Shown: piece after piece, positions 1 to 64,000 of the stretch
Numbering within the stretch: position 1 is the first letter of the stretch
How the letters are laid out: every line of letters begins with the position of its first letter
NCBI GenBank assembly: GCA_045543915.1
Contig: JAZPXZ010000037.1
Location: 5,665-69,664, forward strand
Source of the DNA: Wujia sp.
GTDB taxonomy: Bacteria; Bacillota; Clostridia; Lachnospirales; Lachnospiraceae
Length of the DNA: 64,000 bases
Direction: 5' to 3'
Program-made: the position numbers and the translations under genes
The notes under the pieces: generated by a model
The model's database searches: none
Told to the model about the DNA's origin: nothing
Seen by the model: the letters and a program-made list of their open reading frames with translations, nothing else

Positions 1-1590
1 CACCTTTCTGAAATTCAGGTGAACTCGGCGCTCTGTAACAACCGCAATCTTATCCTCCAGGTCATCTAAGTTTTCCCTGGTATCAAAGTACCCTATAGCC
101 AAGCCATTCTCAGGAGTATCCTCCACAAAAATATCTATAGTGCTTTCCGCAGTACTAGAAGGCACAACGCTGGCACTTTCTAAGAATGCTCTTACCGGCT
201 TTATCACCTCATTCTTAACCAGTTGCCAAGCCTTACATATCTGCTTTATCTCTAATAGCTGGGCTTCTTTGTAGCGCTCCCTAATGTTCTTAATTATCTC
301 CTGTTCTATATCAGCGTCAGCTGTATGAGCAGCCACTCCTCCGGCTGTCTGATAAGCCGCTTCACCCGAAGCTGTCTGAACAGTTGCTCCCGGTGGCAGC
401 TGATCAGCTGACACATATACTACCTGTGATTCTCCCGCCACACCTTGCTCAAGTCTTGACTCTATATCAGCCAGTCTTTCTCTAAGAGCCGCTTCATCCT
501 GTCTCATCTGAGGAGTACAAAGCTTAATTATAGCCACCTCTAGAACTATTCTCTTAGTTGACGCATACTTAATCTTACCTGCAGTCTCCTGCATTATATT
601 TATAAAGCTGATTAGCTTTTCATCTTCCACATCAGTTCCTGCCTCTATAAGCCTTGGCAGGTTCTCGCTGGTTACATCTACAGTGGCCTGAGCGTTATAT
701 TTTAGCATAAGCAAATCTCTCATAAATGTAGTGAATTCATTTACAAAAAGAGACAAATCCTTACCTGCCCAAACAGCTTCATTCACCACAGCAAGGGCAC
801 TCTTGGTGTCCCTAGCCTTAATATAGTTGAACAGATTCAAATATATATCCAAATCCACCGAGCCTACTATCTCCAGTACCTTATCATAGGTTACTTCCTC
901 CCCTAGATTAAAGGCTATACACTGGTCTAAAATACTTAAAGCATCTCGCATGGAACCATCTGCAGCCTTAGCCACATAGTTAATGGCCTCTCTGGTAGCA
1001 GGAATATTTTCCCTGTTAAGCAGCTCCTCTAATCTGTCCGCTATAATATCTAATGATATTCGTTTAAAGTCATATCTCTGACATCTAGAAAGCACTGTTA
1101 CAGGAATAGTCTGCACATCTGTAGTTGCTAAGATAAATTTTACATATTCCGGCGGCTCCTCTAGGGTTTTAAGAAGAGCATTATATGCCGCATTGGTAAG
1201 CATATGAACCTCGTCAATAATGTACACTAGGTACTTACCTGATGAAGGGGAGTATCTTACCGCATCATTAATCTGTCTCACGCTGTCAACACCATTGTTA
1301 GATGCCGCATCTATCTCTATAACATTCATAGATGCACCTGCCGCTATGGCCTTACAGCTTTCACACTGATTACAAGGACTTCCATCTACCGGATTCTCGC
1401 AATTAACTGCTTTAGCTATAAGTCTGGCAATGGTTGTCTTACCTGTACCTCTGGTTCCACAGAACAAATAAGCGTGACCCACTCTATTATGTTTTATCTG
1501 ATTCTTAAGGGTGGTAACAATATGCTCCTGTCCCTTAACCTCCTGAAATTCATCAGGACGCCATTTACGGTATAATGCCACGTATGACAT
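1..1590 (-). CDS. dnaX: DNA polymerase III subunit gamma/tau (3' end runs off the left edge)
   Basis: Not in the ORF track. Manual translation from ATG at 1590 gives MSYVALYRKWRPDEFQEVKGQEHIVTTLKNQIKHNRVGHAYLFCGTRGTGKTTIARLIAKAVNCENP, the classic DnaX N-terminus with Walker A. Confidence 0.95.
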   Translation of the reverse strand, partial: MSYVALYRKWRPDEFQEVKGQEHIVTTLKNQIKHNRVGHAYLFCGTRGTGKTTIARLIAKAVNCENPVDGSPCNQCESCKAIAAGASMNVIEIDAASNNGVDSVRQINDAVRYSPSSGKYLVYIIDEVHMLTNAAYNALLKTLEEPPEYVKFILATTDVQTIPVTVLSRCQRYDFKRISLDIIADRLEELLNRENIPATREAINYVAKAADGSMRDALSILDQCIAFNLGEEVTYDKVLEIVGSVDLDIYLNLFNYIKARDTKSALAVVNEAVWAGKDLSLFVNEFTTFMRDLLMLKYNAQATVDVTSENLPRLIEAGTDVEDEKLISFINIMQETAGKIKYASTKRIVLEVAIIKLCTPQMRQDEAALRERLADIESRLEQGVAGESQVVYVSADQLPPGATVQTASGEAAYQTAGGVAAHTADADIEQEIIKNIRERYKEAQLLEIKQICKAWQLVKNEVIKPVRAFLESASVVPSSTAESTIDIFVEDTPENGLAIGYFDTRENLDDLEDKIAVVTERRVHLNFRKV

Positions 1591-1617
1591 ATGGCTACCT
1601 CACTCTCTATGTCAAAA

Positions 1618-2637
1618 TTACTTACTATATCTAAATCTAAAAATCTGGTCTAACATTCTAAGTGTCTTAAAATTACCCTTGGCAGTTATCTCACCAGACA
1701 TAAAGCCCTTCTGGAAGGTCATCTTGCCGGAGATTATATCTCTCATAAGGTCACTGTCTGCCTTAAGCTTTACATCTGCCTCACAGTCCTCACCATATTC
1801 ACAGGTAAGGTTCTTATCCACCTTGATAATAAGTGTTTTTCCAATGTCAGGTATAACCATAACATAGGTTGCCTTAAATTCCTTTTCCGGATAGTAATTC
1901 TTGAAGAAGGCCTCAACTATATCATCCTCATATACAGTCTCCTCCTTAGGCTCATCACCACCAAGCATCTGCTTAAACATGGCAGCAAGCTCTTCAATGT
2001 CCTCCTTCTGCTTCTTAACATATCCATCATCTGACACTATCTTAGAAAGCTGCTCACTTTCCTGTGGTGTAAGATTAATGCTCTTGGTTTTAATTATATT
2101 ATTCTTAACTGCTGTACTACTTGTAGGAAGCTTAACCTGCTTCTTATTAACGCTTCTGTAGAAATCCTCTGCCATCTTCTCTATACAGGCAAGATAAGCT
2201 GAATTTTTCTCCAACACCTCCTGTGACTCCACATAGGTAGCCAAGCCCTGAATTGATATACCACCAAGTACATCCCAGGCCTTACGAAGGGATATCTCCG
2301 CATCCTGCTCGCCGTAGGCTGTGGCCACAACTACAGGCATCATGTAGATCTCCTTAAGTTTTTCCTTATCGGCATAAAGCCAGCACATATCTAAAAATTG
2401 CTGCATATATCCACCAATGCCAAACCATTCCACGCTAGAAGCAAGAATTACACCATCGCAATCCTTTAATGTGTTAGGTAGTGTAGCTATACCAGCCTTA
2501 TCCTCGTACATATTATATCTTGTAACTGTAACTCGAAGCTCTTCAAGAACCTGAATAATTCTGTCTAAGACAAAAAGAGTAGGATCCTCAAGTAAGCCTC
2601 TTCCTCCATAGTATACATTAACCTTCAATTTATTCAC
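1618..2637 (-). CDS. Flavodoxin/NADPH-dependent FMN reductase-like domain fused to a C-terminal SCP2 sterol/lipid-binding domain
   Basis: N-terminal flavodoxin-like pattern (DGVILASSVEWFGIGG). C-terminus ADVKLKADSDLMRDIISGKMTFQKGFMSGEITAKGNFKTLRML is typical of SCP2. Confidence 0.7.
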   Translation of the reverse strand: MNKLKVNVYYGGRGLLEDPTLFVLDRIIQVLEELRVTVTRYNMYEDKAGIATLPNTLKDCDGVILASSVEWFGIGGYMQQFLDMCWLYADKEKLKEIYMMPVVVATAYGEQDAEISLRKAWDVLGGISIQGLATYVESQEVLEKNSAYLACIEKMAEDFYRSVNKKQVKLPTSSTAVKNNIIKTKSINLTPQESEQLSKIVSDDGYVKKQKEDIEELAAMFKQMLGGDEPKEETVYEDDIVEAFFKNYYPEKEFKATYVMVIPDIGKTLIIKVDKNLTCEYGEDCEADVKLKADSDLMRDIISGKMTFQKGFMSGEITAKGNFKTLRMLDQIFRFRYSK

Positions 2638-2804
2638 CTCAATTTAAGTAAAATTATAACTTTACACCTATCCAATACTATACCAAAAAAAAGGATTAAA
2701 TACAATCCTACATCACAACAAAAAAACCATACAATCTACTATTCCGCAACCCATTATTTTGCTATAATATATTCACTATATTACTCAGTTAAAAAGGAGG
2801 TCCT

Positions 2805-3962
2805 ATGAACAATTTTAGATTTCACGCATACACAGATATTCGATTTGGAAAAGGACAGGTGGAGTGTCTTCCGGAGCTTGTCTGCCCATATGGTAAGAAC
2901 ATTTTAATGGTATACGGCGGAGGAAGCATTAAGAAAAACGGCTTATACGACAGGGTAAAGGAATTGCTTTCAGATTATAATGTCATAGAGCTATCAGGCA
3001 TAGAGCCTAACCCAAAGATTGAAAAGGTAAGGGAAGGTGCTACGCTTTGCAAGGAGCATAACATCGATGTAGTACTTGCTGTTGGCGGTGGAAGCACAAT
3101 CGACTCTGCAAAGGTTATTGCCGCAGGAGCATATTACAATGGAGACCCATGGGATTTAGTAACAGATAGCAACAACATCAAAAAGGTGTTACCAATTGTA
3201 ACTATCCTTACCCTGGCAGCAACCGGTTCTGAGATGAACAAAAATGCTGTAATCTCCAATATGGCAACCAATGAAAAGCTTGGTACAAGCTCACACTATT
3301 TTAAGCCACAGGCATCTATCTGCGATCCTGAATATATGTACACCCTTCCTGCAAAGCAGACAGCTGCAGGAACTGCAGATATAATGTCTCACATATTTGA
3401 ACAGTATTTCCAAAAGGATTCGGGAGCATATATCTCAGAAAGATTTGCAGAAAGTCTTCTTAAGGCCTGCATCAAATATTGTCCTATTGCATTACAGAAC
3501 CCAACTAATTACGAGGCACGCGCTAACCTTATGTGGGCAAGCACCCAGGCATTAAACAGCCTGCTTACCTGCGGCAAGGGTGGTGGTTGGACCTGTCATC
3601 CTATAGAGCACGAGCTTAGCGCCTACTACGACATTACTCACGGTGAGGGTCTTGCAATCATAACACCTAGATGGATGCGTTATATCCTAAGCGACCAAAC
3701 CGTGGACAAATTCTGTGAATACGGTCGCAATGTATGGGATATTACGGAAGAGGATAAATACAAGTGTGCCAATATGGCAATAGATGCAACAGAGCAGTTC
3801 TTCAAGGATTGTGGCATTCCTATGACCTTAGGAGAAGTAGGAATTGATGACTCTAAGCTTGAGCTTATGGCCGAGGACACCATTAAATACAATAATATGG
3901 CAGGCGCATATGTAGCACTTGACAAGGATGATATTCTCGCTATTTTGAAAGCTTGCTTATAA
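2805..3962 (+). CDS. Iron-containing alcohol dehydrogenase (NADH/NADPH-dependent butanol dehydrogenase family)
   Basis: GGGSIKKNG, GIEPNP, AVGGGSTIDSAK, TLAATGSEMN, HPIEHELSAYYDITHGEGLA motifs; RBS AGGAGG upstream. Confidence 0.9.
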   Translation: MNNFRFHAYTDIRFGKGQVECLPELVCPYGKNILMVYGGGSIKKNGLYDRVKELLSDYNVIELSGIEPNPKIEKVREGATLCKEHNIDVVLAVGGGSTIDSAKVIAAGAYYNGDPWDLVTDSNNIKKVLPIVTILTLAATGSEMNKNAVISNMATNEKLGTSSHYFKPQASICDPEYMYTLPAKQTAAGTADIMSHIFEQYFQKDSGAYISERFAESLLKACIKYCPIALQNPTNYEARANLMWASTQALNSLLTCGKGGGWTCHPIEHELSAYYDITHGEGLAIITPRWMRYILSDQTVDKFCEYGRNVWDITEEDKYKCANMAIDATEQFFKDCGIPMTLGEVGIDDSKLELMAEDTIKYNNMAGAYVALDKDDILAILKACL

Positions 3963-3977
3963 GAACAGGTTATAAAC

Positions 3978-4028
3978 AAAAGTCACCCTAATGCCAGATA
4001 TAATACATCTAGCATTAGGGTGACTTTT
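3978..4028. terminator. Bidirectional intrinsic terminator
   Basis: AAAAGTCACCCTAATGC...GCATTAGGGTGACTTTT inverted repeat between convergent genes. Confidence 0.85.
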
Positions 4029-4041
4029 TATGCCTATAATA

Positions 4042-4212
4042 TTATTCCAGTGTTAAATCCTTAACATTAACTCCTAAAGCAGATAGCTTTGCCTCGATTC
4101 CCTTGATTTGATACTCAAGCTCCTTATTCTCTACACCTGCGTTAGCCTTCTTTATTCTCTGCAAAGCCATATAGCTATCGATTGTTATAGTAACTAATTC
4201 CTTATCTGTCAT
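4042..4212 (-). CDS. Small hypothetical protein (about 56 aa, MTDKELVTITID...)
   Basis: ORF with GGAAGGA RBS before ATG 4212, its own promoter and a downstream terminator; helical, charged sequence. Confidence 0.65.
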   Translation of the reverse strand: MTDKELVTITIDSYMALQRIKKANAGVENKELEYQIKGIEAKLSALGVNVKDLTLE

Positions 4213-4251
4213 TCCTTCCATCCTTCCACCGCCTCTCATATTGATAACAAT

Positions 4252-4281
4252 ATTATAGCGGATTTTCTCACCTGTTGTAAA
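4252..4281 (-). promoter_or_regulatory. SigA-type promoter for the small ORF
   Basis: TTTACA-18bp-TATAAT on the minus strand. Confidence 0.6.
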
Positions 4282-4324
4282 GCGTTAACCAATGGTTATA
4301 GGTACTTTTTTACACTGATTTACC

Positions 4325-5275
4325 TTACACCACAAAGAATTCCTCGTTTGCAAAATTCACCAAATCTCCTACCTTAATTCGCTCCTGCTTCAAGGGTTCT
4401 AGTCTTACAGAATTAATAAAGGTTCCGTTGGTGGATTCTCTGTCCTCCACAAATATTCCATTACTCCTTAGATAAATGCATGCGTGAACCCGACTTATCT
4501 GTGTTGTTGGGATTCTATAATCAGTTTCTCTCTTTCCTCTTCCCACAAGAATCATCTCGTCATACTTAGATATAATTATCTCCTTAAGGGCTCCACTGGT
4601 TAAAGGTACAAGCTTCGTAATCTCCTTCTCCTCACAGTCTATAAGCTGTCGGCTTCCATAAGCCTCTTCTATTTGTAAATGCTCGCTACACGCCCCATAC
4701 TCCACCTCACTGTCATAAGTGGCAGCTATTCCGGGGACATATCCAAGATCCTCTATAGAAAATGTATCCTCACTGACCAAGTCATACATTCCATACATAT
4801 ATCTGACTCCCGCCTCATCTCTGTGGTCAAATATTTTCATTATGTATTCTAGAAAGCTTTTTAGCTGAGTCTTTATGCTTACACCATAGCCCGGAATATA
4901 TATAAGCTTCAAAGCCCTTTCTCCCCAGTTATAAAACATATACTCCGGTTTAAGCACCACATCATCCGGCTCCAACAGAAATTCTTTTAGCCTGTAAAGC
5001 AGATTTTCCAATTGACTCATTATAATTCTCAAAAATTCTCCATCAGGCTTTAGCTTTAGAAATAGCCTGTCTAACACATAGCAGGAGCAGGTGTTATATT
5101 TTAAGGTTAGCTGTCCGTCAATTTCCATACAAATCGGTGTTATCAGTCCTTCAATTAAGTTATTTTTCAGCATCATAAGTCTATAGCTATAAGGGGAGTA
5201 TTTATTAACCAACGGAGTGCCAGCATTTACCTCTACAAAATTATCTATACCTTTACTCACATAGTACATCTCCAT
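4325..5275 (-). CDS. DUF6382-like domain plus C-terminal FHA domain protein (Tad locus)
   Basis: C-terminal FHA motifs GR..., ISRVHACI, EDRESTNGTFIN; last gene of the overlapping Tad operon. Confidence 0.8.
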   Translation of the reverse strand: MEMYYVSKGIDNFVEVNAGTPLVNKYSPYSYRLMMLKNNLIEGLITPICMEIDGQLTLKYNTCSCYVLDRLFLKLKPDGEFLRIIMSQLENLLYRLKEFLLEPDDVVLKPEYMFYNWGERALKLIYIPGYGVSIKTQLKSFLEYIMKIFDHRDEAGVRYMYGMYDLVSEDTFSIEDLGYVPGIAATYDSEVEYGACSEHLQIEEAYGSRQLIDCEEKEITKLVPLTSGALKEIIISKYDEMILVGRGKRETDYRIPTTQISRVHACIYLRSNGIFVEDRESTNGTFINSVRLEPLKQERIKVGDLVNFANEEFFVV

Positions 5276-5567
5276 ACAGCTGCCACCTCCTTAGTCTGTC
5301 AGTACATACATCCCATTCCCTTGTACAGCCCTTAGATGTTATGGAATTATTTTCCTCCACAATATCCATTCCCTCTTCTACACTATATTCCGGGCTATAC
5401 TGATATACCGTCAGTTGAGATTTCCCTAAAGCTTCACCCTCATTTAACCCACTTAATATAATCGAGATAAGTATCATAATAATCCCTATAATTATAGGCA
5501 TAACAAAGCACATCTCAATGGTTATACTTCCTTTATTCTCAGCTCTTAATTTCCACATCGCATACAC
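5253..5567 (-). CDS. TadE-like minor pilin
   Basis: Class III prepilin signal NKG|SITIE followed by a hydrophobic helix. Confidence 0.7.
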   Translation of the reverse strand: MYAMWKLRAENKGSITIEMCFVMPIIIGIIMILISIILSGLNEGEALGKSQLTVYQYSPEYSVEEGMDIVEENNSITSKGCTREWDVCTDRLRRWQLYGDVLCE

Positions 5568-6283
5568 TCCCCCAATTCCTCAACCTGAGATTTTTTAACT
5601 CTATAAACTGTTCTCCTTAATCCAGAGCAGTCTGTGGTAGTGTGATACCTATTTCCATAGCTTGTAACAAGAACAGAATTTCCACCCACATCCTGACAAA
5701 ACTCGCACAAGGTATAACCTTTTTCCTTTGCCTTATTAATTGCCATAGGAGTAATAGATAAATCCAAATGAGTACAGGCTCTTGTGGTATGGTAGGCCTC
5801 CCTATTATCTGTGATATACACATATACATCACTGTCAGAAAGTTGACCTTCTACTTGGTCATTACCAATTCCCTTATAGGCCTTTTGCCGTATAATATAG
5901 CTTCTCTCTCCGGACAAATCCCCTATAAATGGTACATTTATTTCCACCTGATAACTAACTCTAAGACTTACATAGCCATCTTCATCCAAGTATTCACTTC
6001 CCAGAAAGCTTATACCATCTAGTCCATCTGCAATATAGCTTTCCACCAAGCCTTTATTATCTACATATTCTCCTATTCTCATCTTTGGAACCAAATAATT
6101 ACACTCCTCTAGATAGGATAGCTCTGCCATATACTCTACTGTTTCTGAAGCCGCCTCATATATAATTGCCTCAGTCATTCTAAGTCTTATGCCGTGAAAT
6201 AATACAAGTATGGCGAATATAAAAAGCGGCATTACTAAAGCCGCCTCTAAAGTGGCGCTTCCCTTATTATTACCCCTAACCAT
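5546..6283 (-). CDS. TadE-family minor pilin with C-terminal Cys/His-rich domain
   Basis: NKG|SATLEAALVMPLF signal; C-terminal YHTTRACTHL...CEFC and YHTTTDCSGL...CMRC. Confidence 0.75.
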   Translation of the reverse strand: MVRGNNKGSATLEAALVMPLFIFAILVLFHGIRLRMTEAIIYEAASETVEYMAELSYLEECNYLVPKMRIGEYVDNKGLVESYIADGLDGISFLGSEYLDEDGYVSLRVSYQVEINVPFIGDLSGERSYIIRQKAYKGIGNDQVEGQLSDSDVYVYITDNREAYHTTRACTHLDLSITPMAINKAKEKGYTLCEFCQDVGGNSVLVTSYGNRYHTTTDCSGLRRTVYRVKKSQVEELGECMRCGN

Positions 6284-6316
6284 ATATCACTCACCCCTTT
6301 TTACTTTATGTCCACA

Positions 6317-6405
6317 TCCTTTAAGATTCTCTATCCGTCTTGCACTTGGAGAGGATTTGCGAAAATAATAATAAGGAAATTGAACGAATAGAAAACCTTA
6401 AAGGA
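6317..6405 (-). other. 22-bp intercistronic RNA hairpin in the Tad operon
   Basis: Arms 6317-6338 and 6384-6405 differ at three positions, all G.U pairs on the mRNA strand. Confidence 0.7.
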
Positions 6406-6431
6406 CCCGGACCAATCACGACACATAACGG

Positions 6432-7877
6432 CTAATAACCTATCGCCTCTCTATAGTAGTAATCCTTGCCCTGGTAGGATATATGAGCATCTAGGGAAAA
6501 GCCCACCGCCGCGTTATCCATATCAAAGTCTTCATAATATTGCTTTGTATTTAGTTCTATAATATCCAGCATTCGATAATAACCTCCATCCAAATTAAGA
6601 GCTAGCAAAATCAACAGATAATCCTTGTAACACAACCCTGTCTCTGTGTCATCACCCTCCAGATTCTTAGAATTTTCCAGATTATTAATATCTGTTTTCC
6701 AGGTACTGTCAGTTTTGAAAAAATCCATTCTTTGTCCGTCAAGAAGACATCTGACATCAAATATAGACTCCACAAATGCCCAACAGCCTGCAATCAAGTA
6801 TCTTACAACCGGCTCAGGTACTAATGTAGCCAGAGCTATGGGCAGGGATAGCTTTTTTACCTCAGCCATTCGCTTTGCGTCCGTAAGCAAATAGCTATAA
6901 TTTACAGGCAATCTAATACCTATAATTCTATTTACTGTTCCTTTTAAATTCTCTCTATCAGAGGCTTTTCCACATATTAAATATTCCAGTTCAAATTCAA
7001 AAACTGTTTCCTCCTGAATCATCTCAGTAGCACAATTAAATACATTTCCTGCATAGGCAATTCCTGCTCCTCCATCAATCAGCTCCTCCTTCCAGGAATC
7101 AAAGGTGCTTACATCCTCCTTAAAGATATCCATATCCTCAAAATCAGTATCTATCTCATAGTCAAACCATTCCATAATCTCACCCTTTAACGATGGCGTA
7201 CTACTTAAATCTATTATCTGGCTACTAATATGTAGGTCCTCAGGAGCAACAAGATATAATATACCATCCGAAGTAAGATTATCTGTGTACTCTCTCGGAT
7301 CCTCTGTATCCCCTAAGGAAGGTAACTGTCCCTCCGAAGCGTCTTTGTTCCCTTCCGTGGAGGGCTTGGACTGTGATGGCTCATCATAGCTAAGCGAGCT
7401 ATTCTCTGCCTCCTCCATATCCTGATAAATATAATCAGATAAGGTTCCATCCTCACCTCCTGTCGACTCCAAAATTGCCTCTGCACCGGACTTAATCAAG
7501 CCATATCCTACATAATCACTAACCTGACTTTTAAAGGCCCTTATATCATCCTCCAGAATCAAGTCATAATCATTTACGCTAAGCTGCTCCACACCAAATC
7601 CATCACCCAGATTGTGCTCTATATCAGAGGATAACTGCTCCTCTAAATATGCTTCACCTTTCCCATTAGAATTCTTATCAAAAAGGAGAATATGATAATT
7701 CTCGAAAATATAGCTGTTATAGCCTGCTTTTACACCGGACATGGCAGATTCTACGACAATAGCACCCTTGGCCTTTGCCAAATGATATTCAACCACCTGA
7801 ATAGAGCTAATACCAAGCACCACCATGGCAATTATCATAAGACAGCAAAAAATTGTAATACTTCCTCGATTTCCCAT
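6432..7877 (-). CDS. TadG-like / DUF5702-type large pseudopilin
   Basis: RBS GGGAGGAG before ATG 7877; NRG|SITIF signal; EFELEYLICGKASDRENL and CYKDYLLILL motifs; located in the Tad operon. Confidence 0.7.
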   Translation of the reverse strand: MGNRGSITIFCCLMIIAMVVLGISSIQVVEYHLAKAKGAIVVESAMSGVKAGYNSYIFENYHILLFDKNSNGKGEAYLEEQLSSDIEHNLGDGFGVEQLSVNDYDLILEDDIRAFKSQVSDYVGYGLIKSGAEAILESTGGEDGTLSDYIYQDMEEAENSSLSYDEPSQSKPSTEGNKDASEGQLPSLGDTEDPREYTDNLTSDGILYLVAPEDLHISSQIIDLSSTPSLKGEIMEWFDYEIDTDFEDMDIFKEDVSTFDSWKEELIDGGAGIAYAGNVFNCATEMIQEETVFEFELEYLICGKASDRENLKGTVNRIIGIRLPVNYSYLLTDAKRMAEVKKLSLPIALATLVPEPVVRYLIAGCWAFVESIFDVRCLLDGQRMDFFKTDSTWKTDINNLENSKNLEGDDTETGLCYKDYLLILLALNLDGGYYRMLDIIELNTKQYYEDFDMDNAAVGFSLDAHISYQGKDYYYREAIGY

Positions 7878-7896
7878 ATTCTCCTCCCAGCTTTGA

Positions 7897-8067
7897 TTAA
7901 TATATTTTCTCAGCACCTTCTTCTATAGAGTCCCATATATCATCAACCAAATCACTGATTTCATCCTTAAAAACCGCCACCATGGCAATTAGAACCACGA
8001 TAATCAAAATGATTTCAACTACGCCCATAGCTTCCTCTGCCATGAAAAATGATTTTAACAGCTCCAT
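7897..8067 (-). CDS. flp: Flp1-family type IVb major pilin
   Basis: 56 aa; AMG|VVEIILIIVVLIAMVAVFKDEI; strong RBS GGAGGAG. Confidence 0.9.
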   Translation of the reverse strand: MELLKSFFMAEEAMGVVEIILIIVVLIAMVAVFKDEISDLVDDIWDSIEEGAEKIY

Positions 8068-8080
8068 ATTTTCTCCTCCT

Positions 8081-9505
8081 TTAAAAACCCACAAAAGCCG
8101 GTGTCATAATCAAAATCATGACAACCACCAACAGAATTATCATAGGGAGTACCAGCTTGGTAGAGGCTTCCTCTCCAAGCCTTTTTGCAGTCTCTCTCTT
8201 AGCATCCAATGCCATGGCTACTTCAGCTTCCATTAGGCTTCTTAAATCCTTTGTTCCCATTTTTAGATTCTGACTTATATGTCGCATCAGACTTACATAT
8301 ACCGGAAGGCTAAGTCTATTTCCCAGCTCCTCGTAGGACATATACTCCGCCTGACCATTATCAATTTGATTCAAGGTATATTTAAGCTCATCAACAAGCA
8401 AACTTTCCTGGGCGGCATTTACATATTGCTTTATTGCCCGTCGCATATTCATGCCTGCCTCAATATACAGCCACAGACTGTCAACAAAGTAAGGATATTC
8501 CTTCATAAGCCAGCTATCTCTCTTTTGTTCATTTTCCTTTAATCTACTAATGGCTACTCCAACTACCCCAATAGCCAAAAACACACCTACTATAAGAAAC
8601 CTGCCCTTGCTCCCACTATCTCTTTTTAGCTTTAATTTCACATCACATATACTATCAGGAATAACAACTTCCCTTTTATCCAGATTTTCCTGATTCAGGT
8701 TGTATAGCTCATATCTTATACTATCTAGCTTTAGCTGGGACTCTGACCTTGCCTCAGCTCCCACCATCAGCTTAAGCTCATACTCTGCACTGTAGCCATA
8801 ATATAAAATGTACATAGTAAGCTTAGCCTCCACAGGTTCATTCGAAAGGGGAGTCTTAATCCTCCCTCTAGAGGATATAATATTAGGGGTTTGAGATACC
8901 CAGCTTATATCGAATACACCTTCTTCGTCTGACAATGGAAGCATTATATCCTGAGATATTAGGTTGCCTTCTCCCCCAATATCTCTGATAATATCTTGTG
9001 CCACCTGGTCCGCCATTTCATAGAACTCCTCTTGAGAAAGTCTTACCGGAGAAATCTCCATAATTACTATTTCCTCCTTACCGGATATCTGGCAGCTTAT
9101 TTCCTCCTTTACAACATCGCCCCCAAACTCGTCACGAATAATTACATTCCTATCATCCCTATAAAGATTCCGAGTTATGGCACTCCCAAGCTCCAACAGA
9201 TTCGATGCCATTATAATTCCACAAGCCATACCTACACATCCAGCAAGGAATCTATCAGTAATAAGCTCCAGTTCCTTGTCTGATACAACCTGATTTTTCC
9301 TAAGCTGCTGTCTAATTCTGAGTTTTAAACCGTCTAAGGGCAACACATTTGCAAAAAATGTCCAGACACCATCCCCTACAGACATTACCACAGCTTTAAC
9401 AGCAGCTATTACTCCTGACCCATCCTTGTATTTGCTATAGTGCTTCCTGCTAAGTATGGCAAGTACTGCGAAAGCAACTATTACTATCAAGTTAAAATAA
9501 ATCAT
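8081..9505 (-). CDS. tadC: TadC-like (T2SS F family) membrane platform protein with a large extracytoplasmic insert
   Basis: C-terminal YPYFVDSLWLYIEAGMN and AKRLGEEASTKLVLPM; likely start ATG 9505. Confidence 0.8.
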   Translation of the reverse strand: MIYFNLIVIVAFAVLAILSRKHYSKYKDGSGVIAAVKAVVMSVGDGVWTFFANVLPLDGLKLRIRQQLRKNQVVSDKELELITDRFLAGCVGMACGIIMASNLLELGSAITRNLYRDDRNVIIRDEFGGDVVKEEISCQISGKEEIVIMEISPVRLSQEEFYEMADQVAQDIIRDIGGEGNLISQDIMLPLSDEEGVFDISWVSQTPNIISSRGRIKTPLSNEPVEAKLTMYILYYGYSAEYELKLMVGAEARSESQLKLDSIRYELYNLNQENLDKREVVIPDSICDVKLKLKRDSGSKGRFLIVGVFLAIGVVGVAISRLKENEQKRDSWLMKEYPYFVDSLWLYIEAGMNMRRAIKQYVNAAQESLLVDELKYTLNQIDNGQAEYMSYEELGNRLSLPVYVSLMRHISQNLKMGTKDLRSLMEAEVAMALDAKRETAKRLGEEASTKLVLPMIILLVVVMILIMTPAFVGF

Positions 9506-9507
9506 TT

Positions 9508-10257
9508 CTACACCTCTATTTCCGTAATTTTCTTTATAATCATTCCACAAAGCAAAACCGTACAAAGAGCTACGGTTACCACTACATTTCCCATAAGACT
9601 TTGGTACAGACCAATTATGTAAGCCTCATTGGTCAGTCGCATATAAAGCATGATACCGAAGGGCATAAGCAACATAATATAACCCTCTAGTCGCTTAGCT
9701 GACACCATTGTAGCTATCTCCCCCTCAACTGTAATTTTGTCGTTAAGATTCTTCTTGGTCTTATTAATTAGAGCGTTAATATTACCACCATAGCTTTTTG
9801 CCGTTGCCACTAGCCTTGCGAAATTTATCATCTCTTCCTCCTGACACCTTCTACCCATTTCCATAAGTAGTTCTTCTACATTTTGGTTTAGGTTCATACC
9901 ATTTATAATCAGCGCCAACTCCCTAGTCAAAAGGCAAAAATCATTATCCTTCAGCATATCCTCATATGTCCTTCTTATAGCCTGCTCCAAGGAGTATCCG
10001 GCATTAAGCCCTCCCGAAAGCATTGTTATAAATTCTTTAAACTCTCTTCTTAAAGCCTCCTTAACTCCTCTCTTATATTTTCTTCTATCACTTCTCCAAA
10101 TATATATTCCCACCGGAAAAAGCAATGGTGCAAAGTACACCCTGTCATAGAGTAAATATGCAACTAAAACACACACCACACTAATTTTAAGCAGTTCTCT
10201 TATGCACCATGAGTATTTAGGTTTGTATGCGTAATATTCCACTTTCTCCCTCCTCAT
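9508..10257 (-). CDS. tadB: TadB-like (T2SS F family) membrane protein
   Basis: FKEFITMLSGGLNAGYSLEQAI, GGNINALI; follows the ATPase gene. Confidence 0.85.
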   Translation of the reverse strand: MRREKVEYYAYKPKYSWCIRELLKISVVCVLVAYLLYDRVYFAPLLFPVGIYIWRSDRRKYKRGVKEALRREFKEFITMLSGGLNAGYSLEQAIRRTYEDMLKDNDFCLLTRELALIINGMNLNQNVEELLMEMGRRCQEEEMINFARLVATAKSYGGNINALINKTKKNLNDKITVEGEIATMVSAKRLEGYIMLLMPFGIMLYMRLTNEAYIIGLYQSLMGNVVVTVALCTVLLCGMIIKKITEIEV

Positions 10258-11473
10258 AAAGTCTATCCATATTCCAACGAAGAAGCTTATCTACATTCAT
10301 AAGCTGATTTACCTTCATAAGACTTCCTTGAACCCTTCCATTTTCCTGGCCGGTTTCCGTAAACTCAAAAAGCGTATTCAAAACAACCTGTCCATCCTCC
10401 ACACCTAACACCTCGCTTACATTTAACACCCTTCTGGATTTATCTCTCAATCTGCCAAGATGAATAATAATATCCACTGCCTGGGATATCTGCATTCTCA
10501 CCGCCATCAGAGGTATCTCCATACCTGTCAGAACCATAGTCTCCAGTCTGCTAACCATATCCTTAGGAGAGTTTGCATGGCCGGTGGAAAGTGAGCCATC
10601 ATGACCGGTGTTCATAGCCTGTAGCATATCAATTGCCGCTTCATCTCGAACCTCCCCCACTACAATTCTGTCCGGTCTCATACGAAGGCTTGCCTTTATC
10701 AAGTCTCGGATGGATATACTATTTTCACCCTCCACATTGGCATCTCTAGATTCCAATCTAACAAGATTATCCACATGCTCTAGATTTAGCTCTGCAGAAT
10801 CCTCAATAGTAATAATTCTCTCATCCTTAGGTATAAAGCCTGACAGAGCATTTAGAAAGGTTGTTTTACCTGAGCCAGTACCACCTGATATGAAAATATT
10901 GTACTTTGCACAAACCAAAGCCTTTAGTATTTTACTGAAATTCACATCCACAGAGCCCAGTTCAATAAGCCTGTTTATATCTATAGGATTCTTAGGAAAT
11001 CGACGGATAGTTATGGTAGTCCCCGAAAGACTTACCGGGCTTATAACAATATTTACTCTAGAACCATCCTTAAGCCTTGCGTCAACTATAGGACTCGCCT
11101 CATTAATCCTCCTATTGCAATCAGCCACTATCTGCTGGATAAGAGAATGTAGCTTTTCTTCACTGGAAATCCTCTTGTCTGTCTTTATAATTACACCCTT
11201 CTTCTCTATGAAAATAGGACCAGTTCCGTTAACCATAATCTCTGAAATCTCTTCATCCTCCAAAAATTCCGTCAGAACATCCAGTCGACGAAAGGAGTTA
11301 AACAGCTCTGTTCTAAGTCGTACCTTTTCCTTTATGGGAATATACTCACCCTTAGTTTCCTCTAAGATGCATCTGTCAATGATAGCACCTATATCCGAAT
11401 CCTCAAGGCTTACCGTCATGTCCATATCAGCAACTATTCTTTGCCTGAGTCTTTCTCTCACTCCCAATTCCAA
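10217..11473 (-). CDS. tadA: CpaF/TadA pilus assembly ATPase
   Basis: ISGGTGSGKTT, TIEDSAEL, SLRMRPDRIVVGEVR, AMNTGHDGSLSTGHANS. Confidence 0.95.
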   Translation of the reverse strand: MELGVRERLRQRIVADMDMTVSLEDSDIGAIIDRCILEETKGEYIPIKEKVRLRTELFNSFRRLDVLTEFLEDEEISEIMVNGTGPIFIEKKGVIIKTDKRISSEEKLHSLIQQIVADCNRRINEASPIVDARLKDGSRVNIVISPVSLSGTTITIRRFPKNPIDINRLIELGSVDVNFSKILKALVCAKYNIFISGGTGSGKTTFLNALSGFIPKDERIITIEDSAELNLEHVDNLVRLESRDANVEGENSISIRDLIKASLRMRPDRIVVGEVRDEAAIDMLQAMNTGHDGSLSTGHANSPKDMVSRLETMVLTGMEIPLMAVRMQISQAVDIIIHLGRLRDKSRRVLNVSEVLGVEDGQVVLNTLFEFTETGQENGRVQGSLMKVNQLMNVDKLLRWNMDRLYEEGESGILRIQT

Positions 11474-11474
11474 T

Positions 11475-12395
11475 TTATAGTTCTCCTTTGCTTATAAAAT
11501 CCTTCATTTCATCAGAATAATAATTACATACCGGAACATTCAGATATTGAATCTTTTGTCCTATCTCTCTGTATTCCTTGCATCTTAGCAACTCCCTAAA
11601 TGCCTGAAGCTTTACCATAGCCGCCTCATCCTCTAAAATCGGAACATAAATCCTATCCATGGCACTTAAAATATTCAAGTCTGCAAGAACTGCTGTTCCA
11701 ATATCAAAAATCACCCTGCCATAATCACCTGCCATAAGCAGCTGCCCCTTTAGCCACTCGATACTTTCCTTCTTCAAGTGCCTGATATCCATATAAGAAA
11801 GTATTCCTTTAACCTGCCTTAAACCCTGTGAATCAGGGTGAATCTTCTCTATCAGCTCATGTATTTTAATGTTCTGAAATATTATGTGGTACAATATCTC
11901 TTCCCCCAGATTATCTCTAGCTCCAAAGGTCTCAAGACCTATATATAATCCACCCTTATGCCTTATTCCCAAAGCCTTAGCCAAAGTGGTTTTTCCACAT
12001 CTTCCCAGAGGTGAATACACACCATAAAAGGTTTTTTCCCCAATGGGCACAGGGGTCAAATTTACATTCATTTTCTGAAGAATGCTTTGGACAAGAAGCT
12101 GGGCACTCTGATACTTATATATTTCATCTCCTCCATCACATCTTTCCCCAACAAGAGGTATCAGCACTAGACCGGAATTGTTGTTCTTTATTCTTTCTAT
12201 GCACTCCAAATCTTTTTGGGTCCCTTCGCCAAGCAATGCACCATCTAAAAATGCTTTTTCTAGGTACTCCTCTATAGCCGAAACGGAAGAAAATGCCACA
12301 AAGCTTAAACCCAAGGCTCTATGGGAATTCACATATTCCATTAAATTTACAACATAGTGATAATCCTCATCACATATGCCAAATCTATATTCCAA
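11475..12395 (-). CDS. CpaE/TadZ-like ParA/MinD-type pilus localisation protein
   Basis: Degenerate receiver-like N-terminus; YSPLGRCGKTT P-loop; upstream of tadA. Confidence 0.7.
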   Translation of the reverse strand: MEYRFGICDEDYHYVVNLMEYVNSHRALGLSFVAFSSVSAIEEYLEKAFLDGALLGEGTQKDLECIERIKNNNSGLVLIPLVGERCDGGDEIYKYQSAQLLVQSILQKMNVNLTPVPIGEKTFYGVYSPLGRCGKTTLAKALGIRHKGGLYIGLETFGARDNLGEEILYHIIFQNIKIHELIEKIHPDSQGLRQVKGILSYMDIRHLKKESIEWLKGQLLMAGDYGRVIFDIGTAVLADLNILSAMDRIYVPILEDEAAMVKLQAFRELLRCKEYREIGQKIQYLNVPVCNYYSDEMKDFISKGEL

Positions 12396-12882
12396 GCCAC
12401 CATCCTCCCTTCAGCAAATACCAGACGAAGCCACCTAGAACAAATACAGAAAAGGCAACTCTTGTGTACTGCCTGTTTCTTGTAATTACCCCAATAAAAT
12501 CCTTTTCCTTATCCCCATGCAGAGTAATACTTACCAGCCTTCCTATTATCAAACCCACACCATATAGTCCGCACAAGATAAAGCTATATATTACCATCCA
12601 AATGACATCAGCACCCAAAAAAGCTCCCACCGCTGCCATAAGCTTTATATCACCTGCCCCTAGTACCCTAATGGCAAATAATGCCATAAGTCCTGCCACA
12701 GGAATTATCACCCCTACAATTCCATCCCTAAGACAGCTTCCTCCACCTGACACCAGTCTAAGCACCAACCCAATTGCTAGCCAAAATCCAGTATAGCCAT
12801 TTGGTATTTTCCCTGTTCTAACATCATAGCCTGTAGCAAATAAAAGCATTATCAAAATCAATAGTCCTACTACCGTGTTCAA
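12385..12882 (-). CDS. cpaA: A24-family prepilin peptidase (CpaA/TadV)
   Basis: YDVRTGKIPN and LGAGDIKL catalytic Asp motifs; TTG start with RBS GGGAGGAG. Confidence 0.9.
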   Translation of the reverse strand: MNTVVGLLILIMLLFATGYDVRTGKIPNGYTGFWLAIGLVLRLVSGGGSCLRDGIVGVIIPVAGLMALFAIRVLGAGDIKLMAAVGAFLGADVIWMVIYSFILCGLYGVGLIIGRLVSITLHGDKEKDFIGVITRNRQYTRVAFSVFVLGGFVWYLLKGGWWLGI

Positions 12883-12905
12883 AAAAATTGCTCCTCCCTA
12901 TTTGA

Positions 12906-13098
12906 ATTTTGCAGTGGCGGAAAGCGTTCAATTTTTCCGTTTTTTGTTTTTTATGGGGACAGCAAGAATTTAAGGGTTTAACTTGCATTTTCGGGATATA
13001 ATAACTAAAGAAAAGGGCTTCCATACCTCAAGAAATAAAGTGCATCTACTGAAGGATACCTGACCCAAGATAGTTTTACAAAAATGCCACTGCAAAAT
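12906..13098. repeat. Perfect 13-bp inverted repeats enclosing a 167-bp segment in the Tad leader (candidate invertible element)
   Basis: ATTTTGCAGTGGC (12906-12918) and GCCACTGCAAAAT (13086-13098); extends outward to TTGA/TCAA with a 1-nt bulge. Confidence 0.75.
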
Positions 13099-13140
13099 CA
13101 ATTATTTCAGCCGCCAAATTCCCTTGGCTTCTGTGAGGCA

Positions 13141-13170
13141 AATATAACACCTAGAAGTTTTTACAGTAAA
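13141..13170 (-). promoter_or_regulatory. Candidate SigA promoter of the Tad operon
   Basis: TTTACT-18bp-TATATT with TGn extension; lies after two upstream terminators. Confidence 0.45.
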
Positions 13171-13249
13171 GACTAAAAAAGGAAACAAATGTAAGGTTTT
13201 GTAACATTTTGTGAAAATTCTGTGAACCACAAATCCAGGTTTATTACAC

Positions 13250-13288
13250 AAAAAAAGAGAAAACCCCTTGGGAAACCTGGGTTCTCTC
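13250..13288 (-). terminator. Second intrinsic terminator downstream of the DHH gene
   Basis: GAGAGAACCC...GGGGTTTTCTC followed by T7 on the minus strand. Confidence 0.65.
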
Positions 13289-13301
13289 ATCTAAAATACA
13301 T

Positions 13302-13336
13302 AAAAAGACGAAACGAAGTTTTCTCTTCGTTTCGTC
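13302..13336 (-). terminator. Intrinsic terminator downstream of the DHH gene
   Basis: GACGAAACGAAG-loop-CTTCGTTTCGTC followed by T5. Confidence 0.8.
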
Positions 13337-13360
13337 GTAAATTTCCTACGATAGCTTTTT

Positions 13361-14278
13361 CTATTTTACACCGTTTACAAGCTCGTCAAGCATCTTTGGA
13401 AGCATCTCATCCATATTCTCATCAGTAAACTGACAGGTTCCAACCTTCTTGTGACCGCCTCCGCCGTACTTAAGCATAAGGCTTCCTACGTCAACATTTG
13501 AAGTCTTATTGATAATGCTGTATCCAACAGCTGCTGAACAGCCCTTGCCACCCTTACCATTTACTATCCAAGCAGAGATATTCTGCTCTGGGTAAAGGCT
13601 GTAAATCATAAATCTATTACCAGTATAAATAGGGTCAACACCGCGAAGGTCTGTAATAATAACATCCTTCTCAATTCTTGTATGAGCCTTAACCATCTCT
13701 TTGAATTTCTCTGTCTGCTCGTTGTAAACCTCGATACGCTCCTTAACATCAGAAAGGTTAAGAATCTCCTCTGTAGTCATAGTTCTACATGCATCTATAA
13801 GCTCTTCCATAAGCTTGTAGTTAGGAATAGTAAAGTTTCTCCAGCGACCAAGACCAGTTCTAGGATCCATTAAAAATCCGATAAGAATCCAGCCTGTAGG
13901 ATTTAAGATTTCATCTACAGTAAGGTTACCTGAGTCAACCTTATCAACTGCCTCCATCATATCATCAAACTGTGGGAATCTTTCCTTTCCACCATAATAC
14001 TCATATATTATTCTAGCACATGAAGGGGTAATTCTGCTTTCGCCCTTGTACTTACCCTGAAGCTCTAATCTCTCATGCTCACTTGAGTGGTGATCAAACC
14101 ATAGTCCGCAGCCCTCTACAAATGGTACATTTGCCAGACAGTCATTCTCTGTAACAGGAACTAATCCATCCTGTAAATCCTTTGGATGGGCAAATGTCCA
14201 AGAGTCGATAATACCCGCTTCCTTAAGAAGCGCTCCACAAGCCAAACCATCAAAATCTGAACGTGTAACTAATCTCAT
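13361..14278 (-). CDS. DHH/DHHA1-family phosphoesterase (oligoribonuclease/exopolyphosphatase-like)
   Basis: RSDFDG, WFDHHSSE and GGGH motifs. Confidence 0.85.
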   Translation of the reverse strand: MRLVTRSDFDGLACGALLKEAGIIDSWTFAHPKDLQDGLVPVTENDCLANVPFVEGCGLWFDHHSSEHERLELQGKYKGESRITPSCARIIYEYYGGKERFPQFDDMMEAVDKVDSGNLTVDEILNPTGWILIGFLMDPRTGLGRWRNFTIPNYKLMEELIDACRTMTTEEILNLSDVKERIEVYNEQTEKFKEMVKAHTRIEKDVIITDLRGVDPIYTGNRFMIYSLYPEQNISAWIVNGKGGKGCSAAVGYSIINKTSNVDVGSLMLKYGGGGHKKVGTCQFTDENMDEMLPKMLDELVNGVK

Positions 14279-14463
14279 TTCCTAACCCCTTTTCTAGTGT
14301 ATTTTCGTTAAGTAAAACTTTTCTCCAGACCCCTTTGCACTCCCAATACCATATTGCAGAAGTCCATTTTTATAGTATCCTATTTTGACATATTTTTCAA
14401 GGGTATATTATAGTCTAACCTAAGCCATGCCCGGTTGAGCCTTTTATAATGCACAGCCTTCCC

Positions 14464-15480
14464 CTACCATAGCATGATAGAATAATCCCCCTGCCTTGCA
14501 TTTCTTTCCCTCATCTTCCTGTGAAGGGTGTTAAGCACCAGCTTTTTATTTCCAGACCAGGTTGGTGATATAAGAATATTCTTAGGCCCATCCCCTGTCA
14601 CTCGGTGAATCACTATCTCCGGATTAATCCTCTGCAAAGCTTCTATAACCAGCTCCAGATATTCTTCTATATCTAAGGTTTGGAATTTTCCCTGCCTATA
14701 ATCCTCCGCCAGGTCAGTATTCTCCAGCACATGTAGAAGCTGCAGTTTCATACCAAAAGGCCTTATCTTGCTATGACTATCTTGTTCAAACACACCCTGT
14801 TCCACATAGAATACTGTCTCTAGCATTTCCTTCTTGGTTTCCCCTGGAAGTCCAAATATTATATGGGTGATATAAGGTATATCCAGCTTATGTAGATTCC
14901 TGACTGCCTCCTCATATTCAGACAGAGGATAATGTCTCCTAATATACTCTGCAGTTTTATCATGAATGGTCTGAAGCCCCAACTCCACCCAGATAAATTT
15001 GTCCGGATAGCTTTCTCTTAACGCATCCAACACTTCCATAACCTCATCACCTAGGCAATCTGGCCTGGTAGCTATGGATATTCCCACAACATTTTCCTCT
15101 TCTAAGGCTTCGGTCCAGATTCTTCTTAGATAATCTGGATTACCATAGGTGTTGGTAAATGCCTGAAAATATATTACAAATCTATCTCCCGCTTCCTTGT
15201 TAAACCGTGCCTTTCCTTGTACTATCTGCTCTTTGACAGAGAGTTGCTTTAGTCCATCCTGCAGGTAAGCTTCACCCTGACTCTCCCTAAGCTTCACCGC
15301 AAAGTCACCACTTCCACCCTTGCTACAGAAGATACACCCTCTGGTATCAAGACTGCCATCTCTGTTAGGACAGGAAAGACCAGCATCCACAGCAATCTTA
15401 TATATTTTCTGCCCATAGGCATGCTTAAAATATGCATTTAAAGAATAGTATGGCTTATCTAGCCAATCAACCTTACCCAT
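14464..15480 (-). CDS. TIGR01212-family (YhcC/YtqA-like) radical SAM protein
   Basis: CPNRDGSLDTRGCIFC, YFQAFTNTY, IATRPDCL, ELGLQT; likely start ATG 15480. Confidence 0.9.
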   Translation of the reverse strand: MGKVDWLDKPYYSLNAYFKHAYGQKIYKIAVDAGLSCPNRDGSLDTRGCIFCSKGGSGDFAVKLRESQGEAYLQDGLKQLSVKEQIVQGKARFNKEAGDRFVIYFQAFTNTYGNPDYLRRIWTEALEEENVVGISIATRPDCLGDEVMEVLDALRESYPDKFIWVELGLQTIHDKTAEYIRRHYPLSEYEEAVRNLHKLDIPYITHIIFGLPGETKKEMLETVFYVEQGVFEQDSHSKIRPFGMKLQLLHVLENTDLAEDYRQGKFQTLDIEEYLELVIEALQRINPEIVIHRVTGDGPKNILISPTWSGNKKLVLNTLHRKMRERNARQGDYSIMLW

Positions 15481-15529
15481 ATTTATTCCTCTTGCTTCTG
15501 CAAATTTACACTGCCATCTCTCTAACAAG

Positions 15530-15578
15530 AAAAGCGATTACATCCTGTAAGATTATCTCACAAAATGTAGCCGCTTTT
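15530..15578 (-). terminator. Intrinsic terminator of the surface-protein gene
   Basis: AAAAGCG...CGCTTTT long hairpin with G.U pairs on the minus strand. Confidence 0.7.
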
Positions 15579-15593
15579 CAATAAGAATCCGAT

Positions 15594-18398
15594 TTATTCT
15601 TCTCTCTTGGCTTTCTTTACATATGTAGCACCCAAACCACACATAATCATAAGCACAAATACTAACATCATCTGGCTGTCATCCCCTGTAGCAGGACTAC
15701 CAACCGGAGTTGTATTATTTGCAGTCTTCTCGGTAGCTTTACACACTTCACAAGCACCATCTATATACTTATGCTTCTCAGTTTCCTTATGACCACATAC
15801 AGTACATTCTCTTGTATGTGTGCCATCCTTAGCATCAGACCAGCCACCATAGATATGGCTACACTCAGCATCAAAGAAGTATTCTGCAAATATCAGCTTA
15901 TCACCTATACCAAATTCTTTAGAGTTTATCACCTTGCCATTTACAACCACTACAACATCCTCTGCAAAGATATAGCCTTCCTTTGAATAGATTACAAAGG
16001 ATACGCCATAATCCTCATCCTCTTCAAAATAGCCATAGTAATTAAGCCAATCGTCTCCCTTTTCTATCAACCATTCCGGATTATAACCCTCAGTATGCAC
16101 TGCATAGCAGGCACCTTCAGGCACTGTAAACTGTGGTGACATACTAGAGTGTGCTCCTATTGCAGGTTCTGTCACAGTAACCTCCACTCTGTCAATAACC
16201 TTTGCGCTATCTGAGTACTCCCTAAATATGATTTTACCATCACCATTTGCTGTCATGCTTGTGTCTAAATTACCGTTTATGTATACAGCAGTTGTGCTCT
16301 TATCAAATCTGTATCCATCCTTACACCACACTTCAATACGCAGCCTATATGACTTGCCTGCCTCAAAGATTCCGGTAAATTCACAGTAATCATTATATTC
16401 AGCATCCCATTCCTGCCATGCAGCATACATTATCTCATAATCTGCATCCTCAGGAACGCTAATTTCCTCAATAGAAGCCTTCTCTCCTACCTTAAACTCT
16501 GGTACATTATTAACACGCAGCTCTGGTATGATTTTCTCGAAGTTCACTCTACAAACTGATATATAAACTAAGTCTGGCTCTACAAAGCCACTATCAGAAA
16601 AGTCTTTTCCATCTACATAGATGTTAGGATATGTATCAAATTCATAGCCGTCCTTAGGTTCAAGCTCAACATCAAGAAAATACTCGTGTTCCTTCTGGAA
16701 GGCAGTCACCTGTTCTCCTGTGTTTATATCAATCCATGTCGCGGATATAATGCTATAGTTTGCACCCTCCGGAACCTTTAATGTATCCACAGTAGCTGCC
16801 TCACCTAAGGCAGGCTCCTTAACTCCGTTTATCTCTATAGTATCAATAATTTGACGAGAAGAATATATCATATCCAGGCTAGCCCAATCGTTTCCGCTAC
16901 CGCTATTAGCATATGTTACTCCCTCTACCTCCATAGGTATAGAATCAACAAATTGGTATCCCTTATTAGGCTCTACATAAAGATGTAAAGTATAAGATTC
17001 TCTATCCTGGAAGACACCCTCTGGTATCTCTCCACTATCAGTTATAGACCAATAGCCTGTTACACTATAGTTAGCCCCCTCCGGCGCCTGAATCTCAAAA
17101 TATACACCATCAGCACCCTTGTGAATTTCCTCACCAACAACAGCCTCTGGAAGCTTATCAATGACAATCTTATCTATAGATGTCTTAAAGGAAACATGTA
17201 CAGGATTAGTAAGCTGTGCGCCTCCACCATGGAAACCTACAGGCTCTCCCCCAATCTCACCCTGTACATTCTCTGCAAAAGCATAACCTTTATTAGCATA
17301 GATATCAATAAACAAAGTGTAATCCTTGCCTTTTTCAAAGGTTCCTGTAGTATTTCCATCCTCATCTGACCAATAACAAGTGGCAGTATAGTTGCTTCCA
17401 GCTGGAACAGCAACTTCCTTACTTTCAGCTGTGAAGTTCTCACCCACCACTGGTTCAGGCAAGCTATCCTTACTTATTACAACCTCTTCTATAAGAATTG
17501 AATGATCTACGAGAATTTCAGCATATCCATATTGCTTATCAAAGCTATAATTTCCAATATCTACATTGCCGGAAAGAGTTGCATTTTCTCCGAAAACATA
17601 GCCTTCCTTTGGATATATTTCAATCCATAGCTCATATGATTTTCCTTCCTCTATAACACCTGAAGTATCTGCAACTTCGTAAGCCTTATTTTCATAATCA
17701 TATGCATGCCAATAGCCCTTTGCAATATAGCCCTCTCCCTCTTCTATGTAATTGGCAAGAGATTCACCTATATTACCCTCTGGTATATTAGAAAGAACCA
17801 CACTGTCTACAACGCCATTATAATATGGCATCACTAATACATCTACATATGCAAGTCCATCCACAAGGCTTCCACTAACAGTTTCTCCATTCACTATATA
17901 TATTGCGTCGGCAGCAATGGTATAACCCGTCTTTGGTGTTATGACAAGATAAGCCCAATACTCATAATTATACTCAAATTTGTAGCCAGCATCTAATGGC
18001 CAACTACCTGCGTCCTCCCAATCAGACCGTGGTGAAACCTGATAATTGGCTTCCCACGGTGCCTGACAGCTTACAGTATGATTGTCTGACCCAAGCAAAG
18101 GCAAATCAAGTGTTATCTCCACCTGGCTAATCTCTGTTCCTGCCCCATTAAGAGGAGGGTGAGTATTAATTCCCACTGTTATATTAGTCTCTGTGGTAGC
18201 AGTATCTGTATCTGCTATCTGGTCACCTGTCTCAGCTTCTACATTAACAGCATCTGTATCTGTTGCCACACTGTTAGCCTCTTCAGCCTGTGCTGCACTG
18301 ACTGTTAAAACAGGACCACCTGTCACAGAAAGCACCATAGCTAGAGCTACAGCAAAGCTACAAACTTTCCTCATTAAGTCTTTATGTAATTTCTTCAT
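15594..18398 (-). CDS. Secreted, sortase-anchored repeat surface protein (about 7 repeats of ~105 aa)
   Basis: Signal peptide; repeats with P..G..Y..W..G.F..Y.L...P..GY.F; C-terminal SPATG, hydrophobic helix and basic tail. Confidence 0.75.
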   Translation of the reverse strand: MKKLHKDLMRKVCSFAVALAMVLSVTGGPVLTVSAAQAEEANSVATDTDAVNVEAETGDQIADTDTATTETNITVGINTHPPLNGAGTEISQVEITLDLPLLGSDNHTVSCQAPWEANYQVSPRSDWEDAGSWPLDAGYKFEYNYEYWAYLVITPKTGYTIAADAIYIVNGETVSGSLVDGLAYVDVLVMPYYNGVVDSVVLSNIPEGNIGESLANYIEEGEGYIAKGYWHAYDYENKAYEVADTSGVIEEGKSYELWIEIYPKEGYVFGENATLSGNVDIGNYSFDKQYGYAEILVDHSILIEEVVISKDSLPEPVVGENFTAESKEVAVPAGSNYTATCYWSDEDGNTTGTFEKGKDYTLFIDIYANKGYAFAENVQGEIGGEPVGFHGGGAQLTNPVHVSFKTSIDKIVIDKLPEAVVGEEIHKGADGVYFEIQAPEGANYSVTGYWSITDSGEIPEGVFQDRESYTLHLYVEPNKGYQFVDSIPMEVEGVTYANSGSGNDWASLDMIYSSRQIIDTIEINGVKEPALGEAATVDTLKVPEGANYSIISATWIDINTGEQVTAFQKEHEYFLDVELEPKDGYEFDTYPNIYVDGKDFSDSGFVEPDLVYISVCRVNFEKIIPELRVNNVPEFKVGEKASIEEISVPEDADYEIMYAAWQEWDAEYNDYCEFTGIFEAGKSYRLRIEVWCKDGYRFDKSTTAVYINGNLDTSMTANGDGKIIFREYSDSAKVIDRVEVTVTEPAIGAHSSMSPQFTVPEGACYAVHTEGYNPEWLIEKGDDWLNYYGYFEEDEDYGVSFVIYSKEGYIFAEDVVVVVNGKVINSKEFGIGDKLIFAEYFFDAECSHIYGGWSDAKDGTHTRECTVCGHKETEKHKYIDGACEVCKATEKTANNTTPVGSPATGDDSQMMLVFVLMIMCGLGATYVKKAKREE

Positions 18399-18483
18399 CT
18401 TCCTTCTCCTTTCTTATAGTAAATTGTAACCCTAAATATTCAAACTATCCTACAATACCTACAGTATCTTTTTGGGTAAAATG

Positions 18484-18512
18484 ATTATACCAAAATACAA
18501 TATGCGCCACAA
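18484..18512 (-). promoter_or_regulatory. SigA promoter of the surface-protein gene
   Basis: TTGTGG-17bp-TATAAT with TGn extension. Confidence 0.6.
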
Positions 18513-18525
18513 TAATTTTTTGTAT

Positions 18526-18565
18526 AAAAAAGCCGGTAAAATGCAATGCACTTTACCGGCTTTTT
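18526..18565 (-). terminator. Intrinsic terminator after trmL
   Basis: AAAAAGCCGGTAAA...TTTACCGGCTTTTT. Confidence 0.85.
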
Positions 18566-18578
18566 AAAGCTTATTCAA

Positions 18579-19070
18579 TTACCACTCATATCTATGCAGC
18601 TGCCCCTCTTCCTCAAGTCCCGGAAACTCCTGCTGCCTTAGCACCTCATACACCATAATAGCTGCTGCATTAGACAAATTAAGGGACCTCTCCCCCGGCA
18701 TCATAGGTATTCTCACACAGGTTTCCTTACTCTCCAAAAGAATCTCCTCAGGGATACCCCTGCTCTCAGGTCCAAGCATAATATAAGCATTTTCAGGATA
18801 CTTTACATCTGTATACTTCTGCTTGGATTTTGTGGTCGCCATATATAATACCGCATCCGGATTCTTAGCTTTAAAATCCTCAAAATCTGAATACACAGTC
18901 ACATCAACTCTAGGCCAGTAATCAAGGCCTGCTCTCTTAACACTTTTATCATCCAGCTTAAATCCCAGAGGCTCGATTAAATGAAGACGCGCACCTGTTG
19001 CTACACAAGTGCGCCCTATATTTCCAGTATTCATCGGCATCTCTGGTTCGTATAATACTATATTTACCAT
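18579..19070 (-). CDS. trmL: tRNA (cytidine/uridine-34 2'-O)-methyltransferase
   Basis: NIVLYEPEMPMNTGNIGRTC, KRAGLDYW, GPESRG, RSLNLSNAAA SPOUT motifs. Confidence 0.92.
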   Translation of the reverse strand: MVNIVLYEPEMPMNTGNIGRTCVATGARLHLIEPLGFKLDDKSVKRAGLDYWPRVDVTVYSDFEDFKAKNPDAVLYMATTKSKQKYTDVKYPENAYIMLGPESRGIPEEILLESKETCVRIPMMPGERSLNLSNAAAIMVYEVLRQQEFPGLEEEGQLHRYEW

Positions 19071-19100
19071 ACCAAAACTTACCTCGTAATCTATATTAAA

Positions 19101-20273
19101 CTACTGCTTATCTCTAAGTCTTCCAATAAATGCTGCAAGTCTCTTCATAGCTTCTCTTAGCTCATCAATAGAGTAAGCATAAGAAATTCTTAGGAAGCCC
19201 TCACCGCAATCACCAAATGCAGTTCCCGGTACCACAGCAAGCTCCTCCTCCTGAAGAAGTCTTGTGGCGAACTCATCAGAGGTCATACCAAACTCCTTGA
19301 TACAAGGGAACATATAGAATGCTCCAAGTGGCTCAAAGCAAGGAAGTCCCATCTCCTCAAAGGTCTTCATAAGGAAATGTCTTCTCTGGTCGTATGAGGT
19401 TTTCATACGCTCAATATCCTTGTCACCCTCCTTGATAGCGCTAATTGCTGCGTACTGACTAGTAGTTGGAGCACACATAATTGCAAACTGGTGAACCTTA
19501 GTCATCTGCTCAGCAATAACCTGAGGAGCAAGTGCATATCCAAGTCTCCATCCTGTCATAGCGTAAGCCTTAGAGAAACCATTTATAATAATTGTTCTCT
19601 CCTTCATACCTGGAAGGGAACCAATAGTACAATGCTGTGCGTCTCCGTATGTAAGCTCTGAATAAATCTCGTCTGATATAACAAATATATCCTTCTCCTG
19701 ACAGATTTTAGCTATAGGCTCAAGGTCTTCCTTAGTCATTATAGCTCCTGTAGGGTTACTAGGATAAGCAAGTATAAGAATCTTAGTCTTGTCAGTAATG
19801 GCTCCAAGAAGCTCCTCTGGTGTAAGTCTAAACTGATTCTCATTCTTAAGTGCTATGGTTACAGGCACACCACCTGCAAGCTCAACACAAGGAACATATG
19901 ATACATAGCAAGGCTCAGGAATAATAACCTCATCTCCCGGATCAAGCATTGCTCTAAATGCAAGGTCAATACCCTCGCTACCACCTACGGTAATAAGCGC
20001 TTCCTTCTTGTAATCATAGTCTACATTATATTTTCTCTTATACCACTTACAGATTTCCTCTCTAAGCTCAAGGAGTCCTGAATTTGAAGTATAAAATGTT
20101 TTACCCTTCTCAAGAGAGTAGATACCCTCTTCTCTAATATGCCAAGGTGTATCGAAGTCAGGCTCACCAACACCAAGGGATATAGCATCCGGCATCTCGC
20201 TTACTATATCGAAAAACTTTCTAATGCCTGATGGCTTAATATTTGTAATTGTTTGTGATAATGGATTTCTCAT
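19101..20273 (-). CDS. PLP-dependent class I/II aminotransferase (AspC/AlaT-like)
   Basis: SLGVGEPDF, YPSNPTGA, SDEIYSEL, GFSKAYAMTGWRLG. Confidence 0.92.
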   Translation of the reverse strand: MRNPLSQTITNIKPSGIRKFFDIVSEMPDAISLGVGEPDFDTPWHIREEGIYSLEKGKTFYTSNSGLLELREEICKWYKRKYNVDYDYKKEALITVGGSEGIDLAFRAMLDPGDEVIIPEPCYVSYVPCVELAGGVPVTIALKNENQFRLTPEELLGAITDKTKILILAYPSNPTGAIMTKEDLEPIAKICQEKDIFVISDEIYSELTYGDAQHCTIGSLPGMKERTIIINGFSKAYAMTGWRLGYALAPQVIAEQMTKVHQFAIMCAPTTSQYAAISAIKEGDKDIERMKTSYDQRRHFLMKTFEEMGLPCFEPLGAFYMFPCIKEFGMTSDEFATRLLQEEELAVVPGTAFGDCGEGFLRISYAYSIDELREAMKRLAAFIGRLRDKQ

Positions 20274-20755
20274 TATGGTACTATTGCCAACCTTTCATCT
20301 TTCTTAACCATGTCAAACTTAATGCCGTGGTCCTTATATTTCTTAAGCACAAAATGTGTAGATGTGCTTATAACTGTCTCCATAACTGCAAGCTTCTCAG
20401 ATACAAAGCGTGATACCTCTCTAAGAGTCTTGCCCTGAATAATAACTGTAAAGTCAAATGCACCTGCCATAAGGTAAACTGCATTAACCTCCTCATAGTT
20501 ATATATTCTCTCTGCAATCTTGTCAAAGCCCTGTCCTCTCTGAGGAGTAACCTTAACCTCGATAAGAGCTGTAACCTTCTCCTCTGCCACCTTATCCCAG
20601 TCAATCATAGTGTGGTAACCACAGATTACCTTACTATCCTCCATGGCCTTAATATCCGCGGCCACCGCCGCCTCGTCTAAGCCAAGCATACTGGCTATAT
20701 CTTTTACAGTAAGTCTACTGTCATTTTCAAGAAGCTTTAAAATGTCGTTATTCAT
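20273..20755 (-). CDS. Lrp/AsnC-family transcriptional regulator
   Basis: N-terminal HTH (ILKLLENDSRLTVKDIASMLG) and a RAM domain; coupled to the aminotransferase as in the B. subtilis yugG-yugH pair. Confidence 0.9.
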   Translation of the reverse strand: MNNDILKLLENDSRLTVKDIASMLGLDEAAVAADIKAMEDSKVICGYHTMIDWDKVAEEKVTALIEVKVTPQRGQGFDKIAERIYNYEEVNAVYLMAGAFDFTVIIQGKTLREVSRFVSEKLAVMETVISTSTHFVLKKYKDHGIKFDMVKKDERLAIVP

Positions 20756-20791
20756 ACTCTTACCTTCCTTTTAATTTATTGTCACTCTACA

Positions 20792-21781
20792 TTAATACGC
20801 AGAAATAACCTTATATATTTCATCACCCTTAACAGGTGCTAAAAATCGCTTTTCACCCTCAGAATTAAGAACAACTACCCTATCCTTGTTCTGAGTGAGC
20901 CTGCCTATTACAGACGCCTTATATCCTGCCTGGCATAAACCCTCTGCCAGCAGTTTTCCATCCCTTGCCACCACAAGCAATGCTCCCGTTGACTCCAACA
21001 TATAGGGATTTATATCGAAATAATTGCATAGCTCCACAGTCTCCTGCTTAATAGGAATGCTTCTGTGATCTATTAAAACACCTAATTTAAGTGCCTCCCC
21101 AAGCTGCCATAGAGCTCCGTACACTCCTCCAAAGGAAATGTCATGCATATAGGAAACCTCAGCCTGGTCCTTATAGTTTTTTACCACATCAATCATAGGC
21201 TTGATGCAGTAGCTTTTGTCCGGAAAGCTACATGCTTCAACATAGCTTCCTGCAAATCTTTTTTTTAGCTCAGCAGCCTTATCCTCTACTATTAGATTGG
21301 TGCCGAGAACTCCAGTGTAGCCAGCCATTACAATATCATAATCGGCCTTGGCCTTCATAGGAATAGAATTTTCTTCCTCAACATACCCAAGCATCTCCAC
21401 CAGAAAGCTTGGTCTTATATAAGCGGTGCTTACTCTTGTGTCTCCACCAACTATTTGCAGGCTCCACTTATCCGCCAATGCATTAAATGCAGCTGCATAC
21501 TCCTTTAGCATATGCTCCTCTGTGTCAACAGGTAGCATATAGCACACTCTGGCTCCCGCAATATTTCCACCAGAAACGCAAAGGTTATTAATAGCCTTAG
21601 TCCAGGCAATAAGAGGAGTCTCAGCTATAGCTTCCGACTGAACCATATATTGGGCACCAGACTTAACCATGGAATAATCCTTTCCAACTCCGCTACCAAC
21701 TACCACAGACTTATTATGCTTTCTAATATGCTTTGTCACCGAACGGGTGAGATAAAGTTCACCTAAGCTTCCCTGATCCAT
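20792..21781 (-). CDS. AIR synthase-related (PurM/HypE-fold) protein
   Basis: IVGGDTRVS, MHDISFGGVYGALWQL, NPYMLESTGALL; RBS GGAGG before ATG 21781. Confidence 0.7.
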   Translation of the reverse strand: MDQGSLGELYLTRSVTKHIRKHNKSVVVGSGVGKDYSMVKSGAQYMVQSEAIAETPLIAWTKAINNLCVSGGNIAGARVCYMLPVDTEEHMLKEYAAAFNALADKWSLQIVGGDTRVSTAYIRPSFLVEMLGYVEEENSIPMKAKADYDIVMAGYTGVLGTNLIVEDKAAELKKRFAGSYVEACSFPDKSYCIKPMIDVVKNYKDQAEVSYMHDISFGGVYGALWQLGEALKLGVLIDHRSIPIKQETVELCNYFDINPYMLESTGALLVVARDGKLLAEGLCQAGYKASVIGRLTQNKDRVVVLNSEGEKRFLAPVKGDEIYKVISAY

Positions 21782-21833
21782 GTAAACCTCCCGCAAATTG
21801 CATTGGTTGAAAAAAAAGTTGTTGCGTGTTATC

Positions 21834-21938
21834 CTATACAAAGGATACGAGAAGACCTAGCACCATTGCTACACATACTAATATTACGATTACTAATGAT
21901 ATTGTCTTCATCTTTTTCTTATTACTAAAATTAATCAT
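21834..21938 (-). CDS. Unannotated 34-aa single-pass membrane protein
   Basis: Manual translation MINFSNKKKMKTISLVIVILVCVAMVLGLLVSFV*; RBS GGAGGT 4 nt before ATG; basic N-terminus plus TM helix. Confidence 0.75.
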   Translation of the reverse strand: MINFSNKKKMKTISLVIVILVCVAMVLGLLVSFV

Positions 21939-21964
21939 ACTTACCTCCGAAAGGATTTAACCTT

Positions 21965-22585
21965 ATGAAATATATTAACTGGTTTCTAATTGTATTTATA
22001 TTCTGGGGTGCCTTTGTAATAGCCAGGGGCATAGCTCATTCCAAACATGTGACTAATACAAACTCCAGAAACTTCTGGGAAAATGAATCAAAGGCCAATC
22101 AGGTTAGAAAGGCAGACATATCCGGTCTTGCCTACATCGTCTTAGACCTTTCACTTCTTCCTATGGATGCACTTCTTCCTGCTCTTAGCCACAGAGCTAA
22201 GGAGCTCGAGAAGCTATCACAGGAAAAAATTATTAATCTTTCTATGTACACCAATACACAGCTAAAGCTTATGTACGGTCCTGCCAACCTAGAAGCGCTG
22301 TCCTACTACGATGGCAACTATCTTAAGCTTATTAGGCTTCTTAACTCCATCGGCAAGGAGCTTATCCAGCTGGGAAATACTTCCGCTGCCAAGGAGTTTT
22401 TAAGCTACTCTCTTAGCCTGGGCTCCGATATTAGTGAAACCTTCACTTTATTGGCAGATATCTACAAATCAAAGGGGCATGATAATGATATCGACCTTCT
22501 TATAAAGGTGGCCGAAAACCTTGATACCATTAACAAGACCTCCATCATAAACAAATTAAATAATATCAAATCAAATGTGAAATAG
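21965..22585 (+). CDS. Membrane-anchored hypothetical protein with a TPR-like helical C-terminus
   Basis: N-terminal TM helix; LLNSIGKELIQLGNTSAAKEFLSYSLSLGSD...LADIY resembles TPR helices. Confidence 0.6.
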   Translation: MKYINWFLIVFIFWGAFVIARGIAHSKHVTNTNSRNFWENESKANQVRKADISGLAYIVLDLSLLPMDALLPALSHRAKELEKLSQEKIINLSMYTNTQLKLMYGPANLEALSYYDGNYLKLIRLLNSIGKELIQLGNTSAAKEFLSYSLSLGSDISETFTLLADIYKSKGHDNDIDLLIKVAENLDTINKTSIINKLNNIKSNVK

Positions 22586-22601
22586 CAACTCTGTTTTATA
22601 T

Positions 22602-22720
22602 GGGCTGTGCACCGATATATACTGGCCGGCCTGCCTAGGGATTTGGCATCGCTGACACTTAAAACGGTCAGCTCAGCCAAACCCTGTCGCGGCCGGAATG
22701 TAGTTTGTTGGCACAGCTCC
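22602..22720 (+). repeat. Dispersed palindromic element, copy A
   Basis: Shares exact 18-, 24- and 14-nt blocks with the reverse complement of 50041-50164; outer stem GCTGTGC/GCACAGC. Confidence 0.85.
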
Positions 22721-22732
22721 GCTTTATTTGAT

Positions 22733-24040
22733 CTACTCTTCTACCCTTCCACACAGATAATTAATAAACTGCTGTGCGGTTCTTCCTGACACTCCACCGT
22801 GGGACATCTCCCATTTGTTTGCTTCTAGGATAAGCTCTTCCTCTGACATATTTATCTCTGGGTAACGCTTGCTAAGCTCTGTTACTATGTAGTTGAACTC
22901 CTTCTTTGTAGGTCTGGAGAAGTTTATGGTTACACCGAAACGGTTTACCAGAGATAGCTTCTCCTGCATTGTGTCAGACTGGTGCATCTCCACATTGTAA
23001 TCAGACCTATCATTCCAGGTTTCCTTAATGAGATGACGACGGTTAGATGTAGCATATATAAGCACATTGTCTGGCTTACTCTCAAGACCACCCTCTATAA
23101 CTGCCTTTAAATATTTGTATTCAATCTCAAATTCTTCAAAGGAAAGATCATCCATATATATTACAAATTTATAGTTTCTATTCTTAATATGAGATATAAC
23201 AGCAGATAAATCCTTGAACTGATGCTTATATATCTCTATCATTCTAAGGCCCTGATCATAATATTGATTAATAATGGCCTTGATACAGGTGGATTTTCCT
23301 GTACCACTATCTCCGAACAAAAGACAGTTGTTAGCTCTTCTGCCTGCCACAAAGGCTTCAGTATTATCTATAAGCTTTTGCTTCTGAATCTCATAGCCAA
23401 CTAAATCATCAAGCACTACTCTGTCCGTATTGTTAATAGAGATAAACTCTATATCCTTACCCTCGTCATGCTTAATACGAAAGGCTTTGTTAAGTCCAAA
23501 CATTCCCACACCGTACTGCTTATAAAACCAGGTCATAATGTCAAATACCTGCTTCTCATCATCAGCAGCACTTAAAGCATCGCTTATATATCTAACCTTT
23601 TCGCTAACATTTTTATTATACATCTGAGACTTTTTAGGGAGAGACTGATAGTTTGTTATAGTTGTAAAGCAGTCTATCCCCAGCTCCTTCTCAATGTCAG
23701 AGAAATCAAAGTGAAAAAGTCTCTTAAATATTCCATAATCCTTTAGAGCGAAGGTATTCACGGAGCCTTCACCTGCCCCAACCTTCTCACAGGTTAGGGT
23801 AAATGAATTCTCATTAGTCACAAGTAAAAATGCCAGATAGTCCTGCCACAAATTTTTGTTAAAGCCATAGCTGGTTGCCAAATCTAGTATTCTCTTAATC
23901 TGCTGGTATATTCTAGTCACCAGGGTAGCATCATCACACACACCTAATTCCTTGTCGTGAAAAATCTCAGCCATGCGATAGAGAATGCTGTCCTCTCCTA
24001 AATCTCTATATAAAACTAATCCGGATATTTCCTTGTACAT
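22733..24040 (-). CDS. DUF815-type AAA+ ATP-binding protein
   Basis: [35 protein letters not shown]. Confidence 0.85.
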
Positions 24041-24055
24041 AATATATCTCCTCGA

Positions 24056-25315
24056 CTATTCTTCCTGCTCTTTATTATTATCCTGCTCTGTAGTCTCTGT
24101 GTCCTCCTTGGTTCCACCTAAATTCTTAGGAGTAAACATTCTTCGTCTTGACTCCATAAGAGGAACCACATCATCAGACACTTCCTTCTCATCTATATTG
24201 ATTTTCTTATACCTAAGCTTTCTAAGCACCAGACTTCTAATGTATGCGTAGAGTACAGAAACTAGAGGTATAAACAGGAACATTCCTGCAACACCCATAA
24301 GGTCTCCACCTACCAATACTGCCAAAAGCACCCAGATTGCTCCAAGTCCTATGTCTCCACCCACAAGTCTTGGGTAGATGAAATAGTTCTCAATAAACTG
24401 AAGTACAAAGAACAATATGATAAACCATATTACCGTCGAAGGTGACTCCACCAATATAAGAAATGCACTGATAAAGCAACCTATAAATGCACCAAATACA
24501 GGTATAAGCGCCGTAAAGGCCATAAGCACACCAACAGTAAGTGGATAAGGCATACCAAGAAGGCTCATGGCTATAACAAACATACCTCCTAGGATAATTC
24601 CCTCTCTAAACTGACAAGCAAAAAACTTAGAAAATGTTGTGTTAGCAATCTTGCCAAACACCATAAGCTCATCTGCTGTATGCTCCTTAAACATAGCATA
24701 GATTATCATCTTTGTCTGTCTTCCCAGCTTTTCCTTCTGAGCAAGAATATACATAGAGAATACTATTCCTATGAAAATATTAACCACGGCACTAACTATG
24801 GATGAGAATATATTTACTGTGGTAGACAGAAGGGTACTTCCACCGTCCTTCATAAATAATCCCAGCTCTTCCCAGTTAATTTCAATACTGTTTATAGCCT
24901 CAGTAATCTCAGGGAACTTAGTTGTGTACTGAAGAATCCAGGCCTTTGTTCTATCCACAAAGCCTGGCAGCTTATCCTTTATCTTGGTGATAGTATCACC
25001 TACCTCAGGTATTACTACAAAAAGCACAAGCACTAATACACACACTGCAAGAACATAGGCCAAAATCATACTAATTGGTCTCTTATACTTATAGAGGCTG
25101 CCGGACTTTTTCTTGAAAAGTCCGTCCTCTATGCTCTTCATTAAAATATTAATAACAAATGCAATAGCGCAGCCAATTAAAAACGGAAGTAAAAGTGCAA
25201 TAACCTTCTTAAGCAAATACACAATAACACCTGTATGATTAACAAGATATATTAGCACTACTGTAAATGTTATAACACTTAGCACCATTTTCATGGCCTG
25301 CTTCTTTTCCTTCAT
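24056..25315 (-). CDS. AI-2E family transporter
   Basis: Multi-TM; PFLIGCAIAF, ALIPVFGAFIG, QFIENYFIYPRLVG. Confidence 0.88.
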   Translation of the reverse strand: MKEKKQAMKMVLSVITFTVVLIYLVNHTGVIVYLLKKVIALLLPFLIGCAIAFVINILMKSIEDGLFKKKSGSLYKYKRPISMILAYVLAVCVLVLVLFVVIPEVGDTITKIKDKLPGFVDRTKAWILQYTTKFPEITEAINSIEINWEELGLFMKDGGSTLLSTTVNIFSSIVSAVVNIFIGIVFSMYILAQKEKLGRQTKMIIYAMFKEHTADELMVFGKIANTTFSKFFACQFREGIILGGMFVIAMSLLGMPYPLTVGVLMAFTALIPVFGAFIGCFISAFLILVESPSTVIWFIILFFVLQFIENYFIYPRLVGGDIGLGAIWVLLAVLVGGDLMGVAGMFLFIPLVSVLYAYIRSLVLRKLRYKKINIDEKEVSDDVVPLMESRRRMFTPKNLGGTKEDTETTEQDNNKEQEE

Positions 25316-25372
25316 ACTATGTCTCCTTCAATTGTTATATGGTAATGATTCCCATTTGCCTTATTATTTATC

Positions 25373-27424
25373 CTAGTTTTGGATAAATGGTGTAGCTGTG
25401 CTACCAGGAGCCTCTCCTCCCTTTGGAACAAGAACAATCTGGATAGCCTCAAGTCTTCTTGAAAGTCCTGCTGTTCCGGCATCAGCACCGTTCTTAGCCC
25501 AATCAAGCCATCCATAAGTCTGAGCATGAACTCTATAATATACATCATAGTGCTCTGCTACTTCACCGTAAAGCTCAATACGGATACCCTCAAGTCTCTT
25601 TGACTCGCCCTCTGTTCCGGACATTTCACCATCCTTTGACCAGGTTTCAGGCAAATCCTTATCTCCCTGCCAGCCATAGGTTTGTACATGAGTTGTATAT
25701 CTGATGCCACCCTCGTAGCCTGTATCACCAAGAGCAATCTCGATACCCTCAAGTCTCTTTGACTTACCACTGGTTCCACTGATTGAGCCATCATATACAA
25801 AGCCCTGCCAGCCATAATTCTGTACATGAGTTCTGTAGTTTACAAGACCCTCTGTAGCGTTCTCAGATGTAGAATTTAAGCCGTAATCAACATATGAGTA
25901 GCCAATTAATCCATCAGGATACTCTCCTACTGGTAGTACTAAAATTTCGATACCCTCAAGTCTCTTTGACTGTCCTGCTGTACCTGCAGGCTGTCCATTC
26001 TTAGCCCAACCAAGCCAGCCATAGTTCTGAGCGTGTACTCTATACCAAATGTTATACTTGTCCTTATCTGCTCCGGTAAGGTCTATCTGAATTGCCTCAA
26101 GTCTCTTTGACTCACCACTTGTTCCACTAAACTCATCATCAGTTCTCCACTCTTCTTCCCAGCCGTAGCCCTGGATGTGAGTTCTATATGTAACACCTAA
26201 ATCATACTCATTAAAGTTATTAGCAAGCTTTATCTGGATGCCCTCAAGTCTCTTTGACTCCCCAGAGGTTCCTGACATAAAACCATCACACATATAGCTC
26301 TGCCAACCGTAGCTCTGAACATGAGTCTTGTACTTTACACTTATTTCATCTTCATGCTCATCGATATAATAATCTGAAGGTCCCATAGGATACTTCTCAT
26401 AAAAATCAGCTGTATTATATGGGTACTCTCTTAAGTGATCTACATCATCTTCGAAGGTATCCATATCAGTGAGGAAATAGTAGAACTCATAATCCCCATA
26501 ACCATCTGTATCATCCCATGTAGCGTCTATATTATAGTAGTACTGTCCCATCTGAACTATGTTCCATGCGTGACCACCTACCATATCACCGTACTCATCA
26601 TATACAGTCTCACTAGTTACAACTCTTGTTGAAATCTCCATCTCTCTAAGAAGTCTGTACATCGCTGTAGCATAGCCCTGACATACGGCAGAACCATCTA
26701 TAAGAGCACCATATGTTGAAAAGCACCCACTAGTAAAATAGTAATCATAGTCTACAGTCTCCATAATATAGTGCTGAGCAGCGAAAGTCTTGACAACATC
26801 ATGCTCGTTCTCCCAGCCATCAAGCTCATCATTTAAAATTCTCTTAATCTCTGCATCTACAGCTGCCTCCTGGGATGCAGTTGAAAAATAATCCAAATAT
26901 AATGCATAATAGTAGCAATCATCTGCATCATATACATCACCATCTACTCCAGCCCAGTTCCAGTAGAGATAATCTCCCTCATATGCATTGGCAGTCTCTT
27001 CCATTGCTACATCGAAGATTACATCAAACATATCATTGTGACCATCTTCGTAGTTATATCCACCCTTATTTACATACATGAATACAACTCCATCTCTGTC
27101 TACCATACATTCTCTAAGATATTCTGCCGCAGACTTAATAGATGAAAATGTTGGCGCATCAACCATAGCCGCCTCATCATTAATAGTGTCTGGGTCAACA
27201 TTTGTCTCCCCTGCAGCCTCCATAGCCTTGTCGGATGCCTCCTTTGCAGCTTCGTAAGAGTCAAAAGCTTCATTGTAAGCAGTAACGCTGCCTAGCTCAG
27301 TGCTTGTTCCATCTGACTCTTTTGCATACACACCCTTAACTGGTGCGAACAACCCTACCAAAAGTAGGAAGCTAAGTAAATATGGCAATACATATTTTAC
27401 TTTTCTTTGATAAAATCCTTTCAT
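25373..27424 (-). CDS. Secreted transglutaminase-like (Cys-His-Asp) protein with 6 ChW repeats
   Basis: Signal peptide; AVCQGYA, GHAWNIV, NIDATWD; six Y.TH.Q.YGW...GT.G.SKRLE repeats. Confidence 0.85.
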   Translation of the reverse strand: MKGFYQRKVKYVLPYLLSFLLLVGLFAPVKGVYAKESDGTSTELGSVTAYNEAFDSYEAAKEASDKAMEAAGETNVDPDTINDEAAMVDAPTFSSIKSAAEYLRECMVDRDGVVFMYVNKGGYNYEDGHNDMFDVIFDVAMEETANAYEGDYLYWNWAGVDGDVYDADDCYYYALYLDYFSTASQEAAVDAEIKRILNDELDGWENEHDVVKTFAAQHYIMETVDYDYYFTSGCFSTYGALIDGSAVCQGYATAMYRLLREMEISTRVVTSETVYDEYGDMVGGHAWNIVQMGQYYYNIDATWDDTDGYGDYEFYYFLTDMDTFEDDVDHLREYPYNTADFYEKYPMGPSDYYIDEHEDEISVKYKTHVQSYGWQSYMCDGFMSGTSGESKRLEGIQIKLANNFNEYDLGVTYRTHIQGYGWEEEWRTDDEFSGTSGESKRLEAIQIDLTGADKDKYNIWYRVHAQNYGWLGWAKNGQPAGTAGQSKRLEGIEILVLPVGEYPDGLIGYSYVDYGLNSTSENATEGLVNYRTHVQNYGWQGFVYDGSISGTSGKSKRLEGIEIALGDTGYEGGIRYTTHVQTYGWQGDKDLPETWSKDGEMSGTEGESKRLEGIRIELYGEVAEHYDVYYRVHAQTYGWLDWAKNGADAGTAGLSRRLEAIQIVLVPKGGEAPGSTATPFIQN

Positions 27425-27455
27425 TTTTTCTCCTCCTTATATATTTATTATCCAT

Positions 27456-29501
27456 TTACTGGATGAAAGGCTTTGCTATGCTTCCAGGGGCATCACTACC
27501 CTTAGGAAGAATTACTATCTGAATGGCCTCAAGTCTTTTTGACAGCCCTGCAGTTCCCGCATCGGCTCCATTTTTGGCCCAATCTAACCATCCATAGGTC
27601 TGAGCATGCACTCTATAATACACATCATAGTGCTCTGCCACCTGACCATAAAGCTGGATTCGAATACCCTCTAGTCGCTTGGACTCTCCACTTGTTCCAG
27701 CCATAGCTCCATCTGACGGCCAGGACTCAGGGCTATCCTTATCTCCCTGCCAGCCATAAGTCTGTACATGGGTGGTATATCTAATTCCACCTTCATAGCC
27801 GGTATCTCCCAGGGAAATATTTATTCCCTCAAGTCTTTTGGATAATCCGCTGGTTCCACTTATGGAGCCATCGTACACATATCCCTGCCAGCCATAATTT
27901 TGTACATGAGTTCTATAATTAACAAGCCCCACTGATGGGTCAGTGGACTCTGAGTTAAAGCCATAATCCACATAGGAATAACCAAAAAGTCCCACAGGCG
28001 TCTCACCCTTTGGCAAAACCTGAATCTGAATGCTTTCAAGACGCTTGGACTGTCCTGCCGTACCGGCCATCTGGCCATTTTTAGCCCAACCAAGCCAACC
28101 ATAGTTTTGAGCATGAACTCTATAATAAATGTCAAATTCACCTGCATCAGCCCCTGTAAGCCTTATCTGAATTGCCTCCAGTCGCTTGGACTCTCCAGAG
28201 GTTCCACTCATGGCTCCATCCTTCTTCCACTGGCTCTCCCAGCCATAGCTTTGGATATGAGTTCTATATTCAACTCCAAGCTGATAATCACCAGTATTGG
28301 CAAGGGCTATTTCTATGCCCTCCAGTCGTTTGGACTCTCCAGAGGTTCCGCTAATCATTCCATCATATCTAAGCTCCTGCCAGCCATAATTTTGAACATG
28401 GGTCCTGTAATTAACTCCTACTGAATTCCTGCAAGTCTCATAGTTATAGGCTGAAGGACCCATAGGATAATCAGCGTGGAATTCATCGGTGTCGTATTCT
28501 TCCCCTCTTCTGTGATTTCCGTGGTATATAAAATCATAATCATCTGGTAGAAAATATTGCCAATTGGCCTCTGCTCTTCCGGCATCCCAGGTGGCATCCA
28601 AGTTATACCAATAGTTTCCCAGCTTTACTATATTCCAGCCATGACCTTCATTGGCCACAACTCTTGTCTCTATTCCCATCTCTCCCAACAATCTATACAT
28701 AGATGTGGCAAAGCCCTGACACACAGTCTCGTGGTTAATTATTCCGCTGTAGGTGGAGTGATTGGCCACACTTTGTTCGTACTCATAGGTGGCTGTCATC
28801 CAGCTATATACCATCCTCACATTTTCGTAATCAGGAAAATTTTCCCAGCCGGCAAACTCCTCACTAAGAAGTCTTTCTACCTCTGCATCAATTATACGCT
28901 CCTGCTCATAGGTAGACAGGTAGGTTGGGGAAATTTCAAATAAATACCCATCTTCAGTCTCAGTGTAAGTGATTCTTGCTCCACCAAAATTCCACAGAAG
29001 ATAGTCCCCCTCTACATAGTTCCCTGTATGCTTAAATGCCTCCTGTCTAATACTGTGGTACATATCTGTGGCTATGGCCTTATGGATATCCTTATCCCCT
29101 TCCTCATCATAGCCCAAAGCATAATAATAGTCATACAGCTCATTCCACTGGTCAGAATTATTATAGGTTAACTGAAAATAGGACTGCCTGTTTACCATTG
29201 CGGCTCTATAATAATCTCCCGCTTGGCTGGCAGTGGTAAATGTAGTACTGCCATATACAAATGGGTTGGCATCAGTTAGATCATTTTCCGAAGCTTCAGC
29301 AGAATTCTGTCCGGCAGCCTCAACAGCCTCCTCATAGGAGTCATAAGCATACTCATTATAGTCGTAGATGAGCTTCTCATTAGAGCCATCCTGAGTTTCA
29401 TCTGCATAACTTAGTACATACGGGCAAATCACAGCTACGAGCAAAATCAGCACCAATAGCTTAGTCCCTATTAATTTTTCATATGTATTATTCTTCTTCA
29501 A
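27456..29501 (-). CDS. Secreted transglutaminase-like protein with 6 ChW repeats (paralogue)
   Basis: TVCQGFA, GHGWNIV, NLDATWD; six ChW repeats. Confidence 0.85.
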   Translation of the reverse strand: MKKNNTYEKLIGTKLLVLILLVAVICPYVLSYADETQDGSNEKLIYDYNEYAYDSYEEAVEAAGQNSAEASENDLTDANPFVYGSTTFTTASQAGDYYRAAMVNRQSYFQLTYNNSDQWNELYDYYYALGYDEEGDKDIHKAIATDMYHSIRQEAFKHTGNYVEGDYLLWNFGGARITYTETEDGYLFEISPTYLSTYEQERIIDAEVERLLSEEFAGWENFPDYENVRMVYSWMTATYEYEQSVANHSTYSGIINHETVCQGFATSMYRLLGEMGIETRVVANEGHGWNIVKLGNYWYNLDATWDAGRAEANWQYFLPDDYDFIYHGNHRRGEEYDTDEFHADYPMGPSAYNYETCRNSVGVNYRTHVQNYGWQELRYDGMISGTSGESKRLEGIEIALANTGDYQLGVEYRTHIQSYGWESQWKKDGAMSGTSGESKRLEAIQIRLTGADAGEFDIYYRVHAQNYGWLGWAKNGQMAGTAGQSKRLESIQIQVLPKGETPVGLFGYSYVDYGFNSESTDPSVGLVNYRTHVQNYGWQGYVYDGSISGTSGLSKRLEGINISLGDTGYEGGIRYTTHVQTYGWQGDKDSPESWPSDGAMAGTSGESKRLEGIRIQLYGQVAEHYDVYYRVHAQTYGWLDWAKNGADAGTAGLSKRLEAIQIVILPKGSDAPGSIAKPFIQ

Positions 29502-29519
29502 TTTATCCCTCCAGGATAG

Positions 29520-31526
29520 CTAACCCTCTATGCTAGGCTTATCTGTGGCACCTGGTGCTACTCCACCCTTTGGTACCAGCTTTATCTCTATTCCTTCAAG
29601 TCTTCTTGACAGGCCACTGGTTCCTGCCATCTCACCATTACATGCCCAATCAAGCCAGCCATAGCTTTGCACATGAACTCTGTAATAAATATCATATTCC
29701 TTGGCGATTTCTCCATCCAGCTTTATCATAATACCTTCAAGGCGCTTAGATTCTCCGCTGGTTCCACTCATATCTCCGCTTACCTTCCAGTCTGTCTCCC
29801 AGCCGTAGGTTTGAACATGAGTTTTATATAACACATCTCCATTAAGGTTACTATTCAATCTAATCTTTATGCCTTCTAATCGCTTAGACTCTCCATTGGT
29901 TCCACTCATGGCTCCGTCTGCCACAAAGTCCTGCCAGCCATAGGTCTGAACATGAGTGGCATAATTAATGCTTCCACTGTATGGTGTAACAAATGGTCTG
30001 GCTGTAGGCACTCCCGGGTCTGCACCTTTTGGAACCACCACAATATTTATAGCCTCAAGTCGCTTGGAGTAGCCTTCCGTTCCTGCCATCTGACCGTTTT
30101 TCGCCCAGTCAAGCCATCCATAATTTTGGGCATGAACTCTGTAATACACATCATACTTATCCTTGTCCTCACCAGTTAGCTCTATACATATGGCCTCAAG
30201 TCGCTTAGACTCACCGCTGGTTCCCGACATCTTTCCATCATAAACCCAATCCTGCCAACCATAGGTCTGGACATGAGTCCTATATCTTATTCCAAGGCTT
30301 TCGTTACCTGATACAGCTATCTCTATTCCTTCAAGTCTCTTAGAAAGTCCTGAGGTTCCCGACATCTTTCCATCAGTTACAGGCTCCTGCCAACCGAAGG
30401 TTTGCACATGAGTTCTATAGGAAATAGTTATGTCCTCCGCCAGATTCTCCACCACCGGATTATTGTAGGTTGGATCCTCAACCTCCATTTTAGAACGGTA
30501 CCAGCTTCTAATAAAATTACCTGCTGTTGTAAGGTCCTCTGTAGTCCAATCACTGGTTTTGCTGCAACTATTTTTTATAAGGGATGAGCTTCTCCAGTCA
30601 TTGCTTAAGCTCCATACACAGTAGCTGACATTGTACTTATCGCAGCGATTCATCCACTCTGTCGCCTTGGTAAGGTCTACGTTTCCATCACCATTTGCCT
30701 CAGAAAGACCAAACTCTGTAACAAATACAGGAAGCTTATATGTGTCAATAGCTGTTCCAATCTTCTCAGTTATCCACTGATTATGAGATGGGTCTGACGC
30801 ATAAAAATGAAATGCATACATAATATTAGAATAACCAGTTATAGGATCCTGTCCCGGCTCGTAAAGATGTCCCTGGCTACCAAGCTGTGACCAGGTAGGT
30901 GTTCCAACTATAATTATGGCATCACTGTCATACTGTCTTATTATTGGAATTATCTCTAAAGCATAGGCCTTTATATCCGACCAGCTACAGTTATTTGGCT
31001 CATTACAAATCTCATATATAACATTTTCCTGATTCTTATATGTAGAAGCCATCTCAGCAAAAAAGCTCTTAGCCTGATCCTTGTAGGTCTGAGGATTACC
31101 GTCACTTAGAATATGCCAATCAATAATTGCGTACATGCCAAGATTTGTGGCGTACTCCACGCCCTTTTTTACCTGATTCTTCATGTTGTCAGCATTACCC
31201 TGACAGTAGCCACCACCTTCAGTATACATGGCAAGTCTGATGCAATTTGCACCCCAATCATCACGAAGTGTCTCATAGGCATCCTGATTGTTATACTGTG
31301 AAAACCACTGAAGTCCATGAGTGCTTACTCCCCTAATTTGAAATGGCTGACCATATTGATCTGTAAGCTGAGTCCCATTTACAGACAATCTTCCATGGGT
31401 TGCAAATGGAGTTGCTCCCGTGGCCCCTGCTTTTACAAGGCTACCCTCTAAGCTTGAAAAGCTCATAGCAAATATTAGTATTGCCACAAGTAATATATTA
31501 AATATTTTTCTGATTTTCCCTGCCAT
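29520..31526 (-). CDS. Secreted GH5 endoglucanase-like glycoside hydrolase with 6 ChW repeats
   Basis: GVSTHGLQW, IIDWHILSDGNP, YEICNEP (acid/base), FVTEFG (nucleophile); likely start ATG 31526. Confidence 0.88.
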   Translation of the reverse strand: MAGKIRKIFNILLVAILIFAMSFSSLEGSLVKAGATGATPFATHGRLSVNGTQLTDQYGQPFQIRGVSTHGLQWFSQYNNQDAYETLRDDWGANCIRLAMYTEGGGYCQGNADNMKNQVKKGVEYATNLGMYAIIDWHILSDGNPQTYKDQAKSFFAEMASTYKNQENVIYEICNEPNNCSWSDIKAYALEIIPIIRQYDSDAIIIVGTPTWSQLGSQGHLYEPGQDPITGYSNIMYAFHFYASDPSHNQWITEKIGTAIDTYKLPVFVTEFGLSEANGDGNVDLTKATEWMNRCDKYNVSYCVWSLSNDWRSSSLIKNSCSKTSDWTTEDLTTAGNFIRSWYRSKMEVEDPTYNNPVVENLAEDITISYRTHVQTFGWQEPVTDGKMSGTSGLSKRLEGIEIAVSGNESLGIRYRTHVQTYGWQDWVYDGKMSGTSGESKRLEAICIELTGEDKDKYDVYYRVHAQNYGWLDWAKNGQMAGTEGYSKRLEAINIVVVPKGADPGVPTARPFVTPYSGSINYATHVQTYGWQDFVADGAMSGTNGESKRLEGIKIRLNSNLNGDVLYKTHVQTYGWETDWKVSGDMSGTSGESKRLEGIMIKLDGEIAKEYDIYYRVHVQSYGWLDWACNGEMAGTSGLSRRLEGIEIKLVPKGGVAPGATDKPSIEG

Positions 31527-31706
31527 AGTAATCTCCTTTTTTATAAATAAAATGATTGTAAAAAGGGTATAGTTTCGCACTATAATATTTCATTATAGCA
31601 AGTCTTTTTATTTTTATCTACCTAAAAATTAGATTAAAACTTTAACATTTTTATTTTATGTGATAAAATCACTATAATTGGAGATTTTTGTGGAGGAGGT
31701 TTTAAT

Positions 31707-32246
31707 ATGGGAAGAAAAGCATCTAAGGCAGTTGACAACATATATTACATGGCAAGAAATACCGCTGCACAGGAGGATGAGACCTACTCAAGCCGTGAAA
31801 AGGCTGCAGAAAAGCTAGGTATCGAGCGTAGCCGTCTAGCCAGGATTGAGCTAGAGCAAATCGAGCCTTACGCAGAGGAGGTTGATGTTATGGCCTGTGC
31901 ATACAAGGCACCACAGCTTTGTACTGACTACTGTAATAACATTTGCCCTATCGGCATTAGAAAGCTTGAGGAGCAAGCCAAGGCTAGGGAGCCGGAAAGC
32001 ATAGAACGACTTGTACTTAAATTCTTAAGCTCAACCCAGAGTATGGAAAATATTTCTAAGATGTTAGTGGAGATAACCCAGGACGGTAGAGTGGATAACG
32101 ATGAGATTCGAGATTTGCAGGATGTGTTCGAGGCTATGGATACTGTGTCCGCAAACCTTGACGCCATTAAGATGTGGATTCTTACAGATCCGAAGCTAAA
32201 GCCTTTCTTCAACTTCGATGGAGATACCCTGAGATTTAACCAGTAA
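31707..32246 (+). CDS. XRE-type HTH regulator with a phage-regulator-like C-terminal domain
   Basis: SREKAAEKLGIERSRLARIE HTH; YCNNICPIG; ITQDGRVDNDE tail. Confidence 0.65.
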   Translation: MGRKASKAVDNIYYMARNTAAQEDETYSSREKAAEKLGIERSRLARIELEQIEPYAEEVDVMACAYKAPQLCTDYCNNICPIGIRKLEEQAKAREPESIERLVLKFLSSTQSMENISKMLVEITQDGRVDNDEIRDLQDVFEAMDTVSANLDAIKMWILTDPKLKPFFNFDGDTLRFNQ

Positions 32247-32254
32247 AGACAGCA

Positions 32255-32322
32255 AGGATGTGCTAATTTACCTAGTCTCCCGGCCTGCCTAGGGTCGGTT
32301 TCAAAGTTATGGCATACATCCT
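32255..32322 (+). repeat. Dispersed palindromic element, internally deleted copy C
   Basis: CCGGCCTGCCTAGGGTCGGT (32280-32299) is identical to copy B; outer stem AGGATGTGC/GCATACATCCT. Confidence 0.7.
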
Positions 32323-32355
32323 AATAATTTACATAAACAAAGGAGATGTGATTAA

Positions 32356-33198
32356 TCACATCTCCTTTGCTATGTCATAAACCTCACGTTTTGGTATACC
32401 CCTATCTTTGGCTACCTGCTTTACAGCATCCTTCTTGTCTACACCTTGATCTATATAATGAGTCAAATGCTCCTCAACAGTCATACTGTCCCACTGGCTT
32501 CTAGCTTCTTCAAGAATGCTCTCTCTGCTTAAGCCTTCTACTACAATTATACACTCACCCTTTGGCTCTGTGACTTCATAGTGGGCTATAGCCTCCTCCA
32601 ATGTTGTAAGGAAGAAGGTTTCGTGTTTCTTGGTAAGCTCTCTACAGATAGTTGCTCTTCTGTTGCCTAAGGTGTCCAAAAGCTCTCTTAAGGTCTTTAT
32701 CAATCTGTGAGGTGCCTCATATATTATTAGGGTTCTAGTCTCTGCTTTAAGCTCCTCAAGGATATATTTCTTCTCCTTTTTATCTGCCGGTAAGAATGCC
32801 TCAAATGCAAATCTTCTGGTAGAAAGTCCTGACGCTATAACTGCATTTATGGCTGCACAGGCTCCCGGCACAGGCACCACTGTAATCCCTGCATCGTAGC
32901 ACTGCTTAACCAGCTCCTCACCAGGGTCTGATATACCAGGTGTTCCTGCATCAGTAATTACTGCCAGGCTCTTTCCCTCTAACATTTTGCCAACAAGCTC
33001 CGCAGCCTTCTCATATTTGTTGTGCTCATGATAGCTGGTCATTGGAGTTTTTATATCAAAATGATTAAGCAGCTTAATACTGTTTCTAGTGTCCTCAGCC
33101 GCAATCAAATCCACCTCTGACAGAATCCTCACTGCCCGATAGGTCATATCCTCTAAATTGCCTATTGGTGTTGCCACCAAATATAAGCTTCCACTCAT
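32356..33198 (-). CDS. rsmI: 16S rRNA (cytidine1402-2'-O)-methyltransferase
   Basis: LYLVATPIGNLEDMT, AAEDTR, DAGTPGISDPG, YEAPHRL, CRELTKKHE. Confidence 0.95.
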   Translation of the reverse strand: MSGSLYLVATPIGNLEDMTYRAVRILSEVDLIAAEDTRNSIKLLNHFDIKTPMTSYHEHNKYEKAAELVGKMLEGKSLAVITDAGTPGISDPGEELVKQCYDAGITVVPVPGACAAINAVIASGLSTRRFAFEAFLPADKKEKKYILEELKAETRTLIIYEAPHRLIKTLRELLDTLGNRRATICRELTKKHETFFLTTLEEAIAHYEVTEPKGECIIVVEGLSRESILEEARSQWDSMTVEEHLTHYIDQGVDKKDAVKQVAKDRGIPKREVYDIAKEM

Positions 33199-33944
33199 TA
33201 CCGGTCTCCCTTATATCTCTCTAATAAATCCTTGGTGTAGGTTCCGTCTTCATTATAAACCACAAGTGTTGGCTCCACCTTCACCATAGGACGTCCACCC
33301 TTAAAGCTTTCTATGAGAACCATATTGGGCTCCTTAGAAGCATAGGGTTGAACCATACATATACGCTTAGGCTCCAGCCTGTATTTTGACAGAAGTCTAA
33401 TTATTTCCGCCAGTCTAAAGGGCTTATGTACCATAGCAAAGCTACCACCCTCTCTTAGAAGGTAGCCTGCTGCCTTTATAACATCCTCTAGGCTAACTAA
33501 TATCTCATGTCTTGCAATGTTCTTAGGCTCTAGCTCATTCTCTAATCCGTGGCTCTGGTTAATGTAGGGAGGATTGCTGGTTACAACATCAAAAGAGGCT
33601 GCCTTGAAAATATCAGGCACCTCTTTTATATCTCCCTGCACTATATCAATCCTATCCTGCAGGCCATTATAAGCCACACTTCTTGTAGCCATATCAGCGC
33701 TATATTCCTGTATTTCTAAACCGGTGTAATGAGTACATTTACCTCTGCCCTCCATAAGAAGAGGGATTACACCTGTTCCCGTTCCTAAGTCTATAGACTT
33801 ACCCTTTTTACAGCCGGTGGCAAAGTCAGCAAGGAGTACCGCATCCATACCAAAGCAAAAGGTGTCCGGATTCTGAATAATATGATAGCCACGACATTGA
33901 AGATCATCTAATCTTTCTCCCGGTTTTAACATACTCTTATGCAT
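33198..33944 (-). CDS. tRNA1(Val) A37 N6-methyltransferase-like (YabB/TrmN6)
   Basis: FCFGMDAVLL, DLGTGTG, NPPY, ARHE; likely start ATG 33944 overlapping the yaaT stop. Confidence 0.85.
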   Translation of the reverse strand: MHKSMLKPGERLDDLQCRGYHIIQNPDTFCFGMDAVLLADFATGCKKGKSIDLGTGTGVIPLLMEGRGKCTHYTGLEIQEYSADMATRSVAYNGLQDRIDIVQGDIKEVPDIFKAASFDVVTSNPPYINQSHGLENELEPKNIARHEILVSLEDVIKAAGYLLREGGSFAMVHKPFRLAEIIRLLSKYRLEPKRICMVQPYASKEPNMVLIESFKGGRPMVKVEPTLVVYNEDGTYTKDLLERYKGDR

Positions 33945-34854
33945 CGTCCAGCTTTGACTTTCCTTCCTGTCTCTCAAGTGCCTCCAGCTTTTTAAGCTCT
34001 GCGTCACTTATCTTATCTCTATCATCATTTCTTCTCTTCTTTGGCTTAAATCGAAGGTCCTCAATCTTGAATTCCTCCTGCTCCTTTGAATCGTCATCAA
34101 GGGTAAATACAAGCATTACCTTCTGACGAAGTACATTTACAGACTTTACCTCGCCTCTTCTTCCATCAGCAGTCTTAACCATATCTCCCACATTAGGAAG
34201 TCTGTCATTTAAATACTCGTAGGTATCCTGCTCATGCTTTAGACAGCACATAAGTCTTCCACACACACCAGATATCTTTGTTGGGTTAAGAGAAAGATTC
34301 TGCTCCTTAGCCATCTTTATAGACACTGGCACAAACTCTGACAAATGCTTATTACAGCAAAGCTCTCTTCCGCACATGCCAATTCCGCCTACTATCTTGG
34401 TCTCGTCTCTAACACCTATCTGACGAAGCTCAATTCTAGTCTTAAATACTGCCGCAAGATCCTTAACCAACTCTCTAAAGTCAATTCTTCCATCAGCAGT
34501 AAAGTAGAACAAAACCTTACTATTATCAAATGTATATTCAGCATCAATAAGCTTCATATCAAGGCCGTGCTTAGCAATCTTCTCCAAGCAAATATTGTAT
34601 GCCTTCTTGTTCTTTTCCTTGTTATCCTCGAACTTCTTATGGTCCCTATCCTCAGCAATTCTAATAATAGGTTTAATAGGTGAGCTCATCTTCTTCTCAT
34701 CGATTTCTCTTCTTCCAAGAACAACCTTACCATACTCAACACCTCTGGCAGTCTCAACAATTACGAATTCCCCTACCTGAACATTGAATCTAAGTGGGTC
34801 AAAAAAATATATCTTACCATTTTCTCTAAAACGGACTCCAATAACTTCCTTCAT
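33937..34854 (-). CDS. yaaT: RicT/YaaT (PSP1 domain) stage 0 sporulation / RNA-processing protein
   Basis: FYFTADGRIDFRELVKDLA, GMCGRELCC, KISGVCGRLMCCL. Confidence 0.93.
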   Translation of the reverse strand: MKEVIGVRFRENGKIYFFDPLRFNVQVGEFVIVETARGVEYGKVVLGRREIDEKKMSSPIKPIIRIAEDRDHKKFEDNKEKNKKAYNICLEKIAKHGLDMKLIDAEYTFDNSKVLFYFTADGRIDFRELVKDLAAVFKTRIELRQIGVRDETKIVGGIGMCGRELCCNKHLSEFVPVSIKMAKEQNLSLNPTKISGVCGRLMCCLKHEQDTYEYLNDRLPNVGDMVKTADGRRGEVKSVNVLRQKVMLVFTLDDDSKEQEEFKIEDLRFKPKKRRNDDRDKISDAELKKLEALERQEGKSKLDDA

Positions 34855-34865
34855 TTATAATTCTC

Positions 34866-35852
34866 CTAGTTTTCCTTTAAAGTAAGGAGCAACAGCTCCA
34901 TAGTCACATCAAAATTAGCATTTACATCTAATCTCTTCTTGGCAGTAGCAATAGCATCAATCTTATTCTCTATGGTCTCATAGGACATAAGCCCTGCCTG
35001 CTTCTTCATAGTGGAATACTCTGATTTGAACATCAGCTTGTCCGGCTGGCCTGTAACCTTAAGCATAAGGGCATCCCTGTACCACATCATCATAAGATCA
35101 AGATAATTATCCATAGACAGCTTGAATTTTTCTATATTGCTCATAGCCCAAGCCAGGTCCTCAACATCCATGGTGTGAATCTGCTTCATAACACTTACTA
35201 CGGAGTCGATTACCTGAACATATTCATCGTTATTAGCAAGCTTAATTGCCTTTCCAAGATTACCCTGGGCAAAATCCAGACAAAAGTATGCTCTGTCCTC
35301 AGAAAGTCCCATATCCTTAACCAGATATTGAAGCATATCTCGCTCTCTAATAGGCTTAGTATTAAGCACCATACATCTAGATAATACGGTAGGTAAAAGC
35401 TTATCTATATTTGCAGAAAGTAATAATATCACCGCATACTCCGGTGGCTCCTCAATGCTCTTAAGCAAGGCATTCTGAGCCTCCTTATTCATAAGATGTG
35501 CATCTAAAACTATATATACAGTATATTTGCTTCTATATGGCTTTGTGGTAATTGTTCCCACTATCTGCTCTCTAACCTCCTTAACAGAGAAAAGGTTAGG
35601 ATTCTCGTGGTTACATATCATAATATCCGGGTGACTTCCCGCCTCTGCCTGAATACAGGATTTACATTTGCCACAAGGCTCAGTTCCTCCCGCCTCACAA
35701 AGCAATGTCTTGGCAAATGCTCCGGCAAGCATCTTCTTGCCACTGTCCACCTCACCATTAATAATATACGCATGACTTACCTTGCCAAGCTCAATGCTTC
35801 TCTTAAAATGCTTAATTATATCCTCATGCCCAACAATTGATTTAAAATCCAT
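34866..35852 (-). CDS. holB: DNA polymerase III subunit delta'
   Basis: HAYIING, PCGKCKSC, HPD, AQNALLKSIEEPP, LPTVLSRC. Confidence 0.92.
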   Translation of the reverse strand: MDFKSIVGHEDIIKHFKRSIELGKVSHAYIINGEVDSGKKMLAGAFAKTLLCEAGGTEPCGKCKSCIQAEAGSHPDIMICNHENPNLFSVKEVREQIVGTITTKPYRSKYTVYIVLDAHLMNKEAQNALLKSIEEPPEYAVILLLSANIDKLLPTVLSRCMVLNTKPIRERDMLQYLVKDMGLSEDRAYFCLDFAQGNLGKAIKLANNDEYVQVIDSVVSVMKQIHTMDVEDLAWAMSNIEKFKLSMDNYLDLMMMWYRDALMLKVTGQPDKLMFKSEYSTMKKQAGLMSYETIENKIDAIATAKKRLDVNANFDVTMELLLLTLKEN

Positions 35853-35864
35853 AAGTCACACCCC

Positions 35865-36305
35865 CTAGGTTGAAATATCAAGCAATAATCCTCTTATGTC
35901 ATCTATCTTACCAAGTATTGCAAGGTTATCCTTCTCCTCCTTGATAAGCTCACTGGCAAGCTCGTCTAGGTTTTTATCAACCTGTCTTACTATGCCATAA
36001 ACTCTATGTCTACCCCTTCTATCTAGGAAGTTCTCTCTGGAGAACTCATGAGAACGGGAAACAACCTCATTCATAAATTCCTTAATTGTGGCACGGTACT
36101 TTTTCATGTCCTTAATGTCCATATGCTTGGCAATTCTGGCACCCTGCTCCTCAATATCCTTCATCAGGGAAGATAGCTTCTCCTGAAGCTGGTCTTCTTT
36201 TATATTACTAATGAGAGTAAATTTGAAGTCTTCTCCATTAGTCTGGGTATTCTTAGGTGCTTCCATCTGGGTAAGCTGCTGAAGCTGATTAATTTTAATA
36301 TCCAT
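35865..36305 (-). CDS. yaaR: YaaR (DUF327) family protein
   Basis: [21 protein letters not shown]; conserved position between tmk and holB. Confidence 0.85.
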
Positions 36306-36324
36306 ATTTACTCTCCTTTCTCAT

Positions 36325-36960
36325 TTATCTGTTCACAAGCGGCTCTACATAATCTACTATTTTGCTATGTATCTCCTCAATGCTCATGGTTGCATCTATA
36401 GTCTTAATTCTATCTGGGTCTAAGCTGGCAAGCTTTCTATATCCCTCAGCCACCTTCTCGTGGAAATCTATTGCCTCAAGCTCCATACGGTCAAGCTCTG
36501 CCTGATTCTTCTTACGGCTTATTCCCACAGTGGCCGGCAAATCAAGATGAATGGTAAGCTGCGGCATAATTCCCTGAATAGCATAGCTGTTAATCTGATA
36601 CGCTGTATCTACTCCAAGACCTCTTGCCATACCCTGATATACTGCAGAGGAATCCACAAATCTATCGCTGATAACCGCCTTACCCGCTTCAAGGGCTGGT
36701 TTAATAACCTCTGTTACAAGCTGTGCTCTGGCTGATGCGTAAAGAAGTGCTTCAGTCATATATCCCATCTCGGAATAATCCTTATTAAGAATTATTCTTC
36801 TTATATCCTCGCTGATTACTGTACCACCTGGCTCTCTGGTTATAATAATCTCATATCCCTTATCCTCCAGGTAAGCCTTAAGTAGTTCTATCTGTGTACT
36901 TTTACCGGAACCGTCTGGTCCCTCCATAGATATAAATATACCTTTTATGTTTTCCTGCAT
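36325..36960 (-). CDS. tmk: Thymidylate kinase
   Basis: FISMEGPDGSGKSTQ, TREPGG, SDRFVDSSAVYQG. Confidence 0.96.
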   Translation of the reverse strand: MQENIKGIFISMEGPDGSGKSTQIELLKAYLEDKGYEIIITREPGGTVISEDIRRIILNKDYSEMGYMTEALLYASARAQLVTEVIKPALEAGKAVISDRFVDSSAVYQGMARGLGVDTAYQINSYAIQGIMPQLTIHLDLPATVGISRKKNQAELDRMELEAIDFHEKVAEGYRKLASLDPDRIKTIDATMSIEEIHSKIVDYVEPLVNR

Positions 36961-37124
36961 AATGTATCCTCTTGCTTTTATCTTTTATTTATAATCTTCA
37001 TTGCTTTTGATTATAATTTTCTCTCATCTTATATATCGAACAATGTATCATTTTTATAAATGGGCCCACCACACCCAATGATACACAATAAATTATAGCA
37101 TTTTTTAAATAGATTTACCACAAG

Positions 37125-37167
37125 AAAATAAGTGGACTCCCTTCTCATAAGAAAGTCCACTTATTTT
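37125..37167 (-). terminator. Intrinsic terminator of the large repeat-protein gene
   Basis: AAAATAAGTGGACT...AGTCCACTTATTTT. Confidence 0.85.
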
Positions 37168-37204
37168 AAAGGATTAGCAGCTTAATAAACGCTTATCAAT
37201 CCAT

Positions 37205-40200
37205 TTATTTTTGATTAAAGGTTAATTTTTCTTCCTCTTCTATGTAGAAGGTAATGTTTCCTGAGTAGCTTGTATTATCGCCCTCTACATTCCACTCACC
37301 TTCACCAAAGCTGTATGGAGTATTAGCCTGAAGCTTAACCGCCACACCTGCTGGAATCACACCCTGCTTAGTCCACTCTGATGCAACCGATATTGTGGTG
37401 GTAGTCATATTACCTGCAACATCCCATACCTCTATAGTGTATTCTGTAACACCACCCTCAGACAAAAGAGTAAGAATGTTGTTCTGTGTAATCAACTCAT
37501 TTGCAGCTATTTCCTTACCATTCACCACAACTCTAGTAAGATTATCATCCGTCAAGGCTATTTCCAGTTTGTCTCCATAATATACCGTATCATTTACAGC
37601 CCCTACAGAAGGTGCCACAAGGTCCACATACAAGCTCTCCAAAAGCATTCCAGCTGTTTGCTCACCGGTTTCCTTGTTCATCAGGTAAACATACTTATTC
37701 TCAGTAGATGAATTAATAGTCAACTGCTCCTTGTAGTCCTTTCCAAAGATATCTGATATGAGATATCCATCCTTTGCCTTTATAACTATCTCTGAGGTAT
37801 AATACTGATTTTCTCCCTGTGTTCCCTCTATAGCATATGGGTTTTCAGGCATTGCAAGATAGCTTATAGTGAACTCATCTGTCACTGTCACTTCTTTGTA
37901 AATACCCACAGCTTCAAATACTGCTTTAGCAACATATTCTCCCACTGCAGTAGGCTTTACAGTTGTATACTTAGAATCATCAGCACCTGCCACCTTGTAG
38001 TATATAGTTGCATTCTCAACGCCGTTAGTATTAGAGCCTATAATAGGATTAACATTTACACCACATATCACATCTAATACTTCAAGAGTACCTACACCAT
38101 TCTCATAATCCTTAATGGCAAATTCATCTGTTGCCACAGCTTCCTTGTAATATGGAACAGATGCAAATGTAGCTCTTACCACATAGTTTCCTATATCCTG
38201 TGGTTTTGAAGTTGTATACTCTGAATCATCCTGCCCCTTAAGCTTATACTCTATAACAACATCACTAGTTCCGTTAGTTGATGATTCCACAATCGGCTCG
38301 TATGACTGTCCATAGTACACATCATCAACCTTTACAGAGCATGAACCTGTCTCATACTCTTTAATTGCGAATTCATCTGTTACCACAAGCTTATCATATA
38401 CAGGTGTTGCAGGGAATGTTGCTCGCACTACATACTCCCCAATCTCCACCGGCTTGTCAATCCTATATGCAGAATCATCCTCTGCTTTTTTCTTATACTC
38501 TATTACAGGCTCATCAGTATTTGTTTCTGAGCTGTAGCTTACACTGATATCAGTTCCCACATATACATCTTCTACAGAAATCTCACCAACACCCTGCTCT
38601 AGGGCCTTTATCTCAAATGTATCATCAGCTATAAACACATCATACATATAGGTAGCAGCAAAAATTGCTCTTGCCTCATACATACCCACAGCTGTAGGAA
38701 TTGTTGTTGTATACTCAGTCTCACCCTGAAGTCTATATTCTACTGTTACATTCTCAATTCCATTCTTAGTTGAATTGACAACCGGAAGGATGCTTGTTCC
38801 AACATACACATCCTGTATATCAAGAGTTCCATCTCCTGTCTCAAGAGCCATAATATCAAATGTACCTACTAATTCAAGCACATCATGAGACTCTGTAGCC
38901 GGATAAGTTACTCTTATGTTATATGCGCCCACCGCTGTAGGCTCTGTTTCGTTATATGCATCCACACCTTCACTTTGTAGCTTGTACTCAACTACAGGCT
39001 CAACACCTAGGTTTGTAGTTGTTGAGTACTGTGGCTCAATCGGCGTTCCAACATATACATCTTCTACTGAAACCTGTCCTGTACCCTGTAGGTACAATAT
39101 GCTAAATGTAGTTTCATCTATAGCTTCCTTATACTCTTCAGTTTCAGGATAAACTACCTTTGCATTATACTCACCAACTGCAGTTGGAACATCTGTATTG
39201 TAGGCCTCTTCTCCTTCACTTTGAAGCTTATAATAAACTGTAGGGGTCATTTCTTCATTAGTTGTGGAACTATACTGTGGATTCAAAACCTCTCCGAAAA
39301 ATATATCAGCAACTGTGATTAATGCCAAGCTGTCCATTTTTTCTAATATAGAGAAATCGCAGGTCATAGTAATTTCATTGTAGTGTCCTGTAGCAGGAAT
39401 ATAAAGCTTAGCTGTATACTCACCTATAGCCTCTGGAACATTAATTGTAAAATCGTCCTCTCCCTTTATGGAATATGTAATTTCAGCCTGATCTATGACA
39501 GTATTATTAGTTGTAGAGGAATACTCTGGTTCAATAGTTTGACCTTCATAAATGTTAGGAATATTAAAGGTTGCTACACCTTCTTCTAAATCCTTAACAA
39601 TGAAATCAGCTGTTTCGCTGTATGCTGCAAAATTATAGTTGGCATCGTAGGAAACCTTAACAGTATAATTTCCTGCGGTGGTAGGTGCAGTTGTACTATA
39701 TGTATCGCTGCCACGAACTGCATATTCAATAGTTGGGTCACCTTCATAATCAGAGGTTGATACTGTTGGTTTAATCTCATCATTAACATAGAAGCTTTCC
39801 GCCATGGTAACATCTACTGTACCAGGTGCAAGCTCTGTAAGGTCCGGTAAATCAATCACTATCTCACTTACCTCAGTGCCCTGGGCAGCCAAGGTATAAT
39901 CTAAAGAAAGTACATTATCTACTAAGCTTGTACTTATTGTTCCATTACCGGATGTTTTTGTTACGCCATAATTAGTTCCTGTTGGAGCACTATAACCTGG
40001 AAGTCTCCTGTAAGTAACTGTAGGAACAGCCTCTTCATACCAATACTTATTGCCTGATGCACTATCTAAAACAAGCTCCCAACCGTCGCCAGGATTAACA
40101 GTAACCTTACATCCGTAGTTTGATGCTATGGAGCCTGAGGTGATATTATATACATATCCACTATAACTGTAGTCATATGAACCTGTATAACCAGGTGCTT

Positions 40201-40792
40201 CATAATCGCATACTAAGTTAACATCTCCATCTGTTTCTACATAAGTATTAGGAAGTACAAATACATATTCCGTCTTAGAACAAGCAGCTTGATCAAGAAC
40301 AAGCTTGTCTTCAACTATATTTCCATCTAAAGCATAATAGCCACTTGTAATATTTGTTATTTCTATTGTGCCATAGGTACCCACACAGCTATCATCGATA
40401 TTCAAAACGGTTCCATTTGCAACTAAATTGTTAATATAACCCTTATCATTTTTAATAGTTGAGCCTGTCATCAAAGGATCCTGAACATAAACTGTACCAT
40501 TTATCGAGCCCATTGAATTAAGCTCAAGTGTAGCTGATCCACCACCTTCTCCATCCCCCAAATATACATCGCCTGCTATAGACGTTTGCACTGTCATTGT
40601 AACCGTGGTATTGGTTTCATTGGGTGATATTATATAAGAATCTGATGATGCACTTGAAATCACCGTGTCTACCTCAACGAGTATGGGATCTGCTGCATTG
40701 ACCTCAATACATCCAATTCCTATTACATTAATCGCTATTATTACCGTTAATAATATAGCTACTACTTTGTGAATACTCCTTGCAATTTTCAT
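37205..40792 (-). CDS. Large secreted acidic protein with 8 MBG/Ig-like repeats of ~82 aa
   Basis: RBS GGGAGG before ATG 40792; signal peptide; repeats V.DVY.G..I.P...S.TN...EYK......PT.VG.Y.VRA.F. Confidence 0.75.
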   Translation of the reverse strand: MKIARSIHKVVAILLTVIIAINVIGIGCIEVNAADPILVEVDTVISSASSDSYIISPNETNTTVTMTVQTSIAGDVYLGDGEGGGSATLELNSMGSINGTVYVQDPLMTGSTIKNDKGYINNLVANGTVLNIDDSCVGTYGTIEITNITSGYYALDGNIVEDKLVLDQAACSKTEYVFVLPNTYVETDGDVNLVCDYEAPGYTGSYDYSYSGYVYNITSGSIASNYGCKVTVNPGDGWELVLDSASGNKYWYEEAVPTVTYRRLPGYSAPTGTNYGVTKTSGNGTISTSLVDNVLSLDYTLAAQGTEVSEIVIDLPDLTELAPGTVDVTMAESFYVNDEIKPTVSTSDYEGDPTIEYAVRGSDTYSTTAPTTAGNYTVKVSYDANYNFAAYSETADFIVKDLEEGVATFNIPNIYEGQTIEPEYSSTTNNTVIDQAEITYSIKGEDDFTINVPEAIGEYTAKLYIPATGHYNEITMTCDFSILEKMDSLALITVADIFFGEVLNPQYSSTTNEEMTPTVYYKLQSEGEEAYNTDVPTAVGEYNAKVVYPETEEYKEAIDETTFSILYLQGTGQVSVEDVYVGTPIEPQYSTTTNLGVEPVVEYKLQSEGVDAYNETEPTAVGAYNIRVTYPATESHDVLELVGTFDIMALETGDGTLDIQDVYVGTSILPVVNSTKNGIENVTVEYRLQGETEYTTTIPTAVGMYEARAIFAATYMYDVFIADDTFEIKALEQGVGEISVEDVYVGTDISVSYSSETNTDEPVIEYKKKAEDDSAYRIDKPVEIGEYVVRATFPATPVYDKLVVTDEFAIKEYETGSCSVKVDDVYYGQSYEPIVESSTNGTSDVVIEYKLKGQDDSEYTTSKPQDIGNYVVRATFASVPYYKEAVATDEFAIKDYENGVGTLEVLDVICGVNVNPIIGSNTNGVENATIYYKVAGADDSKYTTVKPTAVGEYVAKAVFEAVGIYKEVTVTDEFTISYLAMPENPYAIEGTQGENQYYTSEIVIKAKDGYLISDIFGKDYKEQLTINSSTENKYVYLMNKETGEQTAGMLLESLYVDLVAPSVGAVNDTVYYGDKLEIALTDDNLTRVVVNGKEIAANELITQNNILTLLSEGGVTEYTIEVWDVAGNMTTTTISVASEWTKQGVIPAGVAVKLQANTPYSFGEGEWNVEGDNTSYSGNITFYIEEEEKLTFNQK

Positions 40793-40864
40793 ATGTACCC
40801 TCCCTAGTATCAACTCTAAAAAAACATCCAACCAGTTTGGTAACTCATTTTGAGTAACCTTTTT

Positions 40865-40894
40865 ATAATACACCTTTTTTGTATGCATTGTCAA
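40865..40894 (-). promoter_or_regulatory. SigA promoter of the large repeat-protein gene
   Basis: TTGACA-18bp-TATTAT. Confidence 0.6.
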
Positions 40895-41174
40895 TATATA
40901 TTTTCGAAAATTAATGTTACTATTTTTTTCAAGAATATCATATTATATTTGTGGTTTCAACAGATAAAATCATTAGCATTTTTCTCATAGCATGTTACCG
41001 AATATGCATTTTTTATTTCTTATTTCCCTTATACTCCGAACATATACTTGTTATAATTATATTAGGCTATATGCCTAGGGTACTACCACACATTGATGTG
41101 TGTTTGGCGGTTTGCTTTTTGCAGAGAGTTCATAGCTTAGATTACATAGATTGTCTCTTGGGGGATATCCTATG

Positions 41175-41270
41175 GAAAAGAAATAACTAGCCAAAACCTG
41201 AGAATATTGGCTAGTTATTCTTAATTACTCATATTTATCAGGCAAACCGTCAACGGTAGTGCCCTTTTAT
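41175..41270 (-). ncRNA. Candidate ~95-nt small RNA
   Basis: Own promoter (41277-41305), 5' hairpin GGCA-CT-ACCG-TTGA-CGGT-T-TGCC, 3' terminator 41182-41219; no meaningful ORF. Confidence 0.45.
41182..41219. terminator. Hairpin terminator, potentially bidirectional
   Basis: AATAACTAGCCAA...TTGGCTAGTTATT, 13-bp perfect stem. Confidence 0.75.
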
Positions 41271-41276
41271 ACTTAT

Positions 41277-41305
41277 ATCATAGCATTTCCAGCTCAACAT
41301 AGCAA
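41277..41305 (-). promoter_or_regulatory. SigA promoter with no downstream CDS
   Basis: TTGCTA-17bp-TATGAT with TGn extension, just after the atp terminator. Confidence 0.55.
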
Positions 41306-41333
41306 GATTTTTTCATCTATGAATACGCCACCA

Positions 41334-41361
41334 AAAGCCCACCTGTTACCAGATGGGCTTT
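41334..41361 (-). terminator. atp operon terminator
   Basis: AAAGCCCA...TGGGCTTT hairpin plus T-tract, 16 nt after the atpC stop. Confidence 0.8.
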
Positions 41362-41376
41362 AAACTCTTATATCAT

Positions 41377-41784
41377 TTATTTCCACTTATTGCCGAGCTG
41401 CATACGAACCACAGAACGCTTTAGTGCAAGCTCTGCTCTGTTCATATCCTGAGAATCGTCCTTAAGACGTCTTTCCGCTCTGATTTTAGCTTCCTCGGCT
41501 CTTTTTATGTCGATTTCGTCAGGCCACTCAACACTCTCCGCCAACATAGTGATGGAATCTCCAAGCACTTCTGCAAATCCAGAAAGAAGAGCTGCCTCCT
41601 TAGTTTCGCCATTTTCTTCTACCAGCTTTAATACTCCAGGAGCTATAACAACTGTCATAGGGATATGCTTAGGGTAAATACCTAGAATCCCCTCTGTAGT
41701 GTTGAACTCTATAAAGGAAACCTGTCCCTCATAGAACACTCTGTCTGGAGCCATTATTTTAACATCCATTAACTTGTCTGCCAT
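41377..41784 (-). CDS. atpC: F1Fo ATP synthase epsilon subunit
   Basis: GILGIYPKHIPM, AESVEWPDEIDIKRAEEAK. Confidence 0.95.
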   Translation of the reverse strand: MADKLMDVKIMAPDRVFYEGQVSFIEFNTTEGILGIYPKHIPMTVVIAPGVLKLVEENGETKEAALLSGFAEVLGDSITMLAESVEWPDEIDIKRAEEAKIRAERRLKDDSQDMNRAELALKRSVVRMQLGNKWK

Positions 41785-41816
41785 ATGAAATATACCTCAC
41801 TTTCTGTTATTAGAGG

Positions 41817-43238
<1,422 letters not shown>

Positions 43239-43248
43239 TCAACCATTA

Positions 43249-43413
43249 GCTAGCTTAGCACTGCGCAAAGCTTGTGCTCATTAAGGGGCTAGCTTAGCAC
43301 TGCGCTGACTAAACTCGTGCATCGTCTCCGACTCGCACTCGTTAAGGCGCCCTGTGTAAGCGTACACTAAATTCGCACTGCGCAAAGCTTGTGCTCATTA
43401 AGGGGCTAGCTTA
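43249..43413. repeat. Composite direct-repeat / hairpin insertion between atpG and atpD
   Basis: 39-bp unit GCACTGCGCAAAGCTTGTGCTCATTAAGGGGCTAGCTTA at 43258-43296 and 43375-43413, with partial units flanking. Confidence 0.85.
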
Positions 43414-44260
43414 TAGCGTCTGCGCCCGCAATAATCTCAGTAAGCTCCTGAGTGATTGCGCTCTGTCTTGCTCTATTATACTTAAGTGACAGGCTTGCTA
43501 TCATGTCCTCTGCATTACTTGTTGCAGAATCCATAGCCTGCATTCTTGCACCATTTTCACTGGCCACTGACTCTAAAAATGCTCCAAAGATAATATTAGA
43601 CATATACTTTGGAATTACTTTATCAAGAACATCCTCTGGAGTTGGCTCAAAGTTCATTAAGAGCTTATCATCAATCTCTTTCTCCTCAAAGTCTGAAGCA
43701 CTAAGAGGTAGAAGCTTTCTTAATACAGGCTCCTGTGTAACAGTATTCTTAAAGTTTGTATAAGCGATGTAAATCTCACCTATCTCCCCCTGAGTATACT
43801 GTGTAAGAAGTTCCTTAGTCATCTGAGTAGCGTCTGAAAACAGTGGTTCATTTATAACCTCTGAGAAATCCTTATGAATGGTAAAGCCCTTTCTTGTAAG
43901 GCCTTCAATACCCTTCTTACCTACTGCGTAGATGTAAGAATCCTTGTCAAAGTCTCCACTGGTAATAAGCTTAACTATATTACTGTTGTAGCCTCCTGCA
44001 AGTCCTCTGTTTGAGGTGATGACGATAACTGCCTTCTTAGTACAACCGTTATCCATCAGGTATCTATGGTCCACATTCTTAGTCATCGCAAGGATAGAAC
44101 AGATGGTATCATAGAGCATATTAAAATATGGTTTATTGCTCTCTGCTTTTCCTCTGGCCTTCTGAAGCTTTACTGTAGCAACAAGCTTCATCGCCTTGGT
44201 TATCTGCTGAGTGCTTTGGACGCTTTCTTTACGTCTCTTTATGTCTCTCATTGATGCCAA
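43406..44260 (-). CDS. atpG: F1Fo ATP synthase gamma subunit
   Basis: ITKAMKLVA, TSNRGLAGGYN, SENGARMQAMDSAT, RARQSAITQELTEI. Confidence 0.97.
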   Translation of the reverse strand: MASMRDIKRRKESVQSTQQITKAMKLVATVKLQKARGKAESNKPYFNMLYDTICSILAMTKNVDHRYLMDNGCTKKAVIVITSNRGLAGGYNSNIVKLITSGDFDKDSYIYAVGKKGIEGLTRKGFTIHKDFSEVINEPLFSDATQMTKELLTQYTQGEIGEIYIAYTNFKNTVTQEPVLRKLLPLSASDFEEKEIDDKLLMNFEPTPEDVLDKVIPKYMSNIIFGAFLESVASENGARMQAMDSATSNAEDMIASLSLKYNRARQSAITQELTEIIAGADAIS

Positions 44261-44278
44261 GACTTTTCACCTCACAAA

Positions 44279-45811
<1,533 letters not shown>

Positions 45812-46351
45812 TTATGCGTTCGCCAAGGTTCTGGACATATTCTCAAGCTTAGTCTTGATGGAACTATCCACAACTCTGTCTTCAATTCTAATTACCAGTC
45901 CTCCGATAAGAGATTTGTCTACCGAATAATCAATCTCCATGCTATCGTAGACTGTAGTTTCTATAAGTCTTTGCTCTATAGCCTGCTTCTGGGAATCATT
46001 AAGCTCTATCGCACTTTTTACTGTGGCCACACCGATATTCTTCTCCTTCTTTACCTGCTTAACAAAGTAATTAAGGATAGAAATCAATTCGTTCACATGT
46101 CCCTTTTCAACCACCATAGCTATAAGTCCTGTAAGCTCGTCTGCAACCTTACCGTCAAATGTATCTGTAACGATTTTACGCTTCTCATCCTTGCTTACCT
46201 GTGGGTGACTAAGAAGCTTTATAAGTTCCTGATTCTCTTTAAGGATATCTATAAGAGCCTCTGTCTCCTCATAGAGACTATCAAGCTTTCCTTCCTCTAA
46301 AGCCAGCTCAAAAAGAGCATTTCCATAGGTTATATCTACTTGTTTAGCCAT
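45812..46351 (-). CDS. atpH: F1Fo ATP synthase delta subunit
   Basis: YGNALFELA, VDKSLIGGLVIRIEDRVVDSSIK. Confidence 0.95.
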   Translation of the reverse strand: MAKQVDITYGNALFELALEEGKLDSLYEETEALIDILKENQELIKLLSHPQVSKDEKRKIVTDTFDGKVADELTGLIAMVVEKGHVNELISILNYFVKQVKKEKNIGVATVKSAIELNDSQKQAIEQRLIETTVYDSMEIDYSVDKSLIGGLVIRIEDRVVDSSIKTKLENMSRTLANA

Positions 46352-46914
46352 GTACTATCACCCATTTCCTTCAAGGTCTCGTCGATAAGCTCAGCCTGCT
46401 TAGCATCATCTAGGTTACCCTCTACAAGCTTTCCAGCCATAGCAGTTGCAACGCCGATAATCTCCTGCTTAACCTCATCCTTAACCTTGTTCTTCTCCAG
46501 AAGAGCCTCCTGAGTGGCTCTGTTAATTATACGAGCCGCCTCTTCCTTGGCCTCAGCCACAATATTTTCTTCATTCTTAACTGCCTTCTTACGAGCTGCA
46601 ACGAGAATCTCCTCGGCCTCATTATCTGCCTGTTTAATCTTCTCATCATACTCTGCTTTAAGCTTAGCAGCATCAGCCTTATCCTTTGCTGCGCTGTCTA
46701 AGTCGCCCTTTATCTTCGCCTGTCTGTCAGCTATAACCTTCTTAACCGGCTCAATTAAAACATATGACAAGAACAAAAACAGTAAGAAAACAGCCAAACC
46801 CTGAATTAGTACATCAAACAAAAGCTGTGCATCAAGACCAAATATACGATTCTGATCCGCTTCAGCCATAAGAGCTATATTTGCCATACTAAAACTAGCA
46901 CCTGTATATGTCAC
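46336..46914 (-). CDS. atpF: F1Fo ATP synthase b subunit
   Basis: Single TM helix plus long coiled coil; operon position; GTG start with GGAGG RBS. Confidence 0.92.
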   Translation of the reverse strand: MTYTGASFSMANIALMAEADQNRIFGLDAQLLFDVLIQGLAVFLLFLFLSYVLIEPVKKVIADRQAKIKGDLDSAAKDKADAAKLKAEYDEKIKQADNEAEEILVAARKKAVKNEENIVAEAKEEAARIINRATQEALLEKNKVKDEVKQEIIGVATAMAGKLVEGNLDDAKQAELIDETLKEMGDSTWLNK

Positions 46915-46979
46915 CGTTAATCCTCCTTTCGGTCAAATGTTAAATCACATTTAAGACCTACATAATAAAATCGTTATTC

Positions 46980-47264
<285 letters not shown>

Positions 47265-47300
47265 CTATACTCTGGGTATAGCATTAACAACTTAAATTGT

Positions 47301-48032
47301 TTACGCCTCTACGTTTCTCTTGTCCGCCACAAAGGTCATAGTAAGCATACAGAATACATATGTCTGAATTGCTCCCGAGAACAAGTCGAAATATACATGA
47401 AGAGCTGATGGAATACCTAGCTTGAAGAACCAAGGTAGCATTCCGTAATAAAGTGCCATCATAACTGTACCCGCCATAATGTTACCGAAGAGACGGAGTG
47501 ACAGTGAAATAGGTGTGGCAAATTCACTGATTACATTGATAGGGAAGAATAAGAATATAGGCTCAAACATTCCCTTTAAGTAACCCCACTTTTGATATCT
47601 GATGGCTGCATACTGTATCATAACAAATGAAACAAGTGCGATACAGAATGTTGTGCCGAAGTCCGCAGTTGGCGGTCTTAAGCCGAACACACCGGATATA
47701 TTCGAGAAAAGCACGAATACAAACAGCGCACCAATGTAGTTGGTATATTTTTTACCGCATTTGCCCATAGTTCCATCTACAAAGTTAACCAATACGCTTA
47801 TAGCAAGCTCAACACCTGTAGCGAATTTGCTTGGGTTATCCTTTGTCTTTAGTACACTTCTTCTAGCACAAAGCGCAAGTATTGCTATGGACAGAAGAAC
47901 TATAAATGTACAAACATGGGTGGTGGTAATATATACCGTCGTGCCAAAGAAGTTGAGTGGATAAAGCTGATGTATATAGAAATCTACCTCAGGCCTTACC
48001 ATAGGCAACCCAATGGCTACACCATTAGTCAT
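47301..48032 (-). CDS. atpB: F1Fo ATP synthase a subunit
   Basis: RPPTAD, SLSLRLFGNIMAG, AIQTYVF. Confidence 0.95.
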   Translation of the reverse strand: MTNGVAIGLPMVRPEVDFYIHQLYPLNFFGTTVYITTTHVCTFIVLLSIAILALCARRSVLKTKDNPSKFATGVELAISVLVNFVDGTMGKCGKKYTNYIGALFVFVLFSNISGVFGLRPPTADFGTTFCIALVSFVMIQYAAIRYQKWGYLKGMFEPIFLFFPINVISEFATPISLSLRLFGNIMAGTVMMALYYGMLPWFFKLGIPSALHVYFDLFSGAIQTYVFCMLTMTFVADKRNVEA

Positions 48033-48147
48033 ATGTTCACCCTCCTTTATGTTATTGAATTTTATTTATATCTTAAGAGTGTAACCCACTCCTTGGATCA
48101 GATTTCACTAATCTATTATGTGTTGTTTCCCAGATATCACTCAAATA

Positions 48148-48573
48148 TTACTGATAATCCGGCAAGAATTTTCGTACAAGAGGATTCATCATTGCTGAAA
48201 GCTTCAAGGAAAATAGTCCTAATACAGCACCAACAAATGCCACAAATCCAATAAAATAAGCAATTATCATAACCACTGCACTTATTATTAATCTAATCAT
48301 GCTCTTGGAGGTCATATAGCCTCTAGCCTTACCCTCATCCACACTTAGTGCTCTATCAATGGTGTCATACATATTATAAAGCTGAAACATGGTAGCTCCG
48401 ACTCCTAGAACTAGCCCTACAGCATACATCCACATAGGTCTAGCAAATATAAGTCCCACCCCTAGCACTATGACGGCACTTACTATTATGCCCACATAAA
48501 GCTCTAAAAGAGTTCTGGTCTCAGGCTTTCCACTCATACGCTTAAGAGTCTTTTTTATTCCCATTATCATCAC
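48148..48573 (-). CDS. atpI: ATP synthase protein I
   Basis: Four TM helices; directly upstream of atpB. Confidence 0.75.
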   Translation of the reverse strand: MMIMGIKKTLKRMSGKPETRTLLELYVGIIVSAVIVLGVGLIFARPMWMYAVGLVLGVGATMFQLYNMYDTIDRALSVDEGKARGYMTSKSMIRLIISAVVMIIAYFIGFVAFVGAVLGLFSLKLSAMMNPLVRKFLPDYQ

Positions 48574-48778
48574 CTATATATCCACGAACTAAGATAAAAA
48601 CAGACCTAAAACCAGATATAACACCAAGAATGATAAACCATACCAACAAATTTGTTCCGAAAAATTTGTCCACACCCATACCAATGGCAATGCACAAGAA
48701 AATAGTAACCAGCATAGTAATTCCTATCTGGGAAATGAGGAATAACATCTTAACTACTTGGCTCTGGTTTTGATTCAT
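48542..48778 (-). CDS. AtpZ/AtpI-family small membrane protein
   Basis: IGMGVDKFFGT...FIILGVISG; first gene of the atp operon. Confidence 0.8.
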   Translation of the reverse strand: MNQNQSQVVKMLFLISQIGITMLVTIFLCIAIGMGVDKFFGTNLLVWFIILGVISGFRSVFILVRGYIGDDNGNKKDS

Positions 48779-48815
48779 ATTTTACCTCTCGAATTTTTAC
48801 CTACACTAAAAGTTA

Positions 48816-48844
48816 ATTATATATGATTTTACCCTAATTTTCAA
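48816..48844 (-). promoter_or_regulatory. SigA promoter of the atp operon
   Basis: TTGAAA-17bp-TATAAT. Confidence 0.7.
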
Positions 48845-48884
48845 TGAAATAGTAACTAAGAATAAAAATAAAATCACAAAAATC

Positions 48885-48914
48885 TTTACACAACCAAAAA
48901 TAAACCCTTATAAT
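48885..48914 (+). promoter_or_regulatory. SigA promoter of sua5
   Basis: TTTACA-18bp-TATAAT. Confidence 0.6.
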
Positions 48915-48976
48915 AATATGTGTTTAAACTTATTGCAAAAAGTGTAAAGTCTTTTTAATTGGAGAACTAGAATATT

Positions 48977-50035
48977 ATGACTAATCTCACCACAGACAAT
49001 TTTATATCTACAAAGTATTTAGATGGCAATAACCCTGAAAGCATCAAGCAGGCCGCAAAGGTATTACAAAACAATGGACTAGTTGCATTTCCCACTGAAA
49101 CAGTATATGGACTAGGCGGAAATGCTATGGAGCCGGATGCCGCGGCTAAAATCTATGCAGCTAAGGGAAGACCTAGCGATAATCCCCTTATAGTACATAT
49201 CGCAGACACCTCAGCCGTATATGAACTAGCTCAGGAGGTGCCAGATAAAGCAAAGCTTCTTATGGAGGCATTTTGGCCTGGACCACTCACCATTATTCTC
49301 CCTAAGAAGACACAAGTTCCCGACGGAACAACCGGTGGTCTTAACACTGTGGCAATCCGAATGCCATCCCATCCTGTAGCACTGAGTTTAATTCGGGAAA
49401 GTGGATTATACATCGCTGCACCTAGTGCAAACACCTCAGGCAGACCATCTCCTACATTGGCTTCCCATGTTATGGAGGATATGAATGGCAGAATCGAAAT
49501 GATTCTTGACGGTGGCGCTGTAGGAATAGGAATCGAGTCAACAATTGTGGATTTAACTTCGGAGGTTCCTGTTATCCTAAGACCTGGATTTATTACTAAG
49601 AGTATGCTTGAGGAAATTGTAGGCCAGGTAACCATCGATCCCGCGTTAATCCAACCGGACCCTAACCTTAGACCTAAGGCACCGGGGATGAAATACACAC
49701 ACTACGCTCCGAAAGGGGAGCTGACCATAGTGGAGGGAGCTTGCGCTGTAGACAAGATTAACGACCTGGTTTCAGAAAAGGTAAATGAGGGTTTTAAGGT
49801 TGCGGTAATTACAACCACGGAAAACGAAGATAGATTTGTATGTGATAATGTACTAATTGCCGGCGAAAGAGCCCAGGGTGAAACCATTGCCGCCAAGCTT
49901 TATCAGGTGCTTAGACAATGCGATGAGCTTGATGTGGACTACATATATAGCGAAGCATTTAATGATGGAGAGTTGGGCGGAGCAATTATGAACCGACTGC
50001 TTAAAGCAGCCGGACACAGAATTATAAAGGTGTAA
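48977..50035 (+). CDS. sua5: L-threonylcarbamoyladenylate synthase (Sua5/YwlC, two-domain)
   Basis: FPTETVYGLG, KGRPSDNPLIVH, APSANTSGRPSPT, APGMKYTHYAP. Confidence 0.95.
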   Translation: MTNLTTDNFISTKYLDGNNPESIKQAAKVLQNNGLVAFPTETVYGLGGNAMEPDAAAKIYAAKGRPSDNPLIVHIADTSAVYELAQEVPDKAKLLMEAFWPGPLTIILPKKTQVPDGTTGGLNTVAIRMPSHPVALSLIRESGLYIAAPSANTSGRPSPTLASHVMEDMNGRIEMILDGGAVGIGIESTIVDLTSEVPVILRPGFITKSMLEEIVGQVTIDPALIQPDPNLRPKAPGMKYTHYAPKGELTIVEGACAVDKINDLVSEKVNEGFKVAVITTTENEDRFVCDNVLIAGERAQGETIAAKLYQVLRQCDELDVDYIYSEAFNDGELGGAIMNRLLKAAGHRIIKV

Positions 50036-50040
50036 AAAAT

Positions 50041-50164
50041 AAGAGGATGCGCAATACTACTTCAATCCGGCCGCGACAGTGGTCGGGACTAAGCTGACCG
50101 TTTTAAGTGTCAGCGTGGACCGACCCTAGGCAGGCCGGCCAATAAAGTACATACGCATCCTCTT
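50041..50164 (-). repeat. Dispersed palindromic element, copy B
   Basis: Outer 11-bp IR AAGAGGATGCG/CGCATCCTCTT; core blocks identical to copy A in reverse orientation. Confidence 0.85.
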
Positions 50165-50183
50165 ATATTCTTTTTTACCTTGA

Positions 50184-50612
50184 TTAGTCCTCTATCATCT
50201 CTATTCTTCTAATATGTCTCTCATCATTAGAAAATGGTGTATCAAGGAATGTATCAACTATCTTAAGTGCAAGTCCTGGACCTAAGGTTCTAGCACCCAT
50301 AGCTAAGATATTTGCGTTGTTATGCTCTCTTGTAGCCTGAGCTGAGAAGCAGTCAGAGCAAAGAGCTGCTCTAATTCCCTTAACCTTATTTGCAGCAATT
50401 GAGATACCGATACCTGTTCCACAGATAAGAATACCAAGCTCACACTCTCCATCTGCTACTGCATGAGCAACCTTCTTTGCGTACTCAGGATAATCCACAG
50501 AATCTGTACTGTAGCAACCAAAATCCTTAAACTCAAAGCCTCTTTTCTCAAGGTGTGCTTTTACCTCCTGCATCAATTCAAAGCCACCATGGTCACAACC
50601 TAAAGCTAACAT
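50184..50612 (-). CDS. rpiB: Ribose-5-phosphate isomerase B
   Basis: GCDHGG, DYP, CGTGIG, HNNAN, RHIRRI. Confidence 0.96.
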   Translation of the reverse strand: MLALGCDHGGFELMQEVKAHLEKRGFEFKDFGCYSTDSVDYPEYAKKVAHAVADGECELGILICGTGIGISIAANKVKGIRAALCSDCFSAQATREHNNANILAMGARTLGPGLALKIVDTFLDTPFSNDERHIRRIEMIED

Positions 50613-50674
50613 AATTTTTCCTCCGTTTTGATTAATTTATTTAATTGGGTTATTCTTTTTATTTACTGATATGA

Positions 50675-50703
50675 ATTATAAAGCTTATAGAAAATGTAGT
50701 CAA
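50675..50703 (-). promoter_or_regulatory. SigA promoter of rpiB
   Basis: TTGACT-17bp-TATAAT. Confidence 0.7.
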
Positions 50704-50736
50704 TATTCTTTGTCCTACATAAAACATCTCCACAAC

Positions 50737-50774
50737 GCAAAAGAGACCGAAAAATAATTTTCGGTCTCTTTTGC
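50737..50774. terminator. Orphan terminator-like hairpin in a divergent intergenic region
   Basis: GCAAAAGAGACCGAAAA...TTTTCGGTCTCTTTTGC, 17-bp stem. Confidence 0.6.
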
Positions 50775-51020
50775 ATGAACAGATTCGCCTGTTCTCAAAG
50801 AAAAGTTAAAATTTATGAAATGAACTATGTTTAATATACAATATAATTTTTAATAAATTATGTACAAATTTAAAACTTTGTGTAAGAAATTTTTGGATAT
50901 CGGAGTAAAAAATAGTTTACAATTCAATATATGTTAACAATTTAATTGCTAATTTTCTAGGGATTAGATAGAATAATGGTACGGATTTGTATCAAATCAC
51001 CTTTTCGAAAGGAGTTATAT

Positions 51021-52187
51021 ATGAAGATAATATATTGTCTATACGGAAGTATATGCGAAGACGGAATAATGAATGCTTTCAAGCGTTTAAACCATGAAAT
51101 TGTAGAATTTAATAAAATTTTTAACAGCGTTGACTATGACAAGGAATACCTTAAATCCTTAGCTGATTGCATCCACAAGCATCCTGAGGCTGCTTGTGTT
51201 TTTTCAGTAAATTTCATACCAATAGTTGCCCGTTGCTGTAAGGTATTTAAAATACCTTATATATCCTGGACTGTAGATTGCCCCAGCTTTCAGCTATACT
51301 CTAAAACAATCGAATATCCTACAAATCGATTATTTATGTTAGACAGACTACAGGCAGAAAAGTTTGCGCCCTTAAATCCAGGTAATGTCTTTCACTTACC
51401 TATGGCTTGCGACTTGGCAACATGGGATAGCGTAAAGATTACTCCGGACGACCATAAGGAATATGACTGTGATATATCATTTATCGGTTCTCTGTACTCC
51501 GAAAAATGTAAATACAATTTTATCGAAAAGGATTTACCTGACTACATGCAGGGATATGTAAAGGGATTAATAGATGCTCAGCTAAATGTATATGGATATA
51601 ACTTTATAGAAGATTCTATCAGCCATGATTGGGCTATGGATTTCAAAAAATATGTTGGCTGGGTTCCCCTTGGTGAAGATTATATAGAAGACATCAAGGG
51701 CATCGTCTCCGATGTGTATATTGGAGAAAAATGCACCGAACAAGACCGCATACGAACTCTTAAAGCCGTCAGCGAAAAATTCAATATGGATTTATACACA
51801 TTAAGCGACACCTCCATGCTACCAAAAATAAATAATCGTGGCGGTGCTGATTCAAATCGTATGCAACCAAGAATATTTAAGTGCAGCAAAATAAACCTAA
51901 GTATGACAAACAGACCATTTAAGTCTGGAATACCCCTTCGAGTTTTCGACATAATGGGTGCTGGTGGCTTCCTTATATCAAACTACCAGCCCGAATTAGC
52001 AGAGTTATTTATTCCTGGAGAAGATATCGTGTTGTATGACAGTATTCCTGACCTGCTTTCTAAGATAGAATACTATCTAGAGCATGAAGATGAGAGGATC
52101 CAAATTGCAAAAAATGGCTACGAAAAGGTTAAAGAACTACATAGCTACGATGTAAGACTTACAGAGATTTTGAATCTATCATTATAA
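51021..52187 (+). CDS. DUF3880 / CgeB-like glycosyltransferase (GT-B, Glyco_trans_1_2 type)
   Basis: SWTVDCP, DISFIGSLY, SKINL, RVFDIMGAGGFLISNYQ; RBS AAGGAG before ATG 51021. Confidence 0.8.
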   Translation: MKIIYCLYGSICEDGIMNAFKRLNHEIVEFNKIFNSVDYDKEYLKSLADCIHKHPEAACVFSVNFIPIVARCCKVFKIPYISWTVDCPSFQLYSKTIEYPTNRLFMLDRLQAEKFAPLNPGNVFHLPMACDLATWDSVKITPDDHKEYDCDISFIGSLYSEKCKYNFIEKDLPDYMQGYVKGLIDAQLNVYGYNFIEDSISHDWAMDFKKYVGWVPLGEDYIEDIKGIVSDVYIGEKCTEQDRIRTLKAVSEKFNMDLYTLSDTSMLPKINNRGGADSNRMQPRIFKCSKINLSMTNRPFKSGIPLRVFDIMGAGGFLISNYQPELAELFIPGEDIVLYDSIPDLLSKIEYYLEHEDERIQIAKNGYEKVKELHSYDVRLTEILNLSL

Positions 52188-52192
52188 ACATA

Positions 52193-52242
52193 AAAACAGA
52201 AGGCTCTATTTGAATTAATCCCAAATTTGAGCCTTCTGTTTT
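52193..52242. terminator. Bidirectional terminator
   Basis: AAAACAGAAGGCTC...GAGCCTTCTGTTTT between convergent genes. Confidence 0.8.
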
Positions 52243-52741
52243 ATAATATACTCTCTAAGGTTCCCACTACCTTCACCTTGTCATAGGAGGATATAAAAAC
52301 AATATACTCTAAAGCCGGCATGGATATATTTTTTTCATGCAAAAGATATACTAGCGCCTCTCCTGCTTCATTGCTTCTTAAAAATTCCATCTCCCACAAC
52401 AAGAATTTTATCTGTCGAATGGTTGCTATAATTTCATCTAAATTATCGCCCCATTTAAATATCACATTCTCAATTCCAGCATTCTTCTCTGCACTATAGA
52501 TATCTAGCATTATCATAACAAAGGCAATATCACCTTCCTCACTTAAGGCTTTTACCATTTCTTCATCCTGGAAATAATCTTCCAACTCTTTTATGTGAGC
52601 ATAATCTTTTTTCTGCAAGGCACAATTTGTCAGCTCTATTGCTTTATCCCGTTTTCCTCCATATTGCTCTTCCCAAAGTAATCTTTCCTTTTCTTCCTGC
52701 AATATGTATTCTTCTGTTTGAATCTTCTGTTCATCAATCAT
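52241..52741 (-). CDS. Hypothetical acidic helical protein of the glycosylation locus
   Basis: ORF translationally coupled to the upstream GT gene. Confidence 0.6.
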   Translation of the reverse strand: MIDEQKIQTEEYILQEEKERLLWEEQYGGKRDKAIELTNCALQKKDYAHIKELEDYFQDEEMVKALSEEGDIAFVMIMLDIYSAEKNAGIENVIFKWGDNLDEIIATIRQIKFLLWEMEFLRSNEAGEALVYLLHEKNISMPALEYIVFISSYDKVKVVGTLESIL

Positions 52742-53387
52742 TAAAATACTCCTTTATGAGTTTTCGCCTCTCGCCGTAATAATTTGTCAAGTCCATCAAG
52801 CCATCATCATGTATGCACCATGGTTTTATCATATTGGGAACTACAACCTTATATCCCGCCCTTATGAATTCTAAGCTTTGTGATACATCATAGAAATCCC
52901 ACTTATCAAATATATCATCTCTCCAAGGCAAATCATATTGAGTTGCCATCAAAAGTCCATCCACCGCCTGAACCTGGCAATAATCACCTTCAACCTCACC
53001 AAAATCAATCATGTTGGTAGAATATATATTGTTTGCAAATATTTTGCCAACTCTATACCCCTTCCACATAACCTTATTCTCGGGCAGCCTAGGGCTTCCA
53101 ACCATGCCAATCATTCCAATGTTTTCATCTTGAAATATCTTAATCAATTTGTGAATAAAATACTTTTCGATAATCATCACATCCTGATGCAAATATACCT
53201 TATATTTTGCATCTGTGGCATTCATGCCCTCATTATAACCAGAGGTCATACTGTCAGCTTCTTTTATGGTTAACACTTCCACCGTATATCCCCTTGGAAC
53301 ATTTAAATTGTTAATATAGTATATTGCTTCTTCAGCATACTGCATATTATTAGTACACATTATAAAGCATATTTTATTTTGGTCCAT
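52734..53387 (-). CDS. GT-A (GT2-like, StrF-type) glycosyltransferase family protein
   Basis: SMTSGYNEGM, VYLHQDV, VQAVDGLLMAT, WDFYDVSQSLEF. Confidence 0.8.
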   Translation of the reverse strand: MDQNKICFIMCTNNMQYAEEAIYYINNLNVPRGYTVEVLTIKEADSMTSGYNEGMNATDAKYKVYLHQDVMIIEKYFIHKLIKIFQDENIGMIGMVGSPRLPENKVMWKGYRVGKIFANNIYSTNMIDFGEVEGDYCQVQAVDGLLMATQYDLPWRDDIFDKWDFYDVSQSLEFIRAGYKVVVPNMIKPWCIHDDGLMDLTNYYGERRKLIKEYFND

Positions 53388-53415
53388 AATTATACCTCAT
53401 CATACAAGCATAGCT

Positions 53416-54594
53416 TTACATACCATTTTGATGCATATAAACAATATCCTTAAGTCTATTTCCCCATGTGCATCTTTGACTTGCCACCTTATAACCATTT
53501 TCCGCTATAAACTTAGAAACATCCGGATGGTCCAACAAGAATTTCACATCATAAGCCATCTGCAAAGGATTATTTAAATCAAAAAACACTATATTTTCCC
53601 CATCGGTAAATATATCTTCCAAAACAGAGCTTTTATCACTGACACACACTGCCTTACTAAGCATAGCATTGTATACTCTCTCAGTTGTCCCTTCCTTAAA
53701 CCAAGGCATAAAGTTCAAACATATTTTTGCATTACCTGCCATATAATTACACTCTCTGGAGGTTACTCTGCTGTGCAATCTGATATTTGGTCCATACTGA
53801 TACTCATCGTCTTCCCAATTCTTACCATATACATCCACAGTTATCCCCAGCTTATCTAATTCCCTCATGCCCAACTGTTTATAATACCTTCTAATATAAT
53901 TTTCTATATGTGGAGAAGCTATATTATAAACATAACAAAATCCTTCTAGGCTATATTCCTCTCCTGATTCTTCTAATTGCAAACGAATCGCAGCTTCTGT
54001 AGTTAAGCTACAATCAACTAGCATCCTTTGTATGGCACCGCCATATAATTCCTTTCCTCCGTCTTCAAATCCTTCCAATACAGGAAAGTCGGTTATCTTC
54101 TGCTGGCAGTCCCCCACATATAATACCTGATACCTTCGTGAATCATAATCCAGCACATCCTCTTGGGCACCTCCATGCCCCAGAAAAGTCACTTTATTAA
54201 CTTTTGGATAAAACTCCTTAATATATCTAACATGGTCCTTATCTATGCATAGCACATTCAAGCTTGCTAAGGGTTCTATAAATGCACCTCTGAAATTTCG
54301 GGGATGGTCTACCAGTATATCGTAGATTTGAACATTATTTTTCTCCCATACATTTTCTTCTTGGGAATTAACTAAATTGATTCCAATCTGATTAAAGGTA
54401 ATTAATATACAGTTATCCTGCTTTATAAATTCATAAAATTCTGCAGAAGAATAGCTCTCACCATATTTTGTGTCCGCTACATAGCAATCAATGTCATTTG
54501 CCATAGCAGCATTCACTAGCTTTTCTATAAAATAGTCCAAGGTTTCAAGAATCCCCTTAAAAAACACTATATGTATCTGTTTGCTATTATCCAT
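53416..54594 (-). CDS. CgeB-like glycosyltransferase
   Basis: ILVDHP, AKICLNFMPWFKEGTTERVYNAMLS, ENGY motifs. Confidence 0.75.
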   Translation of the reverse strand: MDNSKQIHIVFFKGILETLDYFIEKLVNAAMANDIDCYVADTKYGESYSSAEFYEFIKQDNCILITFNQIGINLVNSQEENVWEKNNVQIYDILVDHPRNFRGAFIEPLASLNVLCIDKDHVRYIKEFYPKVNKVTFLGHGGAQEDVLDYDSRRYQVLYVGDCQQKITDFPVLEGFEDGGKELYGGAIQRMLVDCSLTTEAAIRLQLEESGEEYSLEGFCYVYNIASPHIENYIRRYYKQLGMRELDKLGITVDVYGKNWEDDEYQYGPNIRLHSRVTSRECNYMAGNAKICLNFMPWFKEGTTERVYNAMLSKAVCVSDKSSVLEDIFTDGENIVFFDLNNPLQMAYDVKFLLDHPDVSKFIAENGYKVASQRCTWGNRLKDIVYMHQNGM

Positions 54595-54605
54595 ACATAC
54601 TCCCT

Positions 54606-56495
54606 CTAGTATAATCTTGCGATTACCTGATTTTCATACACAGGATCATCAATCTCCTCTACTTGGTCTCCGCCATTAAATTCATTATTATACTTATTCT
54701 TTATCTCTACTCGTCTTCCCTCTCCCTTTAGCATCCACTCATACTCCAAGTCAATATGCCCTAAATCTAATGCTTGGAAACCAGCTTTAGCCAAATCATA
54801 GGCAAGTACAGTTGCAGTAGCACCCAATGATATAATAATTAACTGGTCCTTATCTAATTTTAGCGCTTCGCCTAAAATATCATCATATCTATCAAATGCA
54901 TTGACTGCCGGTCCTAAAATTCTCTTTATCTCAGCAGCATCCTCAAACAAATCATTGCCAACACCCATTCTAGTCTGATGTCCCTCGATAATCACAATAT
55001 CTCTACCTGCCCATATTTGTTTTAATCGTTGGAATCTCTTAGCCGGTGCGTCAGTCATATTATCAGCTCTGTCAACATAAGGTCTGGACATATATGCATC
55101 ATAGTATTTCCTCTCAAAGTCAAGTACTGAATAATGCTTTTTACGAGTTTCCTCTGTCATATATGCTCTAATGTTATATCTACTGAATAAATTGTACCTA
55201 GTTAAATCTCCATAATTATCAGCAATAGCCACAAGAATATCTTCATCCCTGGACTCAAGCACCTCTTTTAGTCTAATTCCAAGCTTTGGATTTGGCTCTT
55301 GGAAGGCCTGTCTATCTTCACCCAAAATTACTGATATCTCTCCATCGCCAAACCTACATATGGATTTTCCTTCACGGATAATTTTTTCTACCGTTTCATC
55401 CTCAGAGGCAATAATAGGATACAATGGTCTTTCTTCGTCAGCAAAAATCTCATATCGCACATTTTCCATAGCATGATTAATAGAATATTGAATCATGGAA
55501 AACTCTTCAAACTGACTATAAATGTTATTAATATGTTTATCCACTACCTCTTTAAATTTTCTAAATACATCTATAGTAATATAGTTTTTCGCATCTCGAT
55601 TTACAGGTTTCTCCTCTTTCTTATCAGGCTGTAACATATCCCCTTGTGTTTCCATATTCATCCTAGTGTTTAGTATTATTGGCATTTCAAACAACTCAGC
55701 CATATCCAAATATTTTAGGTTGCCATCACCGCTGCTAGTTATATACCCATCAACCTGTCCCATAAGACCTCTTGGGTCTTGAAGCTTGTCAACATACAAA
55801 TTCACATAGCAATTTGCTGCTTCGTATTTTGCAAATTCTATATTAAGTAGCTCTAAATTATTGTTTAAATCAGCATCATCCTCAACATATATAAGTAGCT
55901 CATGATTTGTATCACTGTAATTTTCAACAAACCCTTCAATTACATCAGGATAGGACGGCTCTTCCACATCAAAGTCTGGTACATAAAGCAGTATCTTTTC
56001 TTCTCCATGATTAGACTTTTCTATGTAACTTACTTCTGCCGGAGTAATTCTCTGTATATCATCTACTGCTAGTTTTATATTGTTTTCGATGAACAGATTT
56101 GTATCTACCTCTGTCAGCTTTTCCTTCACCTTGTCATCATCCCAATTCCACCAACGAATTAAGTTTAATGCTCTTATGTCATTTTCTCCATATCTATAGC
56201 CAATAATCTTGGCTGGGTTTCCTGCCACAATGGCATAAGGAGGAACAGATTTAGTCACCACTGCACCTGCCATTATGTATGCTCCACTTCCGATAATAAT
56301 ATTTCCTCTCAGAACCACATTGTCCTCTACACAACAATCATTCATAATGATTATCTGTCCTCCAAATTTATTTGGTCCTAAGGTAAGAGATATGGTATTT
56401 CTGCGAGTTACATCAGGACAAAATGTCACCTTGTCCGAAACAATAGAATATTTACCTATTTGAATATCATATTTCCAATTATTGTATACCTTCAT
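54606..56495 (-). CDS. Fusion: hexapeptide (LbH, Vat/CatB-like) acetyltransferase + central domain + GT-D fold (DUF1792-type) glycosyltransferase
   Basis: N-terminus IGSGAYIMAGAVVTKSVPPYAIVAGNPAKIIGYR..WWNW; C-terminus SICRFGDGE, IIEGHQTRMGVGNDLF, LGATATVLAYDL, DLGHIDLEYEW. Confidence 0.8.
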   Translation of the reverse strand: MKVYNNWKYDIQIGKYSIVSDKVTFCPDVTRRNTISLTLGPNKFGGQIIIMNDCCVEDNVVLRGNIIIGSGAYIMAGAVVTKSVPPYAIVAGNPAKIIGYRYGENDIRALNLIRWWNWDDDKVKEKLTEVDTNLFIENNIKLAVDDIQRITPAEVSYIEKSNHGEEKILLYVPDFDVEEPSYPDVIEGFVENYSDTNHELLIYVEDDADLNNNLELLNIEFAKYEAANCYVNLYVDKLQDPRGLMGQVDGYITSSGDGNLKYLDMAELFEMPIILNTRMNMETQGDMLQPDKKEEKPVNRDAKNYITIDVFRKFKEVVDKHINNIYSQFEEFSMIQYSINHAMENVRYEIFADEERPLYPIIASEDETVEKIIREGKSICRFGDGEISVILGEDRQAFQEPNPKLGIRLKEVLESRDEDILVAIADNYGDLTRYNLFSRYNIRAYMTEETRKKHYSVLDFERKYYDAYMSRPYVDRADNMTDAPAKRFQRLKQIWAGRDIVIIEGHQTRMGVGNDLFEDAAEIKRILGPAVNAFDRYDDILGEALKLDKDQLIIISLGATATVLAYDLAKAGFQALDLGHIDLEYEWMLKGEGRRVEIKNKYNNEFNGGDQVEEIDDPVYENQVIARLY

Positions 56496-56529
56496 TGCTA
56501 CCCCCGTTTATATACATTACTATGGAGAT

Positions 56530-56558
56530 ATTATAATCCATACAAAAATTCTCTTCAA
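56530..56558 (-). promoter_or_regulatory. SigA promoter of the 56495-52241 operon
   Basis: TTGAAG-17bp-TATAAT. Confidence 0.6.
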
Positions 56559-56667
56559 TACGAAGGATGCAATATATGTAATTTCCTGTATAAAAAACAA
56601 CTATTTTCTTGACATATATCCTAAGGTAGCAGAAAATGAAATTATGATAATTAAAATGAGGTAGACT

Positions 56668-57831
56668 ATGAAAATTATATTTTGCACTTGGGGAAGCCTA
56701 TGCGAACCCGGAATGAAAAAAGCCATAGAAAATTCTTGTCATGAGCTGGTACTATTCGACAAGATGTATACTGACTCAAACTACGATAAAGATTATCTTC
56801 TTTCCCTAGCTGACAAAATCAAAAATACACCTGATGCCAGTTGTGTGCTTTCTATTAACTACACACCTATAATTGCAAGAGCCTGTAAGCCTTTTAAAAT
56901 ACCATATATTTCATACACGGCTGATTGTCCTTGCTCTAATCTCTACTCTAAAACTATAGAGTACGACACCAATCGAATTTTCCTGTTTGACAAAATACAA
57001 ACAGAAAAGTTCCTACCTCATAATCCTGGCAATATCCACCACCTGCCCTTGGCAACGGACACAGCTTATTGGGATAGCATCTGTGTGAATCATGAAGATA
57101 TAGAAAAATATAGCTGTGATATTTCCTTTGTAGGCTCTCTATACTCTGAAATGTGCCCTTATAACAAAATAGAGCACAAATTATCTGATATGACTCGCGG
57201 TTATGTGGACGGACTAATTGCAGCCCAGCAAAATGTATATGGATATTACTTTATAGAGGAGGCAATCACTGATGCTTGGGCAAAAGAATTCCAGATGGAA
57301 GCTCAGCTATCAGATATAGCCGAAGATTATATTAGTGACATAAGAGGTATAATCGCAGACAACTACATAGGCTACAAATGCACTGAACAAGACCGAATTA
57401 ACACAATTAGAGCAATCAGCCAGCAATTCAATTTAGACCTATGGACTCTAAGCGACACAGCACCTGTACCTATGGCCAATCACAGGGGACCTGCCGATTC
57501 CGGCATAGATATGCCGAGAATTTTCAAGTGTAGCAAAATCAATCTAAATATGACCAACAAAGCTATGCGTTCAGGAATACCTCTCAGGATATTTGACATT
57601 TTAGGTTGTGGCGGATTTCTTATATCTAATTTCCAGCCTGAGATATTAGATTATTTCATCCCTGGAGAAGATATTGTGCTATATGACAGTATCCCAGATT
57701 TGCTAGAGAAAATTAGGTACTATCTGGAACATGATGATGAAAGAACCAGGATTGCTAAAAATGGATACGAGAGAGTTAAACATTATCATAATTATAAGCA
57801 CAGACTTGATATTATGATGGATACAATATAA
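56668..57831 (+). CDS. DUF3880 / CgeB-like glycosyltransferase (paralogue of 51021-52187)
   Basis: SYTADCP, DISFVGSLY, RIFDILGCGGFLISNFQ. Confidence 0.8.
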   Translation: MKIIFCTWGSLCEPGMKKAIENSCHELVLFDKMYTDSNYDKDYLLSLADKIKNTPDASCVLSINYTPIIARACKPFKIPYISYTADCPCSNLYSKTIEYDTNRIFLFDKIQTEKFLPHNPGNIHHLPLATDTAYWDSICVNHEDIEKYSCDISFVGSLYSEMCPYNKIEHKLSDMTRGYVDGLIAAQQNVYGYYFIEEAITDAWAKEFQMEAQLSDIAEDYISDIRGIIADNYIGYKCTEQDRINTIRAISQQFNLDLWTLSDTAPVPMANHRGPADSGIDMPRIFKCSKINLNMTNKAMRSGIPLRIFDILGCGGFLISNFQPEILDYFIPGEDIVLYDSIPDLLEKIRYYLEHDDERTRIAKNGYERVKHYHNYKHRLDIMMDTI

Positions 57832-57848
57832 CAACAGGAGGCTAGACT

Positions 57849-58919
57849 ATGGAGCAACAAATTTTTTCTCAAAAATCATCTGATTTAAGCAACACAATCA
57901 AACAACTTAAACGACGTAATAATCCAGTTTACATATATGGAAAGGATGCCACCGCTATGCGTGTATATAAATCTTTAACAGATAATGGCATCTCCATAAA
58001 AGGTTTTTTCGTAGATGATAAATATTTTACTAAAGAGCAGGAAGCTATACCAGTGTATAGATTCTCCGAGATAAGTAGTCTTTCTAGAGTTGATATAGTA
58101 ATAGGCTTTTATCAATTTGGACTTGCTTATCAGAAAATATCTCAGGGCTTACTTTCATTTGCAGATGAGATTTACTTTGTTAATCCGGAGCCCCTTTTCG
58201 ATTACAATTATTACCTAGAGAATAAAGATTTATTTGAGGAAACCTACGATTTACTGAAGGACTCATTATCAAAAGAGACTATGGCAGCATATATGGATGG
58301 TAGAATGAATGGTGTTATGCGTCCTTTATACCATTGCTATACACCTAATCAATATTTTATTCCTGAAGTAAAATTAGGTAAGAATGAAATATTTATGGAT
58401 TGTGGAATGTATGATGGTGATACGATAGTAGAATTTATGTCTCGCTGCGATGGCTTTGATACAATTATAGGATTCGAACCAGATATGGAGAATATTAATA
58501 AATTCAATCAGCGAAACCTTGAAGGCAATATTAAAGTAATCAACAAAGGCGTATGGTCAAAAGATGACATTCTATGTTTTAAATCTGAGGGGACTACAGC
58601 ATCTAAGTTTTCTGATGATGGAGATATAAAAATACATGTAACGAGCATCGACTCTCTTCAATTAGAGAGACCTGTTACCTTTATTAAGATGGATATCGAG
58701 GGTAGTGAATTAGAGGCGCTACACGGCGCAAAAAATACCATAATCAGAGATTGTCCTACACTTGCTATCTGTGTATATCACAAAAAAGAAGACCTAATTA
58801 CCATACCACAATTTATTAAGTCAATAGCCCCTGATAATTGCAACTATACATTCTACCTTAGACATCATTCACTGTATGAACACGAAACAGTTCTATACGC
58901 AATTCCATCAGAAAAGTAA
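57849..58919 (+). CDS. FkbM-family methyltransferase
   Basis: FMDCGMYDGDT, GFEPD, FIKMDIEGSELEAL.GA, LAICVYHK. Confidence 0.88.
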   Translation: MEQQIFSQKSSDLSNTIKQLKRRNNPVYIYGKDATAMRVYKSLTDNGISIKGFFVDDKYFTKEQEAIPVYRFSEISSLSRVDIVIGFYQFGLAYQKISQGLLSFADEIYFVNPEPLFDYNYYLENKDLFEETYDLLKDSLSKETMAAYMDGRMNGVMRPLYHCYTPNQYFIPEVKLGKNEIFMDCGMYDGDTIVEFMSRCDGFDTIIGFEPDMENINKFNQRNLEGNIKVINKGVWSKDDILCFKSEGTTASKFSDDGDIKIHVTSIDSLQLERPVTFIKMDIEGSELEALHGAKNTIIRDCPTLAICVYHKKEDLITIPQFIKSIAPDNCNYTFYLRHHSLYEHETVLYAIPSEK

Positions 58920-58921
58920 TC

Positions 58922-58961
58922 AAAAAGCAAATGGTTTCCTCTCGGAAATCATTTGCTTTTT
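58922..58961. terminator. Bidirectional terminator
   Basis: AAAAAGCAAATG...CATTTGCTTTTT between convergent genes. Confidence 0.8.
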
Positions 58962-58963
58962 TC

Positions 58964-59620
58964 TTACAAAAAATCCGTACCCGTTTTTCCTTCTAATATA
59001 TTTCCCTTGGCAGCTACAACCACTTTCTCTTGTGTGGTGTCTTTGTATACATACGCTCCTGCACCTATAAGATTCTTATCTCCAATGCTTATCTTTTCTT
59101 TAGTAAAGGAATTGTTACCAAAAAAATTCTGATTACCTATACCAACATGCCCTGCCACCGATGATGATATTCCAAAAAAATTAAAATTTCCCACATTAGA
59201 ATGATGCGCCACCATAGCTTTCGTATAGAATATATTTCCATTACCCAGCTTAGAAAACATACCTATATAGGCTTGCTCAAATATAATATTTCCTTCTCCA
59301 ACTTCTGTTGCTTCAACCAGAGCAGATTTGTGAATATAGCTGTTTAATGCATATCCTTTACTTTGAATATCATAATATTTTACTTTACGGTGTTCATTCA
59401 TTCCACTATATCCAATACATAGATAAATCCCTATTTCTTCCCTTGGAAAAAATTCCTCAATAGTTTCATATTCATACACAGGTAATCCAAACTTTGTATC
59501 TATGGTTTTATATTCTTTATCTACAATAAACCCATCCAAGGAAATACCTTCTGAGCTCAGCAGGTACCATAGATTTTCTGCTAAATCAGTCAGTCCAAAT
59601 ATAAAATTATGTTTTTTCAA
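58964..59620 (-). CDS. PglD/NeuD-like sugar N/O-acyltransferase (LbH)
   Basis: LCIGY, YIHKSALV, hexapeptide repeats IGxGNxIG. Confidence 0.8.
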   Translation of the reverse strand: MKKHNFIFGLTDLAENLWYLLSSEGISLDGFIVDKEYKTIDTKFGLPVYEYETIEEFFPREEIGIYLCIGYSGMNEHRKVKYYDIQSKGYALNSYIHKSALVEATEVGEGNIIFEQAYIGMFSKLGNGNIFYTKAMVAHHSNVGNFNFFGISSSVAGHVGIGNQNFFGNNSFTKEKISIGDKNLIGAGAYVYKDTTQEKVVVAAKGNILEGKTGTDFL

Positions 59621-59644
59621 CTTGGTATTCCCCCTTCTTTTATA

Positions 59645-60781
59645 TTATTCCGGAAGATACTTGTATATTTCGTCAGAATCCTCACTTGCCATAACAAAAT
59701 ATCCGAATCTATTTGAGCTATCTGTCACCTCACCATTTGCATGGTAATTTATACTTTCATCCACCAGCAATTCAGGGTGACAAGTCTTTACTTCCTTGTA
59801 CACATCTATGTCTTTACTATCAAAAATGAATCTAACTCCTGCAAATTGTTTTTTTGATATTTCGAAAGGCGCTGGCTCTACTCCTAAAGCAATATCTATA
59901 ACTGCTTTTACATAATCATATCCTGTCGATAGCTCAACTAAACTGCTGCCTATGAAATCCCCGCCCATGCGACCTCCAATTTCAATTACATTGACTAATC
60001 CATCTTCAGTAATCTTTATTTCACAATGGGACGCTCCATATTCTATGCCAAGAGCATCTAGGGCATCATACACAACCTTCAACACCTTGTCGTATAGTGC
60101 TTTATCAAGGCTAGGTGATTCAAAATGACCAGTTTCTATAAAGCTTGGAGCACCTGTTGTATACTTCTTCGTTATGGCCAACACAGTATGCTTGCCTCTC
60201 CAAGACAGGCCTTCCACGCTGTATTCCTGTCCCGAAACATATTCTTCCACCAATGCTTGTTTTATAAAGCCTGATTTTTTTGCGTTTTCGATGGCGTTTT
60301 CCAATCCATTTGAATCTATCAGCTTTGTTATACCTCTACTGCCAGAGCGATCCAGAGGTTTCACAATAATTGGATACTCTAATTCCATACCCGATAAATC
60401 CTCTATACCACTTACCAGTATGCTCTTGGGAGATGGAATTTGATTAGCAAAAAAACACTCTCGCATCTTATTTTTGTTTGTAGACATTAGGGTACACTCT
60501 AAAGAATTACCTACAAGTCCCATATGATAAGCCACATAGTTTACTGTAACTATTGCCAAATCTGATGCAATACTACAAATACCATCTATGCCTATCTCCA
60601 AACATTTTAATAGGATTTCATCCTTTTCTACTATGCTTATGTCATAGAAATAATCCGCAGTTTTCTCACCTATATCGTCGGCCTTCCACGCAAAAACATG
60701 AGTTTCTATACCCATCTTTTTTGCCTTCTCAATTATTGGATTTTGCAGATAGGATGCTCCAATTATGGCTAACTTTTTCAT
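59645..60781 (-). CDS. ATP-grasp domain protein
   Basis: IVKPLDRSGSRG, LVEEYVSGQEYSVE, IEIGGRMGG; ATGA overlap with the upstream gene. Confidence 0.85.
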   Translation of the reverse strand: MKKLAIIGASYLQNPIIEKAKKMGIETHVFAWKADDIGEKTADYFYDISIVEKDEILLKCLEIGIDGICSIASDLAIVTVNYVAYHMGLVGNSLECTLMSTNKNKMRECFFANQIPSPKSILVSGIEDLSGMELEYPIIVKPLDRSGSRGITKLIDSNGLENAIENAKKSGFIKQALVEEYVSGQEYSVEGLSWRGKHTVLAITKKYTTGAPSFIETGHFESPSLDKALYDKVLKVVYDALDALGIEYGASHCEIKITEDGLVNVIEIGGRMGGDFIGSSLVELSTGYDYVKAVIDIALGVEPAPFEISKKQFAGVRFIFDSKDIDVYKEVKTCHPELLVDESINYHANGEVTDSSNRFGYFVMASEDSDEIYKYLPE

Positions 60782-61878
60782 ACATTTTCCCACTCTTTAC
60801 TTAAATGTGATCTATGAGCAGCCTCAAACAATCTAAGGCCCTCTTCTGACTTTGATAACCCTAATACAAACTCTGATTCCATAGCACCATTAATCTTATA
60901 TTCTTCCAAGAGTCTATATATTTCCTGATAGTAGTTAGCGAAGGCCTCTATAAATCCAGATGGATGTCCAGGTTTAAATCTCTCTCCATATGTATCATCC
61001 ACCAAGCTTCTATCCATAATACTAACCTGACCCATTTCATTACATTGTATCAGCTTCTCTGGTTCCATCTGATTCCAGCAAGCAGAGCCTTTTTCTCCAT
61101 AAACCCTTATATTTAGGCCATTTCTGTTACCTAATGCAACCTTTGAAAACCACATATGAACTGACATATCATTGGTGTATTCTATCAGCGCTGATACATC
61201 ATCCACTATATTATCAAAGAAACCATCTCTTCGCTCTGTGGCCAATACCTTAATAGGGGTCTCTTTTGTGAGAAATGCTATCATATTGTGCAAGTGGCTT
61301 CCCAAGTCTAATGAAATAGTGGGTACAACATAATCTTTTAATCTCCACTCCTGAGGATGGGGTTTTTTCTTATCCTTTCCCAATCTTATAAACCCTTCCT
61401 GAGGCATTTCAATTACAATCTTATTAATCTTGCCAAGGGCTCCGGATTGTATTTGTGATTTCAAATAATGCATCATAGGATACCCTGTATAATTAAATGT
61501 TACACAGCAAAATCCCTTCGACTTATCAACTGCGTCTATTATATCTCTGCATTCCTGAGAGCTCATCGCAAGAGATTTTTCGGAAATAACAGGAATATTA
61601 TGTTCTAAGCAAGCTTTTATAGCATCGCAATGAGTAGATGTAGGCAAAAGTACTGCAACTGCATCTAGATTATCTTTTTCTTTATCCAGCATATCCTCAT
61701 AATTCGAATAAACATGTTCCGGATTAACACCATATTTTTCGCCAGTTTCTTTATTCACTTTCTCATCTCTACTAAAGCAACCCGCCACTAGTTTGAACTT
61801 ATTATCCATTGTGCTGGCACAAAAATGAGTATTTCCTATAGCTGAATTTACTCCACCACCTATAAATCCAATGTTCAT
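60778..61878 (-). CDS. Gfo/Idh/MocA-family oxidoreductase
   Basis: IGFIGGG Rossmann, VISEKSLA, DLGSH. Confidence 0.85.
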   Translation of the reverse strand: MNIGFIGGGVNSAIGNTHFCASTMDNKFKLVAGCFSRDEKVNKETGEKYGVNPEHVYSNYEDMLDKEKDNLDAVAVLLPTSTHCDAIKACLEHNIPVISEKSLAMSSQECRDIIDAVDKSKGFCCVTFNYTGYPMMHYLKSQIQSGALGKINKIVIEMPQEGFIRLGKDKKKPHPQEWRLKDYVVPTISLDLGSHLHNMIAFLTKETPIKVLATERRDGFFDNIVDDVSALIEYTNDMSVHMWFSKVALGNRNGLNIRVYGEKGSACWNQMEPEKLIQCNEMGQVSIMDRSLVDDTYGERFKPGHPSGFIEAFANYYQEIYRLLEEYKINGAMESEFVLGLSKSEEGLRLFEAAHRSHLSKEWENV

Positions 61879-61888
61879 ACCTATCCCC

Positions 61889-63085
61889 CTATTCTATAAA
61901 TGTAAATCTTAGCTTCCCTTTTATATTTTTCGCTACTTCTCTCATTTCTTCAGCTGTGTTAAATTTTAAAAATAGCACTCCACATTTATATATCTGTCCT
62001 TTTTCGATTTTGTGCCCCTCTTCTAGGTGCACATCTGATTCTACAATATATTTTTTAATGGTTTCATCTATTTCAAGGCCAATCACTATACCTTCCTGTG
62101 TACATGCAACCACCTGTCTTAACCAGTTCTCAGCCTCCAACCCCTGAGTAGCTACATCTATAGGCAATCCCGACTCACTTCTAACAATAAGCTTTGGATA
62201 ATTTACCCCAGTAGCTTTCTGTGCAAACTTAATGTATAAATCACCGGGACTTCTCCTACAAACCTCTAAAATGGTAGGTATACCATCTGCACTAAGTATA
62301 AACTGAATATGAACTAGTCCATCCACCAGATTTAATTCTCTGGACATGGTTTCTGTATCACAAATTAATTGTTGAAGGGCGCTTTGAGGTACACCACTTG
62401 GTGTAAATGCTGCCGACACAGCGTACTCATTATAATCATGCACCTCTTCGTCCACTATGTAGCAAATTACCTTTTTATCCTTTATTATTACGGAAAAACC
62501 GTGGTTAGTGCCCTCCAGGAACTCTTCTATAACCACCTTAGGCTCCCTTGTCACTTCTTCCACCTTTTTTATGGCAGTTTCAACTTCCCTTGCCGATTCA
62601 CATCTACTTATACCCATGCCGCTAAATAAATCCACTGGTTTGACCAATACCGGAAAGGAAAGATTACTTAATTTGTCCAAATCTGATTTACTTGTATATG
62701 TTATTGCTTTAGGAGATTTTATACCAACTCTCTGGGCAAATTTTCTATACATATCCTTGTGGTGTAAAATCTTCGCCACCTCATAGGAATCATGTCCTGG
62801 CAATCCCAATTTTTCACAGGCATAAGCCGTAGCCAAATACGAGAAATCCGTACAGCCTGAACATATAGCATTAACCTCTTTTTCTTTGGCAAGATCATAT
62901 ATTGCATCACCATCAGAATAATCGGCTGGCACATACTCGTCTGCCAGTTTATGTCCCGGAGCCTTTCCGTTCATTCCTGTTGTTATTACATAAAACCCTT
63001 CTTCTTTGGCTGCATCAATAAGTGGAATCTCTGAATATCCAGCATTTAAAATTAGTATTTTCTTCTTTGTTACTTTATCTTCCAT
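61889..63085 (-). CDS. ATP-grasp domain protein (second)
   Basis: VLVKPVDLFSGMGI, VIEEFLEG, ILEVCRRSPG. Confidence 0.82.
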   Translation of the reverse strand: MEDKVTKKKILILNAGYSEIPLIDAAKEEGFYVITTGMNGKAPGHKLADEYVPADYSDGDAIYDLAKEKEVNAICSGCTDFSYLATAYACEKLGLPGHDSYEVAKILHHKDMYRKFAQRVGIKSPKAITYTSKSDLDKLSNLSFPVLVKPVDLFSGMGISRCESAREVETAIKKVEEVTREPKVVIEEFLEGTNHGFSVIIKDKKVICYIVDEEVHDYNEYAVSAAFTPSGVPQSALQQLICDTETMSRELNLVDGLVHIQFILSADGIPTILEVCRRSPGDLYIKFAQKATGVNYPKLIVRSESGLPIDVATQGLEAENWLRQVVACTQEGIVIGLEIDETIKKYIVESDVHLEEGHKIEKGQIYKCGVLFLKFNTAEEMREVAKNIKGKLRFTFIE

Positions 63086-64000
63086 AAAATTCTTTCACCT
63101 TATTTGCTATATAAACTGCTTCCTCATCTTCCAACGCATAGAACATAGGAAGTCTAAGTAATCTGTCACTCTCTGCTGTAGTATATTTATCTTCTCCAAC
63201 AAATTCCCCATATTTTACACCCGCCTTTGCAGAGTGTAATGGAACATAATGAAATACTGCTTTTATTCCGTTATTCATTAAATAGTCAATCAATGCCGTA
63301 CGCTCATCTAAATCCTTTGCTTTTATATAAAACATATGTGCATTATGTTCACAATGTTCTGGAATAAATGGAAGCTCAATCAAACCGTCAGCTTTCAAGC
63401 TTTTTAGTTCATTGTAATATATATCCCATATTCTAAGTCTTTTGTTATTAATCTCGTCTGCTATTTCTAATTGTGGCATAAGATATGCAGCATTCATTTC
63501 ACTTGGAAGATAAGAGGAGCCCATATCAACCCAACTATATTTATCAACTTCTCCTCGGAAGAACTTTGCTCTGTTGGTACCTTTTTCCCTGATAATTTCT
63601 GCTCGCTCAATATGTTTCTCATTATTTATAATACAAAGACCACCTTCACCCATAGTATAATTTTTAGTCTCATGAAAACTATAGGCCCCGAAATCTCCTA
63701 TGGTACCCAACGCCTTTCCCTTATATGTAGACATCATACCTTGGGCAGCATCTTCTATAACATACAGGTTATATTTCTTGGCTAAGGCCATTATCTCATC
63801 CATCTCGCAGGATACTCCGGCATAATGAACCGGTACTATTGCTCTTGTTCTTTCTGTTATGGCCTGCTCTATTAAGGTCTCGTCTATATTCATTGTATCT
63901 TTTCTAATATCTACAAATTTTACTTTAGCACCACGCAAAACAAAAGCGTCTGCAGTTGATACAAATGTAAATGAAGGCATAATAACTTCATCTCCAGGAC
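63075..64000 (-). CDS. wecE: dTDP-4-amino-4,6-dideoxygalactose transaminase (5' end beyond the window)
   Basis: PGDEVIMPSFTFVSTA, VPVHYAGV, VIEDAAQG, SFHETKNYTMGEGG, EKGTNR..FFRG.VDKY.W, GSSYLPSE. Confidence 0.9.
   Translation of the reverse strand, partial: PGDEVIMPSFTFVSTADAFVLRGAKVKFVDIRKDTMNIDETLIEQAITERTRAIVPVHYAGVSCEMDEIMALAKKYNLYVIEDAAQGMMSTYKGKALGTIGDFGAYSFHETKNYTMGEGGLCIINNEKHIERAEIIREKGTNRAKFFRGEVDKYSWVDMGSSYLPSEMNAAYLMPQLEIADEINNKRLRIWDIYYNELKSLKADGLIELPFIPEHCEHNAHMFYIKAKDLDERTALIDYLMNNGIKAVFHYVPLHSAKAGVKYGEFVGEDKYTTAESDRLLRLPMFYALEDEEAVYIANKVKEFYGR

Follow-up and report, generated by a model that had tools for sequence, protein, structure and literature searches.

The window, by which we mean the whole 64,000-nt stretch of DNA analysed here (G000:C37:5665-69664), comes from an assembly that spans 2.95 Mb in 111 contigs (37.8% GC), and carries three copies of a palindromic element in the gaps between genes. 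Copy A (22602..22719, plus strand) is full-length, a single hairpin of ~118 nt that scores 117.5 bits (R1). It lies between the stop of an ORF for an uncharacterised 206-aa protein (22585) and the stop of a convergent gene (22733) for an AAA ATPase of the DUF815 family. Its outer variable stem, P1, joins 22602..22610 (GGGCTGTGC) to 22711..22719 (GCACAGCTC), both given on the plus strand like the features that follow, and the T-rich CGCTTTATTT comes directly after it. Inside P1, the 5' AT-rich arm (22611..22625, ACCGATATATACTGG) pairs partially with the 3' arm (22697-22710), and the conserved GC-rich tip (22626..22696) is built from P2 (CCGGCC/GGCCGG), a GC/GC block, P3a (TAGGG/CCCTG), P3b (TTTGGC/GCCAAA), P4 (GCTGAC/GTCAGC) and the loop ACTTAAAACG.

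Copy B, likewise full-length, lies on the minus strand (50039..50167; 141.9 bits) between convergent Sua5/TsaC-like and RpiB genes, and has the P1 TATAAGAGGATGCG/CGCATCCTCTTATA with the T-run TTATTTTTT next to it. The folding energies are -60.8 kcal/mol (z -5.8) for copy A and -66.4 kcal/mol (z -8.0) for copy B. A first-pass annotation of the window had connected the two copies through exact blocks, read on the plus strand in A and on the minus strand in B, and through linkers and outer stems that differ in sequence yet still pair. All of this holds: the blocks lie where they had been placed, with 0 matches expected by chance, the linkers are TTTGGC/GCCAAA in A and TCGG/CCGA in B, and the outer stems are GGGCTGTGC/GCACAGCTC in A and AAGAGGATGCG/CGCATCCTCTT in B.

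Copy C (32254..32322, plus strand; P1 AAGGATGTGC/GGCATACATCCT) is an internally deleted derivative, in which P1, the 5' arm and CCCGGCCTGCCTAGGGTCGG are fused straight onto the 3' arm TTTCAAAGTTAT, so that CCTAGGGTCGG abuts the 3' arm. Only CCGGCCTGCCTAGGGTCGGT is common to copy C and the exact blocks of A and B. Directly after copy C follows a perfect 14-bp hairpin (32338-32369; AAAGGAGATGTGAT-TAAT-CACATCTCCTTT; -24.3 kcal/mol, z -9), which overlaps the stop of the gene 32356-33198 on the minus strand and probably serves that gene pair as its working terminator. The gaps of copies A and B hold no other terminator; the earlier remark that the elements occupy gaps with no separate terminator is therefore true for A and B alone, since the gap of copy C carries this hairpin. 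No promoter-like site occurs inside the copy B gap, and only weak ones occur near copy A.

Distribution and architecture of the family

An iterated nhmmer search found 39 full copies and ~10 fragments or remnants in the genome to which the window belongs (G000), so that of the three copies first counted A and B stand as full members of a much larger set and C as a deleted derivative. A covariance model built from the G000 copies and then run on related genomes gave 42 matches in G000 itself, 41, 35 and 53 in three congeners and 1-2 in two more, with 0 matches in 18 other congeners and 0 among 16 further families of the order. When one genome per species (~185,000 species) was scanned for an exact pattern, the family appeared in five ruminant-gut Lachnospiraceae MAGs only, obtained from roe-deer caecum, water-deer caecum and sheep rectum or, for two of them, labelled 'SIG'; pattern matches in Paracoccus and Rhodobacter were due to chance. 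The plasmid collection gave no match to the family, and the only two matches among viral contigs are chance ones in GC-rich DNA. When the window was searched against Rfam at gathering and permissive thresholds, no family reached its gathering score; the best sub-threshold match, to mir-72, scores 18.8 bits where the cutoff is 60 and reflects a hairpin similarity due to chance. Word and sequence searches of the literature returned no earlier description of the hairpin repeat family.

The earlier annotation had described a dispersed REP/MITE-like family that it could not assign to any named one, and had named a lack of further copies, or an existing catalogue entry, as findings that would count against it. 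What was found is 39 full copies, ~40 copies per genome across the main carriers and no corresponding Rfam family. The hairpin repeat family is thus an undescribed, lineage-restricted one of uncultured gut Lachnospiraceae. It can be used as a lineage marker in MAG analysis, and it is also a source of assembly and alignment artefacts.

The element is non-coding, palindromic and ~130 nt long, and every one of the 39 copies forms one long hairpin with about 45-55 pairs in five helices. From the outside inwards, it consists of P1, the AT-rich arms, P2, the GC/GC block, P3a, P3b, P4 and the loop. P1 is a G+C-rich outer stem of 8-16 bp that is highly variable, always self-complementary and often flanked by A/T runs. 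The two AT-rich arms (consensus ATTTACTTTCTTGG and GAATGAAGTTTATTG) are partly paired, and the conserved, G+C-rich tip of ~73 nt has the self-complementary hexamer GGCCGG at its edges. Within the tip, P2 is CCGGCC/GGCCGG, P3a is TAGGG/CCCTG with an invariant T.G pair, and P4 is GCTGAC/GTCAGC; its loop of ~10 nt tolerates insertions, one variant being an extra small GTGC...GCA hairpin. Overall, the elements have 52% GC, against 38% for the genome.

Several copies outside the window depart from this plan. The copy at C110:22515-22795 carries a ~135-nt structured insertion within the P4 loop, which makes this loop a permissive cargo site. At C26:85274 and C89:8770, the outer module of P1 and arms bears an alternative tip of ~20 nt in place of the 73-nt one (GGTCGAC...GTCGGC and GGCCGAC...GTCGTGGCC), and both loci fit a modular, exchangeable tip.

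That the family is kept for its fold, as the first reading of copies A and B had proposed, is supported by strong covariation in P1, P3b and the core and between orthologous copies. Among 84 distinct copies, taken from other genomes, 97.9% of core cells are paired, and the number of double-change cells is 103 against 31.5 in shuffles, a value reached in 0 of 500 shuffles; pairing falls to 17-45% once the partner is slid by 1-3 columns. P3b occurs in 54 variants among 118 distinct copies, including ~20 different fully complementary hexamers such as TTTGGC/GCCAAA, TAAAGC/GCTTTA, TCCCAC/GTGGGA and TCTCGC/GCGAGA. P1 is more variable still, with 111 distinct sequences among the 118 copies, and each pairs with its own partner at a mean of -22.5 kcal/mol as compared with -11.1 kcal/mol for the partners of other copies. 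Orthologous pairs show 47 double changes where 7 are expected under independence, and the pair is kept in 38 of the 47. With ~120 distinct copies, the family offers an unusually clean natural experiment in compensatory evolution.

Turnover of the copies

Orthologous sites in relatives, whose comparison the first-pass annotation had suggested, occur in filled, deleted and empty states. Site A is full in G000, internally deleted in G012 and empty in G003, G004 and G009, and in G019 only P1, the 5' arm and the end of the 3' P1 remain. Site B is occupied in G000 and in three related species (G003, G012 and G019). Sites filled elsewhere and empty in G000 fall into three states. At C99:5590-5632 and C1:1564-1610 there is a plain terminator, the stem of which is unrelated; at C26:59028-59182 the plain terminator has a stem that agrees with the P1 of other species; and C77 and C75 have internally deleted remnants.

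Loss of the tip follows a recurrent pattern. The junction ...GGGTCGG|ATTGAAG... is found at five loci of the genome, copy C and 4 further ones, and lies between direct repeats GGTCGG. Since GGCCGG is its own reverse complement, it forms a direct repeat on either side of the tip, and slippage or recombination between these repeats would delete the tip as a block; the locus C77:37038-37142 is consistent with such a loss.

Four copies are nested within older copies, with break points just after CCTAGG and, where the 3' half of the older copy is still present, directly ahead of CCCTGT. In each of the inner copies (4/4), P1 is of the GGCTGTGC type. We considered that the core might insert into a pre-existing, abundant GGCTGTGC hairpin, and discarded this idea, as there are only 5 solo hairpins, of which 4 or more derive from full copies by deletion; P1 is therefore counted as part of the repeat and not as its target. 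No direct repeat indicative of a target-site duplication appeared at nested copies or in comparisons of filled and empty sites, none of which are near-identical, and an exact-protein look-up of a neighbouring ORF, aimed at near-identical strains with empty sites, returned no record.

Species often differ in the subfamily of the copy that occupies an orthologous site. For C106:22255 and its counterpart in L053, the elements are 67% identical within flanks that are about 92-95% identical, and at site B a P1 common to three species is combined with differing arms and tips. Across all 36 orthologous pairs, the element was less similar than its flanks in 10, which we read as replacement.

The interior between the P1 arms may also be reversed. 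This was seen in 10 of 36 orthologous comparisons, with flanks collinear up to P1; the interior of copy B, for instance, is inverted relative to two species, and base-by-base alignment confirms two of the inversions (C5:5465 vs L009; C23:22513 vs L076). The arrangement has a feature of invertons, namely inverted repeats around a segment that occurs in both orientations. None of the 6 pairs whose flanks reach 90% identity or more shows a flip, as against 10 of 30 more diverged pairs; flips accumulate with divergence, and the process hence looks slow, unlike fast phase variation. The inverted arms may, for example, recombine, or a strand may switch from one arm to the other. Same-site replacement and in-place inversion are both rarely documented behaviours.

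Altogether, the family spread in an ancestor of a few ruminant-gut Lachnospiraceae, inserting at or beside gene 3' ends and into its own older copies, and its turnover is ongoing through tip deletions, same-site replacement and in-place inversion.

Two observations outside the window touch on these sites. At C48:32065-32517 of G000, about six tandem units of ~65 nt, each a GGGTAT...ATACCC hairpin, fill an intergenic gap, and a copy of the present element stands at the corresponding position in three related MAGs (L026, L032 and L084); the C48 array is a second, unrelated repeat family. Two accessory genes of G000 that are absent in relatives, a 475-aa ATPase-like ORF (C26:71946-73373) and a 246-aa ORF (C1:28232-28972), both adjoin element copies or remnants, and element sites may coincide with indel hot spots.

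Constraint and placement at gene ends

The closest paralogues in G000 are 91.5% identical and the median is 72%, so there is no sign of recent transposition. In 14 same-lineage orthologous pairs, which were picked by high element identity, the elements are 86-100% identical and their 300-nt, mostly coding flanks 71-95%, with arms 95.5% and tips 94.5% conserved. For C45 and L094, 133 of 133 element positions are identical and the flanks are at 84%; cases of this type are very unlikely under neutrality, despite the selection of the pairs by identity.

The elements stand close to the ends of genes, the median distance from stop codon to the start of P1 being 12-15 nt. Based on crude ORF calls in G000, 16 of 37 intergenic regions with an element are convergent compared with 151 of 2312 without one (odds ratio 10.9, p = 7e-10), and none of the 37 is divergent; in a wider set, 59 of the 100 contexts that could be assigned are convergent. 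The orientation of the element with respect to its neighbours is random, with 11 against 9 copies in convergent contexts and, between tandem genes, 10 in the same and 8 in the opposite direction.

As to terminator likeness, all copies have a G+C-rich P1, and a T-run (at least 5 T in 9 nt) follows the stem on 32% of terminator-relevant sides versus 18% of others, being somewhat commoner past the element's own 3' end. With only ~32% having a T-run, many copies are not canonical intrinsic terminators. Furthermore, the element-free congeners G004 and G009 have no hairpin of any kind at site A, so a terminator is dispensable there. Judged from sequence and position, the hairpin is probably a bidirectional terminator or a structure that protects 3' ends. 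In genome annotation, the elements would serve as markers of where transcription units end on their 3' side, and they should not be entered as sRNA genes.

We thus lean, with moderate confidence, towards an old mobile hairpin repeat, MITE- or SPRITE-like, that is retained as a predicted bidirectional terminator or 3'-end hairpin. It would have spread as a non-autonomous mobile element, its movement requiring a trans-acting enzyme, and would now be inherited mostly vertically. The host would keep the copies since the hairpin acts on either strand, as a bidirectional intrinsic terminator, as 3'-end protection or as both, and a hairpin at the 3' end would serve convergent and tandem genes alike. 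The family would then be evidence for a mobile repeat kept at gene ends, probably as a terminator.

The strongest competing explanation dispenses with the host: a selfish, decaying MITE-like repeat without function, tolerated only downstream of genes, the pairing of which is kept by template switching within the hairpin. Indeed, pairing could partly be kept without selection by such correction in palindromes, and the conserved internal loop has been turned into perfect pairing in two copies. The many deletion derivatives and remnants and the lack of a hairpin at site A in element-free species also point this way, and an enrichment between convergent genes is expected for merely tolerated insertions too, as has been argued for pneumococcal repeats (PMC3049150). 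Blanket template-switch correction, however, should erase asymmetric features, and yet the asymmetric bulges, the internal loops and the invariant T.G pair are retained in 84 of 84 copies. Several orthologues, moreover, are 95-100% identical where their coding flanks are at 80-90%, and in orthologous pairs unpaired sites change twice as fast as paired ones (16.5% against 8.6%). A purely neutral palindrome is insufficient, because the asymmetric features are conserved and the paired sites change slowly, and we regard the selfish reading as rather unlikely.

Enzyme- and RNA-based explanations and known repeat systems

A second alternative ascribes the behaviour of the family to an enzyme. In a REPIN/RAYT-type or other enzyme-dependent system, GGCCGGCCTGCCTAGGG and CCCTGTCGCGGCCGG would be inverted binding sites for a putative single-copy HUH transposase, recombinase or nuclease that moves the element, inverts it and swaps its tip, and that would have been missed because mobile genes are incompletely covered by the MAG. 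In its favour are an internal, paired conserved sequence that resembles the two REP units of a REPIN, a tip that has GGCCGG at either edge and is lost or swapped as one unit, the in-place inversion of interiors, and the fact that species have either many copies or essentially none.

The search for the enzyme itself speaks against it. Y1_Tnp (PF01797, RAYT) had 0 matches in G000, which is 98.4% complete, and matched in the positive-control genomes; the suggestion of a RAYT/TnpA(Y1) gene flanked by such copies, made from the window alone, accordingly finds no support. Self-BLAST of G000 for IS-like repeats returned paralogous genes, RHS/ChW repeats and a ~600-bp repeat, and no transposase. Clustering of the ORFs beside ~125 copies gave no recurrent neighbour except orthologous housekeeping genes. 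No split copy flanks a gene on the kilobase scale, solitary 5' or 3' blocks all being short deletion derivatives, and no IS with ends matching P1 was found. A recombinase motif scan together with Pfam detected two Xer-like tyrosine recombinases only and no serine-recombinase motif. Since mobile genes are frequently missing from MAGs, the absence of an enzyme is weak evidence; yet the slow accumulation of flips described above also fits a spontaneous process better. Taken together, we consider an enzyme-dependent system improbable.

This search yielded two by-products outside the window. Three paralogous proteins of ~300 aa with a QRNYKDTVFRMIF motif are encoded at C39:67719-70175 and C23:42127-42816; they have no Pfam match at E 1e-3, number 3 copies only, and none lies near an element, and a suspected identity as Rpn/YhgA-like nucleases finds no Pfam support. 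The ~600-bp repeat is non-coding, G+C-rich and highly structured, is located at contig ends of G000 (C49:39205-39804; C16:218-917; C20:1-572; C51:15733-16298; C86:5728-6281; C64:~90; C61:1-393) and is 91-96% identical between copies. It contains neither a long ORF nor a tRNA, and may be an RNA or mobile element of which several copies have been collapsed.

A related proposal concerns the tip alone: the ~73-nt tip would be an exchangeable cassette that a putative trans-acting recombinase or nuclease inserts, excises, swaps and inverts in terminator hairpins. We think this a long shot; if true, it would amount to a site-specific system 'editing' terminators genome-wide, and not to a MITE decaying by slippage.

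It is very improbable that the family is a structured RNA, whether a strand-specific gene or a cis-regulatory one (for example an sRNA, a 3'-UTR motif bound by a protein, or a processing site), that is active only through transcription of its forward strand. Strong covariation is what one would expect of such an RNA, the invariant U.G wobble would be C.A on the opposite strand, G.T mismatches outnumber A.C ones in the variable stems (95 vs 56, a modest excess and a weak strand bias), and a T-rich tail more often lies past the element's own 3' end. What speaks against an ncRNA gene tied to one strand is that orientation relative to the flanking genes is random and that the same copy is flipped between species; the lack of a promoter-like site in the copy B gap, the merely weak ones near copy A and the lack of an Rfam match argue in the same direction. 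Integron attC sites are dismissed from the sequence, since the elements lack the GTTRRRY core site and are scattered in either orientation instead of forming one array.

Most known families of small dispersed hairpin repeats belong to Proteobacteria and streptococci. The present family is of this kind and is a member of no named family. REP and REPIN-RAYT systems consist of dispersed extragenic palindromes at gene 3' ends, in which inverted conserved units form a long hairpin and which are preserved over long times. The present family resembles them in its 3'-end placement, its inverted conserved units within a long hairpin and the age of its copies. It differs in its larger size and modular build, in having no conserved GTAG-type 5' motif and in that G000 has no Y1 HUH (Y1_Tnp) gene, the defining trait of a RAYT-type system.

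ERIC/IRU and Correia-type MITEs of Proteobacteria are imperfect palindromes of ~100-155 bp that occur in transcribed intergenic regions in either orientation, and their RNA hairpins affect termination, processing or mRNA stability. As with the present family, their copy number differs sharply between related species. ERIC and Correia elements end in conserved inverted repeats and duplicate a TA target. In the present family, it is the termini that vary most and an internal block that is conserved, no duplication is visible and the host belongs to another phylum. More generally, the family shares with MITEs a length below 300 bp, the lack of an ORF, multiple copies and presence/absence polymorphism between genomes, but it has no conserved terminal inverted repeats in common with a parent IS (111 of 118 P1 are distinct).

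The closest known analogue is the pneumococcal SPRITE, in terms of placement, copy number and terminator likeness (PMC3049150). SPRITEs of S. pneumoniae and S. mitis, described in 2011, are AT-rich (28% GC), with a single 18-bp duplex, a long U-rich tract and AAAA/TTTT ends, and have been proposed to be co-opted as terminators (PMC3049150). Compared by description, the present family differs from them in its 52% GC, its five helices, its removable tip and its Lachnospiraceae host, as well as in its hypervariable compensated stems, its nesting and its in-place inversion. Yet both occur in tens of copies without an ORF, a cognate IS or a readable target duplication, and both are confined to one or two related species. 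Both, finally, form a hairpin that exceeds normal terminator stems and is followed, at some of the present copies, by a T-rich tract, and both are most strongly enriched between convergent genes, near the 3' ends of coding sequences.

Follow-up and report, generated by a model that had tools for sequence, protein, structure and literature searches.

Three neighbouring genes of a gut Lachnospiraceae (Wujia sp., GCA_045543915.1 JAZPXZ010000037.1:5665-69664) encode one GH5 enzyme and two transglutaminase (TGase)-like enzymes (TG1 and TG2), each with a signal peptide and a C-terminal module of six ChW repeats (ChW6). We consider it probable that these are independent exported exo-enzymes held on the wall through a general ChW6 anchor, and that they came together in a variable chromosomal slot. 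The arrangement is real but is an ordinary example of a known design, because ChW6 is the genome's general, already described cell-surface attachment tag. The findings refine the accepted picture and leave current understanding unchanged.

Layout of the trio and its chromosomal slot

The trio occupies positions 25373-31526 on the minus strand of the window (the whole stretch of 64,000 nucleotides that was analysed) as three closely spaced, co-oriented ORFs in the order GH5, TG2 and TG1. The GH5-ChW6 gene (29520..31526, minus strand; 668 aa) encodes a signal peptide, a subfamily-2-like GH5 domain and six ChW repeats, and its ATG at 31526 is preceded by an AAAGGAG ribosome-binding site. The TG2-ChW6 gene (27456..29501, minus strand; 681 aa) and the TG1-ChW6 gene (25373..27424, minus strand; 683 aa) each encode a signal peptide, a transglutaminase-like domain and six ChW repeats. 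TG2 starts with TTG, with GGAGG 6 nt ahead and the GH5 stop 18 nt ahead; TG1 starts with ATG, preceded by AGGAGG, with the TG2 stop 31 nt ahead. All three N-termini showed a basic n-region, a hydrophobic h-region and an A-x-A-like c-region when judged from the sequence by eye, in agreement with the signal peptides reported in the initial annotation.

The gaps of 18 and 31 nt represent operon-like spacing, a ribosome-binding site stands ahead of every gene, and no terminator-like site was found on the coding strand between the three genes. A consensus scan returned a promoter-like site upstream of the GH5 gene (31592..31620, minus strand; TAGATA, 17 nt, TG-extended TATAAT); the count of promoter-like sites in the region equalled the shuffle expectation, and this site is a pattern match only. 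Judging from the spacing, a single promoter ahead of the GH5 gene probably drives all three genes. An AI-2E family transporter gene with its own ribosome-binding site (24056..25315, minus strand) lies 57 nt past TG1 and forms the downstream flank of the slot. No terminator-like site was found between TG1 and this gene; therefore, the transcription unit is not delimited.

The upstream flank is a divergent 179-aa ORF without a Pfam match (31707..32246, plus strand), which adjoins the slot in related genomes too, with 78-94% identity. In ten genomes of congeners or close relatives, this slot held GH5+TG+TG, GH5+TG, GH5 alone or TG alone, indicating that the GH5/TGase pairing is not fixed among congeners. 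The trio probably originated when a GH5-ChW6 gene was added beside a TGase-ChW6 gene in this slot and the TGase-ChW6 gene was duplicated. Chimeric ChW modules, which would be traces of recombination-mediated cassette loss, were not seen, because the modules cluster by partner enzyme. A link between the trio and a wall-polysaccharide locus was considered and rejected; rmlC lies on another contig, and neither GT2 nor Bac_transf occurs on contig C37.

Catalytic domains of the GH5 and TGase-like proteins

The GH5 catalytic domain (Pfam envelope 30600..31361, minus strand) matched PF00150 with an E of 1.3e-63 over profile positions 2-270 of 272. The NEP motif (ICNEPN) supplies E176, the acid/base Glu, and the TEFG motif (FVTEFG) supplies E271, the nucleophile Glu about 90-100 residues further on; in GH5 enzymes, these two motifs are established to hold the catalytic pair. 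The best PDB sequence matches were the GH5 endoglucanases 6gjf, 3pzt and 1h11 (E 1e-92 to 1e-75), and these nearest solved relatives suggest a putative endo-beta-1,4-glucanase, which, at the cell surface, would cleave beta-glucan or cellulose of the diet.

Transglut_core (PF01841) matched TG1 (26525..26794, minus strand) and TG2 (28593..28835, minus strand) marginally, with 31.6 and 26.4 bits, respectively, versus a cut-off of 23. The triads are C248/H285/D300 in TG1 and C261/H287/D302 in TG2; the Cys-His-Asp residues given for TG1 are invariant across 24 homologues and line up with the S. pyogenes TglA triad. The composition first described, i.e., two transglutaminase-like proteins and one GH5 protein with intact catalytic residues, was thus confirmed. 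Membership of TG1 and TG2 in the NF045980 equivalog was rejected because the match was partial and far below its cut-off. The TG1 model (pLDDT 83.4) matched S. pyogenes TglA (9crn) in Foldseek with an E of 1.8e-7, followed by 4xz7 (E 2.8e-5) and 3isr (E 7e-4). Our literature search found no member of this TGase-like subfamily with demonstrated activity, no characterised close relative and no paper on S. pyogenes TglA. TG1 and TG2 are papain-fold Cys-His-Asp enzymes, most likely hydrolases that would act on peptide or isopeptide bonds of an extracellular substrate; cross-linking is less likely.

The N-terminal domains of TG1 and TG2 are 40% identical, and their ChW6 modules (25376..26350 and 27459..28427, respectively, minus strand) are 79% identical. 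Orthologous TG proteins share 81-82% identity in the ChW6 modules and 57-59% in the N-terminal domains. As the paralogous value of the modules approaches the orthologous one, the neighbouring modules of TG1 and TG2 may have undergone gene conversion; stronger constraint on ChW would account for their likeness equally well, and dS is saturated. Compared with the flanking genes, the N-terminal domains are evolving three to five times faster.

In other Firmicutes, the same TGase-like domain is joined to dockerin, SLH, CWB2 or Flg_new (Listeria-Bacteroides repeats) in the same C-terminal position, and the catalytic domain is 36% identical to that of a dockerin-bearing homologue. These combinations support the view that ChW6 behaves as an interchangeable localisation module.

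We also considered that TG1 and TG2 could be endopeptidases or isopeptidases of the autolysin type that attack peptidoglycan in the cell's own wall and have no functional connection with the cellulase, the cluster reflecting only the history of a hot spot for insertion of ChW genes. Many ChW partners in the genome are peptidoglycan enzymes, wall anchors (SLH and CWB2) are present on homologues, the genes in the slot differ between genomes, and the TGase-fold pseudomurein endoisopeptidases (PeiP, 8z4f) are among the weak fold matches of TG1 (E 0.2-0.3). However, the closest folds belong to streptococcal TglA/TGase and a putative cysteine protease rather than to known wall hydrolases, and the rapid evolution of the N-terminal domains is unusual for housekeeping autolysins. 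Moreover, dockerin-bearing homologues would be placed on a cellulosome, away from the wall, and genes of this kind are up 3-4 fold on cellulose (PMC2930009). On balance, we regard an autolysin role as unlikely and prefer independent enzymes with an extracellular substrate.

The ChW6 module and its use across the genome

Pfam (PF07538) counted six ChW repeats in each protein (E 4e-101 to 8e-109; 331-355 bits versus a cut-off of 22), in which the GW and GT.G.SKRLE motifs are invariant. When repeats were compared by position across 13 proteins, identity was 68-72% for positions 3/6, 63-66% for 2/5 and 55-59% for 1/4, compared with 48-56% for other pairs. This period-3 similarity indicates that ChW6 is an (A-B-C)x2 array of two triplets, as the initial annotation had stated from the repeats. 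A lone triplet in an FHA protein fits the triplet as the unit. The terminal motif PKG..PG....PF, which had been assigned to all three proteins, is exact in TG1 and TG2; the GH5 protein ends in PKGGVAPGATDKPSIEG, and its PF form of the motif stands after the first triplet.

The GH5 module (29529..30437, minus strand) comprises two A-B-C triplets and a disordered linker. In its AlphaFold model (pLDDT 88.3), it is predicted to be all-beta with two compact units, and linker residues 143-153 score below 50. A profile search of PDB sequences found no solved ChW structure, and Foldseek gave no match to the PDB below E 0.06. In BFVD, the only fold matches were the C-terminal domains of predicted phage endolysins or lysins, over one triplet (E 2.5e-9 to 5e-5; rmsd 2-3.5 A over 133-151 residues). 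A tblastn search of the module against phage genomes returned only two unannotated faecal phage contigs.

In the genome (2.95 Mb), we counted 103 ChW repeats in 19 ORFs, representing at least 17 proteins. The partner domains were Amidase_3 (muramoyl-alanine amidase), NlpC/P60 peptidase, YkuD (L,D-transpeptidase), CAP, two GH5 enzymes, GHL10, a papain-type peptidase, SBP and Big_2; in addition, the topology of an FHA-TM-ChW3 membrane protein puts ChW outside the membrane. SLH, CWB2 and cohesin were not found in the genome, which is 98% complete; the lack of a CWB1 match carries no weight, as control genomes had none either. One dockerin-like match occurred elsewhere in the genome (C86); the three proteins had no match to dockerin (PF00404) and were not classed as cellulosomal. 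The census and the varying GH5/TGase pairing do not support the dedicated three-enzyme system that had been proposed. Nor is the module specific to the trio. The GH5 ChW6 shares 62-64% identity with the TGase ChW6 modules and is no closer to them than to other ChW6 modules of this genome. The description of ChW6 as a plug-in tag is still supported, given its presence on at least 17 secreted proteins and the TGase domain with swapped modules.

ChW is best read as a non-covalent cell-wall anchor, by association with its partners, fold matches and the literature, because it is joined to peptidoglycan enzymes, its fold matches are endolysins only, and no cohesin, SLH or CWB2 was found. The three enzymes would be exported by Sec and then held on the producer's own wall by ChW6, whose two all-beta domains, one triplet each, would give bivalent attachment; the same anchor would serve the organism generally and would not be private to the trio. 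ChW has been listed as a wall-binding repeat, with triplets proposed (Sullivan 2007, as cited in PMC5817068), and occurs on many classes of peptidoglycan hydrolase (PMC6403190). The ChW-type domain of L. casei phage CL1 (CBD) bound lactic acid bacteria better after TCA treatment, which is consistent with peptidoglycan as the target (PMC10610939). The ChW-like endolysin C-terminus of lactococcal phage AM12 displays proteins on L. lactis, and in one study treatment with lysozyme/mutanolysin did not release an anchor of this type along with the wall fraction (PMC6700490), suggesting that the ligand of ChW may not be peptidoglycan itself.

A carbohydrate-binding role, in which ChW would hold the enzymes on plant or dietary fibre rather than on the cell, would suit the fusions to two GH5 enzymes and a GHL10 protein, the GH5 genes present in 24 of the 24 congeners searched and the tandem ChW mannanases of C. 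acetobutylicum (PMC3044671). A plant-glycan ligand, however, makes little sense for the Amidase_3, NlpC/P60, YkuD, solute-binding, FHA membrane and phage lysin proteins that also carry ChW, and the phage domains bind bacterial cells (PMC10610939, PMC6700490). We therefore find fibre targeting improbable. Given the fusions to glycanases and to a solute-binding protein here, ChW may have a glycan ligand that is shared with the diet.

The initial annotation had taken ChW as a dockerin-like protein-protein tag, by which glycanase and TGase-like enzymes would join in a dedicated complex outside the cell that does not depend on cohesin; ChW6 does sit at the C-terminus where dockerin sits in homologous TGase-like proteins, the tandem dockerin-bearing genes of R. 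flavefaciens are induced on cellulose (PMC2930009) and a protein-protein role was among the first suggestions for ChW (as cited in PMC5817068), but we judge this highly improbable, given that no candidate receptor protein is known, that no cohesin was found in the genome, that ChW occurs on peptidoglycan enzymes and phage endolysins, which depend on the wall rather than on a scaffold (PMC6403190), that at least 17 unrelated proteins share the module, that the GH5 module is no closer to the TGase modules than to others in the genome, that GH5 and TGase genes are found separately in related genomes and that wall binding is described for such repeats (PMC5817068, PMC10610939).

The TGase-like enzyme may be an accessory conserved in fibre-degrading surface systems of gut Firmicutes, with dockerin in Ruminococcus, ChW in this genus and SLH/CWB2 elsewhere; it would evolve fast and serve the breakdown of glycans in some way outside the cell. 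In addition, the triplet of ChW repeats may form a fold that binds a wall polymer, possibly a wall polysaccharide rather than peptidoglycan, and these modules could serve to identify that ligand. Taken jointly, an anchor-independent accessory of fibre degradation together with a wall-polymer-binding fold is a speculative reading to which we give little weight. The trio nevertheless provides a clean natural case of anchor-module swapping, in which one enzyme family carries ChW, dockerin, SLH or CWB2 by lineage, and at least 17 exo-proteins of one small genome share a fixed ChW unit of two triplets; thus, the genus is a convenient source of modules for questions of ChW ligand and structure. It also points to a TGase-like enzyme family that evolves fast and is repeatedly found together with cellulases among fibre degraders of the gut.

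Comparison with known systems

Firmicutes enzymes anchored by CWB2, SLH or choline-binding (CWB1) modules resemble the trio in having a repeat module, often in threes, as a non-covalent tether that holds many different exo-enzymes to a wall polymer; the ChW repeat family and fold are unrelated to theirs, and no solved structure matches ChW. AtlE and EpaU of E. faecalis were rejected as ChW precedents; their repeats are GW and DUF5776, and they are therefore analogies only. S. pyogenes TglA (9crn) and the TGase 4xz7 matched the TGase N-terminal domain best in both sequence and fold; however, identity was 13-16% over the aligned region, and those proteins have no ChW module.

Phage ChW-type endolysin domains (PMC10610939, PMC6700490) have the repeat family and the predicted triplet fold in common with ChW6. 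Binding to the Gram-positive cell surface has been demonstrated for them and is predicted for the present modules. A phage lysin carries a single domain and acts from within at lysis, whereas double modules are found here on cellular enzymes predicted to be Sec-exported.

A precedent is ORF01263-01266 of R. flavefaciens FD-1 (PMC2930009), tandem head-to-tail genes whose products likewise run from a signal peptide through a TGase-like domain, with homologous catalytic domains, to a localisation module that they have in common at the C-terminus. There, the module is a dockerin for cohesin scaffolds, whereas here, in a genome without a detected cohesin, it is ChW6. The ChW proteins of C. acetobutylicum (Nolling 2001 and Sullivan 2007, as cited in PMC5817068; PMC3044671) likewise include secreted enzymes, repeats in triplets and tandem glycanase-ChW genes, i.e., the mannanases CA_C0539/CA_C0540. 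In contrast to that species, the present system belongs to a gut Lachnospiraceae, has a fixed (A-B-C)x2 array on at least 17 proteins, and joins it to a GH5_2-like endoglucanase and TGase-like domains in place of mannanases.

Domain content of the three genes

Three co-oriented ORFs were called on the minus strand of the window (25373-31580). They encode a GH5 protein (29520-31526; 668 aa) and two transglutaminase (TGase)-like proteins, TG2 (27456-29501; 681 aa) and TG1 (25373-27424; 683 aa). The ATG at 31526 was the favoured start of the GH5 ORF, with AAAGGAG just upstream. The initial annotation had assigned both catalytic glutamates to the GH5 protein and intact Cys-His-Asp triads to the two others, and these assignments were borne out. 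Pfam placed a cellulase domain (PF00150, E 1.3e-63) in the GH5 protein, with E176 within ICNEPN and E271 within FVTEFG; by sequence, its closest solved relatives were the Bacillus-type GH5 endoglucanases 6gjf, 3pzt, 1h11 and 2cks (E 1e-92 to 1e-73). Transglut_core marginally exceeded its Pfam gathering score of 23 in TG2 (26.4 bits) and TG1 (31.6 bits). The triads C248/H285/D300 (TG1) and C261/H287/D302 (TG2) occupied columns that were invariant in an alignment of 24 homologues of the same architecture. Streptococcus pyogenes TglA, the sole PDB sequence match to the TGase-like domain, aligned in the triad region; for the three proteins, the only NCBIfam addition was an incomplete match, scoring far below threshold, to a TGase-related lipoprotein family of mycoplasmas. 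Each N-terminus consists of a basic stretch and approximately 16 hydrophobic residues followed by VYA/K, SYA/D or VKA/G, which by eye reads as a Sec signal peptide, as had been proposed.

Six ChW repeats (PF07538, E 4e-101 to 8e-109) were found in each protein, together termed ChW6. We compared the repeats by position in all 13 proteins of the window's own genome with exactly six ChW. Identity was 68–72% between positions 3 and 6, 63–66% between 2 and 5 and 55–59% between 1 and 4; the remaining pairs were 48–56% identical, both within and between proteins. That is, the ChW unit is an A-B-C triplet present twice, as initially described, which agrees with the triplets that Sullivan et al. 2007 proposed (relayed in PMC5817068). 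The supposedly common ending PKG..PG....PF was exact in TG1 and TG2, but the GH5 protein ends in ...PKGGVAPGATDKPSIEG, and in it the PF form instead follows the first triplet. An AlphaFold model of the GH5 ChW6, built from a 13-sequence alignment (pLDDT 88.3, pTM 0.55), was all-beta, with a disordered linker separating the triplets; this pTM is in keeping with a hinge between two rigid bodies.

The intergenic gaps are 18 and 31 nt, and a GGAGG-type ribosome-binding site precedes every gene. The only good promoter-like site upstream on the coding strand was TAGATA-17-TGcTATAAT (31620-31592), and no terminator-like site was found on that strand between the genes or before the downstream transporter gene. 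The spacing and site pattern hint at joint transcription, and only hint, because shuffled sequence gave such sites just as frequently.

ChW as a genome-wide module and candidate wall anchor

The genome assembly (2.95 Mb, 111 contigs, 98% complete) contained 103 ChW matches within 19 stop-to-stop ORFs, counted as at least 17 proteins since contig ends cut several ORFs. ChW arrays terminate contigs C28, C47 and C88 (loci L036, L039, L045 and L046), and the same 194-aa three-repeat fragment opens both C47 and C88; the repeats therefore break the assembly, and the gene count is approximate. ChW accompanied Amidase_3, NlpC/P60, YkuD L,D-transpeptidase, CAP, a second GH5 with Big_2, GHL10, a papain-type peptidase with a lectin-like domain, a solute-binding protein, a third TGase-like protein in which ChW6 is N-terminal, a 3236-aa Big_2 protein and three proteins with unassigned domains. 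The domain search also revealed a bitopic protein (L033; C18:67919-69745, minus strand) with a cytoplasmic FHA domain and one transmembrane helix (residues ~171-192), plus one ChW triplet on the outside and a C-terminal domain left unassigned; the protein might couple wall state to phospho-threonine signalling. ChW is thus a genome-wide module and not specific to the three genes. The GH5 ChW6 was 62–63% identical to those of TG1 and TG2, no closer than to the CAP-linked (64%) or GHL10-linked (63%) modules.

The initial annotation viewed ChW as a dockerin-like plug-in tag that co-localises the three enzymes on the surface without cohesin. Searches of this genome for SLH, CWB2 and cohesin domains found none, and the profile search returned only one dockerin-like match (37 bits; 610-aa ORF, C86:20080-20244, plus strand). 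In reviews, ChW is classed among non-covalent cell-wall binding repeats with the ligand "not determined"; they record it on amidases, on GH25/GH73 muramidases, and on NlpC/P60, M14 peptidases and L,D-transpeptidases (PMC5817068, PMC6403190). A ChW-type domain from Lactobacillus casei phage CL1 binds to many lactic acid bacteria, and binding improved once TCA stripped surface polymers, which the authors read as peptidoglycan binding (PMC10610939). The ChW-like C-terminus of the endolysin from lactococcal phage AM12 displays proteins on L. lactis; this anchor did not turn up in the lysozyme/mutanolysin wall fraction (PMC6700490). The E. faecalis AtlE/EpaU papers deal with GW and DUF5776 repeats rather than ChW. 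The ChW6 profile matched no PDB sequence, and Foldseek of the model found no PDB fold below E 0.06. Among predicted viral structures, five matches were significant, including a PlyB-like endolysin, a lysin and a lysozyme, each covering one triplet (133–151 residues, rmsd 2.0–3.5 Å, E 2.5e-9 to 5e-5). Partner domains, phage fold matches and published binding together make wall anchoring the best-supported candidate function. ChW is a modular localisation tag, and the evidence favours a cell-wall anchor serving most surface enzymes of the organism over a device dedicated to assembling these three.

A location inside a rhamnose wall-polysaccharide locus was ruled out: rmlC lies on C82, and the contig carrying the three genes (C37) has no GT2 or Bac_transf. 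Three other ChW genes have a Bac_transf or GT2 gene no more than ~3 kb away (~0.6 expected by chance, a rough estimate), encoding YkuD-ChW7 (C1:22347-25358), a 1236-aa ChW6 protein (C16:30167-37534) and a single-repeat ORF (C84:92567-94481). Their position agrees only weakly with a link between ChW genes and wall-polysaccharide loci.

Within Lachnospiraceae, ChW was patchy (14 of 120 sampled genera), with a few large expansions. First-look candidate counts in 30 sampled congeners formed two groups, 6–32 and 58–301. Seven of the eight congeners carrying a GH5-ChW6 orthologue fell in the higher group, the exception being G127 with 31, which suggests that ChW expanded in one subclade.

The chromosomal slot in related genomes

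Related loci belonged to uncultured Lachnospiraceae from guts, those of ruminants among them. We compared the slot across ten genomes, congeneric or closely related; rsmI forms one side of it, in many cases together with a conserved 179-aa ORF, and an AI-2E transporter gene the other. It held GH5 and two TG genes in the window's genome (G000) and G132 (MAG SIG302), GH5 and one TG in G123 and G127, GH5 alone in G125, G137, G144 and G143 (the last with only two ChW repeats), and TG alone in RGIG8543 and RGIG6221. The pairing is therefore recurrent but not obligatory, which argues against a dedicated three-enzyme machine. In the window, the 179-aa ORF (31707-32246, plus strand, by ORF calling) is divergent and has no Pfam match; it is 78–94% identical beside slots with a TG gene or GH5 and TG, and is missing where GH5 directly adjoins rsmI (L065-L068). 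Two further minus-strand ORFs among housekeeping genes, of 1229 aa (37205-40894) and 934 aa (15594-18398), had no Pfam match at E 0.001.

Since single TG copies in the slot resemble TG2, TG1 looks like a later, more diverged duplicate. ChW6 identity was 67–91% in the GH5-linked group, 63–82% in the TG-linked group and 57–65% across groups; the modules group by partner enzyme, and there was therefore no sign of exchange between GH5 and TG genes. Between TG1 and TG2, identity was 40% for the N-terminal domains and 79% for ChW6. As these paralogous modules are nearly as similar as orthologous ones, gene conversion between them is conceivable, though unproven. Non-synonymous divergence between G000 and G132 was 0.29–0.36 for the TG N-terminal domains, 0.14 for TG ChW6, 0.12 for GH5 and 0.01–0.09 for slot-flanking genes; ratios are unreliable because dS was saturated. 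In the TG comparison (window 25373-29501 versus L047:5903-10001), the TGase-like domains evolved 3–5 times faster than flanking housekeeping genes and GH5, with the triad kept.

Anchor swapping and comparison with known systems

The full-length TG1 model (pLDDT 83.4, pTM 0.72) matched S. pyogenes TglA (9crn, E 1.8e-7), "a TGase" (4xz7, E 2.8e-5) and a putative Cytophaga cysteine protease (3isr, E 7e-4); matches to eukaryotic transglutaminases and to PeiP, a pseudomurein endoisopeptidase, were only weak. A database search with TG1 residues 1-370 returned 304 relatives. The nearest (58% identity, metagenomic) share its architecture; distant ones carry dockerin, SLH, CWB2, CWB1, Listeria-Bacteroides repeats, LRR, fn3 or Big_2, and individual homologues with dockerin, 3xSLH, 3xCWB2 and Flg_new were confirmed. 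One dockerin-bearing homologue was 36% identical over residues 73-352, triad included. Judged from these sequences, the TGase-like domain is a cassette directed to the surface by lineage-dependent anchors. The plug-in idea is thus supported in its general form, but not as dockerin-like assembly of these three enzymes.

Recognition of tandem GH-ChW fusions goes back to the C. acetobutylicum genome, which includes the mannanases CA_C0539/0540 (PMC3044671); the present genes are a further case, and their design is therefore not new in kind. Of mild interest are the ChW fold without a solved match and a fast-evolving TGase-like family that goes with cellulases while its anchors differ. Among published systems, Ruminococcus flavefaciens FD-1 comes closest: it encodes ten TGase-like proteins with dockerins, of which four are tandem in one cluster that has an LRR protein gene as its fifth member. 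Expression of the TGase-like genes rose 3–4 fold on cellulose, and the C-terminal parts of their products are conserved and the N-terminal parts variable (PMC2930009), an asymmetry common to both systems.
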